From: Trichoplax adhaerens
Taxonomy: Eukaryota > Animalia > Placozoa
Assembly (NCBI RefSeq): GCF_000150275.1
Contig: NW_002060947.1
Location: forward strand, 542,695-606,694
Direction: 5' to 3'
DNA: 64,000 nucleotides
Each line of letters opens with the position of its first letter. Position 1 is the stretch's first letter. The notes under the pieces were generated by a model. That model worked only from the letters and a program-made list of their open reading frames with translations, searched no databases and was not told the origin of the DNA. Below are positions 1 through 64,000 of this stretch, piece by piece. Position numbers and translations under genes: made by a program.

Positions 1-1223
1 AGTTTTGGTGATCTTTAAAAATTGTTTTCGTTATATACAGTAAAGGAATAAAGAGAGAGTTAAGGATCTCAGTTGGTTCTTCTATTCATTCACATATTTG
101 CTTATAAAAGCATAGTCGGTCTCTTAGGACTTAGAATTGTGTAAAAATTTATAATATTTTAATTTGATTATAATTAAAAGAGTTATTGACTTGTTTATTT
201 TGATCTCTTAAGATGTAACTGTACAATTCTTATCGGTAAAAGGCCATCTTGTGCTTAAAATTTTTAATAATCAGTATGACCTTATAGTTTAATTCAAAGC
301 AGGGAAATACTATCTTGCACGCCATTAAGGTTGACAGTAATAAGATGTTTTACGGTAGGCATACGTATTATTATGAAGTACCACAAACAATTTGAATCAA
401 AGATAACGAAGAAGAGTTTTAAGCATCGATAGAACTAGGTTCACGGTTAATTCTTCATGTTTTTATAAATACTTTTATCCAGAAAACAATCATTCTGACT
501 CCAAAGTAAAATATTAGACATAGATAAGTGATTAATAGCCATTAAATCAGCGTTTAAATTATTGTAAAGTAGGCCGAAAGCAACTAGTTAGCAATACCAA
601 TAAATGCAGCTTAGATATAAATTGATTTTAGCAGTATCCATACTTTTATAAATTAAGTCTACGAGAAGATACGATTTAGAACACTGAATAGTTTGTAGCA
701 GGTTAATATTTGTCAATATCTCATTCATGTTGGATAGTTGATAAAGTATATTAAGCGTATAAATCCTGTCTCAAGTCAAAGTTAATCTTATCTAATATTC
801 AATGGTTATAGTATCACAACATCGCTTATAATCTAAAAGCTGGTCATGAATGACTTGGAATTAAATGATAGGAACCGTTGATACTATAGATGTGAGTGAG
901 CATTAGTAAGACTATATCGATTATGTCTATTTTTTTGATTGCGAAAGCTAAATTGCAAAGACTGCATCTAAAACGTTGAGTAATGGAATACTTTAGGAAT
1001 ACTATTGAAATTGGATCGTACTAAACTGTGAGAAATGACGATAGACTATAAAGAATATCGTTTAATAAAACAGCTATAGTAAAGTTCCCGTTTCAAATGA
1101 AAGGGTATATATTCTACACAAAGCAATATATTAAAATGAAAATTTACAGCTAGATTATTTCTTACTACTGTATATATATGCTTACTAAGGTAAAAATTAT
1201 AAGCGGTAGGACGTACAAGACGA

Positions 1224-2146
1224 TTAATCTTGGTTTCGAACACGACTTATCATTTGATAATTGTCATTACTAACTGCACGTAATAAAATCAAAGGCTACT
1301 GTATTAGAGCACTCTTATTAAATATAGCTGTATTTTTATTAATCATGCCTTCCAGATAGGCCTTAATTATATTTCCATTGCTATTAAGACTTGACAATCT
1401 TACCTTGGTGAGCAGTAACAAAAAAAAGTTCATGATGCGAAGGCAGACGATTTGTTTTATGTTCATCATTGAATGCTTTTGTAGGTGAACAATAACAGGA
1501 TAGCAGTCTTTTGGGCTATTAAATAAACGTTACCAACAAATTATTTGGATAAATTCTGAATCACTATAAAGTAATACGAATTAAAGGGAATTTTATAGAT
1601 AACAGCTATTACCTGCATGATTTTGTCGTATTCAGTCTTATCAGAACCATTCTCTTGACTAATTTTAATAAATCCCAGATAAAAAATGAATATTTCAAAA
1701 ATAAGCGAAATTTAAACTCCTCCTTATACAGTATCTAAATGGATATGCCATTCTGAGCTCGCTACACGAACATACAGAATTAATAATCGAGATAGAATAC
1801 TTCTCGTAATGATAAGTTAGCTACTAATATCTATAAAATCTGATAAAGCGGTGTAATTTGATTTACATCTGTAAGATTCTTCGACTGAAAGTGGTACTAA
1901 CAATGATTAGTTGCGAGTTCATTTAAATCAATCGAATTTGTATTATAGTAAAAAGCATCAAAAACTATAATTTGAAGGTGTACGATAACAGACAAACAAT
2001 CTAGCATGAACTTGTAGGCCTCTGCATAAATGGATGAAGAAAAAAATGGTTCTTAAATATATTACAACCGCATAAACCTACCTTTTATCCATTATAGCCA
2101 GCTGATCAACTTGGTAAACGTTTACGGTGCAAGATACGATCTTTAG
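1224..2146 (-). CDS. Possible small multi-exon gene of unknown function, divergent from metaxin (5' end unresolved)
   Basis: Candidate AG/GT-bounded exons 2146-2082, 1658-1613, 1515-1404 and 1273-1224 join in compatible phases into an open frame (...MDKSQENGSDKTEYDKIMQPKRLLSCYCSPTKAFNDEHKTNRLPSHHELFFVTAHQVSNDNYQMISRVRNQD*). Donors are gtaggt, gtaata and gtaaga. No recognisable homology. Confidence 0.25.
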
Positions 2147-4717
2147 CTGTTATTGCTGATAAAATATTAGAATTGTATACTGATACTCTTCCTATTTTAT
2201 TCAATGAGACTAATACTCAACCTTATGTCAATATATGAGAAATTTTAATGCAATTAGTATTAGATCAATCAGTGGAAAATTGCTAGTAAGGTAATCCATT
2301 TAGTTGACCGATGAATCATTCTATCATATTGCGATATTTTAAAAATTAAGTAATTGAATACATCTCTCTCAGTGAATTATTATGATAACGTAAATTTGTA
2401 AGTAAATTTAATTTTGGAACATGGACTATGTAATTAATAAAACATGAAAATTGCTGGCATCGCTTTACTCTATTTGCGCTAACATTTGTTGATTGCATAG
2501 AAATCCACTGATTACAGTTACGCGTATGGCAGAAATGGCTGTTAACAAGATAGTGACATATTGTATAAATTATGGCCAAAACAGTGAGATTCAATCTCTC
2601 AAGATGGATTGTATTAGGAAACCTGAATGGTACTGAATTTTGTTACTGGTATTTCTAGTACATGCCCACTATTTTATGGAGTCCAATTTTTATTAGCTCT
2701 ACCTACGCAATACATCTTCTATCTTATAACCTGTGTCTAAGAAAGTTTTATCTATCGATAATATAGGAAATTAAGTACACGGGGGACATTGAAAATATGC
2801 GCGGAAGCGATTTGTTTTTACTTTTGGCATGATAGATACACGTATGAGAGTTAATTCAATTTACTTAAAATCAAATTCATTCATATAGCTTATTCACGAT
2901 AGACGTTGGTACGTTATTCAAAAATTTAATTAAATAATATAACGAGGCGGATCAGAATGAAAGCTTCGATTAGCCATAGTAAGTTTTTAATTAATTATTG
3001 AATTAATAACCGTGCTTTAAATCCACGATTGCAAATGGGTATTTTGTCTTTTTTACGTTTTTGCTAACTTCATGGTAACCAGAAGAGAAAGATTCGGACG
3101 AGAAATCATTGTAACACAATTGCTAGATATGTAATGATACGAATATAAGTAGAGGAAATTGTATGACATCTACATTTAATGCATGTTGTATACGTCTTAT
3201 AATAATCTCTGATATCAAAAACGACTGGCGGTTCCCAAGCTCCGTCTATGAAATTACAATATCTTAACTTTTATTGCCAGATAAGAATCTAATTCTCTTC
3301 CATTGCATGTTGTAAGCGTCATACAATCATTTCAAAAGATAATGCGCCACTACTGGCCATTTAACTACATCCAAAACTTTACTGATAATTGAAACTCCCT
3401 TACTCTATAATGAGACAACGAGTCTGTCCTGTTAAGCTAATGGAATTGCTTATTTTATTGCCTTTAGCGCAAGTAGATATTTATAACATGTGATCTTAAT
3501 ACGTTAGATGGTAGAAGTGTGGATAAGCCAGATAGAAGGTGTCATTCCTATTTCTATAAATCATATATATATATATATATAGTTCTAAGGATCCTCCAGT
3601 TGATCCAATTATATTAATACTCCGAGATAAGCCATGGTATTACAATATGGGCGATGTTACAAGTAACTTACAACATACTCAACGTAATGCCTAAGTAGTA
3701 CTAGGGCATGGTATCTATCATTTTGTTCCATTTTTTAAGCATGACACGAAGATGTGGATTAATATGAGTATTTTGTAAATAATAGCGCGTATCTGATGAT
3801 TAATCCGACACCAGACTTATCACTTGATCCATAACCAATGATTATCTGGTTAGAAAGGTAAAATTTTTAATTTAATACGCCTTTAAGTAATATCTATTAA
3901 ACTATGAATTAATCCACTGCACTCATTTGAACAGACTGCGAAATATTATCTCCGAACTCAGTTCAATAACCATTCAAATTTGATGTCCATTTCAGATGAT
4001 TAACAATACGTTACAAATGTACTTCCACTTTACATTCTTATGATAATATGTATCTTGAAAGCGCATTTAATTTGCTTATGATACTCTCCAATTATATTAC
4101 GAAGAAAATTTGACTTTCGTTTAGCAATATTAATATAATCCATTCATTTGAAATCATCTTCAACCTGGCTAGGGTACTAAAGTAATGCTAGTAGAATGAA
4201 GAAGTTTAAAATACTATAGGTGATTTGTCACGGAACTACGTTTCTTGCTGATTAATACCTATCGTAGTTTTGTTGTAATCGTGTATTGGTATTTATTATT
4301 TTGTAGAGTAATTCATGATTTCTGCTATCATGTAAGTTAACAACAGTATATTTGACACCGTAAAACCCTGTCGTGTTTGCGATGTTTTAATTGAGTTAAC
4401 ATCCGGATCAAGTGCATTACTGTAGGCGGACCCAGCCAATTTTTATACTACATCATTTACAAATAGTCCAGAACGCTAGTCTAAACCGGATATCCTTTAA
4501 TTAAGATGTCTGCTTTTAAAAAAGGAGCCACATGCTATCTTTGGATCAGCCGCTGCAATGGAGGAACGCAATGGCTGCACTTGTCCGTTGTCAACATACA
4601 CTATCCATTTTAGTATTTTGACCATAGACGACGGAACAGGTCTACGATCATCCGTACGAACTTCCATCCGCACGTTTTTGGGCACCCAACCTCTTAGTGA
4701 TTACTAAATCCATACCG

Positions 4718-4865
4718 CCTAGCACAACACTGGCCTCCACATACAGTACAGTGCATCTCCTAGCACAACACTGGTCTCCACATACTGTACACTGTACACT
4801 GTACAGTGCACAGTACTGTACAGTACACCCCCTAGCACAACACTGGTCTCTACATACAGTATAGT
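4718..4865. repeat. Three ~28-bp direct repeats (CCTAGCACAACACTGGYCTCYACATAC) separated by ACAGT-type spacers
   Basis: Copies start at 4718, 4759 and 4831. The spacers are of unequal length and built mostly from ACAGT/ACTGT units. Confidence 0.9.
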
Positions 4866-5110
4866 ACAGTACCGGAAGAGTCCTTGGACGCCATCATCTA
4901 ACGTGCTACAGTCGTACCCGATCGTACCTTACAGTAATACTGTACACTGTACACTGTACAGGACCATGTGACCAGGTTATACCTGTTGAAGGTTCGTTTC
5001 TTACAGTAGTTTGAAGCGCGCCGCGTCAACCAAGTACCAAATCAACCATGGTACTGTACATTACTGTACGTTGACTGGCACCGGCGCCAACTGCTGTCAG
5101 GCGGTACGAT
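4741..5110. promoter_or_regulatory. ACAGT/ACTGT pentamer-rich, GC-elevated putative promoter region of metaxin
   Basis: Dense tacagtacagt/actgtacactgt runs ending about 80-120 bp before the ATG at 5188. GC and CpG content is visibly higher than in the flanks. Confidence 0.6.
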
Positions 5111-5187
5111 ACGTTCAACGACAAAAGTCGCCAGAGGTAGCTCTTACTTTGAGCATTTAAGCTGTCAAGAAATCACAAATTAGAATT

Positions 5188-7408
5188 ATGGATTTACTCC
5201 ATTGGCCAGGAGATTATGGACTGGCATCCATCGATGTCGATTGCCTACATGTTATGGTATGTTGTACAATGGTTTCCATTTCAATTGGAAAGATAACCAT
5301 CAATTATGAATGAGATGACTAAAAATGGCATTGTTGTTTGCATGTTTGGAGCTGATAGCATTGTCATTTCTGCTTCGATAGTGCTAGAATCACCTTTAGT
5401 TGGAGAATCGTACTTAGTTGCAATAATATGTTTTCACGTAATACCCTCATTTTAGCTACAGTGATATCGAAAATAGAGGTTAGGTTGATATCTTCTTGTA
5501 TGGTGTATGAGTTGGACATATTCGTATTTCACTTTGCTTCGCTATGAGTCAACACTGGTAGCAGATGGAGCTCCTAGGGATCGATCCCTACCAAATCAAC
5601 CACCGTTTGCAGTAGAGTGATAACATTCCAATGATTTATTAGCCTTTAATTCAGCTTGCTAGCGTGATTTCTGTTAATGAAATGACCGATCTTGAAGAGT
5701 AATCTATTGCTGTAGCATGCGTAGGTTTTACAAGTCAGAATGAAACCCTGACCTTGCATTACACTATATTCATAGAAAATGTACAATATTATGGACAAGT
5801 TGTCAATGCCCAAATTTCCCCAATTTAAATATCATATTTTCCTATTGCAATGATGACTACAAAATTATAGAAAAAGAAATTTATTGAAGTTTTCCTTGAT
5901 GTACAGTATACTAAGGGTAAACGCACTCATCTTTAGGCTTACTGCAAAATGGCCAATATCGACATCCAGTTCAAGAAATACTCAAATACATTCAAAACAC
6001 CTAATGGTATACTCGTATATGTCAATGTACTAATTCGCATGAGATATATTCGTGTAGCTGTATTCAATACATTTGTATTGACTATCGTATGCTATACTAT
6101 ACGAGTAGGTAAACTCCCTCTCCTACGAGGAGAAAATGATGTCATCGATGGGAAAGAGAGGATCATAAAACACTTAAAACAGGTAGATGATTTGATGTAT
6201 AATAATACTAATTAGATGGTAAATGATTTATTTTCGTCATCATTGACTGACAAAGTGCAAGGTGCAATATGTAGTGTATCGTTCATAATCTCCTACTACC
6301 AACTCACTAAAATTAATTGCCATGATATTTAGGAAAGAGATTTGGAAGAGGGTCTGGATGGTAAAGTCCGGGCGGATATTTTAGCCTTTACAACATTGGT
6401 AGAAACGAAATTAAAGCCAGCCGTGGTAGATAATTAAATTGAATTGCCGAAATTTATGCGTTTAAATAAATTCCTTTATTACTGATCCTTAATGACACGT
6501 TTCATTTCACTATGACGACAGTTATATCTAAGCTGGGTAGATAGTGAAAATTTTACAAAGGTATCAAGGAAATGGTACGCAAACGTTCTTCCTTTTCCAT
6601 TAAATTATGTTGTTCCTGGTAAATTACATAGGCAAGCTAATAGTTACGTAGAGGCTTCATACAATTTAGATGAAAAGGCTATAGGTATTCAGGTTTGTGT
6701 ACTAAAATGAATGTTTCTGCTGTACTTGCTACTATTCTATTCAGAATTGCTATATAACAAGGGCTGTATTATTTCTAGGTTCTCAATACAGCTAAATGTT
6801 GTATTGATTTGTTAGCTGATCGACTAGGCGAATTAAATTTTTTTTGTGGTAATCGGTAAGTTGACCAAATTAATTTTGATAATATCTGCCTCGGAGTTGA
6901 ACAAATGATGTCAATGATATCCTGCTTTGAAGGTATAGCGAAATTGATACATGATTTTTAATTTATTATTTTGCTATGTTGCTTTTCAGGCCAACATCAC
7001 TCGATGCGATAGTTTACGCATATCTCGCAATCATTTGTAAAATTCAGCTTCACAATAATATCCTAAAGCCTCATTTACAGCGTTATCCTAACCTTATCAA
7101 TCTAGTCGATCGAATTCACAGAAATTATTTCCCTTCTAAAGAAGGTAATTGACGAATTTCGATGTTATGATTGCTATGCATACAGTACCTTAATTAAAGT
7201 ATGATTTTTTTTAATCTTAACAATGCTATTAGAGCCATCCACGCCTTCTGTAAGTAGCAGCGATTTTAGACTAGTAGATAAACTATACTTTGCTGGAATG
7301 GCTATTGGTGCTACGTTAGCGTACACTGTTTTAAGTGGTTTCGTAACTATTGCTGCTGTTGATGAAGATGAAGATGAAGATGATATGGTTGATTTTGATG
7401 ATGAGTGA
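5188..7408 (+). CDS. MTX1: Metaxin-1/3-like mitochondrial outer-membrane protein (8 coding exons)
   Basis: Exons 5188-5256, 5937-6006, 6109-6182, 6333-6425, 6522-6692, 6779-6855, 6990-7144 and 7233-7408 splice in frame: MDLLHWPGDYGLASIDVDCLHVMAYCKM..., GKLPLL, WVDSENFTKVSRKWYANVLPFPLNY, LGELNFFCGNRPTSLDAIVYAYL, then a C-terminal TM segment and acidic tail. MTX1 vs MTX3 orthology cannot be resolved. Confidence 0.92.
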
Positions 7409-8862
7409 CATTTTGTTACGGCGCCCATAGATATATAACTATTACTGAATTGTATTACTTTGTGCCGGAATCTGTCGTAACGATAGTAATTTAAAGTAAG
7501 TGGATGTTATTATACGACTGAAGGGCTTTTCGTATGATGCTTGCATCGATGAGTTATTGTGGATGATGCTTTCCTAACTTACCAACAATTTAGAGATGCG
7601 ATATTGAATACTTTACTAAGACGACTCTAGCAGCTACAGTAATTGGATCTATTTAATGGATTTTTACATGGAATAAACTTTTATTTTATTATCATTTATT
7701 AAATATATAATACTGTACGCCTACTTTCGATTGCCAAAAGCGCGGCTTGGTTCAGTCTAAAAGCCAATCTTGTACAGGTGTAACTCACTACAGTAAGATT
7801 GTTTATCGTTTCATATGTCATGAGCTGCCTATGAGACATAAAAAGGTGTCAATACATGTAGAATAGACTGTATTAACGATGGCTGTTACCTAGTGATTTA
7901 ATTATATTGCAGTAAGCTCTCCTTTGTGATGCTTATTTTACTCGTATAAAAAATATTTTACTGCAGCAGGCCTTGGAAGGCATAATAAGAAAGATAATAA
8001 ACGACAACCTTGGATTACTCCAAAGGTATCTCTTTAGAGGTTTAAGGCAAAATTTATGGCGAGAAACAGACCTCTACTATCCAAGTTCATCTGTTACGTA
8101 CCAACGTCGATTCCTTGCATCTTTCAATAATTTAATGAGTTTCATGTCCAAATTTTAGATGTAATTTATTTTACAAATCCTGCAACTAGACTGTTACTGG
8201 CAGTGTATCAAGTTTACACACTCATAAGAAATTAGCTCAACCCATCTTTATCAGCTACATTGGCTATTAGATTGCTACAACGATAGGCTGAAGCCATGTT
8301 TCAACTTACTGTGCCAATATTCTAATGGCCAGATGATCAGATATGATACCTGTAAAGTGTACATTTATTGTATGTCTAAATGCCCTGACAATTCGAAAAT
8401 CAATATACGAGTACGTAGTAAAATTCAAAATAGGATTTTAGCTAACATTGAATGAGCTCAACCGTTTGCAATCATGTTCAGTATCCATCGAATCGAGTTA
8501 CTAAACGAAGGAATCTCCAGTCCAATCGAATGTGGAAACTGGGGACTGCTAACCCTAGCACTTAATCTATTCAATTAAGGAAAGGAGTCGCTGGATGAAT
8601 TGCAGTAGCAGATTGTGTTTCGTCACCACTTCGCAACTTTACCACCCGGCACTACTCTTCTTTCGAGTAATCCCTGTTACCATTTAAGCTTTAACCGTGC
8701 TGTACGTGTACAGTACAGGTATTATTTTACCAACATTGACAGACAGATGGATCATCTTGAGCAACCAACAAGACTACTAAATTCTTCTCTCCATGCAAAA
8801 CGATGCTTACTCATCGATACCAAATTATAGACTACTAGTAATTTCGAGTAGTCCATCCGTCG

Positions 8863-8910
8863 AGAAAATAAGAATGAGTGTCCATGGCCAAATTCTCATT
8901 CTTATTTTCT
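8863..8910. repeat. Perfect 16-bp inverted repeat with a 16-nt loop
   Basis: AGAAAATAAGAATGAG (8863-8878) is the reverse complement of CTCATTCTTATTTTCT (8895-8910). Confidence 0.9.
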
Positions 8911-9706
8911 TCACTCCCTTTTAATAAAAGCGTTTTCATCTTCATTTTAAGAGGTGGGATAAAACCTAGTGGAGATCATTTTGGGGTGGGATGGGAGATT
9001 ATTGCGCATGACCATTAGCCGAAAAATGAAAGGCGGACTACTTAATTATTAGAAGAAAAGCTAGTCATGGACTACAGTACTGTGGTCGCATGGACTCGTA
9101 GAGGAAAGAAGAAGAACTCTATCGGGCATAGACTACTAGAAGAGGTATTTTCCAATTCATAGTCCTAGCCTGCTCTGCACTCAACTACTCATTAGTCACC
9201 TACGTCCTATAGTACTGTACAGTCCGTTATTTCTGAGTAGTTTCTGAATCGCGTTAAAACCAAGTGTTTCAACACTGGTTAAAACCGAACCGGCACGGCC
9301 AGCTTGTCTGTCATTCACCTTGTCAACCAACACTTTGACTGATTAATTAGCTTACTGCACTAGTATCTCTCTTATTTTCTTTTAATAGTCCAGGCTATAT
9401 CGAGCGCATTTTAGTCTAGCCTAGGTCTGATTGAAATCCTCTCTGGTGAATTAGAATACTAGTCGTAGAACTCCAATCTGGTCTTATACATTACCTTGAA
9501 TCGTGTCCATTTTGGATAGTAGTAATTGGAAACCGGTACGGAACAGTTCTACGACCTTCAAAAAGCAAGGTCGTATTTCCATGCGTATCTTAGTAACTGG
9601 ACTTTAAAGTCAAGCCTATCAATCCATGCGATATTGGATACTAGTCGATGCTGTTTTGCAACATTATTATTTAGAAATTCTAATTGATTGAAGTGAATCC
9701 ACTATC

Positions 9707-11380
9707 ATGGACAAGAACAGTAATAGTCGGTCTCCTGGACGTAAGGAAGTATCGGTCAGGGAGTCGTCGACTCTTACCTATATTTCGCAGTTAATCAAAG
9801 ATACTGTAGCCGGTGCTGCTGCAGGTGCGGCGTGCGTGGTAGCTGGCCAACCGCTTGATACTGTCAAAGTCAAGATGCAAACTTTTTCCCATTTATATCG
9901 AGGTTCATTGCAGTGCTTTATGCAAACATTCAAAAGTGAAGGTTTAAGAGGCCTATATGCTGGTTCCTCGCCAGCATTTCTTACCAATGTTGCTGAAAAT
10001 TCTGTCCTATTCTTGAGCTATGGTCAATGTTTGAGTGCTACGCAATACCTATTTCATAAAGATTCGATTGAAGACCTAAAGCCAGTCCATCGAGCGATTG
10101 CAGGAAGCATGGCTGCTGTTGTTGCTACTTTGGTCATATGTCCAACAGGTTGATTAGATGGTGTATGTGTAGTTTAGCTTGAATTTGTTATAAACTAAGA
10201 TAAACACCAGTTATTGTAGAAAAGCAGCCATTCATACGGTGGTAATGTAGTACAACAATGAAATGAATATTATTATACCATACAACTTAATCCACTAAGT
10301 AAGCCATATTGAGGACAATTCGTTCCAGTAGTTCTTCATCGACGTGCAGTAACAGCTAACATTGACGCTTTGTCTTGATTGTATTATTCTTTTTGCAAAT
10401 GATTACAGAATTGGTTAAATGTCGTCTCCAAGCACATGCACAACTCGTGGAAAAAATGTTAAGTGAAGGAGTTGCAAAGTCAAAAATTCCCAAACAGTAA
10501 ATCTAATCTATTATTATTTGCTATTACTGCTCGGATGCAAGGTTACATTCTTCACAATTGTAGGATTGCTAAGGGCTCATTTATTCTTCAATCTAGAATG
10601 TCTTCACTAAAAGTCCTATCAAGTGTTTTACGAGAAGAAGGAATTCGTGGATTATATCGTGGCTATTCAAGTACACTAATACGAGATCCTGGTGGATATT
10701 TCTTTTTTTTCTTTGGTTATGAATTTACAAAGAAAGCTCTAACACCTAAAGATTCTGAACCTGGTTGTTATTCCCTTGATCAATTATAACATCAAATAGT
10801 TCTCAATGAATTGATGCGTAGATTGAAGCTAATACATTCAGTGATTCGTTGTTACTGTATTCGCCATATTGTTAATGTTATACGTAAATTCTACAGGTGT
10901 ATTAACAACAATGTTTGCTGGCGGTATGGGAGGTGCTGCATTATGGACTGTAATATATCCTTTAGATTTGGTAAAATCGAGGCAACAGGTCAGATAATAA
11001 TTAATTGAACGCCGTTAAAGTGACATTTTATTCGTTCTTAACTGTAAAACTTGAAAATGATTATGTACATATATTGATGCTAAGGTATTTGCTAAAGCTG
11101 AACAGCGTGGATTTGTTAGGATGCTTTCCGAAATATCACGGACTACAGGTACTATCTTCGCCTGTAAAACTGTCATATCGTAAACTGCTGCATACTCCGA
11201 TAAGCACGTTTGAAACAACATAATGAAGGGCTGTTGTAGTAATAGTTTCTTATTACTTACTTGCATTAAACAGGATTTTTCTCACTATACCGCGGATTAG
11301 CACCAACCATAATTCGTTCCTTTCCGGCTAATGGAGCCTTGTTCTTGACATATGAATATACTAAAAAATTACTGGCTTAG
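9707..11380 (+). CDS. SLC25A15: Mitochondrial ornithine/basic amino acid carrier (SLC25A15/ORNT1-like), 6 coding exons
   Basis: Exons 9707-10148, 10409-10496, 10597-10763, 10897-10988, 11085-11148 and 11274-11380. Three carrier signatures [20 protein letters not shown] and [14 protein letters not shown]-type motifs [25 protein letters not shown] and [14 protein letters not shown]. Confidence 0.92.
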
Positions 11381-14300
11381 CATAGAGTCTCTCTTATGAA
11401 ATTAGGATATGACCTTAATTTTATTCATCGAATTTAAGAATCTTTTAAGCAATAGATTAGCATATATTATTTAATTTTATGCCAAGTTTTATTTATATTT
11501 ATATTTTAATGTCAAAAAGATAAATACGTCCTTTGCTCTGAAAATACTTGAAGGGAAATACTACGTTTAACAAGCTAAATGCTTGACGCTATTGCGGATT
11601 TTCTAAATAGTCCATCGTGTTGTAGAAATGACGCAAATTAACTTTCATTTCATTTAATATTATGATAGTATTAAAGAAAAACGAATTGCCATATCGATTT
11701 TTTAATTGTAAATTTTATTTGATCATAAATATGGCAACGTTAAATTACTGGCACGTAAACCTCTGTGTGTATATTTAAAGCATTGATGCAAGCGGAACGT
11801 TTAAGATATGATTGAAAATACAACGTACGTGTCAACAACATCGTTTGACATTAATTATAAATTCTAGAACAGGTATTTGTTCCAAGGCCACGCTATGTAG
11901 TAAGATTTTTTATAGTATTTAAGGTTTTCAAAACAAATTGTTAATTCCGAATGGCATTGGAATATTATTATAAACCTGTATTCGTGCATTGCTAGTGTCC
12001 ATTTATTACATAAGACTAGAGTATTTTTTTAAAAGTACAAATAGGCTTTAGAGAATAATAGTCATATAGTTAATGCTTTTCCTTCATACTACAACTTTAT
12101 GACCACATAGAATTAATTATATAGAGTCTGGCAATTCAACATAAAATCGTACTAAATTTGGTTAACGATTTTTGTTAAGATGCAAACATTAATTGCTGAT
12201 TTATGCGCTTTAAAAACTATTTCTAGATGGTACTGATCTCGACCAAGACCTATTGTAGTGGTATGCTAGGTTTAAATCGATATAACTAGTTCAAGTCGCT
12301 TACAAGGCAGTCTAGTTACTAAGGCATGAAATTTACTACAGGCCTAGAATTTCATTTGTTAAATAAATATTTGCAAGGAGCCATTATTTTCGTGAGAACA
12401 TAAACGTTTACACCGTATGATAATTTAGTTGCTAAGCCACAAAATTTCTTTAAAAAATAATACACTTTCGTTAAATAAAGATCTTGATTTACAGAAACCA
12501 ACTGGGTCAATTTATTATAGCAAACATATAATCTGCTTTGCCAAATAATGCGTGAAAATAATCACATGTGCTATTGCAACTATACACCAGAAATATAATA
12601 TTTACGGTTCTATTATTGCTACACTGGAAAACCCGGTAATTATAAGGTTGAAATTATATCGGCTGTCAAGGAAATAGTGTGGGCTATTTGATCCTGTTCG
12701 ATAGGAATGATCAAAGACCTCATCCGGCAGCTTTATACCTTGAACTGGAAGCCATAACTAGTATTAAAAGATGATGTTATAGACTATAAAGAATCTAGTT
12801 GATATTATAATCGTTCAAATCGCGATAATTAAAGTCATTCTCAAATATGATTCATTCAGTATAATCAAGAAAGCAATAAATCATAATGATACCACTGAAA
12901 TAGTAACCGGCTCTATTACTGTTATTAAATCATGTAAAATAAGTATCACAAACAATAACGTTCAATAAGATACCCGGACGGAATTGAGACCAACAGTTCA
13001 GTAATTAAGCAGCATGTTACACAATTGCAGAATAATCACAACAACATCAGTTGCATTGTCTTCGCGTATCCCTATCATAAGTCTGCTTATTAGCTAGATA
13101 AATCATTGAAAGTTCTACAGTTGTATAATAGTAATACAATATTATATTTTCGTAAAAATAATAATCAAGTAATGTAGATATTTACTTTTTTGGCAATTTG
13201 TATGCTTGCCACTAAAATTAAAATCAGAATTTTTGGTTGTATTCTGATATTGCAAAGAAACTATGACGTCGATCAGTTTACGAGATTTTCAAGTTAATAG
13301 CCAATTTATCTTCTTAACTTTTGCAAATTAAATTTTCTATCAAATAAGCCTTTGGATTCATCTACTTTCTTCTCAGTTCTTAGCTGTAAATACTCATTAA
13401 TGTAATTAACTCTACAATTATAGAAGCCAATCGTGCTGTCTGACATTATTTTCGGGAGCAAAGATACGTTTGTATACATTGCAGGTGCAATACGAAAACT
13501 TAAAATATCTAATAATTCGAATAGATAATAATTACACCTTAGCAAACCTATTGTTGCAACCGACTGAGTGATAATTGTACTAATTATAGCTAATTAGATA
13601 GTTGTCGTCTATGGTAGTTGATCCTAATTTATTGACAACTAGTATTGACACTACAATGATTGTTAATGTAATTGCAACAATAAAAAAATGCTACATTAGT
13701 TTTTTTAAGTGCGTATTTTATAATTTTTTTATCTTAATTTTAATTTACTATCGGATTCGGCATTTGAGATATTTAGCAAACATAAATATTTTAGCAGTAT
13801 TGCTATCTAAAAGGCTAAGAATGATTTAGTAACATGCTAAGATAGACGTATGCGAATATGGTTGCCGCTAAATGATTTTAAATGTTTAATATAAACATAC
13901 TGAACTAAAACTATAATTCATAGATAACCAAACTTTGATATTTGTCCTGTTTCAATATTTCATGAATAGACGATATTTTTCAGATTAAGTATAGTATATA
14001 TATCTATTTTATTTAAATCCCTGATGGAATTTATATAATGTATGGTAGATAAATAATGATGTATTTAAATGTTTGGAATTCAGTTGTTACTTAATTTAAG
14101 AGCATGCACAGATTTAAAGTGAGCAAACGGATATTATTTTACTATAGCATACTATTAATCATCTTTCTAATAATATACTTGTATATGCATGCGCAAAAAC
14201 TAAATTTGTAAAAAAAACTGATGTAACTCCCAAGCTTTAACAGTAGTGAAGCAATAACCTGAAAGACCATCGATATAAAGATTGGCAGTTTATTTAAAAA

Positions 14301-14600
14301 GTATATACCCGTTAAATACCTTCTAATACATCAAATTGTATTGATACATTCAAATAACAATATTTATTGTCAGTATAGTAATTTCTCTTATTTTTATCGC
14401 ATCAATTTGTGGATTGATAGGCAGTAATTCTTCATTAGTACAACACCATTGCATGTATATTTAACTTCCTTGAGCGAAATCACATTAAGTTAATAATTTC
14501 CAAGGTAGTTTAATTTAATGAAATTTAGGTAAAATTCTATCATCAACCTCAATATGAAAAAGAACGCAGCGATCACTGTAACTTGCTGCAGTTAGAATAA

Positions 14601-15725
14601 TTAGGTGGATACTACTCTTATAGGTTTAAAGCAATTGCAAAGTAATCGTAACCATTTTGGGCTGTGAGATCTAAAATGGCTATTAAAATAACCATAAATA
14701 ATTGCATTATAAGCAATACAAGTATAGTTTAAAATGATAAAGCTATCGACTAGGATCATTCTATTTCGAATATCTTTAATTAAAACAAAGTCAAAATCAA
14801 CTAGGATAAAAAAAACATAGTATGGTAAATTTGTTGCTATGAACAAGATCACAAAAGCAATAAATATCTTTACTACTTTTCTTTTCATTTTTAATCCATA
14901 TTCATAATTAGAAAAGGTGTCTGTTCTGTTATACATTCTAGATTTATATTCTTGTGATTCTATTCCAACTGCGTTATTTGTAAATGCTGAATACCATAAT
15001 TTCTTGACCATAATGCTATAGAGTATTGCCATGATAATAACCGGTATTAGAAATACCGACAATATGAAAGGGGCCCAAGGTATGATATTAGCAAAGGTGA
15101 AATGTAAATTATTGGAAGAAGTACCAGTAGTATTTGAATTTGTAGGCATTACAAGATGACATCGTTTAAAATCAGAAAATTTAATAACATTCACATACAT
15201 TACGAATGGTATCGAAAGTAGACCAGAAATTAGCCAGCAACAAGGTAAAAAGAGATAAACCCTACGACAAGTCAGTTTCAGGCGCGGCTTTAAAGGATAA
15301 ACGATGGAAACGTAACGATCAATACAGATCGTAGTTAGAGTAATTGAAATCACCATGATACTACATGCTGGCGCAAACCGATTTAATTTGCACGTAAAGT
15401 TGCTGAAAGGATAATGGTAGTATATTTCGGTGTAGTGAGTTAATTCATAGATTTTAATAGGCATCCTGACTATTCCTATTAGAATTCCTGCTACTGCAAG
15501 GTTGCATACTAACAAATTGATTGAATTTTTCAATCTCTTATTTGATGCAATAATCCATATTATAAGTAAATTACCAGGTATCGATATTACCATAACGATA
15601 ATGTATAAGGTTACGATGACTATCGATGAAACCTCTAAAATTTGGTCTCTCTTATTATTTAATGTTGAGGATATTTCAGTTGTTGTAGTAGCAGTAAGGT
15701 TATAAGTGTAATCAATTTCTTCCAT
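14601..15725 (-). CDS. Intronless rhodopsin-family (class A) GPCR, peptide-receptor-like orphan
   Basis: First ATG at 15725 (the ORF track starts at an upstream TTG, 15764). Seven hydrophobic segments, GN in TM1, NLAVA in TM2, Cys at the top of TM3, IDRYVSIVYP, FLIP in TM5, LPY in TM6, NAIIYGYFNSHFR in TM7/helix 8, and an N-terminal NLT glycosylation sequon. Confidence 0.93.
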   Translation of the reverse strand: MEEIDYTYNLTATTTTEISSTLNNKRDQILEVSSIVIVTLYIIVMVISIPGNLLIIWIIASNKRLKNSINLLVCNLAVAGILIGIVRMPIKIYELTHYTEIYYHYPFSNFTCKLNRFAPACSIMVISITLTTICIDRYVSIVYPLKPRLKLTCRRVYLFLPCCWLISGLLSIPFVMYVNVIKFSDFKRCHLVMPTNSNTTGTSSNNLHFTFANIIPWAPFILSVFLIPVIIMAILYSIMVKKLWYSAFTNNAVGIESQEYKSRMYNRTDTFSNYEYGLKMKRKVVKIFIAFVILFIATNLPYYVFFILVDFDFVLIKDIRNRMILVDSFIILNYTCIAYNAIIYGYFNSHFRSHSPKWLRLLCNCFKPIRVVST

Positions 15726-17309
15726 TGTAATACTTCGAAAGGCGTAAGTTTTCAATGTTATCAACGTAAATGCTAAGTTTAAATCGATTGCGACTTGCTA
15801 TATCAATTCTTATACGTAGAAAGTTATGTCAGATATTTAAAATTTAACCAGTCGGAATAACAAGCAACCTATGGATAGCAGCCTAATAATTTATAACATT
15901 TGCAAGTAACTCGAAAATTATCTATCTTACATTAGCCTATTATATCAAATAATCCACAATTATTAGTAGTAATGACGGACAATGTCTAATTTAACCAGGT
16001 GTTTTCTAATTTCTTTTCTGTCTAGCTATGGGCTTAATCAAGCAATTTGCTTATTATGATGATATGAATTTGAAGAATAAATTAATTTTTACTGTCTCTT
16101 AGTTACGGCCGCTATAATTACGTTTTTGGACAACACAATTCCTGTTGCTAAAATATCGCAGAGTTAGAATTAGAGTTTGTTTATTCTTGATATAAAGGCA
16201 AGATTGTAGCTATCCAAATTTTGCATCAATTAAGTCCCATTATACATTGATTGATGATAATTACAAATAACTTACATTTGCGTCAGGCAGATTCTTTGTT
16301 GCTGATCCAAGAATCAACTCTTCATTTTAAATAGGATGCCTAAAGATTGCAATATGTTCGTTGTTAGATTACATCTTAAATACTCTATTATAAGCCAAAT
16401 ATCAGAGCGTAATTATTCATTTTTAGTTAATGAATGAAGTTGCTAATTAGGAATGGAAATTTATAATTGAGAAGAAACAGAATAAAAATGATTAATCAGT
16501 TTATTACATAAGGTGATAACCTTGGGACAGAAATATTTTAAACATGATCATGAACATATCTTAATAATTAACTCTCTAAACGAGCGATATTGCATATTGC
16601 CTGCAGGAAAAATAATTTAAATGAAGTACTGTAAAATTATAACGTTATATATTATTTAGAAAGATCAGTTTGATAGAATTTTGAGAAATTATTAACAGTA
16701 TATTAAAGAAATTGCAACGATTAAGTAAATGTGGTTTATGGCTAAGAAAAAAAGTGCTAATTTTCAATAATATACTCAGAACCATCTTTATGTATTAATG
16801 TATAAACCCAGTTTAGTGCTTGATCTATTGATACTTGTAATGGCTATTACAATAAAAAGCAAACGTTGAATGCAACACATGGTAACCTAAAACTTAACTA
16901 TGTCCTACAGTATAAAAGTATAAGATTACAATTTTACTGATATGCCTGATACTTGCAGTAAATAAGTTGACTCATTATTTTAATGATATACACTTGTAAT
17001 TTGTAAAAGTCAAACTGCTACATCATAGACCATCACTAATCGGCAACATTTCTGCTAGTTCAATAAATTTTAGCCTCCCTCGTGAATGTCTTATAGCAAG
17101 TACCCTAACTAATAAATGTATTGCGATTATACATAATGCTTTGATATAAACACCGTGTAATCTAATCCTATTGTAGATTATACTGTATTTCAGGCTATTA
17201 CTAACATTTCTCATGTTTACTTATAGTTACGAAGTAGATCTTACATTATCTGACTTAAATTTACTGATTACATTATCATCTTTGCAAACAACATAGGAAA
17301 TTATATCTG

Positions 17310-18720
17310 ATACTATTTTAAACAGTAACTAGTATTTTAATGTTCAGATTACATCATGTCGTAGTCCTGTATAAGCAATACAGTATATGGCCATACGGTC
17401 TACCCAAATAACTATTTATACCACATTTTATAGTGCAACAGTAGAGTAGTCATAAATAAAGTGCAACTACTCTTCAGTAGCCATATGAACGTATATACCA
17501 TTCTGATTCAAACAGTGGCCAAATACTGTGATTTCTACACATTATTAACTTCTTATTATAGATGCTCTACCAAATGACCACATCAAGCTTTAGATGTATA
17601 TTTCTAGTTAAAATATTTTTAGCCAGTAGATGTAGATAGTATAATTTCTGTAATCGTTTTATGAACATATATGTAATACTGTTTTAAATGGTAGCTAGTA
17701 TTGATACTTTTAAACTACATCATAAAATAGTACTATACGCGTATAATTACAAGGATGTGAATGATTACGGTAAGCTCTACGTTAGTTCACTATTTATAAT
17801 ATCTTGTATAATGTAGTACTACACTGTAGCTATTTTAATGAAATTTAATGACAACAAAAGTTTTTCTAGATAAAATACCTATTTTCAGTAATATAATTTA
17901 TAAGTTCATAGGAATGCTTGATCTTTAATTTCTAAGTAGATTTTAATGTATATATTTTAAGTAATTTAAAGTGATAGACTAGCGTTAAGTAAGGTCTTGT
18001 TTAAGGAATTTTTCATGAATTGTTATCTTCGGATTGAACGACTAGTTCCAACCTATTTTATTGTCGTGTAATTTTACGAATATAAAATCTATGTTGATTT
18101 AATAATAAAGTGTTAACTAATACAATCAAAACGTTATAATAATTTGTTGTGAGATCTTGAGTTAGTTTAGCTTTCACGTTACAAATTTGTAACAAAATGA
18201 TTCCGCTTAAATCGAATAGTGGCTAATACTATGATTTACTAACCTGTAATAAGTAATAACATCGGCGATGTCCGACTACGCAGCGTCTTGGCCGGTTAAA
18301 AATACTGTTTTAAACAGTAGCTAATATTGCTACATTGTGCTACATCATGGAATCGTATATAGTCGCATAAGTAAGCATTATATAGCTACCTTGTCCCCTT
18401 AATTGTTTAGTTATGTTATCTAGTATACTCCAGTAGTAAAGAAGCTAGAAATAAAATGCTACTATTTTTCAACCAATATACGAAAAATTATATAATTCTG
18501 CGTTAACCAGCGTCTAATTCTGTGATTTTTTTTAAACCACATTAAGCGGTGCATGACTATGCAGTGCCTTAGCCGACTATTAAGTAACGCAGTAGCTATA
18601 GATGGAGTGTTGCTACTCAGTAACGCCATAGCTGATTATTTGTTTATACAGCTTTCTATGCTGCAGTAGTAGAGTAGCTCAAAATTGAGTGTTACTACTG
18701 CTATAGCCCATCCATGGCTT
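17310..18720. repeat. Diverged dispersed repeat copies (TACTGTTTTAAACAGTAGCTAGTATT...CTACATCAT)
   Basis: Related starts at about 17311, 17677 and 18302. Weaker similarity continues for about 200 bp between the first and third copies. Boundaries are approximate. Confidence 0.5.
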
Positions 18721-19348
18721 CGTACGAATTGCACCCATATTGCATAGAAACGTGGAAAAGACTGCGAAAGATCTCCTATGGCTTAGGCAAGATATTAGTT
18801 TAAAATGGAAGTAATACTGATACTTGAGAATCTACTAGTCCAAAGTCCTGCGCATCGCGTGGATGGTTATATGTAATACACCTTAATAATAAGGCATTAA
18901 ATAGAGTGTTACTTATCTGCCTTATGAGCACTGAGCAGTGATGTTATCGCCTTTATATTAATTTTTTACTTTCTGTCAATGGGTGTGTTACGGCCATGAT
19001 CGGTAATGCTATGCGCGCAATTTCTGAACTGCTGATATCGTTACTATATCCTAACGTCTTTACTAATTGCTATGGCATAGATTTTCGTAGTAACCCTTGC
19101 ATTGGAATGAGTAAATATAGGCAACTGTAGCTAAGGTCCAATTTGATAGAAATTATAGCTACTGCAGCTGAAAACGTAAGACATGCCTTATATCATTACA
19201 AATTTATGATTAGAATTTATGCATACAATATAGCATAACTAGTCTCATAAAAACTGGAGATATGTGTTAATATTCTTTCAGTTACTTTTACAAGATATAA
19301 AGAGAATGATTATAGTTAACTTATATGCAGGGTGCCTCAGTAAGCAGC

Positions 19349-19590
19349 ATCTACACGTCTCAGTACATCACGTATAATTGGCTTGGAGTGATGGATGATA
19401 TTCATACTTAGATAGGGGTCTTGCACTGGCGGGAGCTATATTAAATATTAAATATTAAGCGTAAAGAATATCTACACGTCTCAGTACATCACGTATAATT
19501 GGCTTGGAGTGATGGATGATAATCATACTTAGATAGGGGTCTTGCACTGGCGGGAGCTATATTAAATATTAAATATTAAGCGTAAAGAAT
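19349..19590. repeat. Near-perfect 121-bp tandem duplication
   Basis: 19349-19469 and 19470-19590 are identical except for one visible substitution (gatattcata vs gataatcata). Confidence 0.95.
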
Positions 19591-20534
19591 ATTATAGGGA
19601 TCGGTCAAGTAGGAATTTACTTTATTGACTAGAAGAGAGATTTAATGAACATGTATGTCAATAGGCCTTCAATAAATGTGTAAAAGGCCGACTTCTTTAG
19701 AAAGGAGGAGAGTCGATAGCATTCGAGCTAGCGGTTTGTTGTTACGTGATCTGGAGTTCTACTACAGTAATATTCAATAGTAAATTTTACTGTAAGTAAT
19801 AAACTATTTTTAACCGCTACACTGAGGGATTAATTATTAGGTAACTTGATTTCGTAGGGCTAAAGGTAGTACATATTACACCATGGAATTGATTCCATTG
19901 CGTACTTGTAATAATTGCTACAATTTGAAAACAAAAGGCATTATAGCGACTAAATTAATAAGAAAAATGAGCATGTCATCAACGAGCTAATATTGACATT
20001 CATAGAGAGTAGCGACTATATATGACGGAATGTAAACAGTCATGAGTTGTTAGCAGTGAGATATACAAATAAAAAAATATTTTTATAACAGCTAGACCAA
20101 CTTAATTGGTTGTTAATTTTTGTTCTGTCTGTAACTTTAAGTTGTCGTAGTAAATCTATACTCACGACTCTATATACGCATAATTTGATCTGTTAATTAG
20201 ATCGCAAAGGTAAAGTCTGAAAGAATTTATTTGTATCATATATACTTACTAGCTCCCACTATGAAATTATTCTACAGTATGCATAGAAAAGGTATTTATT
20301 TGAATGGTCATAAAAGATCACATCTAATCATAATACAAATTACAGGTTTGATCGACATTAGAAAGCGCCCTCTACAAGTAATACTTTTTACAGTAATCTT
20401 CAGTAATCACTGGAGATGTGTGAGGTAATAGACTATTATTTCTTTGCATCATTAAAAATTTTAGTATCATTTACATGTTGTATCCTTGCTTATTATGTTA
20501 TTTTAACGCGATTATAAAATTTGAAAGTCAGTCC

Positions 20535-23500
20535 TTATGCATGTTTTAATATCGCTTTATACCAATCTGGAGCTTCTAATAGTCCGTTGTTTGTTGTGTA
20601 TCCATAATCGACAGTTAATTCTTCATTAGGCGCTACGTCGCTGATACTTCGGATGCACTTTATGTTTCCAAACCGCGGATGATAATACCTTTAGTAAAAA
20701 TGGAAGAAGAACGATCGCATTATTATCATAAAGATTACTATATCATGTTATTAACTATTATTAATATCGTAACAAGCTTACAAGTCATATTTGCAATTTG
20801 GAGTAAACGAATGATTGGCTTTGTGCCCTAAACTAGCACAGTAATTATTCACATTTGCAGAATTTACTGGAACATCAATGACGGTCTCCATTTTGATACG
20901 GGCATGGAGCACATCCGAATTAATAGTAAAAAAATTAGTAAAACTATAGGCTGTAGTATAATCATATATGTATTAATCATATGTAATACCGTTTCATCTA
21001 AGGAAATAGTGTTGTCATTAAAAATCCAAGAGCGGTCATCAACCTCCATCAAAAAATGCATAATTCTCCTTTACCGTTCGAAATAAATCAACTTAAATAG
21101 TGATATGCATTCATACCTCTTGATGTGTTATCCGAATCCCATTGTAAAAAGACATTACTTGCTACATTAGGATTTTACTTTAATCAATATCATGATCACC
21201 AATTGGATACCAATAATGCACAATTAATGTACACTCTTTACTTACATCCTTTTCAGCGAAAATTTTACTAAACAAGCCTTCACCAGCCCCAGGTATTAGT
21301 GACTTTGCAACGTAGACTCTAAATGAAATTTAACCACTTTCTGTTATAATAATGCAACAAAATACAATGAGGTTATACCCCTATCGAACCTTTTCTGTTC
21401 ATAAGGATCTGAAAGCAGCGGATTCACAGTAATAACATCGTCTGCAGATTCATCAAAAGAGTACTTTTCTTCTCCTAGAAACAAATTGAGGAAACCAAAT
21501 TGAAAGCTCAAATTAACATAGCACATTTATGCCATTTTAATACCGGATTAGTCGATCGCATAATTATAATATGATATTCGGATCTCGCTACCTGTATCTA
21601 AGTTTTCAATAATTAACTTATTGTTACGCACACCCTGAAAAGATGCAGCCTTTGCACATACCATCCGACCTTCCTAATTGGCATCAATTCCCAAATTACG
21701 ACATTTTTAAGAATATTTAGATCAACTAAAGAAGTTATACGATAAACAATCATATACCTCAAATGATCCGTAGAGGACAGTTTCTTGATCAGGGTACAAA
21801 TAAGCAATTTCATCTCCTGTAAATTCACCATCGTCATCTACAAGTCCTACAATGCTACCGCCAAACTTTACAGTAACATTCATATAGGAATGCACGACAG
21901 TAAATTAGTAACACTGTACTTAAATCGTCTTTACTGCTGGTACTCATTTACCTCATCGAAATGCCAACATAAACCAAATTTAATATTATCTTGGTATTGG
22001 CCTTCAAACGTGATAAGTCCTGCGTAATCTTTATAAACGTAACACTTAGAATTGCATACGTATTAAAATTAAGTCAATGTGCATCAATAGAATGAAACAA
22101 AATATTAACTAAAAATTGTAACTTGATCACTGTATGCTCCTACCGTAATGCTTTGCAGGTCCATTCAATTCTCCAGACTTAAAACAGCCAACTAGAGCGG
22201 GTTTAAGACAGTGATAAATGAAAGAATGAACTAAGGTACTGTACTTAAATTTCGCATGCTACATGGAAGTCATTAATCCCAGTCTATTAATTGTACCAAT
22301 GTAGGATCCATCGCTGAATGTATACCTTCCGATTCCTTCCAGATTATTGCTTACATAGTGACCTTCCAGCATGCTACATATGTAAAAGGTTTTGAACAGA
22401 TCAAAAAATTATAGTTCAATATTCAGATAAGTAGCTTTAAAATAGAACGCTTGGCTCTTATGAAAATGTCAACTGTCAAGAAACTTTAAGATTGTCTTCT
22501 GTGAAGATAATTTGTTAAAGTTTACTGCAATCCCTGCGGCATGGCTATCTAAGAGGTATATATTAACCTTCCATCTTCGAAGTAGAAGCAACCTTTGCCT
22601 TCTTTATCACCTATACATATGCGTGGATATAAGTCATGAAGAACGTAATAATATCCAGTTACGTCACGTAAGAATGACAACATTTTATAGGAAATCTTTA
22701 ATTTTCACAATTGTACATGAACGTAATCATTCAGCAATTATCACTATGCTTAGCACTAAATTGTAAAATAGTACGAGTATAACTACAACTACAACTACGA
22801 TCAAGTGGTATTGGTTATTCCGTTGCTGATCGAAAAATCAATCACGCATTGATAGTTATATAATTGAAAAGATATCTACGTTTAAGTAAACAATAGTCGG
22901 CTTAAAGATCTACTGTACTAGATAGTAGATAGTGATACTGTACGATAGTACCTAAACTGATACAGCAGGACGTACACAAACTATTCAAGCAAAAGACGAA
23001 AGCAAAAATATGCAATATACAGTCCGCATGATTTTATTAGTCAAGGTTAACATTCTCAGGTTACCATTACAAAAGCGCCCTTCAAATCGATGTCCTGGTC
23101 CATACACCATTGTACCTCTACCATGTGGTTGAGCAGCTGAGTTAAGCATACCTAATATGGTTTAAAGATATCGTAGACTTTATTTCAGACAAGTAATTTT
23201 CGTATTAACCTATTAACATTGTTGGCGTTTAGTTTAATAACGTTACGCAATGAATGAATTTGTTCAGATTAGTGCACAGTTGAGAATTACATGAAGTTAT
23301 GAACGTACAGGAACAATTACTACTGCTTCATAGATTTAGTAAAGTAGTAGTCTAGTATAACAATTAAAACGCATTTATCTGTTACGATTCTGTGATCTTT
23401 CATACTTAACATTGTGAGTTGTAACATTATCAATGTACAGTATTACCGAATTCAGGAGCAGATGTAAAATTATACCACAGCTTGTACTCTGCTGAGGGTT

Positions 23501-23787
23501 TTATACCATATAGTATTAAAATGTAATATGTATTGCGGGTAGTACTCGACTAGCAAAGCAGTTTTGGGGATAGCTAGGGATTTGCTTTGGTTGGTATGTA
23601 ATTTTCCGCATTGTCATATTAATATTTAACACTATGGTGAAATGCTATATAGAACTGCATCCAGTAATATTCATTCTGTTAGTTGAATAATAATATTATT
23701 AATTTTACATTGTACATTATTTACTGTACCTGAATACTGATAGGGAACTACCTCGTCATTAGCACAAACAAGTTCGCATGAGGCCAT
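20535..23787 (-). CDS. SETD7: Histone/protein-lysine N-methyltransferase SET7/9 (MORN repeats + SET domain), multi-exon
   Basis: First coding exon 23787-23730 (in-frame stop upstream), next exon 23151-23065 ([19 protein letters not shown]). Later exons give [92 protein letters not shown] and EAPDWY. TAA at 20537-20535. Confidence 0.95.
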
Positions 23788-24824
23788 ATTTCTTCTTTGC
23801 AAATATCAATAATGCTAGAAATTTAGTAACAAATACAACACATAACATATATAAGATTAGGGTGTAAAGAGATTCACATACTGTTAGGGAAACAATAGGC
23901 AGAAAGAATCATGACGTTAGCGCACAAAATTACGTTAACAATTACTGCGGTTCAGTTCTATAGATACTTGCTATGGTACAGTATTGGTATTAATTTTGAA
24001 AGGTCCTGGTATGCATACAAGATATTTCGCAGGTTACAGTAGTACGGATTTTGAACGTTTTAACTGCCATTAGAAAGTCTCCAATGGCATCTTTAGATAA
24101 TTTAATTTAATAACATAGGATGATGTACAGTATGTAAGCTGCTGTGCATAGCATATCATTTTAAATACATGTACATCTATATAATTAATTCATATACTCA
24201 TATATATATATCTATATATGGTCATTCGAAAGATGCAACAAGGGCATGTACTGCATGTTGTGTACTACCAAATAAAGTGAGCAAGGAGGTCGGTGAATAA
24301 CCGTTCTAGACAATTTGCAGCGTAGTTTAGGCAAAAAGGAGACGGAATAAATACTGCACAACACGATACTGCAAGCAAACTTTGAATAAACATTCACTAT
24401 TATACCTGTGACGCTGTTGTCGTCTTTATTTCAATTCCAATACATCTCCGAAATTTTGAGCTCCCAGCAAAGCTTTGCAGGTTTGATTGAGCTAGGATTG
24501 CGATGTTGCAACGTTACAGGCTGAGACTCTGTACATCCGCACGTCCGCACCTCCAGTATTATGGCATCTATACGGCTGCGCAGTATAGCTATTCGCTTAC
24601 TGTAATCCGAGGACATCCTATTTACGTTAGTACAGTGTTCAGTATTTCCCCTTTTCCAGCACACGTATGGTTTTGGTGAAGGGGTTAGAGAAAAGTATTT
24701 TGCACTTTACTCCATGTATCATTAAGCTTTTAACGTAATAAAAGCAAAGAAATTCTCTCTCATTTCCATTAAAGAAGAGACGATCACTGTTAATAAATAA
24801 AAAAAAATGATGTCTGCTAGTTTA

Positions 24825-25290
24825 TACTGTACTGTATACTGTGTACAGTACTGTACTGTAAAGTATGATTTACTGTACATTTTACTGTACTGTATACTCA
24901 ATGTACAGTACAGTACTGTACTGTACTGTACAGTACTGTACTGGATCAACTAATGATCTGCATTACAGTACTGTACTGTACTGTACTGTACTGTATACCG
25001 CCGATTAACACTACTGTCCTGTAAACCAGTACCGTACAGTGTACACTGTACCGTGTAGCACACTCATTGTTTAATAACAGCAACGATGACGTCATTGATG
25101 TTGAACAATTGAAGACGGACCGTTAAAGCTGTCAAGTGAAAGGCTGTAGTCCGACGCGCTGTGCGGTACCGTACTGTACACGTGTACAAATATCGTGCTG
25201 TACTGTGCACTGTAGTCAACGCTAGTCAAGGAACTGTACACTGTACAGTAAGAGGTCTTCATGGTCCAGTCTGGTCTAGTACACTAAGTA
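24825..25290. promoter_or_regulatory. ACAGT/ACTGT pentamer array in the divergent SETD7/arfaptin promoter region
   Basis: Runs such as (ctgta)5 at about 24970-24995 and palindromic tacagtactgta. Lies between the starts of two head-to-head genes. CRE-like TGACGTCA at about 25087. Confidence 0.7.
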
Positions 25291-25640
25291 CAGCACAGCA
25301 GCAGCGATTCATCAGAGCGGGCTGAACGACAAACGATCAACCAGAGAACTGAACTGAAACCGTTAACGAGATTGACGTAAGCCAAAGGCTATTGTTTGAA
25401 AGATAGCATCAGTCATCAAGTGGTCAACTGTTGCCAGTAGTTTGTCTTCAAAGAAAAGCTGTAGACTCGTTCGTCTTTGACTGCGTGTTGCAATTAACAC
25501 ATTTGAAACCTCCTGATCGCAATCGATAGAGTTCATTGGACAATCGACGGACTAGATCGAGTCGACATTGGTGAATATTAACAAGACGTGAGTGACCCAA
25601 GTTAGTCAGTCAATCCTCTTGATGTTGAAAGGCGTTTAGC

Positions 25641-27291
25641 ATGTCATCGACAACCATTCAAGCTGAAGTAGCGTCGCATCCAGACGAGCCTGGCACGTCC
25701 GTGACAGAGAATGAAGGAGAAACCAATTCCGCCATGGAAGGCAATGATTTATCTCAAGGCAAGAGCTCGCAAGGGCAATTTTCTTCCATTGAGTTAAGTA
25801 ATCCTCAACCAGCATCATCGCTACCGACAGTAACTGTACCGCGTGAAGTTCCATCACCAACCACAAGCAGTACAAGTTATTATCCACCGTCAACAGTAGC
25901 TCCTCCACAACAACAATTCCATCAAGTCCCAACAAGCACTGCACCAACTTATTCTAATCCCAATGTTCGACCAACTCATTATCCACCACAACAATTTCAC
26001 TCTCCATCACAGCCATTTCAGTCTCCACTACAGCGCCCCTCAACTCCATCCACATCCAGTAATGTCTTACCCACTGCACCGGGTGGAGTTCAGATTGGTC
26101 GCAATGGCAATAATTTCAATTTTAAGCAATGGAGTACTACTACTTATCGTTATGCTAAGCAAATCATTAACGAACGAATTGGTCGAGGTACCAGAACATT
26201 TGATGCTCAATTGGAAGGACAAATACAAGGATTACGTGATACTCAATTTAAATATACATCGTTATTACGCTTAATCAAGCAATATATTATCCAGTTCAGA
26301 GCGGTCTTAATTACTCAAGCTAGTATGGGAGATACCTTTGCTGATTTAGCCATTCGATCGGTTGATCTTGAATCGGAATTTACATCCAACGCTAAAACTC
26401 AGGTACAACAACTAACTATTCACTTATTTGGATAGCATCGTACATACTTGAATGATCCTCTTTTGACTTGGTTACCATCTAATGACCATATTAGATGGGT
26501 TGTAATTATGGGATAGAAACGCAGAGAGAGAACATCGATTTATTGACAGTCGTGCTATTCCAATGCACTATTACAATCGTAGTTCATTTGTTCCTTTTAG
26601 CTGTGAATAGAGATGAGTAGTCTTGATCGCCTACATTGTTCTATTAATCCTCTTGACTCTTACACAGCCAGTCTTACTGTTAGTATCATCATGTCGCTGG
26701 CATTGACAATTTTTGCTTCCCTCTTTTATTATTATAGAAAGCGATCCTAGAGAATGGTGAAACGATGATGGCTGCCATGAACTTTGTAGTTTCCAGTTTA
26801 ACGACACTATGTGATAAAACTATGGCAGATACATTGGAAACAGTTAAAGTGTACGAAAATGCTAGGATAGAATATGATGCTATTCGTAACGAAGTAGAAA
26901 GTTATCCTGAAACTAATCAGTCCCCTCGAGCTATAGCATTACGACATGAATTCGGCTCGGCAAAAGAAAAATTTGAAAAGTTAAGAAATGATGTTAGCGT
27001 AAAACTTAAATTTTTAGAAGAAAACAAGGTAAATACACTGTTCTATTTTCAATGAAAATCAGCCAGTAAGTTAATTTTAGTGCATCCACTAACTGATCTA
27101 TTTTACTCCATTCATTCTATGAATAATGTTAGGCCAAAGTTATGCATAAGCAACTAGTTTTATTTCATGACGCATTTTGTGCCTACTTCAGTGGAAATCA
27201 AGAAGCTTTACAGACTATTGTTCGTGATTTTCATTTGAAACTCACTACGCAAAAAAGCACGAAGAAGCCGTCATTTTTAGAAAGTAGTTAG
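25641..27291 (+). CDS. ARFIP2: Arfaptin (AH/BAR domain), 3 coding exons
   Basis: Exons 25641-26402, 26738-27028 and 27133-27291. Motifs KQWSTTTYRYAKQIINERIGRGTRT, TLCDKTMADTLETVKVYENARIEYDA, KFEKLRNDVSVKLKFLEENK, VMHKQLVLFH..YFSGN and PSFLE. Probably co-orthologous to ARFIP1 and ARFIP2. Confidence 0.95.
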
Positions 27292-30200
27292 GTAAGACTT
27301 TCTGCTTAATGACTGATGTACCTATTTTACCAAGAAAGCTATATTTCTAACTGATGTATATCGTACAGTAAATGCTAACCATGATAACCTTTGTCGTTAA
27401 ATGGTGGTGTAGAATTTACCAATTGCTGCAGTACACTAATTTATAGTTGATATTGATGTAGATAAGGATGATGCTACTGTTATTGTACGTCTAATAGATA
27501 TTTTATTATAATCATAATTTAGGATCTCTTCAATACGTATTAAAATGGATAGTAGTGAATAATAATTCTATCTTATTGATGTAAACGTCCAAGGAATGTT
27601 TCTATGTCCACCGCTGTCGACCACGTGTCACTACAGAATGCTTTTTAACCTAGTATCGAACGTGATGGAATAGTAATTTTGGACGATATTCAACTAGCGA
27701 TGAGTTAAATACATACGCGTATATGCTAACTCAACTTAACAATGCATCTTCTAAATTGGTGAACTATATTAACCTGCTTAACGATATTATAACATGTCCC
27801 GGATATGAAAAAAGGAAGTTATTGTTCAATCTTTCTTCGACGATCCTTTATTTCTTGCTGATATCATAAATAATGATATAGATGCACTTGCTCTTTGTAT
27901 GATTAAAATTTTAAATTTAAATTATGCTGTCTTTAATAGTACCCATATTAAGGAATGGTACATTAAAGAATTACATATCATTCAGATCCAGTCTCTAATT
28001 GAAGTACGGAAAATGTATACTTTATGGTTCGTTCCAATTTGAATTATATTCCTGATATGGCTATTTTGTTTGTTAGCTACGTGGATTGATCTATAGTATG
28101 CTAATGGCATATTAATCTTGAACTTGTACAACAATCAATCTAAATGATATTGGCTAATTTGCCTTGAAAAAATGTAATAAATACTATGTTGGTCGTATGG
28201 TAATATTTCTGTAGATCTATCATACGCAACCGATATATGATACTCCAACGAAAAGACTAATATTAATTTGTGTGGCCAGCCTCAAAGATTATTTTTAAGT
28301 ACACTGAATATCAATATCGCATGATTTATTGCTATAATCGCTTATACGAAGAGAATTTCTTGCGATTTAGTATTGTATCGTTTGCAGATACAAAAGTTTG
28401 TAGACTTGGCTAAATCTGAAAATCTCTCTGCTTTCGATGAAAGCCCTACAATTAGAGCACTACTTTTTCTCCTTTGAACTATGAAGAGCATCACTTTCAT
28501 CATCTACAAGCTAATAATATAATTAGCTCTTTAATTGAAAGGTGGGTGATACAGTACGACTCAAATTCTTGCTCTTATGCATCTCTTGATAATGTTAGGA
28601 TCACCGTTAGGGTTAGGGATAGTTCATGGTTGATTGTCGCAGGGATTTCTACAACAAAATGGTCTACCTAGGGCGATTGAAACAATTCGTAGCATAAAGA
28701 TAACAGCGATAATGAATTAATTTGCTGTATGTACATTGTACTGTACATTTATTTCTCTTGTCGGTAAAGCGTTTACACTAAATTACTATATTCCATATAA
28801 TCTCTTGAATATTGCTTTGCTATCAAAGACGACTAACGTTCACATACTGCCTAATTATTGACACCAGTAGTTAACATGGATCCACCGTAGTATACAAGGA
28901 GTTGAATTTATCTCACTCAGACATCAAATAAATTGATTTTCCAAACCTCATACATTACGACATTGATAATTTAGACCTTACTGAGAATACTTTGGGGCTT
29001 TGCCTATAAATCTTTTTATGCGGTAATTTTGAATAGCGCGTGCTCTTATAAGTACATAGATTGGATTTGTAAAAGTCAATTTCTACCAATTGAATAATTA
29101 TGCCGGATATGCCCATAACTGCACACATTGTACAAGTAGATACATTCTAGAATTTCTATTATAATCGCTCGAGGATTAGTCACCCTTTTCCTGTTGCCAT
29201 TTATTTTTAATCTGTTGCATGTGTATTGCACCTTGTGTGAAGGACAGAGCGGTCATGGAAGTTTTCCGTAATTCCTCAAAATTAGACTGCCATTGTAACA
29301 TCGCGCCGCGAAGTACGCTAGGAAAATTGGTGTCCAGCATTTCAATTATGCGTATAACTGCAAACTAATCATGCACAGCAACAAGAACTTCTACGCCGTA
29401 CCACATCAATGAAGTCATGATTTTGCAATTAGTTCAAGCATTTTAATAATATTTATTGCAGATTGTCAGAAGAGCTGATTAATTTTGTATATAGAGTAGA
29501 ATAGTACTGGCTCAATCAACAACAGCGACCACTACGTATAATGGCAGCAATGATTAATTATATATATATACCATATACACGCAACACGCGTATATCTTAG
29601 TAGTATTCATGATATGGCAAGGCAAGTACAGTATTTGATGGCAGGATATGGTGCTCCATACAGAGTAGTAGCATGAAAATTCAGCCATTACACGTCGAGG
29701 TATAAAAATTGTTGATCATGTTTACTGCAGATATCCTATATCTACATCGGAATGCCTGAATTTTGGAGCATAGTTTTAACGTTAATACAAATTATACCCA
29801 TTTGATACTGACATTCTGCGATGCTCACCATTCGATATTCATATGCTGCTTCCAGGACGGCAATAAAGCCATCCAGTAGTGTCAAGCTAATACGTATATT
29901 ACTATTGCATTCATTTCATTTTAAGGTCGAATTAAACTTCAAAATAACGGAATTTTATTGATGAGTTGGATACGCCTCGATTGGATCGGTATTTGTACAG
30001 TACCTACTTCGAATTGGCACACCGTATTTGTATCATTGCGATGGCCGAAATTGAATCTATGGAATGGCTATGCCTTAGCGAATTTCTAGATAAAATGGAG
30101 CGAATTGAAAATACTCGCAAGTTCATCAATTTGTGCAGTTATTGCATAACTCGCATCCAACAGGCTTCTTAATTTTTGTCTTGATTTTGTTGAAATCCAA

Positions 30201-30312
30201 TCAGTAGAGTAGAAGTGATATCCATTACAAGACAACGCGTACTGACAGAGCTAATGCCAAAGGTAATTTAAAGAATAATTCGTCGAGTATAGCCAGTTCC
30301 ATTGATCAATCG

Positions 30313-30585
30313 CTAATTAATAGGCGACGATCTCTTGCTAATATCACTAAGGCGATTTACAACAAAGTTGCTGGTATCAATAAAACGTTCGACACAGTTG
30401 ACGATACAAGACTCTGAGCGTGAGTCAAGCTTTGCAGCAGGTCGGTCGATGCATTTCTCCCAGCAGACATCGGTTAAATTATGGACTAAGGCTTGGAAAC
30501 GTGCTTTTTGAGTTTCCATTTCAATTATTCGTTGGAGTTGAGGATCGCCGACCTGGTTAGCACCAGCACTAGCAAAGTCTTCCAT
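30313..30585 (-). CDS. TIMM8: Mitochondrial intermembrane-space small Tim chaperone Tim8 (90 aa, intronless CDS)
   Basis: ATG at 30585. [30 protein letters not shown]...[15 protein letters not shown] with a twin CX3C motif. Confidence 0.95.
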
Positions 30586-30867
30586 GATTGGTAGCGTGCT
30601 TTTCCGATGGCAAATGTCCTTGAAGTGCTCGCTGATACTAACGCTCAAGTACAGTGTTGCACCATCCCAATCGAGTAGATGATGTTGCTCGCCACAGAGC
30701 CAGGTAAAGCTTTTCTATAACCTTGTCCGTGTCCTTGACAAGCCAGTATAATCACGGTGGCAATGCTACGGTATTAACCTAAGTTCAGGTCATCGTCCTA
30801 TGCAACGTCTAACCTCATGCTTCAACTATGGCCTTCACCCGTTCACGGTTGACTCGTTTTTTCAGAA

Positions 30868-32130
30868 CTGTACAGTATGTAATGTACAGTACTGTACTGT
30901 AGCATGGACCACTAGAAATACTGTAGTGTACACTGTACTGTACAGTACTGTACAGTGTACACCTGGAGTGGACACTCTCCTCAGATGGACGGACTTTTCG
31001 TAGCAGATGAGGCCCAAAATGTCGAAAAATAGTTATTCAGTATGGATCTTCCGTGTCTGTTCTCTAAATCACTCGTATTCATTTGAATAGCCTTGATGAT
31101 CTAAAGTTACTATTTCCAAGTAGAGCTTAGTCACAGGCAATGGAATACAATGTAATATTACTTAATTTAGAAAAAAAACCAGTCAATTCAGAATCGACTG
31201 TACTGTATTGCACACGAATTGCATAGTACTGTATACTAAAGTACTGTCTATCATAAGGAAGTGTTTGACACAATTTGTTGACCAAAATTGGCCAGGCATC
31301 TGTCCATCCAAAGGTGTTTTGAATGCGTATGCAGTCTTGAATCAAGCTATCTTCACAGTACTGTAGTCCTTGACTGTACTGTACACTGTACAGTACTGTA
31401 TTTATCCATACTAATACTGTACACTGTACAGTACAGTACCATACCATCGACTACTAGATACTGTACACTGTACAGTACTGTACTGTACACAGTGTACACT
31501 GTACAGTACACTGTGCAGTATGCAAACTACTGTAATTGCACAGTACAGTACAGTACTGTACTTACAGTACACTGTACTACAGTATACTAAAATACTAATG
31601 TACAGTACAGTACTGTCTATGATAAGGAAGTGTTTGACATAATTTGTTGACCCAAATTGGCCAGGCGTCTGTCCATCCAAAGGCGTCTTGAATCAAGCTA
31701 TCTTCACAGTAGTCCTTGACTGTACTGTACTGTACAGTACTGTACACTGTACACTGTACAGTACAGTACTGTACAGTACAGTACCATCGACTACTAGATA
31801 CTGTACTGTACAGTACAGTGTGTCAATTCAGAATCGACTGGACAGTTACAGTTACTCCTGTTCACGGTTATCATAACTTATAAGGAAGCGTTTGACACAA
31901 TTTGTTGACCGAAATTGGCCGGATGTCTGTCCGCCCAAAGGCGTCTTGAATCAAGCTATCTTCACAGTAGTCCTTGCCTGTACAGTACAGTATTTATCCA
32001 CACTAATACAGTACTGTACATAGTACAGTAGAGGATCTCATAAGGGTAATTACTGTAGCAGTCCATGACATGACCTGAGTGATTCAGTACTGAGTATACA
32101 GGTGTGTGGTGTCCAGTACAGTACAGTGCA
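30868..32130. repeat. Composite array: ACAGT pentamer tracts interleaved with three copies of a ~105-bp conserved core, in the divergent TIMM8/PHKA promoter region
   Basis: Core TAAGGAAGYGTTTGACAYAATTTGTTGACCNAAATTGGCC...CAAAGG...TTGAATCAAGCTATCTTCACAGTA...GTCCTTG at about 31254, 31623 and 31881. Sub-modules GTCAATTCAGAATCGACTG (31182, 31822), TACCATCGACTACTAGATACTGTAC (31442, 31782) and TATTTATCCAYACTAATAC (31399, 31991). Confidence 0.92.
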
Positions 32131-32674
32131 GTGGAGCAAATTAATTATTAATTAGTCACACAGTCCAGTAGCTGGCCGATCGATCAAGTCCAATCAGAAA
32201 GTTCTAAATCTGTGCATATTATTCATTGAATTGATATACCGATCGCTTAATCAGCCTTATAATTACTTCAATATATCAAGGACTACCGTTTTATTCTCTT
32301 CTAGTAGTCCTTCACTACATCCAATATTCTATCCTGGGTGTTGATTGACCCAAATTGGATCATTCCATTCCCTTGAAGTGGTAGACTGACGTGATCGGCT
32401 AGCGCGTAGCATAAATTGAATGAAGAAAGAAGCCCTTGCGAAAGGACAAACAACTTTGCATACTGATACATGAGCCTATGACGAGGCGGTTTATCCATGT
32501 TGGCTATCTAATCAAGGAGGATGGAGTTGTATCTATGATCAAGTCTATTTGGTTGAGTAATTAATTGACTACTATACCACTGAGAAAGCTTACATCGAAG
32601 CAATAAATAGACAGTAAGTGGTACTATCAAATAGCTGGTTTACAATTCAGTACGCAAAGAAAGATCAACGCAAG

Positions 32675-35600
32675 ATGGGAAGTAGGAAAGATCTCCATGG
32701 ACGACTGGATTACTATAATCAGTTGATACAGGCCACAATATTGACTCATCAGGTAATTTTAGATTATGGACACAACTATCTTGAATCAGATATAAAGTTG
32801 TATTGGTTGATGATGCATTATCATGTACGATAGTTTTATACGCGCTGTAAGTAGATGATAAGCCAGATGTCAAGCACGTAAATATCATTTCAGCATTCAG
32901 CAATTCATCAAATGATGTATTCGGTCATGAAGTTCCCATGAATTCACTTAGCATGTACACTTGCCAACTTGAATGTCCAGTGGGTTGCACTGATTTATGG
33001 CCTATGGGTATAATATCCCAATTCAATAATTTAATTGCCTACTTTATGCACAGTACACGTTTAGTCTATTTTTATTGACTTCCTCCTGACTGCAGAGGAA
33101 TTGGCTGGCATTGCATACAGGAAATCATAAAACATTCATAGATATTGTACAATTTCTACAGCATCTCTTTATTTGTATAAATAAGAATAACATGGTATTG
33201 ATTGCTCTAATGATGGTACTTATTCTTATCAAATGCTTGCCAATAGAATCCAGTAACGGGCCTAATTGCCCAAAGAGGCAATCATGCATGGGTTCGTGAT
33301 AACGTCTATGGTATTCTAGCAGTCTGGGGTTTAGCCTTAGCATACAGAAAATTTGCTGACACAGATGAACAACGTGCAATGTCGTATGAACTAGAGCAGG
33401 TAAGTGACACTTATAATCTTCATCAGTATATTTAAAAGAATTTACCATTGAAATTGTTATTTTTACATGTTTTTCTATTCTCAGAGAGTGGTCAAGTTAA
33501 TGCGCGGTACTCTGATGTGTATGATGAGACAGGTATTATAGCTAATTATTGCCTTTATACACTATTTCGTCTATAAAATTGTTACGTAGTTGTTACTGGA
33601 TACTTCCCATTAAATATACCATTGAAATATACGGTATAATGTATAGGTGAACGTATAGAATAAACGACTAGATGGTGAACGTATAGGCTGACCGGTGATT
33701 TTACACGATTACCGGTTTCTTACACTAACCGTAACATATATACTTTATATATATAAATACATGTTAATGCCTAGACTGTTGAGTATGTTGTTATTGTTTG
33801 TTCATTCTAACCATTTCAATTCTTATTTATAATATCAGACGGCATTTTTGTTCCCTTATTGGTATCATAGACACTTTAAATTAAAGCGAAATATTTGATT
33901 TGGTAATTACAGATCGACAAAGTAGAAAAGTTTAAGAAAACCCAATGTGTCGATGATGCACTTCACGCCAAGTATAATGCGGGTAATCTATGCATTCTAA
34001 TATTTTTTATGAAATACTCATGTTTTGCTTTCGATTTATGAAAACATTATGATGATTTAATATCTAAGCAGTAAATGTTATCCACTTTATACTTAATAAA
34101 CATGATGTGCAGAAAATGGTAGCGTAGCAGCTGGTGATAAAAAATGGGGCCATTTGCAAGTCGATGCTACATCATTGTTTGTTTTAATGCTGGCGCAAAT
34201 GACTGCATCAGGTATTAGTGCTATGCATAACATTGATATCTTAAAATGAAACCGAATTCATAACGTAGACAATAGTTTGCAGGTAGCTGTTTTTAATTGA
34301 ACAATTTATTGTTGAAAAATACCATTTAAAAAAGCATTTAATACATAAAAAAGTGGCTCTTCTGTTATAAAATAATGACATAAAACTTAATATTAGTTTA
34401 GCTAGCTTGGAAATTCTTCGTATGATGTAAATCTTGATTATCATCACAATATCCATTACGAATTTTAAATACTTGGCTATTATTCTAGGATTGAAAATTA
34501 TTTTCACGACTGATGAAGTAGACTTTGTACAGAATTTGGTCTTTTACATTGGTAGTGCTTATCGAATTCGTGTAAGTCTACTATAGGTGTTATGCCTTTT
34601 TATGCTGAATATCAATATTTGTCATCTTTTATAACATATTATGAAGAAATGATTGTAATACATACTTTTAGTCATGTTCTATAATACTTATAGCAGCCTT
34701 GCATTGGTATTTAAATAAATAGGATTATGGAATTTGGGAGAGAGGTGATAAAACCAATCATGGATTGCCCGAATTGAATGCAAGTTCAATCGGAATAGCA
34801 AAGGTATAAAATAGGAAAGTGATTATAGTCACTATCCCTTTAATTTATCACCGCTAGCAATGTATCAATCAGAATTTCACTTTGAAGTTACTCTGGATAC
34901 TGTTTATAGGCTGCATTAGAAGCCATTAGTTCGTTAGACTTGTTTGGATCTCATGGCGGCCCGGCATCAGTAATTCATGTTATGCCTGATCAAATCAAAC
35001 AGTGTGAGGTAAACCTGTCTTACTATAATATTGTACATAATGGTACAAATTAATGTCAAGCTCCTTTACTTCAGTATAATTCCAATTTAATCAAGTTGAT
35101 AAAGTTTCTACTGTGCATACACGTATACTATAATATTGCTTATCGATATAATCTATTAGGTGGTTCTACAATCTATGCTTCCTAGAGAATCGAGCTCTAA
35201 GGTACTGAAAGAGGGCTTTTTGATATATAGGCCTAATATATCAAAAATCACTCTAAATTTCTGGAGGATTTTTTGTTGATTCCCAAGAATTTATTAGGAA
35301 TTAACTACCACATTTGAGTGTGTAATAGATATGTACCCATTATATGATCGTATAGGAAATTGGTGCAGCAACTTTATCTGTTATAAGTTTCCCCGCATTT
35401 GCTATAGCTGACGATGAACTTGTTCGAATTACAAGAAACGAAATTATTACCAAATTACAGGTATTACTTTATATGCTAACAAGCGATGAGTATCGTCTCA
35501 GTAAATCGTTCACATAGAGCTCTGCATATGTATACTTTTTTGCTAAGTATACACAATAAATTAAAATACAGGGGCGATATGGGTGTCGGAGATTTTTAAG

Positions 35601-38600
35601 GGACGGGTACATGACCGTTAGAGAGGTATGATAATTCAGTATCTAGATTTGATAATATTAATTGTTGATATAGAGTAACAACAGTCCTATTATATATCAC
35701 TTAGGATCACAGTAGGCTGCATTACGAACCTGCTGAATTGAAAGCTTTTGAAAATATTGAATGCGAATGGCCGCTATTTTTCGCTTACCTTATAATAGAT
35801 GGAGTATTTCGAGATGACATTGGACAGGTATGATGATTATTAGGCTAGTATTGAATGTAAAGTAGTCAATGCATAAGGGTCACAGCGAAGTGCAATATAA
35901 ATGCATGCTAAATATAAATAAAGGGTTGCAAGTTAATCTTAGAATGCTGCAGCAAATTAAATCACTCACTAAAGTTTAAGAAAACTCAATAATAGGGATA
36001 TAACAAGTTTTTTTATATTTCTTAGGTGGACTGTTATAATGGATTATTAGCTGATATTCTTGTTTTTGATGATTATGGTAATAAGCTGATGCCAGAGCTA
36101 TATTATGTGGAAGCAGATAAGGTTTTCAGTTGCAGTTGTTTTTACCATTATTTCGCACTTTTAAAATCTTACTGACCTAATGCTAGATAATATTATAATT
36201 TAATAGGTGGAAATGGAATATCAGAATCCGCATAGTCAAACACGTGTGCCTGGTCCCCATGTTCCGCATATCTGGGGTCAATCATTGTATATATTATCAT
36301 GCTTGCTGTGTGAGGTGAAGTATTACTAGCTAATGATGAGGTCGTATTTATTATAATTACTATTCGATGAACAGTAAAATTTAGATATGTCATACTTACG
36401 TCATTTAAACATAAAAGGAACTAATTACTCCTGGAGAAATTGACCCATTGAATAGGAGACACGTAGTTTTGCCAAATCCAGAACTTGTTGTTCAAGGTTT
36501 TTCCTAAATATTTGATTTAATATAAAACTTACGTATTGAAGTAATATTGTCCTAAGGTGATGAAAATAAGTATCTATTTTACTTACTTCATTGCATGAAA
36601 GTTGCTTTACTGGCTGAAGATGATAATGTCAGGCAGGAGCTAAATAATGAAGGAATTATAGCGGACACCCCGTCAAGTCTAAAGCAAATTGAAGTATTCC
36701 CACCAAGAATGTTGGCTTTAGCCTATCAACATTTAGGTTTATTGATGTAGTCTTTAAGCATGTAAAAACAATGATGAATGCAATGCATTACAAAATAGTT
36801 AAGGTCTTATTTTATTATCTGAAATGCTGTAGGAAGGAACGGTAAATTAGGTCTATCAGGGAGGTGAGCGATATAATGCATCAAATACTTATTAGTTATT
36901 GGTTGGTTTATGTAATCATTATGAATAATAAAGTGTACGGCAACTACGTCTAGCGAGAAAAAATTTATAGATTTCGTAACTACTCAATAGGCCTCTCCAA
37001 CTCACAGGATTAATATCTACCAGCTCGTTTTATAGAATTTTTGATTCAGTGGTAGCATTTACACCACAGGTAACTGATCATAAATGCTAGCAAGAGCATA
37101 CAATTCTAAGCTACAAAATATGTGTTACATACGTTTACTCTGTTAAAACAGTGTACGGATAATTTTTATAGTCAAAATTAATCATAAAGTTCTAGCTTTT
37201 AGGATTACTGTAGATGGCGGTAAATGGTATAATTTTGCCTAAATATTGTGTTTTATTTGACAGTTTCTCGATTATAAGCAATTTTACTTGTGTTTGGACA
37301 ATGAACTGCTTGTTAACGATATCGAAACCGATATCGGATCATTACAAGCTCACTGGCGTCTAACGGGAAGACCTACTATTACCCTACCAATTACCGCCAC
37401 TATGCTAAGTGCGTTACGGATTAAAGTTGCTGATGAATTAATACGGATTATATATTAATGTACTGTACTTACCGTCGAAAACTAGGCGTAGAGCCTGGAT
37501 CAGATCGACCATGGATCATAAAACTAATCACTAAAATGCAATTAGGATATATTAATGGCGTAAGGTAAAGCGCTTAAACGAAGTATGGATACTTTTCGAT
37601 AGTTCGGAAATGAAATGCTTTAGTAATATATTTGTATTACTGTTACTCGGTTGACATTAAAGGGTTCGACTAGGTAAATTAAACGATTTCTTGAGCACAT
37701 CCTGCGTAAAATCATTGGATTTTTTAGAGACACACTTTTCAGGTAAGTTATACCTGCAATTTAACTAGTAAAACCGCTGCCTATCGGAAGTAAGCAAATC
37801 AAATTTAACCTATTTTTATCGTATGTATTGTAGACTCTCCACAAGGTGTACCCCACAAGAATCCTAGCAGATTCTTCCAGATTTTAAGCTCACTCTCTCC
37901 GGACAGTGAAATTGTAAGTTGATGTATTAAATATTATTAATATCAAATCTGTGAAATATGGGATGTAACGAGTTTCTTCAAAAGGATGCCAGCTTGGATA
38001 CTTTCGCACCACCAAAGGTTCTCGGATCAGGAGCTACCACGCCGGAGCGTAATTTATCCATTCCAACTATTATTCGTTCAACTTATTCAAGTAATACCTC
38101 GGTATAAATAAATATTAAATATTGCACATTTTCTAATAATTTTGCTATAAAAATTGGTAGGCGAAAAGTTATTAGGTGACAAGGATCAGCGCTTGGTTGA
38201 TGTTATTGGACAGGGTTTACAGAAGCGCCACCGTCCATGGTCTCTTTTAGCAAAGGCTACACCTAGTTTACCGCAAGATTTGGATGCCGATGTTAGTGAT
38301 TTACTTCTAAAGTTGGAGAATGAAATTTCACTTCAGGAACTTGCAATAACGCTAAATTCTTTACTTGACAAACGGTACTGGTTCCGGTGTACAGTATTTG
38401 CACATCGTGTTCTATATTTTTAGAGATTCCGCACTGAACCTAATCCATCATTTTATTTATTATCTACAGTGGTGCAAATTTTGTTGTAGATTTACCTAGC
38501 CGTCTTGTAACGACTGTTGGAGATTTGATTGATGATTTATACAAACAGGTAAAGCAATATAGCGGTACATTTAGTTAGAACATATCCTAGCTGATAGTCT

Positions 38601-40879
38601 ACCTAACGTAGAATTTAACCATTTTGTATTAAAAAGTAACAAACTAATTATAATCAGGTATGTGATTTGAAATTGTGGTCTTTGGTAAGACATGCTGCCG
38701 GCTTGTTGAATAAAAGAGTAGAAAATTTAGCAGAGGTTATTGGAATTGCGTTACTTTGCTACTTGTTGCGTAAAAGGCTTCCCAGTCAATTCGATACTAA
38801 TAGTGATGTTGATTTACAGTCGGTAACAGATATTATTGTACACCAAAAGTTGCTCACTGTTGGATATCCGCCGGCGATACGTGAAGAAACAATCACTGGG
38901 TGAGTCGCTAATCTTTAGTAAAGTACTTATCCGAGATTATTATGAGTATTCTGTTGTATATAAAGTTAAAAACGTTAGGGATACGAACGAATATCTTAAA
39001 ATTATTTACTTACTTTTATAATTTTTAATTAATAGGCCTTTACCGCCGGATGAATTGCAAAAAATTATTTTAACTGCTTGTGGTGATGATATTAGAGCTA
39101 GTGTAATAACCCAGGTGATTCTGTAGGAAACTGTTTAACCCCTTGGTTAGAAGTGAGAATAGTCTCTTGCAGTTCCAATTGCTTATTCTTGCTTACATAA
39201 TGCAAATTCAAATGCATAATATTAGAGCTAGCGTAAAAACCCAAGTGATTTTATAGGAAACTGTTTAACCCCTCCGTTAATAGTGAGAATAGTCTCTTAC
39301 AGTTCCAATTACTAATTGTGGTTTACAGAAAGAATTTTAAATATGATAGTCTTCAAGAAAACTTACCCTAATTAATTAAATAGGAGTTCCTTATTTACTT
39401 GGCCATGTTTATGAGAACGGAACCCCAATTATTTAAGGAAATGCTCCGAATTCGAGTAGGTTTAATTATGGAAGTTATGGCAACTGAAGTAGCGAATTCA
39501 TTAGAGTGTACAGGTGTGTTCATTGTCATTATTACTTTCCTTTATCATAAACTTTAGGCATAATTGGAGCATTGCTTGATATCATTTTTCGCTGTATTAG
39601 GTGATGAAGCATCAGAATATTTCGTTAATATGAGCCCGTTTGAAATGAAGCATTTGCTTCACCAAATTCTTAGTGGTAGGGAATTTGCGGTAGCAGGAGG
39701 TAAATAAAATTTCGTAATGCTGCTTTACATGTTATTAAAATTTATGAATATCAAATATACATCACTTTTTCATCTTCTTTCTTGACTAGTTACCGAAGAA
39801 GAAAACGTTCATTCCATTTCCAGGAAACAGTCGATTCGCAATAAATCAATTTCTATCCTACCCCTAGACCAAACAGCATCACTTCACCCCGATTCTAGAT
39901 ACACTTCTAGCTTTAAGGTATAACTTAATTTTGGTATTAAATTAAATTATAATCTGCAAGAAATCATTATATTATAACTTTATTTGTAATGGTTCTGATA
40001 ACGGTGCAGGCGGCCAGCAAGCGTAAAATTTCGGACGTTCCACACCGCCTCCTGACGACTAACAGTACAGACAGTGATAATCCCAGCGACTTTGATAGAC
40101 CTGGTCAATGGATGCGGAGAAGACGTATAGATGGCGCTTTAAATAGAGTGCCAGAAAATTTCTATCAATACGTGTGGCGAGTTTTAGAAAAGGTAATTAT
40201 AAATGGCCTTCTTCGTATAGCCTAGTTGAATAATATTAATCAAATATAGCGAATAAGAGTTACTGATGAATTTGCAGTGTCATGGTATCTCTATTGGCGG
40301 ATATGTATTGCCACAATATCCCATTATTCAAGAGGTTAGAGAAACATCATTAGTATTATTACACCATCGTAACTGGGATGTAACAATTCTATTCTCTGCC
40401 TGATTATTATTACTAGATGACTCCCAATGAATTGAAATTCGCGATATGCGTCGAGACCGCATTAAATCGAATACCCCATCCAGAATATCGACAACTAGTT
40501 GTTGAAGCGCTTATGGTTTTGGGAAAGGTAGTTGAAATAGAGCCGATCCAAACATTAGGTGGTATTATTGATATGAATTATATTGTTCATCAAGCAAACG
40601 AACTATTTTTGGAAGATCAGGTAAATGAATAATCCTTTCGATTTGTCAAGAGATTTAATTGCTTACATAAGACAACGATTTCTGCGATTTCATTACGAAT
40701 TTTAGACTCGCGTCGATAATATCGATTATCCAGTGCAAGAATTAGAAGGCGCAGAAAACATCTGTTGTGATTTTTACGATAGTGCTCCTGCTGGTCGTTT
40801 TGGTACTATTACTTATTTATCTAAAGTCATTCTTAAGCGGTTGGATTGTCATAATACCACTGATTGTATTATAAGCTAA
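32675..40879 (+). CDS. PHKA2: Phosphorylase b kinase regulatory subunit alpha (roughly 35 short coding exons)
   Basis: Exon 1 32675-32752 [26 protein letters not shown]; exon 2 from 33247 [15 protein letters not shown]. Also [98 protein letters not shown] and [12 protein letters not shown]. Ends CIIS-TAA (40877-40879). Probably co-orthologous to PHKA1 and PHKA2. Confidence 0.96.
39089..39315. repeat. ~130-bp-period tandem duplication spanning a PHKA exon end and donor site
   Basis: attagagctagtgtaataacccag|gtgatt...agtctcttgcagttccaatt (39091 onward) vs attagagctagcgtaaaaacccaagtgatt...agtctcttacagttccaatt (39221 onward). Confidence 0.88.
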
Positions 40880-41634
40880 CTAGTAATATAGATCACTCTA
40901 CAACAAATATCATGAATACATTTCTTAAAATTATATAAGCAAATGTAAACTCATAAATGAAATTTTTAGTTGCACGATTTTTAATTATGTCGTCTTCCAT
41001 TTGATAACATAATCGGCGAATAGATCATTATTTTATGCAGCTTTTATTTGTATGTTTGCATTATACCGTACTTCTGTCTTAAAGAAATAAGTTAACTTGG
41101 CGAATTAAACACTTCTGCCATAATGTAATGAAAAATAACTGTTCATTTTAATTGTATTCTAACTGCTAACTAGTACCATACGGTTGATTATTTGCCGTAA
41201 TTTAGATAGTTAGTAATTGTATTATAGTTGACATTTATGAATGAGGTCAATGAAATGTTATATTATTGCACTAACACAAGAATGGTGTGTATCAGCAGCT
41301 TTATTTCTTTCAGCATTTGACACTGACGGAATTATAACGAAAGCGTTACAGGTGTACTTTATATAAGCAATAATTTGATGCAATGCTAATAATATTCTTC
41401 ATAGAAATGAGCCGGCATAAATTCTACATAAACTGATAATTAGGAGTGCATTTACATTTGTATTGGATTGGATAGTTGAGGGTCTAAGAAGTAAAAATTA
41501 GTTTTTTACCGACTATTGGCAAGGAATTTGCAAGGATGAATTTTACTAGATTAATTAATGAAATTAATGAAACTATTATAAACAAGCAACTATACTAAAT
41601 ATGGATGTGAGTTAATTATTTGCGTGAAGTGTAA

Positions 41635-44600
41635 TTAGTTGGTAAAGAAATCAATCAATGAGTCCAAGTTGTAGTGATTTAGTAATTCTAACAGTGCAGG
41701 CACTTTGTTTTTTACACTTTGGCCCTAATACAAATAAGCAAAATAAGATAGAAGCATATTATAACATTATTTGACATTTAATGTACGTAGTATAGATGCA
41801 ACTGTAGTAGATTTCTATTCATTAATCCTTCGCTGTGGAATCTATCATTTTTTATCTATCTTTTTACCTTAAATTTGTATGTATCCAGGTATAAATCAGT
41901 AATCATACCTGCACATGGAATGCAAATAGATTATCAGTATACATCTGTACAATAAATTAAGATTAATATTGTTTTTGGTAATTTTGACTAATAAGACCAA
42001 TGTAGTTGAATAACTCGAGTTTATATCGAATTTTGCTGCGACTCAAGCTAAAGCTAAATTCAGAACGCGTTACTTCTTTAATTGCAATGCAGTGAGTTCA
42101 AATAGTAAAATACTAACCAGATAAACGTTCTAATCGTGATGGTTGCTTCTTAAATTCCTCTCGTAGCTGTTCAGCATTTGCTGAGATAAAAGGAAATTCG
42201 TAAAGTACTTTTTAGATTAGTAAATACGTTTCACCTGCTTACATGATAGATTTGTGCTCTTTATTGGCGAAGTGCTGCATGTAGATACGACTTACCTAGA
42301 ATTTCTCTATAACTTTCTGATAGACACGTCGTACCACCTTCACTAACTTCCAATTCCTGTATAATAAAATTTTACAATAAATTCGACGTAATCGCGTAAA
42401 ATTTATGAAAAAATATAGATATCATAGCTATATTTAATTATACTTGAGGACTAGTTTTTCTAATTAAGCTGATGTGTACGATATTTATCATTGTTGACCT
42501 ATGCAAATTTCGAAGCAGAGTAAAATTGACTAACCTTCAGAGCGTCGATTATTTGTACTCTCTTAGCTAAACTTAATTGCTGTTCCATCTTTGGGTGTAT
42601 AATATTTAATGCATGGGCAATAGAATCGTCATTTATATCTAAATGTTATACATAAGTGAGGTTTTTCAACTTTAGTCTTTCTATTTAATGAAATGGTCGT
42701 TGAATACTCTATTTCATTGGCTATGTTTATGCTTATGGTTAATTAATACCGTGAGAAATATTTAAATTGATCTTTTTTTTGGTTGCTTCCTTGGTCATTA
42801 CATCTTTCAAAATTGCTATTGTAGATAAGTTATCCGATCGAAAGATGCCCTCTCCCTTCCTATGAGACCAATCAGACAAATATTTTAACACATATTTCAG
42901 ATGAAACGAAAAGAGTTGGAAAGAATTTATTATGATCCAACGACTCAGTTCTTGCAGTAGCATATAAACTTAATATAACGGCTAGATCATAAAATTACTT
43001 GTATCGACATTCTAGTTGAGTATCTAAGAAAGTGGAGCGGAAAGCCATATTGACGGAATCACCAGAAGCTCTATTTAGAAAACAAATATGGAATTAGTGT
43101 TTACCAACGCAGAATTTTATTTTCGCTAGTTATTTTTAATATAAATTGTAAATCATTATAATACATTTATCTTATGAATTAAATGCCATGCAAATAGGTA
43201 TTCTATTACCTTTCGGGCATATCCGGCAGACAAAAGTTAATCCATGAATGAATTTCTGCTAAGCTAAATTGGCCGGAAAGCTGTAGCACATTAAAAGGCC
43301 TAGTAATATTGATTCAAAGATCAAATCAAAACAACATAAGACAACATTTCGACTCAATTTAATTGATAACATATATTTATAGCTACATATAACGTTTTAT
43401 GTGACATTTCAATTTAGAAATCGAATCTAATCTCAGCTAAGCTTATCTAATGCAATCATAACGGCAACGATCAGAATCAATAACTTATGAAAAAGAGATT
43501 TTAAAATTGCACTTTAGAAAATCGCATATTAATTAAGACGTTCTGTTTCAATACTAGGACAATCTTTAATGCGATATTTTTAATAAAGCTAAAGAATTGC
43601 AAAATCTCATTCATATTTTTAGGAATTATTACATTTCTTTTACCTTGATTCATCTAAGGCACTAATTCTTTGATGAAGGGAGAGCGGCTTAACGTCATAT
43701 TGTCTGACTTGGCACGATTTTGGTTGGCATCGAGGTGTAATATAAGCCTGCAAGGTTCCATACTGTCCTTCGATGGATCGAATCTGTCATTATAACGATT
43801 GAGATGGAAAATATAAAAGAAAAGTAGTAACTTTGATCTTCTTAGCTCTTACTTTTCAGGTGTTGTCTTGCAATAAAGTAGTTTCTTCTCTTACCTTTAA
43901 CTCCAATCTTGTAGTATTAGCCTGGCATCGGTATGTTGCTAGGAGATGATTACCATTCTATTAAATAGAGATCGATCATATGCAAGTTAAGAAAATAATA
44001 GGCTTTCTATTTAAATCCATCTATCTTAAGTCTTAATTGAATCAATCAGAGATGAAATACAGTTATGCTAAGGAATTTAATCTTAAGTTAACTAAGCCTT
44101 CCTCGTTCAAATTATAGCACGATAGTCAGGTTTATTTTTAAGATATTTGAAATAGAATTTTACGTGAATAAGTCAGCATTATTTTACTATTTACATTGAT
44201 TCACTGCTTTACTATCTACATGGATTTACTACTTCACTATTTACATCGCTTTGTCGGTTTTACTACTTATATCAACTCATTATTGCAAATGTATAGTGTA
44301 CTATACTAGTGCCCCAAATTGGGAAAGTATGTGAATTCGCATAGAAAATACATTTTTAATGTCCCTTCACAGCTTAGTATTTTGTAGTGAATAATAAACC
44401 TGTATTAATAGTTTTTTTATATAATACTCTTCTACTTTAATTTCCAATATGATAATAAAGCTTCTATCCTAAGGTACTTACAAGTAATCGTTTGTAATTA
44501 GTTGCTTCCTATAGTAAATACTATTACTATTACTATTGAGATGCTGCCAAAATATATTCTAGCGATACATTGGGTTAATCAAATACAATTGTAGTTGGAA

Positions 44601-47600
44601 TCTTATCTCTGTCTAATCATTTGCAATAGCAGAAATGTTTTAGCATAATTTTGAGTTGTAGTGTACTATTTTTGCAACTTATGTTATACCCTTCCAGGAT
44701 GCTACTGTCAGAATTGCAGGCTAAAATATGAAAAGTGGCTAATTGCAGTTAGGTAGAACATTTCTATCTTGTAGCTTACATTTTGCTGATAAAAAATTAG
44801 GAGTAGACACTAAAATCAGCTGAACTCCAACATGTTACTTAATATTGCAGAGTAATGCACAAGCTAGTTGCAGTTTGGTACGACCAAATGTATAACACTG
44901 GAAGTATTATAGCAATATTACTTATTATTTTACCTTAATATCGATATTATATATCAACATTTATACAATTTTAAGTTGTAGCATACTATTTTGCTATTTT
45001 AAGCTACGCCTTTCCCGAATACTACTGTTAGTGTCTATCACTGTCATGAAAATGACTTAAGCATAGATGCATAGTTTACGATAATATTTTATTTTGAACT
45101 CCCTAAAAAATATAAAGCACTACTTTAGGAATTGTTGTTGTTTATGATAAAGTAAATCCCTATAATATATGATGGAATAATGAATGTATTCAGTTGGTAT
45201 TTGAAATATAGAAATTTGATAGGGCTAGTAGTTGAAAAAACTTTCGTATGAAATTGTTTATTACTTCAAGTGTACGTATATGATAATTTAATCGTAATAG
45301 CATTATTGTTATTAAAAATTTGCTGCTAGTGCAGCAAATATGTGTACTGCTACTGATAGAGTATGTAAGTGGGATAGTAATCAACGAAAAGAAGAAAAAG
45401 AAAGTTACGTTAAACTTTGTTGTGCCTTAGTGTGTGCACTTCGCAAAGATTCCAGTTACTGTACCGTAGGCTGGGGAAGTAGTCTTACGGATTAAAGTAA
45501 AATTCACCAGAAGTACTGAGTAGTTTCTTGCGTCGCAAGAATAGTTATGGCAGTGCCATAGCTTAAAAATTCAAAATGACTAAAGGGGATTAGATATAAT
45601 CTTTTATCCTTTACCTTACATTTTGCTAGCACAAGTTACAACGAAAATTAGGAGTAAACACTAAAATCAACTAAACTCTCGTATGTTCAATATTGTAGAG
45701 TAATACATAAGCCAGTTGTAGTTTGATATGATTAAATGGATAATAGTAGTCTTGATTGGAAATACTATATTAATATTGTTTAGTATTTTTACCTCAATAT
45801 CAACGTCACTAAAGCTCACGACAGCCGAATTTTTATCCAAATCTAGTAGATCAACTGGAACATCACTCTGTTATTAATAAAAATTAGAAAAAAGTCATAT
45901 TTAGGATAATGCATAGCAAAATGTTATAGGATATTATTCTTAACTAGTTCTTATTTAAAAGCTTCGTAAGCAATTACGATATGATCAGTAGCAGTTTATA
46001 CAGAATTTAAATTATGTCCGGATTATACCAGCAAGTAAATTTAATAAAGACCTGCAGCAAAACATTATCGATCGGCATTTGGACCTCTAGTGTTAAGTGG
46101 TAACTTGCATCATCGCCATTTAGGACAAACTTGTCGTTAATGGAAAACTAAATTGAATATAAAAGTGAATTGAAATCAGCATTTAAAGTATTAGCTTTTC
46201 GTACATGGAGATCAGGGGCCACAAATAAATTGAAAGCTATGCATACTTTATGCATAATTGTTAAAAGATAAGATACAAACCTGAGGAACTGCAGAAACAC
46301 GATTGTCGGTACTAGCCATGTATTGATAATTCTCTCGCTCTCTAGCAATTCTTACCTGTAACTCTTCAATCTCAGATCTAAAAATTTCAGAGTATTACGG
46401 AAATGTGGCTTATTTGATAATAAAATGGATAGCTATCAATACCATTAATGTAGTAGTAATCAACATCAAACTATCTCATCATGCTGTAATGTCGGTTTAC
46501 TTTAATAAATCAACTTTCATTTGGTTTTCTTCTGACGTGGCCGATTTCATGTAATCTCCGTTGGCTCCTTGATGATTTTGAGCTACAGAAATTCCTGTTA
46601 TCCAGCCAGCATAGGTCGATACAACTGCTTCATTAACGTTAACATTGGCTACCCGTCCGCCAGCCACCGATGTTATACTTTCTGAAAATGTCTACAGTTA
46701 CCACAAGATATAAAGTTAGTCGTATTTATTTCTATAGCAAGATCTGAGGTAATCTTTTGACTTGAAAGCGATCAAGAGCTAGAGTTTTATTCTTATTTGC
46801 CAAAGTAGCGAAATCTTTCGCAACTATTATAATTTTCTTTACATGGCTTGTAGAAACATTCAACTTACACTTTTACACTTGATTTCAGGATCACCAGTCT
46901 CATCATAGCCGTAAATCTGTAATAAGCCATCGTCTCTACCCACTAGAATTTCATTTTTACCATCATCAAATAAATCATAAGATTCCATACATAGGACGCC
47001 TATTGTTGGAATGGTTATTCATAGTTATTTGCTTCAATAGTAATAGTGAAATTTACCCTGACTATTTCTAAAAGAAATAACCATTTAATACAGTATATGC
47101 CCTACCGCCAAGGTTATCATCATTAGGTAATTCCCAACGATGTAGAGGTTCCGTCCTAATTATAGGATTTATTTTAAAATTCATTGTCGCCATTCGTGCG
47201 TAAAGGATCAATAAGAAAATTCTTAAATAGATTCGCAACTTAATGTATTAAAGTATAAATAACTTACGGTCCGATATGGACAACACCAAATAGCCCATCA
47301 GATGTACCATATAGGATTTCACCTTTGGGATCCATTAAGCATGTGCATGTCGGTGATCCACTAATGTCAACTTGATATCTTAAATCTGAATCCTAGATTG
47401 GGTTTTGACGTAGCAAAAATGAATTAATTTAAAATTGATATTCTTGCGTATTACAGTATACATAATATCTTAAATCTAATTCCTAAATTGGATTTTTCCG
47501 GTAGCAAAATTAATCAAAAATTTTTTATTTCTTAATGTATGGAAGACTCACTCTAATCACTCTCAAGACTCTATCTTGGCATGCTAAAATGGGGATAACG

Positions 47601-50600
47601 TCATCTATCCTAGAATAGATGTGAAAGAAGTTATAATTAGGCATGAGGTAAGAGACTAAATTTTGGAGAATATAAATTACTTTGTTATAGTAATAAAATG
47701 CCAAATCGACTTACTGTTCCGATGGGACACAGATAGTATCGTTAATTCTATCGGTAGATAAATAGTAATTAAAATCTTTACAATCACGATAGTGATTATA
47801 AATGTAGTTGCCACAGAGGAATAAATCACTACCATAAACTGCCCTGCAATAAAAATATGAGCTTGCATTAATTTAAATATTTAATTAATTGCGTAGTAAG
47901 CCCATCAGTTCACGGCTATATAACCTGCAATATAGTACGGAAAACAATAACTGTAGGTAATATGACTAAAATAACAGTTAAATTATTCTGTACGGCTAAT
48001 TTACAATTAAGAAATCATAACGCGCATTTTGATTAAACAAAGTACTAGCTTTGAATAGGATCATCTTAATCCTGTATAGCAGAAAAAATTTAACACTATC
48101 ATTCTGGCGGGTTAGTTATGCATTCATGAATTAGACAGGCAAATTTTTGAGAAAGTGAATAAATTACTGTTTACGACTGATATTGAAATAAATTGAAATA
48201 TCTCTAACAAGAGCTAACAACATAGTAAGAACTGTATCTAAATACTTCAGCTAATTCATTCCTAAAGTTATCATACTATCCCTACTGATTAATTTCTTGA
48301 TTCTGAAAAGAATCAAGTTTGGTAGTTCGTCACAAAGAGGATAGCGATCTAATTAATACTAATTCTGTTTTTTTATTAAAAAGTTAGAATCTACTGATAC
48401 CTTGAATCATAAATATCATATGAACTTTAACGCTGTATTTCACCGAATTTATTCTATTTTAAATGTGCAATGCCCGACTAGTAGGTAGCTGATAATCATA
48501 ACAATACCCTAGAAATACTATCTCAATCTCCTCAAATTTGATCATTATCAAGCTTTAATATAGCGCACACTTGATAAGCAAATATAATAGCGCATTCATG
48601 AGCTAATAAAACAGAAATGATCAACTTACATGGTTTGGATACTTTCGGTTAAGTTTGTGTCAAAGTTGAGAAATTGCTTGCCTTTTTTATTATAACCCCG
48701 TATTTCAGGCCCACATGATACAAAAATTCGATCTTGTACATTACCTAAAGGCCCACCAAGTTCTAACCGAGTAATTTTTGGTCCAGGTAAAGTTTTAAAA
48801 ACAATCTATCGGCGTATTTATGGTATGAAATGGAATATTTTTTATCGGATTGCATTAAATTATGTTGAGAACTATTTCATCTTGAAAATAATAAGAATAT
48901 CTTAGCTTATCATTAAAACTTACAGATGCATCGCCACGTTTCATTTGAAAACAAGTTACTGCTCCTTCATGATCCGCTACTACCACCTAACCAAATACAT
49001 AAAATTTTGGAACTGCGTCAATTTTGAACCAATATGAAATAAACTGACACACAGTTTAGTTTAGAGATTATTTTCACTCTCTATTCGATCTCCTATCATT
49101 CAAGAACTGATGATGATCAGGCTAACGGTGGTCTACTGCATGGTAACGTTTTAGTTAAGGTACGTATGTTGTATTCTCTAATTTAACATATTCATTAACA
49201 GTCTTATAATCTATTAAAGTGTCGAAGATTTAAAATTCATAGGATTACTCCAAAGGTTCTTCTCTAATTTAAATTTACCTTTTGGCCATGTTTCTCTTTA
49301 GCCATAGGTAAAATTTTGGTTGTTTTGGGCGATGTAACACCAACCTAAAAGTAAAAGATTATCTATTTGAGAGATGGACATCATTTCTTTGTAGATTGAA
49401 GGGCTCCAATATAATCAATTCGTATTGCATGATTAAATTACTTGGAAACTATTTCACCGAAACGAATTATTTGACAACACGAATGTAAATTTTTTGAATT
49501 AATTAAAAGCTTGATGTCAAGAATATACCCCATATACGAATCATTATTTATTAAGTAGCCGTTAGCACCTTATCTGTGCAATCACGTCAAGAACAAATTG
49601 TAATAATTTTACCCATATTTCTGCTCTCATTTCATGACATTCGAAAAAAATCAGTTAAATATTAGTGTACAAATAATCTAAAAGCTGTCATTGTTGCCTA
49701 TATACGAATCATTATTTCTCAAGTAGCCACTGTAAACCTATCCGTACAAAAATATCAAGGCCAAATTGTGACGATTTTACACGTATTTCTGCTCTTATTT
49801 GATATTATTCTAAAAATCAGTTAAATACTAGTTTTAAAATAATTAAAAATACTGTAAATGTTAATAGCATTAAGCTCTTTAACTAAAAGTGGATGTTTAA
49901 ACACATGCAAGGGAAAATTACGCAGTTTTACATTAAATAGTTGCTTTACGATATTGTGATGAATAAAAATCTTCATTTAGTACGATGTTAATATCTACAT
50001 GTATAATTTGGTGAAAGTCTTAATAGATATTCTAATGAGGGAATTCATCGACAGTATTGGATTGATATTCTTATTACAGATCGAGTTGGAATGCGATTGT
50101 GCATACCTATGCGATACGGGGAGTAATAATTTATAGCCAGTTGATTACTACGGATACCGAACACAAATTTTAGTAAACCTATTGCTTTAATCCTCATATA
50201 TATCGTGCTAAATCTATGCGCCGTTCTAATAATGCACAGTAGATAAATATTTGGACAATTTACTTTTAATATTTGGCTCGATCGGGTACATGACCACTGA
50301 TTGATAAAACAGTATCTGATGTTTAAAATTAACCAAGAATAGACATCCTGATATTAGACCAAAGACGTAAGTACACTATGAATGTTGCTTACGATTCTGA
50401 ACTTAAAACAGATCATTATCTACATAATAGTAAAAGAATTAAATTTTCAGTAAGAAGACATTTAACTTGAACTCATTTAACGCAAGTGAACCAATAAGTA
50501 ATATGTTAAGGTAAAAGTAGTGAAATTGATGACAGTGCTATATTCTAATCTTCTAAACGATAGCAAGAAATGATACAAAATAATTATTAGATACGATAAA

Positions 50601-50684
50601 TGCGGAGATTTTAAATTTCTGCTCCAAGCAGAAATTATAGCCACTTACTTGAATATATTCAGAGCGAGTTAGTTCAATCTCCAT
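41635..50684 (-). CDS. BBS7: Bardet-Biedl syndrome 7 protein (BBSome subunit), multi-exon
   Basis: Exon 1 50684-50649 [12 protein letters not shown]; next exon [13 protein letters not shown]. Then [131 protein letters not shown] and [21 protein letters not shown] at 41637-41635. Confidence 0.96.
44641..45810. repeat. Diverged local duplications inside a long BBS7 intron
   Basis: About 44776-44950 resembles about 45616-45805, including the exon end and donor. About 44645-44712 resembles about 44966-45030. Confidence 0.75.
47372..47551 (-). repeat. 90-bp-period duplication of an intron plus the first 21 nt of the next BBS7 exon
   Basis: Two related 69-nt GT..AG segments (47551-47483 and 47461-47393) flank GAATTAGATTTAAGATATTAT, which resembles the true exon start GATTCAGATTTAAGATATCAA. 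Confidence 0.75.
49532..49862. repeat. Diverged ~168-bp tandem duplication in BBS7 intron 1
   Basis: atatacgaatcattattt..aagtagcc...caaattgt...tatttctgctct...aaaaatcagttaaata occurs at about 49532 and 49700. Confidence 0.85.
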
Positions 50685-51816
50685 TATAATTGTACTACAC
50701 TTAGTTCCAGGATAAATTCAATATTACTTAATCCCAGTCTTCAACCTTCAATTTCTGGATTTATCTCTACAGAGAATAAAGCATTTAATCGGATATAGAC
50801 ATCAAGAAATTGATAAAGAGCACCTTTCCCAAACAGTAGATGCAATCACAATACTAGTTAGTCGTTTCATATATTTAATGCCGCTTCAATATCATTTATA
50901 GGAGGCGAATTAATCAACGTCGAGTAACTGACTAAAATCTACATTTATATCACTCGAGTTCTTACGTTAATTCAGTCAAATTTGTGATCCAATGGCTTTC
51001 AATGACAACTGAAACCAAGGCTAGGGATAAATTTAAGAGAAGATAATGGCTCTAATAAATGAAATTCGACAGCTAAATAGTGTATAGAATATATGGTGTC
51101 GTAGCCTGATTTAGCTCAGTAAAGAAACTGAGACAGAATAATTTTACAGCTTTAATAATCTTCGAAATAGGTGTAATTTCGAACGTATTTTGAAATTTGT
51201 GGTACTTGTTTAATCAGGACAGTACTGTATCACTTCTAGCTAACTACGTTAACAGTAATAGAAGCACTATATAAAACTTTGTACTTAAACTGATGGCTAA
51301 GACTATATCAATAGAACCAGCAATAAAGCAGTCTGTATAAGTTGCTTAAAATAATGCACATTAGGAGCAATAGTCATGAAAAACGTTAGCTAGTCTCTAT
51401 ACAGTGTCTCAATCCTCTCCAATAGCATATCATTTACTATATCAAATGATTACCGTAAACAATAAGTTGATTTATTAGCTACCGTAGTAGTGCACTTAGA
51501 GGAGTAAATAACGCTATTAATTCCATATCCAGTTAGCCTTCTATTCTAGTTCATAACTTTGTCCTATGCAGTCCATTACAATATATACCCTATATTATGC
51601 AGTATACTTTACTATAGTGCCAAGTGTTTGAAGACTCTTCAAAGCATCAAGACTACTGCACGATTTCAAAAGAGGAAGAAAAGTAGTTGCTAGGTAACGA
51701 CCAATCACGTGGCCTTTAATCTCTCCAGCAAAATGAAATACATATGTATATGTATTAAATCATTCCGATTTCTTACCTTTCCTCATGACAGAATTGCAAA
51801 TTGCGATGTTATAATG

Positions 51817-51863
51817 TTAGGGTTAGGGTTAGGGTTAGGGTTAGGGTTAGGGTTAGGGTTAGG
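51817..51863 (+). repeat. Interstitial telomeric repeat (TTAGGG)7 plus TTAGG
   Basis: Perfect hexamer run read directly. It explains the LGLGLG in ORF 51709-51891. Confidence 0.97.
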
Positions 51864-53514
51864 CTTGCAGATCTACAGCTATATTTGGTAAACTATGTCT
51901 GTACTAGATGCTCTCACCAAAATTTATCGGTAATTTTTGATACGATCATCCTCGATCAGGAAGGCAAGATGCTATAAAATTAATAAGTATCTGTAAAGCT
52001 AGGTAAAAGTGATGTAAAATCTAAAACTAGAACACTGAATCTGAGACACGGTAGATTCAAGTCTGTAGCAGTACATTAATCCCTGAGGTGAAGTAGGTGT
52101 TATATATCTGTAATAAATGTCGTAAACTTGAAAAGAAAGTAAAATTATCAATGGTAGTAATGAAATATTTGCGTAAAACTATAACCTTTAAGTAGCAATG
52201 AATTAAGCTATACCGTATTTACGGAATGGCCACCCATGCAGGGAATAGACTGTATCATGACTACTATTTACGACTAGTAAATTTTATATTACTTAAACGG
52301 AGACTATTGTAAGCTCATAAGATCGAAGTTGATATAAATCTAATAGTTTAATTCGTGCAAATAAATAAAACTGCTTATACGTGCACAGCATGCTAGTTAC
52401 TCAAGTAGAATTAGATTATAATTACATAAATCGGAAAGACGTATTTTGATACAAATTGCTATAGTATGCTAGATTATACCTTTGTAATACAAGTTCAATT
52501 TTGGTATTCCTAAGTAAATAATATAGTAATATATTGCCTTACTACTTAAACAGCAAAATTCGATTTATAAAGTTACCACTAATGCAACTTTATTATCATT
52601 ACAGAAAAGCAAGTTTTATCATTTATGATAATTAAAATTTCGTTGCATATTGATGTGCTATCATGTTAGAGAAACCCTTGTATATTTATCTCTTAGGTTA
52701 CTAGTATAGATTTATTTGTTCGAAATGAGCCAGAAATTATAAAAATCGCAATAATACTCCATATTCATTTTAAACAGTATTGCAAATATGTGAAATGCGA
52801 TATTATTCTTATGCGTTTTTAAAATAATGTGAACATTTTAACGATCGATTTACGTCTCAATACATGTGAACATGGTGATTCTTACGTGTTAGTGAAACCT
52901 GTAACACTGTAACACATTTACTTCAGCTAGAATTATGTTCCTTGTTCATTTAAAGCTTAGCTTGAGCACTTTTGCTATCGATTAATATTTTAATACGCAA
53001 CAACCGAGTGGTTCAATAGATCTAATAGAATAACAGTACAGTTAGACTTCTTAGTATTGATTAGATAAACCCAATTGATTCCTCAGTTTAATTCCTGTAC
53101 TTGTGGGTATAATTGTACGTGTAGCTGGTGTTATAAAATCTGATAAGTAAAAGCATAAATAAGTTTACTTCAAAATTATTTACGAATCGAAACATTATTT
53201 TTTAAAGGGTATAAACGACCTAGACTTCAACTTACCGTAATCAACATTAACGATGCCGATAAATGCATCATCTATTGCGATAACTGATGTGCAGGGATTC
53301 CCGATTATTTATATCTCAGTGTCTTAATATCAACATCTCCGTAAATTTACTACAACGCGTACTGCAATAATCTTTTAAAAATAGACACTTATACAATTTT
53401 GCAATCTCATATACAATTCATCTATTTTCGTATAATCTAGCAATCTTACTCTATCTTTCCTAAGCTATGCAGATGTTGGTATGTTGCCATCAAACTATGC
53501 CAAGATACTTGCAT

Positions 53515-54137
53515 CCTGCTAGATGAGTCGAAAATATTCATCGAATTAGCACCGATGCCAAGGAAACACATTTACGTATCAGATAACTATATACGCCTAT
53601 AACATATTGTTACGTAGTAGAGCGGTTTAATGAGTAACATTAATAGTCAACATTTCATTCCATGCTGTTGCACACAAATCAGTTAATCCTGTACGTGGTA
53701 TCATATGATGGGAATGTAGAAGTTTTACCCTATCGCTTCAAAGCTATACATAACGTAGGTATGCTACGATCAAATGATGTAAAGATTCTTGTATCTTAGT
53801 AGATAAATTTAAAATATTTCGGAAGCAAATTTACGTATCAAGCGGCTAGATATGCCAGTAACATAACATATTGTTGTTTAGTAGAGCAGCTTAATTATTA
53901 ATATTACTCAGCATTTCACTGTAGGCTCCGGCATACGAATCAGCTAGTTATGCACTTGATATTATACAATGAGAACATGAAAGCCTTACTCAATCGTTCT
54001 TGAGCTATATTCATGCTAGTATTCATGCTAGATGAGTCGAAAACATAGAGGATATGCGTTTACGTATTAGGCAGCTAGATACGCTAGTAGCATGTTGTTG
54101 CATAGTAGAGTAGTTCAATAAGCAATATTAATAGTCT
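53515..54137. repeat. Diverged tandem repeat, about 2.5-3 copies of ~250 bp
   Basis: tttacgtat...agtagag module at about 53571, 53830 and 54059. tgctagatgagtcgaaaa at 53517 and 54026. Confidence 0.8.
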
Positions 54138-55049
54138 ATCTGTTCTCTAGTAGAATTTATTGATCCGATTATGCGCAATTAATTTATCTAGCCTAAAGTT
54201 ATTGGCAGGATCATCCGTTGCACCACCCTAGATGAATAAATTAGTTTGTCTAGGTTGTATTGTTGTATAGAATCAATTCATTATTACCAATTAATTATCA
54301 TATTGATGTTATTCCAGTAAGATAGGGGTGTTGATTAATGGAATCAAATAGCCAAAATCAGTATTTGTTTATGCTGTATAAGAATTAAAGACTTACTGTA
54401 TACGCGTAAAGTTGAACTCATTGGGACTGAAACGTATATTTTAGTGCCAACTGTTTCAGAGTTGGCTGTTGACGATCCTTCTAAGATAAAGTACTTATTC
54501 GGCTGATTCGGTTAGCCCTGTCAATTACATCTACTCTAAACTACTTATAGCTAACTTATCCAGCATAATTGTAAACGGACCATTCTGCTGAAGCAAGCCT
54601 ATTCGCCTTTGAAATAGGTAGGTGATGTAATTTTAAAAGAATAGTTGAAGAAATCGTTGTCAATGATTAACATAAGGAGAACAAATGTATTCAATTTTCG
54701 TGTGAGTCGAATACGCCAATTATCTCTACATCCATTTCGATTCAATTTTATAACATATGTAGTTTGCAAATTCCGCTAATAATATATATTTAAGCTTAAT
54801 AGACATAATATTTTAACTGATGAGGTCACCGCAACTGTTGATCGTAATATTAACGATCAAGAACATGCAATACTGGAAGGGTGGAGAATAGACAGACCAA
54901 CACAAATCTACTAAACTAGTTGTAACAAAACCAGCTCTGCTACCTCCACTCAACGTTGAAATCGTACGAAGAATTTATCGTAACAGTTAATATTGTTGAT
55001 TCTCTATTGAAACGTTACATTACGCCAAAGTATAACAAGCTCTAGTGGA

Positions 55050-56990
55050 TAGGTAAAATTTCTTACAACAACAGCAGCAGCAGATATTGGAAATACTGGA
55101 CTAAGAACGAGATTGGCAGAAATTGCGTACCGATAGCTTTTCAAATTCGATAACAAACTTGTTTATGACATCAAGATTCTGAACAAGATTCTTAGATGTA
55201 CATTTGCTTGAGCTGACAGAACTTAGTATGTGAATAAAATCATATGATTAATATTACCTTTCTTGAAGCCGTAATCAACATACCTTAATCAAAAAGCATC
55301 ACTTATATCTACCTATTATTGTTAACTATCTTAGATTTGGTATTTATTTTGAGCTATACACATATCTAATGTACTTTTGTATAACATGTTGACAATAATA
55401 ACTTATCTTACAGCTTCACTATATCAAGACATCAGATGCAAACCTATACATACACTATAAAATCAATACTTCATCTATATCAAAAGTAGTATTTTTACTA
55501 TTCTACCTGTTGAAACTAATAACTTTGCCTTAACCAATAAGGCTGTTACCGTATTAGTACTATCGATTTATTTTACTATCTGTTTATAGTACACTAAATC
55601 GTTGAAATATTCCTGTCTAAAGATTTTTTATTACATCTTAGTCCTATTGAATAGTTGAACATTTCTTTGCCCAGATAACGATAGATAAGATAACCACTTT
55701 AACTTGCATATTTAACAATAATTCGATGTGCAGTAACCTTTTATGTGGTACAACAGGTACGAATATTAGGAGAAGAAGAATGATAGCTGTAGAATTTTAT
55801 TATAGGCTTTCATTTGCTCAAGCCCTATAACAACCGCATTTTATTATAGTCGATCATGGCGAGTAACTTAAATCAAGCAATTTATTCTAACCAATGTAGC
55901 TTCATGTGATATCGTCTTGCTTAGATTCGATGAAAGTGAACGATTACCAAGATTGAGAGAAAATTGAAGTGACACTAATAGGACAATAATATGTCGGCGA
56001 CCATTCTATTCATTAAAGCAACTAGTACTCCAAAGGAATAATATAATCGAATGATCTTTAATAATAGCTATTCTTTATCTATGTACATCACATAAAGATC
56101 CTTACGATATTTAGGGACTGTCATTGAATAGAAATGGTTTATAAATCTGTCTGAAATTGGAATATATGTATATCACTGACAAGTATTTATGAAACAACAT
56201 GCAATCTTCGCGAGAGTTTTATGATGTAATCATCAACTAATAACAATTTGATTGAAGCTTGAACAAATATCAAATCGGTTAGTTAAGTAACCAACCACCG
56301 TTATCGTCTAAATAGGAGGTTAAACCAATTATATATGAATTGATAGCATATAATTCTATTCAAATACAAATCCGTAATATTAGTGTTAGTTAGATGCTTT
56401 ACAATTTTTCAAATTTAACCCTGATCCACTCATAGACTGAAATTGAGATTAAAGGCAATACAATAACAAAGCTATTTTACCGAAATTATCAAATTATCGA
56501 TATGAAATTTATTTAAGCTGTATATAGCTTCGCAAAAATGCATAAAGTGCAAGTGATTTTATCTCATTCTATCTATAACCTAAATGATAGGTTTTACTGG
56601 AATAAAATGTCATTAAATAAAAACTGTATATGTTTAACAAATGATATATTGTAATGCCCCTTAAGTAAGCGCGAAGTAATCTAGTCTTCAATAAAATGCA
56701 TTTGTCTGCGATAAACACTTTAGATAGTTATATTCATAGTATTTGCACATAAATTGGATTGATTATCTAGAATAAAATGGAACAGCTACACCATTTATGC
56801 CTTCTATTAGCCTTGTACTCAGAATGAAGATACAAAGCTACAGAAATTTAATCACTAGAGACAATCCTTTTCTACGATTGTACCTATACTATCGGCCATT
56901 TGAACTGATATCACTATGGTACACTGTCTTGAAATAAAACCATCAGAGACATGGTATTACCTTCCTGAATTGTGTTTTGGCCAATTTGCT
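55050..56990 (+). pseudogene. Possible heavily decayed leucine-rich-repeat gene relic
   Basis: Stop- and frameshift-broken LRR-like peptides: HLLELTELSM* (~55201), FLLHLSPIE*LNIS (~55625), SLKQLVLQRNNII (56010-56048), FSNLT..EIEIKGNTITKL (~56406-56474). LRRCT-like DNPFL-[frameshift]-DC at 56860-56881. Confidence 0.4.
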
Positions 56991-57351
56991 CCAATATATA
57001 GTACAGTATATTGCGTACATAGATAACTCTAACTCTTACTAACGCGTAAAATTCAATGATAGCCACACCTTTACTTTGCTGTCCCTAAGCAACAAAACTA
57101 CTATCAGCGAATGGCTAGCATGTAGCGCTAATGCCATCTAGCCAATTGAATTAGATGTTAATCTGATTGGTTACATGTACAAACTTACAATACATAGCAA
57201 ATTAAATAGCATAATTTAATTGTGTCGGTGTTATTCTTATTGCTTATTTCCACACGTTCAACTGATTATGCTTGACGAGCAATTTGTCAGACCAGTTAAC
57301 ATTTGCTAATTATTTAGACTAGTAATACGACTAAATTAAACATTTACAGTC

Positions 57352-58881
57352 ATGCAGACTATAAGAAGCATGCAATATATGGCAAGAAATGCCTTAATAA
57401 GGACAAAACCCGGATTAAATTCCAATCAATATTCTTCTTTTAATAGGAAAGTGAGATTATTTCAATACTGTGCACAGCGACAACCCTTCGTACTCAGTAT
57501 GGCCGACAGATCACTTAGTTCATCAAGTCTTACGCGAGATCGTCCGCCACTTTTGTCTAAATTTCAATTACAAGAAATTTTAAAGGAAATGGTTGGCAAA
57601 GATGTCCACGTTAAGGAATTTAGAGAACTTCCTAGTTATCAAGATAGAAATTACTACTTTCGCTTGGATTTAGATAAAACAGGGAGCCATATTGAAAGTC
57701 CAATTTTGCCATCTTCTGATTATCAAGATGAAATTAAGACAATCAATCCACAATATGTACTTAAGATCTTGAGATCCGGAGAAAGCAAGAAATTAGCTTT
57801 GGGTAGGCTCGATGCTTTACTGTACCTTGGTAAAACTGGCTTTGAATGTTCAAGAGTAATACCATTGCGTAATCAAGAATTCTATAAGATGGTGGCACCC
57901 CCTAAACAAGACGGAAACAACCAAGAAATCCAACACGAAACGACAGAATATATCGCCTATATCCTTTCTTATATCGATGGCAGCATGATTTCAACTATAA
58001 AGCCCACTTACGATTTATTCTATCGAGTTGGAAAATTAGTTGGAAAAATAGATTCAAACTGGCAGGTTAGATAACGCGTAATGTCGTGATAGTGTAGCAT
58101 CTCTATCAAGTTATTGCCCATTCTTTGTTTTATAACTGAAACAGATTACTTTTATCTTTATTTATGTATGGTTATACGAGCCATGCAAGTCTAAAAACGG
58201 ATTATTGCTCATTATAAGCTTAAAGCTATCAATCTAACAAATATCAATAAATTCATTTTGTAGGGTTATCACGCTGAAGTGTTGAAAGGCAACAACAGCA
58301 TCTGGTCATTACGAAATTTTCATGAATTACGGTCATGCATTAAATACTGCAAAGAAGAAGACTGGAGTTTCTTGGAAACAACATTCCATACTATATCCAA
58401 ATACTTTAAGGAAAATGTAAAGAATTTACGTCAGTCCACAATCCATAGCGATATAAATCAATCCAATATTCTCGTTCAGCATAACCAGGAAAAAAATGAT
58501 TATGATATTACCGCTATTATTGATTATGGTGATATTGATTATGATTGCTTAATCTTCGAACTAGGAATTACTATTGCCTATTTATTACTAGTTACGGAAG
58601 GGAATCCAGTCAAACCAGCAGCCTACTTAATTGCAGGCTATCATTCAGTCTTACCAATAAATGAAACAGAATATAAAGGGCTGCACACTATCATTGCGGC
58701 TAGGTATTTTCAATCGATCGTTCTAGCTAATCGTCAACGAGCTCAAGATCCTGATAATGACTACATCATGAGTAAATATAACAGAAAATGGGAATTACTC
58801 CGCTTTTTTACATCAACTTCACAGGAAGAGATTTATAAAATATGGGATCAAATTTCTTGGAATTACAACCAAAAGCCCTAA
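57352..58881 (+). CDS. HYKK: Hydroxylysine kinase-like protein (aminoglycoside phosphotransferase fold), 2 coding exons
   Basis: Exons 57352-58065 and 58264-58881. Motifs LPSYQDRNY, YVLKI, catalytic IHSDINQSNIL, metal-binding IIDYGD, FELGITIAY, GYHSVLP and DPDNDYI. Confidence 0.88.
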
Positions 58882-59799
58882 CACTTTACTAATTCTAAAT
58901 GTAGAAATCATTTGCAGCTATTTTCATTTCGAATTAGTAGAGTAATAACAAATCGACCATATACTATATATAATTTCTTGATTTTGCTCTATGAAATTGA
59001 TCGATTTATTACTCCTTTACTGGAGATATGACAAAATTGAGTTTAATACGGGTACCCGAAATTGTACTCTGATTTTATATAATTATCAACTTATTTTATT
59101 TTTGATCTAATCCAGTGGAACTGCGGCAATTAGTACATTAAGTATACCAAATAGTAATCGATTAGTCCCTTCAAGTACTCAAAAAAAGATGATCCTTCCT
59201 GAAATGTAATAAAAACTACCGACAAATAGTTACAAAGTAAAAATTCTTCATCTTGTAATAAGATGATAGAGCTGAATTATATATTAAATCGATGTAATCA
59301 TTTAAGGCTTTCGAAAGCGATTAAGAATATTAATAGTTGCAATTTCCTACTTGCAATTACGTTGTACATTGGCGTAAATTTCCTATTTATCACAGCTATA
59401 GTGAGATAATACGGTATTGGAAGGTTTAAAACTTTATGCTATTCACTTTTTATATTTACTAGCATTGCAGTCTAATACAGAGTAATGTCAAAATAAAGCT
59501 TACTGAATACAGAAATATCTATGACAATAACTAATGCCGTGATCTTTGTTCTCTAAATGGTACACAGATAGTTGGCCCCATGATCATACTTTAAGTTTTA
59601 CTTATTAAGAATAGTACGTCAGTACTAAATTTAATGTCATCGCACTGGAAAATTTGCTATTAATAAAATTAGTGCCAGCATAGACTAATATGGAGTAAAA
59701 ATCTGCATAAATGAAGACCAATAAAGTAATGAACATTTCTTTAAATAGAATGTAGTGAAATAGTCTAAATGCGCTCTTGCAATTAGAAAATTAATATGA

Positions 59800-60055
59800 G
59801 TGATGATGGAATTTGTATAGATTGATATTGAGTAAAATTCTGCATGAATGAAAACCATCATAGTAATGAATACTTCTGCAAATAGAACGTAGAGGAATAG
59901 TTTAAAAATCCGTTTTGTAATCACTGTAGAACATCTACATAAAAGTGGTAATGGATATCATATAGACTGATATTGAATACAAATTTGTATGAATTAATAC
60001 TAACATAGCCATAATTATTTCTCTAAATATTACGAAGTAGAATAGTCTACTGTAA
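59800..60055. repeat. Diverged ~145-bp-period tandem duplication
   Basis: atgga..tatagaYtgatattga...tgaat..aYcatagY.at...aaata.. seen at about 59805 and 59951. The two minus-strand ORFs share IH..YSIS.Y..SI.T. Confidence 0.6.
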
Positions 60056-62499
60056 CGTAGTTCTATGTACACTAAGTTACCATACGTTAGTTCAATTCTG
60101 TAGTTTAGTACAGTCAATAAATTCGTCCGGAGTATAAGAAAATAGCTTTATTTCAAACAAATATTTGACTATAGTCTAACTGCAATCGTCCAATTAGGGA
60201 ACTAGAAATATGAAGACTAAAAACCTATCTAAACGCTTATTCCCCATCTATCCTATCAAAAGATTCCTTTCAGCTCCTTGTTTGTAAGTAAGTCTGTGTC
60301 TACTAGCTTTACTATAGCATTAAAAATTGTATCTTTTTCCAGTCGTACGTGTGAGATCTACTAATTGAGCTTAGTAGCAATATTCAAATAGTAGTCACTC
60401 CTTGAGTTTATCGCTAATTTTAATCGTGTTATTTAGACCTATGTAGCACACAATCCGGGAACAACCCGTGATCATCAGGATTTCCTCTATCGTATTATAA
60501 ATATTTACGGACACTTTTCTACATCTACGTATCTTTTTTGCAATTAGAACATCAGCATGAAAGCGATGAAATGGATATCATCATTAGAAATATAGTACTA
60601 GGCAGTTAGCACAAGTAGTATGGTAATAACTCATTAGTTCATCAACAAATGTATTGAGCGAGGTAAAAAATTAGGTGTGATATGAATAACATTGAATAAA
60701 ATGCTGCTAATAAAAATAATCTTACTATGTAGATAATTCCTTCTTCCGTCTTTAACTTCTTCTAATGCGCTGCTTCTGATACTTCGCAGACCTTTTTGAT
60801 GAGTACGGTATATAAAAGGGTTGTTTCATATGTAGGCAGTATGAAGCAATAAATTTATTAACGAAAGGGTTAATACTATGCAAATTAAATTCATTACTTA
60901 TCCTTTTATTTTATTAGTACTCTAAAATTTCTTATCCTACATGAAATTTACCTAAGTTTACTCCTTATATTTTATTTTGTATTCGCAAGCAGCCAAACAA
61001 ATTAATTTAATAGGCATATTATCCTTATTTTAATGTAAATACAGGTCTTGTCTTTGCATTGACCTTATGTAAATAGATTGAAATCAATCATGTACTTTAG
61101 CGTAGCTGATAAAACTTTGCCTGAAAAATATGCAAAGATATTGCAACTTTACAAACTTATTCAGAATGCTGCGTTGGATATTGATCGATATGGCAAAAAT
61201 TAGATCCTGAAGTATAGTATTCATGCTATCCTTAGACAATTTTCATAAGCTGAATAGGATCACTGTACTACTAGACATTCGGATAGACAATATTAGGTAT
61301 TATTTGCAGTCCTTTCACAACAGACGAGATGTTTTATTTTATTGAGGGGTTCCGAAAGACTGTAAATAGCATGTACGGTTAAGATAGCTGCCAGGCAGAT
61401 AACTATTTCATAGCCATTGCAGCACCAAATTAGCTTCAAAATAAAATTTTAATTTAGAACTGATCCTGCGACTTAACGGGTAAGATCTGATTGAGCTACC
61501 ACTAAATCATTCTGTAATTGATTGCATCCAAAAGATGAATTTTACAGTAATAATTTAGATTATCTTTGGTAGTTGTTGAATGAACTTATGCAATAAAGTG
61601 AAGTTTATAAGAAACTGTAGCTCTTATTTTATTATTTTGACGATACTTTATCACATACTTTATAGTCCTATATTATAACAAATCCAATCGGATTACGAAA
61701 AGTAATTTGATAGAATTAAAATAAGTCGTCATTGTTTTGGCTTTTGCCCAGAAATATGAGTTTGCATATTACCATGGCTATTTTCTATAGCTACGTGCAT
61801 TTCAATATAATCGTTGACAGCGCCATTCTATTACTGTTACATCTACGCGATCTTTCATCAATTATCATATACTGGTAATAAATCAGTACACTGCAGAAAG
61901 GTCTTACAATGCTTTTATTTGTTCTCTATAGGACAATTATTTAATTCATCTTCGTTTTTTTTCAATTTAGCAGGGCGATCGGATAGCTATAGTCCTACTG
62001 TCCTAATTATCGTAGATTTTTTTATCAATTACAAAATACTAGTGGTAATGGTCGAAAGTTAATTTATTTAATGGAGTATTTCTTCCAATTAGCAGTGCTA
62101 GAAAGTGCCTATTCATTTGTTACACTCTTTTACATCATATAAGCGTTTTGGCAGCAATTGCGAAGCATTAAGCTTTAACCGATTTAAGTTATGTAATTTT
62201 TTGAAATTAGTTGTAAATACACCTTTATACTTAGTATTAGTCGAAAATAAATAGAATAACACTCTCGGGTAGGGTACTATATCTAACATTTAGGCATTCA
62301 TTTCTCCTCTATCGCTACTGAAAATAATAGTTTATAGAGAACGGTGTGGTGATTACTGTACATAAATTGAAAATATCCATTAACGGAATTTTGTATGTTA
62401 GATGATGATGGTTATCGAAGGGGTAGGCGATTATAGAGCAGTTAGTGTAGACTTTAAAATATTTTGGATTAGTGCGTATTAAATTAAAGAAATATGTGT

Positions 62500-63540
62500 G
62501 TCAAGGCAATTAGTAGATTTCAATATTTGAGTTTACCACAAGTTAAGGTTCTAAGTACTCTTTCGATTAGTCAGTTAAGAGGCGTTTAGTTGTAGAATTA
62601 TTGAAAGTAAAGTCGCTAACTATCTGTCACAACCGAGATTGCAAGACAAAAATTAAGGGGCTTCTTGCCTCTAAAGTAGTCTTAACTATCTAAGTACCTA
62701 ACTCTAAGCACTCTTTAATCTGCCAAACCTAGATTCGAGTCTTAGACGATAGAATACTCACGCTAAGAATCAAAACTTTATTCTAAAAGCTATTTATTAA
62801 AATATCCAATTGAACTCACAACTTACAATCTGCTGCTAACCATTGATAACTGTCTGTTATCAACTAACTTATCAACTCCCTCAATTAAGAACTTTGAGGC
62901 TTTTATATAGCCTCACAAACTTCGTTGGTGCAATACAATAATAAATTTATAGCCAAGTCTACATGCTAAGTAAAGCAAGAATCACAACACACTTTCTATG
63001 ACATTTTATATTAGTTAATTAATGGCTAGATTTTAACATATGATTCATTACTCAACGAAATTATATCATGGATGACGCAATAATTAATTAATTGCCATAC
63101 TATCAATCGAATTTGTTTTAAGTGAATGTTTATTGCAACGCTATATTAACGAGCTCTGTACTTGGTAGAGAGTAAATTCATTTCCACACCCAATAGGGCA
63201 CATTAAGTAAGAGAAAACTATTTCAATCATTCAAAAGTTATCGAGAAAAAATCTTAAATCACATTCAATCGAGTACTTAAAGTGAGGGAAGACTATTTCA
63301 ATCGTTCCTTGGTTTATAAAATCATACTTTAAACGTAATTAGTCAATTGGAGCCAAAAATCGAAGATAGGCTTTTCAATCATCAATTAAAGAAAAATAGA
63401 GTATTATGATCGTAATTAGTTATTCAATCGCTCGCGTTTAAACGTGCTGTAGTCGGACTTTTGATATAAATTTATAAGACAAGTCATAAGAATGGATTAG
63501 GTATGGGAGGAAATGTCTACTTCATGTCGATTAGTTGTTA
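62500..63540 (+). pseudogene. Possible second decayed LRR relic
   Basis: Fragments LKVKSLTICHNR (~62601), LFNLPNLDS (~62710), LTIDNCLL (~62837) and QLPQLRTLRLL (~62873). TTTCAATC recurs at 63221, 63296 and 63373 (75/77-nt spacing; KLFQS, RLFQS, RLFNH). Confidence 0.3.
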
Positions 63541-64000
63541 AAACATCTACCTCATTTATTGACTAATTATGTACTTCGAGATTAAGCTTTTCGAAGTATG
63601 ACAGCTGGTACACACATTAAACACTATCGTATAGTATACTACCACCAAAAATTAAAAAAATTATATTTCTTTGCGATAACGTTTTACCACTTTGAACCGC
63701 AGAACAGACCTATAAATCTTGATATGATTCGTACCTTAAATATACTTTTGATACAATAGCAACGACTTTCTCCTGATCCAAAAGTGTTGTCAATCTTAAT
63801 AAAAAACTTCATGAATTCATAATAAATGTTATTTTGAGCAATTCCGATTGACTTAGTCACGTAAAACCATATTATAGAGACGTTACCTTATGGCAAATAA
63901 CGACGATAACAATTGATGTTTAAATACCCGTAGCTGGAGCCGTATTGCTTACTGTATCAGCAATTCACATTTTGGTAGCAGAAGTTATATATTTATGCTG

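Follow-up and report, generated by a model that had tools for sequence, protein, structure and literature searches.

A tandem array between TIMM8 and a phosphorylase-kinase gene of Trichoplax adhaerens is probably a decayed MITE copy, amplified locally within the (ACAGT)n promoter microsatellite

Tandem repeats derived from MITE or foldback elements are known from bivalves, where they involve the pearl, CvA and DTC84-type elements, and from Drosophila, where the element is Tetris. The bivalve pearl and CvA elements have an ACGG-type repeat near their ends, and the pearl/CvA/DTC84-type elements are now classed as Helentron-associated, without a target-site duplication (TSD). In rice, the MITE Micron reportedly targets microsatellites.

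In placozoans, both microsatellites and transposon remnants have been related to promoters. ACAGT is the dominant microsatellite of Trichoplax, with 54% of its tracts located at most 1 kb upstream of genes; the same survey found MITEs to be rare (one family of ~20 copies) and did not connect transposons with the ACAGT tracts (Wang et al. 2010, Biol Direct, PMC2871265). Loop-anchor motifs have since been mapped to housekeeping promoters of four placozoans, where they fall within inverted repeats of elements that EDTA annotates as 'Mutator' (Kim et al. 2025, Nature, PMC12221973). In T. adhaerens, the insulation-associated motifs are ACAGT and a repeating ACGG, the latter said to belong to a transposable element (NAR 2026, PMC12817080). 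Micro-C work links both ACAGT and a transposon motif of this kind to the promoter hubs, loop anchors and insulation of placozoans (PMC12221973, PMC12817080). The letters of the motif are given neither in the text nor in the supplements of Kim et al. 2025 (PMC12221973), whose logos and TIR tree are figures.

The locus described here lies in a 64,000-nucleotide stretch of T. adhaerens DNA (the window, to which all positions refer). It holds ~1.2 kb of repeats (30867-32067, on the scaffold C1410:573,560-574,760), which are best read, with a probability of about 0.85, as a locally amplified, decayed MITE copy embedded in the placozoan (ACAGT)n promoter microsatellite. An initial annotation of the same DNA had placed a modular array at 31180-32030, in a TIMM8/PHKA bidirectional promoter region. 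The array itself is real, although these bounds were too narrow: it starts with a full-length element and ends with a vestigial 3' end (Table 1). The gene context was right, with a Tim10/DDP CDS on the minus strand and a phosphorylase-kinase alpha/beta gene on the plus strand. TIMM8 is a gene of housekeeping type; the identity of its neighbor is taken from the Trichoplax sp. H2 annotation (PF00723 and PF19292), the first exon alone having no Pfam match. The only open reading frames spanning the array are repeat-derived.

Table 1. Features of the repeat array and its flanking genes, in window positions.
Feature	Position	Strand	Remarks
TIMM8-like CDS (Tim10/DDP zinc finger)	30316-30585	-	transcription directed away from the array
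(GTACW)n, i.e., ACTGT/ACAGT pentamer tract, left of the element	30867-30902	.	begins 282 bp upstream of the TIMM8-like ATG
Unit 1, full-length MITE copy	30903-31372	+	5' terminus CATGGACCACTAGAAATA at 30903-30920; pentamer tract 30921-30960 within the 5' inverted repeat; body 30961-31319 matches consensus 20-345 at 83%; diverged 3' inverted repeat terminating in GTAGTCCTTG at 31372; flanking 7-mers ACTGTAG and ACTGTAC
5' inner inverted-repeat block of unit 1, CTCAGATGGACGGAC	30980-30994	+	ACGG-type repeat
Core 1, 3' subterminal part and 3' inverted repeat of unit 1	31254-31372	+	ACGG-type block TCTGTCCATCCAAAGG begins at 31299
Spacer	31373-31444	.	pentamer tracts and module TATTTATCCATACTAATAC at 31399-31417
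Unit 2	31445-31718	+	5' terminus CATCGACTACTAGATA; 145-bp degenerate pentamer tract (31461-31605) in place of consensus 20-266; core 2 (31606-31718) matches consensus 267-375, ACGG-type block begins at 31668
Pentamer spacer	31719-31784	.	most variable stretch between H1 and H2
Unit 3	31785-31976	+	5' terminus as in unit 2; 21-bp pentamer tract; 31822-31840 (module copy) matches consensus 239-257; core 3 (31880-31976) matches consensus 279-375, ACGG-type block begins at 31926
Pentamers and second TATTTATCCAYACTAATAC module copy	31977-32030	.	module copy at 31991-32009
Vestigial fourth 3' end	32031-32067	+	TCATAAGG then CTGTAGCAGTCCATG, the latter retaining the canonical GTCCATG terminus
Separate palindromic 37-bp mini-element, only two termini	32277-32313	.	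flanks AATATAT / ACTACAT agree at 5/7 positions; 362 bp upstream of the phosphorylase-kinase ATG
Phosphorylase b kinase alpha/beta gene, first coding exon	32675-32752	+	exon read by eye

The repetitive framework first noticed at this locus is reproduced by dedicated tools. The repeat finder returns the three cores as a three-copy family, with starts at 31254, 31623 and 31881 (spacing 369 and 258), and, together with TRF, shows that the ACTGT/ACAGT tracts between them, best written (GTACW)n, differ in length. TTGGCC, TTGAATCAA and GTAGTCC are found in all three cores, and each of the small modules has exactly two copies in the window: GTCAATTCAGAATCGACTG at 31182 and 31822, TACCATCGACTACTAGA at 31442 and 31782, and TATTTATCCAYACTAATAC at 31399 and 31991. 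In a MAFFT alignment of the cores, the second and third are 92% identical, while the first departs from both mainly by an 18-bp and a 5-bp insertion, the latter (TA-CTG-TA) being also missing from Trichoplax sp. H2. The interpretation of these parts is what changes. Judged by alignment to the family consensus presented below, the small modules are the 5' terminus and an internal segment of a MITE, and the cores are its 3' subterminal region followed by the 3' inverted repeat. Units 2 and 3 retain both termini, with (GTACW)n tracts standing in for the interior. Copies of the 5' terminus motif lie at 30903, 31445 and 31785 and those of the 3' terminus motif at 31718, 31976 and 32067, six in all; the array also contains four ACGG-type blocks, and the mini-element supplies a seventh terminus. 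A false lead is thereby removed, the conserved core being a transposon end, and not a unique regulatory cassette or RNA gene.

The core is not confined to this locus, as it matches 10 other genomic loci. The family to which it leads is non-coding and dispersed across the genome, with a consensus of 375 bp derived from a MAFFT alignment of 30 copies. Its terminal inverted repeats of 36 bp begin with CATGGACTACTAG (the consensus ends are 36/36 complementary, the outer 20 nt of the 5' end having been entered from reading copies), and continue imperfectly to ~53 bp through the GGAYGGACRGAC block. The exact CATGGACTACTAG 5' terminus was seen for L021 and L028, family entries whose stretches overlap on a single contig. 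Further inward, the inverted repeat consists of an ACGG-type repeat (GGATGGACGGAC / GTCTGTCCGTCC), and this block is present in every core. Several counts bear on family size: 47 genomic occurrences of the exact 16-mer CATGGACTACTAG terminus; 96 matches of a 5' anchor 15-mer on many contigs (0 in the control); 335 matches of GGAYGGACRGAC (13 in the control); and, with a 360-bp full copy as the query, 236 first-look candidates and 49 scored matches at 72-84% identity. The family has at least about 100 copies, roughly 100-250, and its termini number roughly 1,300. Tandem arrays of its terminal segments exist at several other loci. A two-block pattern scan of metagenome contigs for the family gave 21 matches, none of which corresponds to the MITE consensus; these are unrelated stretches of ~300 bp with inverted (GGAC)n microsatellites at their borders. 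The anatomy of a placozoan MITE family is now available at the sequence level, including its termini, 7-bp TSD, ACGG-type inner inverted repeat, mini-derivatives and tendency to form arrays, for a family that was unreported in the 2010 repeat survey.

The length of the TSD was established from 24 terminus pairs. At k=7, flank identity is 0.55 (control 0.28), and at all other k from 2 to 11 it equals the control; 5 of the 24 pairs show no more than one mismatch at k=7, a level reached by no pair at k=6 or k=8-11. The TSD is variable in sequence, and its perfect 7-mers include GTTTGGT, CTGAGGA and ATTCAGG. This clean signal largely comes from mini-elements of 40-60 bp, the TSDs of the 375-bp family being mostly eroded. 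A 7-bp TSD falls outside the 2-, 3- and 8-bp classes and, together with the CATG start, would fit the P superfamily (TSD of 7-8 bp, CA-initial inverted repeats, THAP9-like transposase in the genome). The P-element profiles PF12017 and PF21787 have no match in the genome, although neither matched in the control genomes either. Seven base pairs are also at or below the usual Mutator/MULE range (8-11 bp), and within what we take to be the range that the TIR module of EDTA assigns to Mutator; the EDTA paper itself gives no TSD range for this class. Four fragments of the MULE profile PF10551 are found in the genome, with no matching inverted repeat within their 1-3 kb flanks, and ten open reading frames adjoining exact termini are ordinary host genes or have no Pfam match. 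Among the matches listed for the P and MULE profiles and the open reading frames beside termini, none is an autonomous partner with the same ends.

The relationship between this family and the pentamer tracts is one of enrichment. (GTACW)4 has ~6,100 matches per strand (0 in the control), and 21 of 50 loci of the 375-bp family adjoin pentamer tracts, at 1.04 versus 0.26 tracts per kb. A general link between termini and pentamers was considered and rejected, as, among 20 loci chosen by the exact terminal 16-mer, a tract lies within 150 bp of only 1. The suggestion of a non-autonomous element associated with ACAGT tracts is supported, the core being part of a dispersed element with TIRs and a TSD whose family is enriched near the tracts. 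Targeting proper would be a further step; a clean copy (L015) has a non-pentamer TSD, and its pentamers lie inside the inverted repeat. A common preference for promoters could explain the association between MITE and microsatellite.

As for the origin of the array, the cores have a common diverged 3' end, and their last ~16-36 nt are covered by no other genomic match. They arose locally, since this diverged end is present in all three and nowhere else in the genome. Units 2 and 3, in addition, both carry a derived CATCGAC...AGATA 5' terminus. The corresponding locus of Trichoplax sp. H2 (GCA_003344405.1) can be aligned end to end at 98.25%. Across 30500-32760, H1 and H2 show 21 differences, 20 of them within 30933-31807 and 15 in pentamer tracts; the array differs mainly by pentamer indels, so that pentamer slippage between strains is real, and substitutions outside the repeats amount to ~0.1%. 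A more distant placozoan has a syntenic TIMM8 locus (78% amino-acid identity, next gene in common), with pentamer tracts within the 633 bp upstream of TIMM8, and neither a MITE match nor an ACGG block in this interval. Two metagenomic contigs (79%-identical Tim8) agree with this pattern over ~735 bp. We infer that, in the Trichoplax lineage, the MITE would have inserted into or beside a pentamer tract that already existed upstream of TIMM8. Two or three duplications of the whole unit may have followed, through local re-insertion or through unequal exchange or slippage involving the pentamer tracts that both flank and invade it. Internal deletions ending in pentamer tracts would have left only termini and cores, and pentamer slippage would go on altering the spacing of the cores. 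Pentamer-mediated exchange is not the sole route to arrays, since the other tandem arrays of the 375-bp family are mostly devoid of pentamer tracts.

Among these routes, local hopping, in which internally deleted derivatives of unit 1 re-inserted separately into the pentamer tract, appears rather unlikely as the source of the extra units, compared with unequal exchange. Both termini are kept in every unit, as hopping would have it, and clear mobility, with perfect 7-bp TSDs, is seen in very short deletion derivatives with this class of terminus. At the flanks of the units, the 7-mers agree at 6/7, 5/7 and 5/7 positions; however, such matches in a pentamer tract are little informative, and a duplication would inherit them too, so they do not discriminate between inherited flanks and separate local insertions. 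The unit termini are, moreover, degraded (2-4 mismatches in 16), and the TATTTATCCAYACTAATAC module, which lies outside the units, is also duplicated, which fits a segmental duplication.

A distinct question is that of function. The copies could have been kept by selection as a domesticated architectural or cis-regulatory cassette, each providing an ACGG-type inverted-repeat binding site, with pentamers setting the spacing or adding a second site, to form a stronger hub or insulation anchor for the head-to-head TIMM8 and phosphorylase-kinase promoters. This proposal is compatible with a MITE origin, and a regulatory role of the array is plausible, given the published motif links of the ACGG-type repeat and ACAGT; maintenance by selection, as such, is to be regarded as a tentative, minority option. 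It draws on the concentration of blocks and termini in the 1.2-kb array (and the additional terminus in the mini-element), on the housekeeping type of TIMM8, and on the literature tying the TIR motif and ACAGT to loop anchors or insulation at housekeeping promoters (PMC12221973, PMC12817080). The 3' ACGG block also shows somewhat higher conservation than the interior in the unbiased set, which was collected with the 5' anchor (0.88 versus 0.73-0.80). Nevertheless, in the larger, similarity-found set, block conservation is barely above that of the interior (0.88-0.91 versus 0.83-0.89), and strong selection on the ACGG blocks was rejected on account of this marginal per-position difference. In all three cores, the outer inverted repeat departs strongly from the consensus, the distant placozoan is without the element in the 633 bp upstream of TIMM8, and H1 and H2 are too close to reveal constraint. 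Going by the literature, the array probably also raises the number of copies of a motif that serves in the architecture of promoter hubs or insulation, and we infer that selection may bear on copy number or spacing. More speculative, and doubtful at present, is the idea that promoter architecture is tuned by the tandem amplification of MITE ends in an ACAGT microsatellite: each unit would add an ACGG-type inverted-repeat site and a variable pentamer spacer, exchange driven by the microsatellite would adjust the strength or spacing of a hub or insulation anchor at a head-to-head housekeeping promoter, and the other arrays of the family would reflect the same process.

A rolling-circle (Helentron-associated, DINE-1/pearl-like) or SINE-type identity of the element is very improbable. 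Microsatellites and internal tandem repeats do occur in these classes, and the present family shares with them an association with microsatellites, tandem arrays at several loci, and an ACGG-type repeat near its ends. Helentron-associated elements, however, are recognized by the lack of a TSD, T-T insertion, short subterminal inverted repeats and a 3' hairpin, whereas this family has 36-bp inverted repeats reaching the very ends and a 7-bp TSD whose sequence varies. The consensus has neither a poly-A nor a 3' hairpin-CTRR end, and a tRNA-like head was not found.

That the core is the RNA of a family of small structured non-coding RNA genes, another suggestion of the initial annotation, is extremely improbable. 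The proposed YAATTT-loop-AAATTG stem can be drawn in the three local cores (CAATTT...AAATTG) but is not conserved across the family: CAATT stays fixed across copies, while the AAATTG half varies (ATTGG, TAAGG, GTAGG, GTTGG, TCAGG) with no compensating change. RNAalifold finds 0 consensus pairs over 29 family copies, and the folding z-scores lie near 0 (-0.40 to +0.68, both strands). With Rfam at a permissive E-value, no family reaches its threshold; the only matches are miRNA hairpins far below it on palindromic pentamer tracts, the best (36 bits, against a gathering score of 69) being on a pentamer palindrome outside the cores. ARAGORN reports 0 tRNAs and no tRNA-like part, and what is conserved is a unit with inverted repeats and a TSD at its borders. 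Lastly, Sanger-era repeat-rich scaffolds can mis-join microsatellite-flanked repeats, but a misassembly, or a neutral duplication confined to one assembly, has next to no likelihood here, as the independent Trichoplax sp. H2 assembly holds the same three units and vestige and is collinear over 6.6 kb.

Read as a decayed and locally amplified MITE, the array resembles the pearl/CvA/DTC84-type elements and Tetris, in that a short non-autonomous element has its terminal segments in local tandem arrays with a microsatellite attached; it differs from the bivalve elements by its classical inverted repeats and 7-bp TSD. The family resembles Micron, said to be a microsatellite-targeting MITE, by its preferential position within or beside one particular microsatellite, and differs from it by the insertion site and internal pentamers of the clean copy mentioned above. 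It also shares with the 'Mutator' elements of Kim et al. 2025 the nature of a TIR-type DNA transposon remnant at a housekeeping-type promoter of T. adhaerens, and probably belongs among these EDTA-called elements recently tied to promoter hubs. Its inverted repeat with an ACGG-type repeat can also be likened, by description, to the repeating-ACGG insulation motif (PMC12817080). As for differences, no MULE transposase with these ends was found among the four PF10551 fragments and their 1-3 kb flanks, and local tandem amplification is absent from the description by Kim et al. The exact 12-mer GGAYGGACRGAC occurs 335 times here, whereas thousands of anchors are reported there, and this MITE family can be at most one of several. 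If the 'Mutator' link is true, the locus is a compact natural example in which the two sequence classes implicated in the 3D promoter architecture of placozoans, ACAGT tracts and inverted-repeat sites of ACGG type, occur together, and its H1/H2 variation makes it a convenient test case. Finally, the spacers of the array are the promoter-associated (ACAGT)n microsatellite of Wang et al. (2010), likewise at most 1 kb upstream of genes; in contrast to that survey, a MITE family of roughly 100-250 copies is found here to be both enriched near these tracts and invaded by them.

The array between the TIMM8-like gene (- strand) and the phosphorylase kinase gene (+ strand) is a decayed miniature inverted-repeat transposable element (MITE), amplified locally inside a known ACAGT promoter microsatellite. 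Its structure is real and modular, and of a kind that is already known. The three-copy family with start-to-start spacings of 369 and 258 bp, described in the initial annotation, was recovered by a repeat finder (families D2 and D7) and its cores (1, 31254-31372; 2, 31623-31718; 3, 31881-31976) were aligned with MAFFT; many ACTGT/ACAGT families were also reported between the core copies. The short motifs named there occur in 3/3 cores, and each of the three small modules exactly twice within the 64-kb window; the bounds set for the array were too narrow, its true span being 30867-32067. Cores 2 and 3 are 92% identical, and core 1 departs mostly by insertions of 18 bp and 5 bp (MAFFT and sequence comparison). 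The pentamers are best written (GTACW)n; because GTAC is palindromic, ACTGT and ACAGT are one repeat seen from either strand.

The core is not confined to this locus, as a search of the whole genome (105.6 Mb, 1414 contigs) with core 2 returned matches to its first ~60-80 nt at ten other loci. Comparison of the surrounding sequence with those ten loci by BLAST extended the homology left to about 30961, and the query 30961-31320 yielded 236 first-look candidates; 49 matches were scored, at 72-84% identity, spread over many contigs. When 30 copies and their flanks are aligned with MAFFT, the termini prove conserved and in inverted orientation. The consensus is 375 bp long, with ends perfectly complementary over 36 nt, beginning CATGGACTACTAG, the outermost 20 nt on the left having been entered by reading copies; the exact 13-nt left terminus is found in L021 and L028, two loci that are overlapping stretches of a single contig. 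Inside the 36-nt repeats lies an imperfect inverted block (left CTCGGATGGACGGAC, right GTCTGTCCGTCCAAAGG). The motif GGCCRAAATGTC, near both element ends (consensus ~68-82 and ~316-326), is direct, not inverted, and adjoins the ACGG-type blocks; it may be a subterminal binding site. Copies match the consensus at 68-83% identity, and the family is therefore old.

Target-site duplications (TSDs) were assessed on 24 pairs of facing termini, by comparing the k bases outside the left and right ends (k = 2-11), with shuffled pairings as a control. Flank identity at k = 7 reached 0.55 vs. 0.28 in the control, and at every other k in this range it was indistinguishable from the control; at most one mismatch was seen in 5/24 pairs at k = 7, and in 0/24 at k = 6 or k = 8-11. 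Perfect TSDs flank a 375-bp copy (GTTTGGT) and mini-elements of 40-50 bp (CTGAGGA, ATTCAGG, and ACTACTA). In combination, the inverted repeats and the 7-bp TSD are the hallmark of cut-and-paste DNA transposons. The family of 375-bp elements is a MITE family, and the non-autonomous element suggested initially holds, the core being part of this dispersed family. The 7-bp TSD and CATG start fit P-like or short-TSD Mutator-like elements. P-element transposase domains had no match in the genome, with models that were also silent in every control genome; four MULE fragments are present, and this inverted repeat is absent from the flanks examined. ORFs adjoining exact termini either are host genes or lack a Pfam match.

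The terminus itself is far more widespread. The left 15-mer anchor (up to one mismatch) has 96 genome-wide matches (reversed control 0) and exact GGAYGGACRGAC has 335 (control 13), while the terminal 16-mer, CATGGACTACTAGAAA, occurs 47 times exactly and 1310 times with up to two mismatches, and is therefore not exclusive to the 375-bp family. Several families or many solo ends have this terminus in common, the matches exceeding what the 375-bp family explains. Ultra-short palindromes of 32-68 bp, with little beyond two CATGGACTACTAG termini, were also observed, several with exact termini and perfect 7-bp TSDs; these appear to be the most recent or best-preserved elements of the terminus class. 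Six motifs resembling the terminus (2-4 mismatches in 16), among them a 32-bp palindrome, cluster in another part of the window (8676-9394).

Units of the array and related features (bare coordinates refer to the window; L, loci compared; C, contigs)
Feature	Position	Description
Unit 1	30903-31372	Full copy, 83% identical to consensus; right inverted repeat diverged
Pentamer tract inside unit 1 left inverted repeat	30921-30960	
Unit 2	31445-31718	Left terminus, 145 bp of pentamers replacing consensus 20-266, core 2 (consensus 267-375)
Unit 3	31785-31976	Left terminus of unit 2, 21 bp of pentamers, consensus 239-257, core 3 (consensus 279-375)
Vestigial fourth right end	32031-32067	
Ultra-short palindromic elements	L072:3977-4017, L073:3974-4019, L064:3981-4038, L070:3913-4018, L067:1005-1049	
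Ultra-short palindromic elements in window	32277-32313, 8826-8857	
Other terminal-segment arrays	L043, L055, L057, L060, L061	
Other terminal-segment arrays	C1009:2008-3118, C1241:613-988, C1399:435161-435373	

Each core ends a MITE-derived unit. Two of the small modules map onto the MITE (TACCATCGACTACTAGA, left terminus; GTCAATTCAGAATCGACTG, consensus 239-257), and the third lies between units and was duplicated along with them. In all three cores the right inverted repeat has one diverged form, differing from the consensus at roughly one position in three and covered by no other match in the own-genome search, and units 2 and 3 have a derived left terminus in common; a single local copy is therefore ancestral to the units. 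The deletions end at consensus 19/20, where unit 1 carries its pentamer tract. The 5-bp insertion in core 1 (31358-31362; CAG-TA-GTCC to CAG-TA-CTG-TA-GTCC) has the form TA + CTG + TA and is no direct duplication of a neighbouring pentamer; cores 2 and 3 lack it, as does core 1 in Trichoplax sp. H2, which marks it as a recent gain. Tandem arrays of the family's terminal segments occur at many further loci, their periods ranging from about 67 to 310 bp. Most of these lack pentamer tracts, so the formation of arrays belongs to the family in general and is not peculiar to this locus.

The association with pentamers was evaluated using perfect tracts of at least 3 units, inside an element or within 150 bp. 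(GTACW)4 has about 6,100 genome matches per strand, vs. 0 in the control, in agreement with the published dominance of ACAGT among Trichoplax microsatellites, mostly upstream of genes (PMC2871265). A tract is present at 21/50 distinct loci of the 375-bp family, with a density of 1.04 per kb near the element vs. 0.26 per kb beyond 600 bp, and at only 1/20 loci chosen by the exact terminal 16-mer. The association of the 375-bp family with pentamers is real, and may reflect the repeat invading the element, a common promoter preference, or targeting. One copy (L015) has a non-pentamer TSD and, like unit 1, carries its tract within the left inverted repeat, at the corresponding position. Elsewhere in the window, another dense (GTACW)n locus (24843-25250) has no MITE consensus match, and pentamer tracts thus also exist apart from this element.

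The Trichoplax sp. H2 assembly (GCA_003344405.1) encodes the exact TIMM8-like protein, beside a gene whose Glyco_hydro_15 and KPBB_C domains identify it as phosphorylase kinase alpha/beta. Aligned to the window, the H2 locus is 98.25% identical over 6.6 kb and contains the same set of units; the array is therefore no assembly artefact and is older than the split between H1, the strain sequenced here, and H2. Between 30500 and 32760, there are 21 differences, 20 of them between 30933 and 31807 and only one in the approximately 1 kb beyond the array. Fifteen are indels or changes in pentamer tracts, the fast-changing part as had been supposed, and five lie in MITE-derived sequence.

A word search with the TIMM8-like protein as query reached proteins 76-79% identical. 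The Logan contig L088 also has the downstream gene in common, and its locus is therefore orthologous; the 633 bp that precede its TIMM8 have degenerate pentamer tracts, and neither a MITE consensus match nor an ACGG block. The same picture is given by two metagenomic contigs, encoding a 79%-identical Tim8, across about 735 bp. Since the MITE starts 318 bp upstream of the TIMM8-like gene in the window, the pentamer tract looks older than the insertion; in the distant species, the element could sit further upstream. In these placozoan-like promoters (L088:1-633, L089:1-739), degenerate ACTGT/ACAGT tracts lie 100-400 bp upstream, and the sequences are otherwise not alignable with the window, the common feature being the tract and not its context. 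Separately, metagenome contigs L091-L111 carry ~300-bp stretches between inverted (GGAC)n/(GTCC)n microsatellites, unrelated to the array and without homology to the placozoan MITE; their GC content is about 40-47% in seven inspected, internal sequence is common to L093, L094, and L095, and they are perhaps invertebrate host DNA.

The structured RNA also proposed for the core gains no support, as no tRNA was found, both strands of the cores fold no better than shuffles, RNAalifold over 29 copies gives zero consensus pairs, variation in one half of the proposed stem is uncompensated, and Rfam at a permissive threshold yields miRNA-hairpin models alone, far below gathering and only on palindromic pentamer tracts.

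A MITE, now decayed, would have inserted at the pentamer tract upstream of TIMM8 and been amplified locally within the microsatellite, in a host genome where transposon inverted repeats and ACAGT are already tied to promoter architecture. Kim et al. 2025 (PMC12221973) report that the anchors of promoter hubs in placozoans lie at housekeeping promoters, which often contain EDTA-annotated 'Mutator' elements, common to four species, with the anchor motif within their inverted repeat. A 2026 study describes the insulation-associated motifs of T. adhaerens as repeating ACGG and ACAGT and, citing Kim et al., assigns the former to a transposable element (PMC12817080). The ACGG-type repeat is the inner inverted-repeat block of the MITE family, with one copy per core and another at the left end of unit 1, and its conservation is only slightly above that of the element interior, so it offers no independent sign of selection. 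Having such a block, the family is likely among the published 'Mutator' elements; with the published motif known from figure logos only, we would place it among the promoter-hub elements of Kim et al. with somewhat better than even confidence. A 2010 survey described MITEs as rare in this genome (PMC2871265); the terminal 16-mer has 1310 matches here (up to two mismatches; reversed control about 100).
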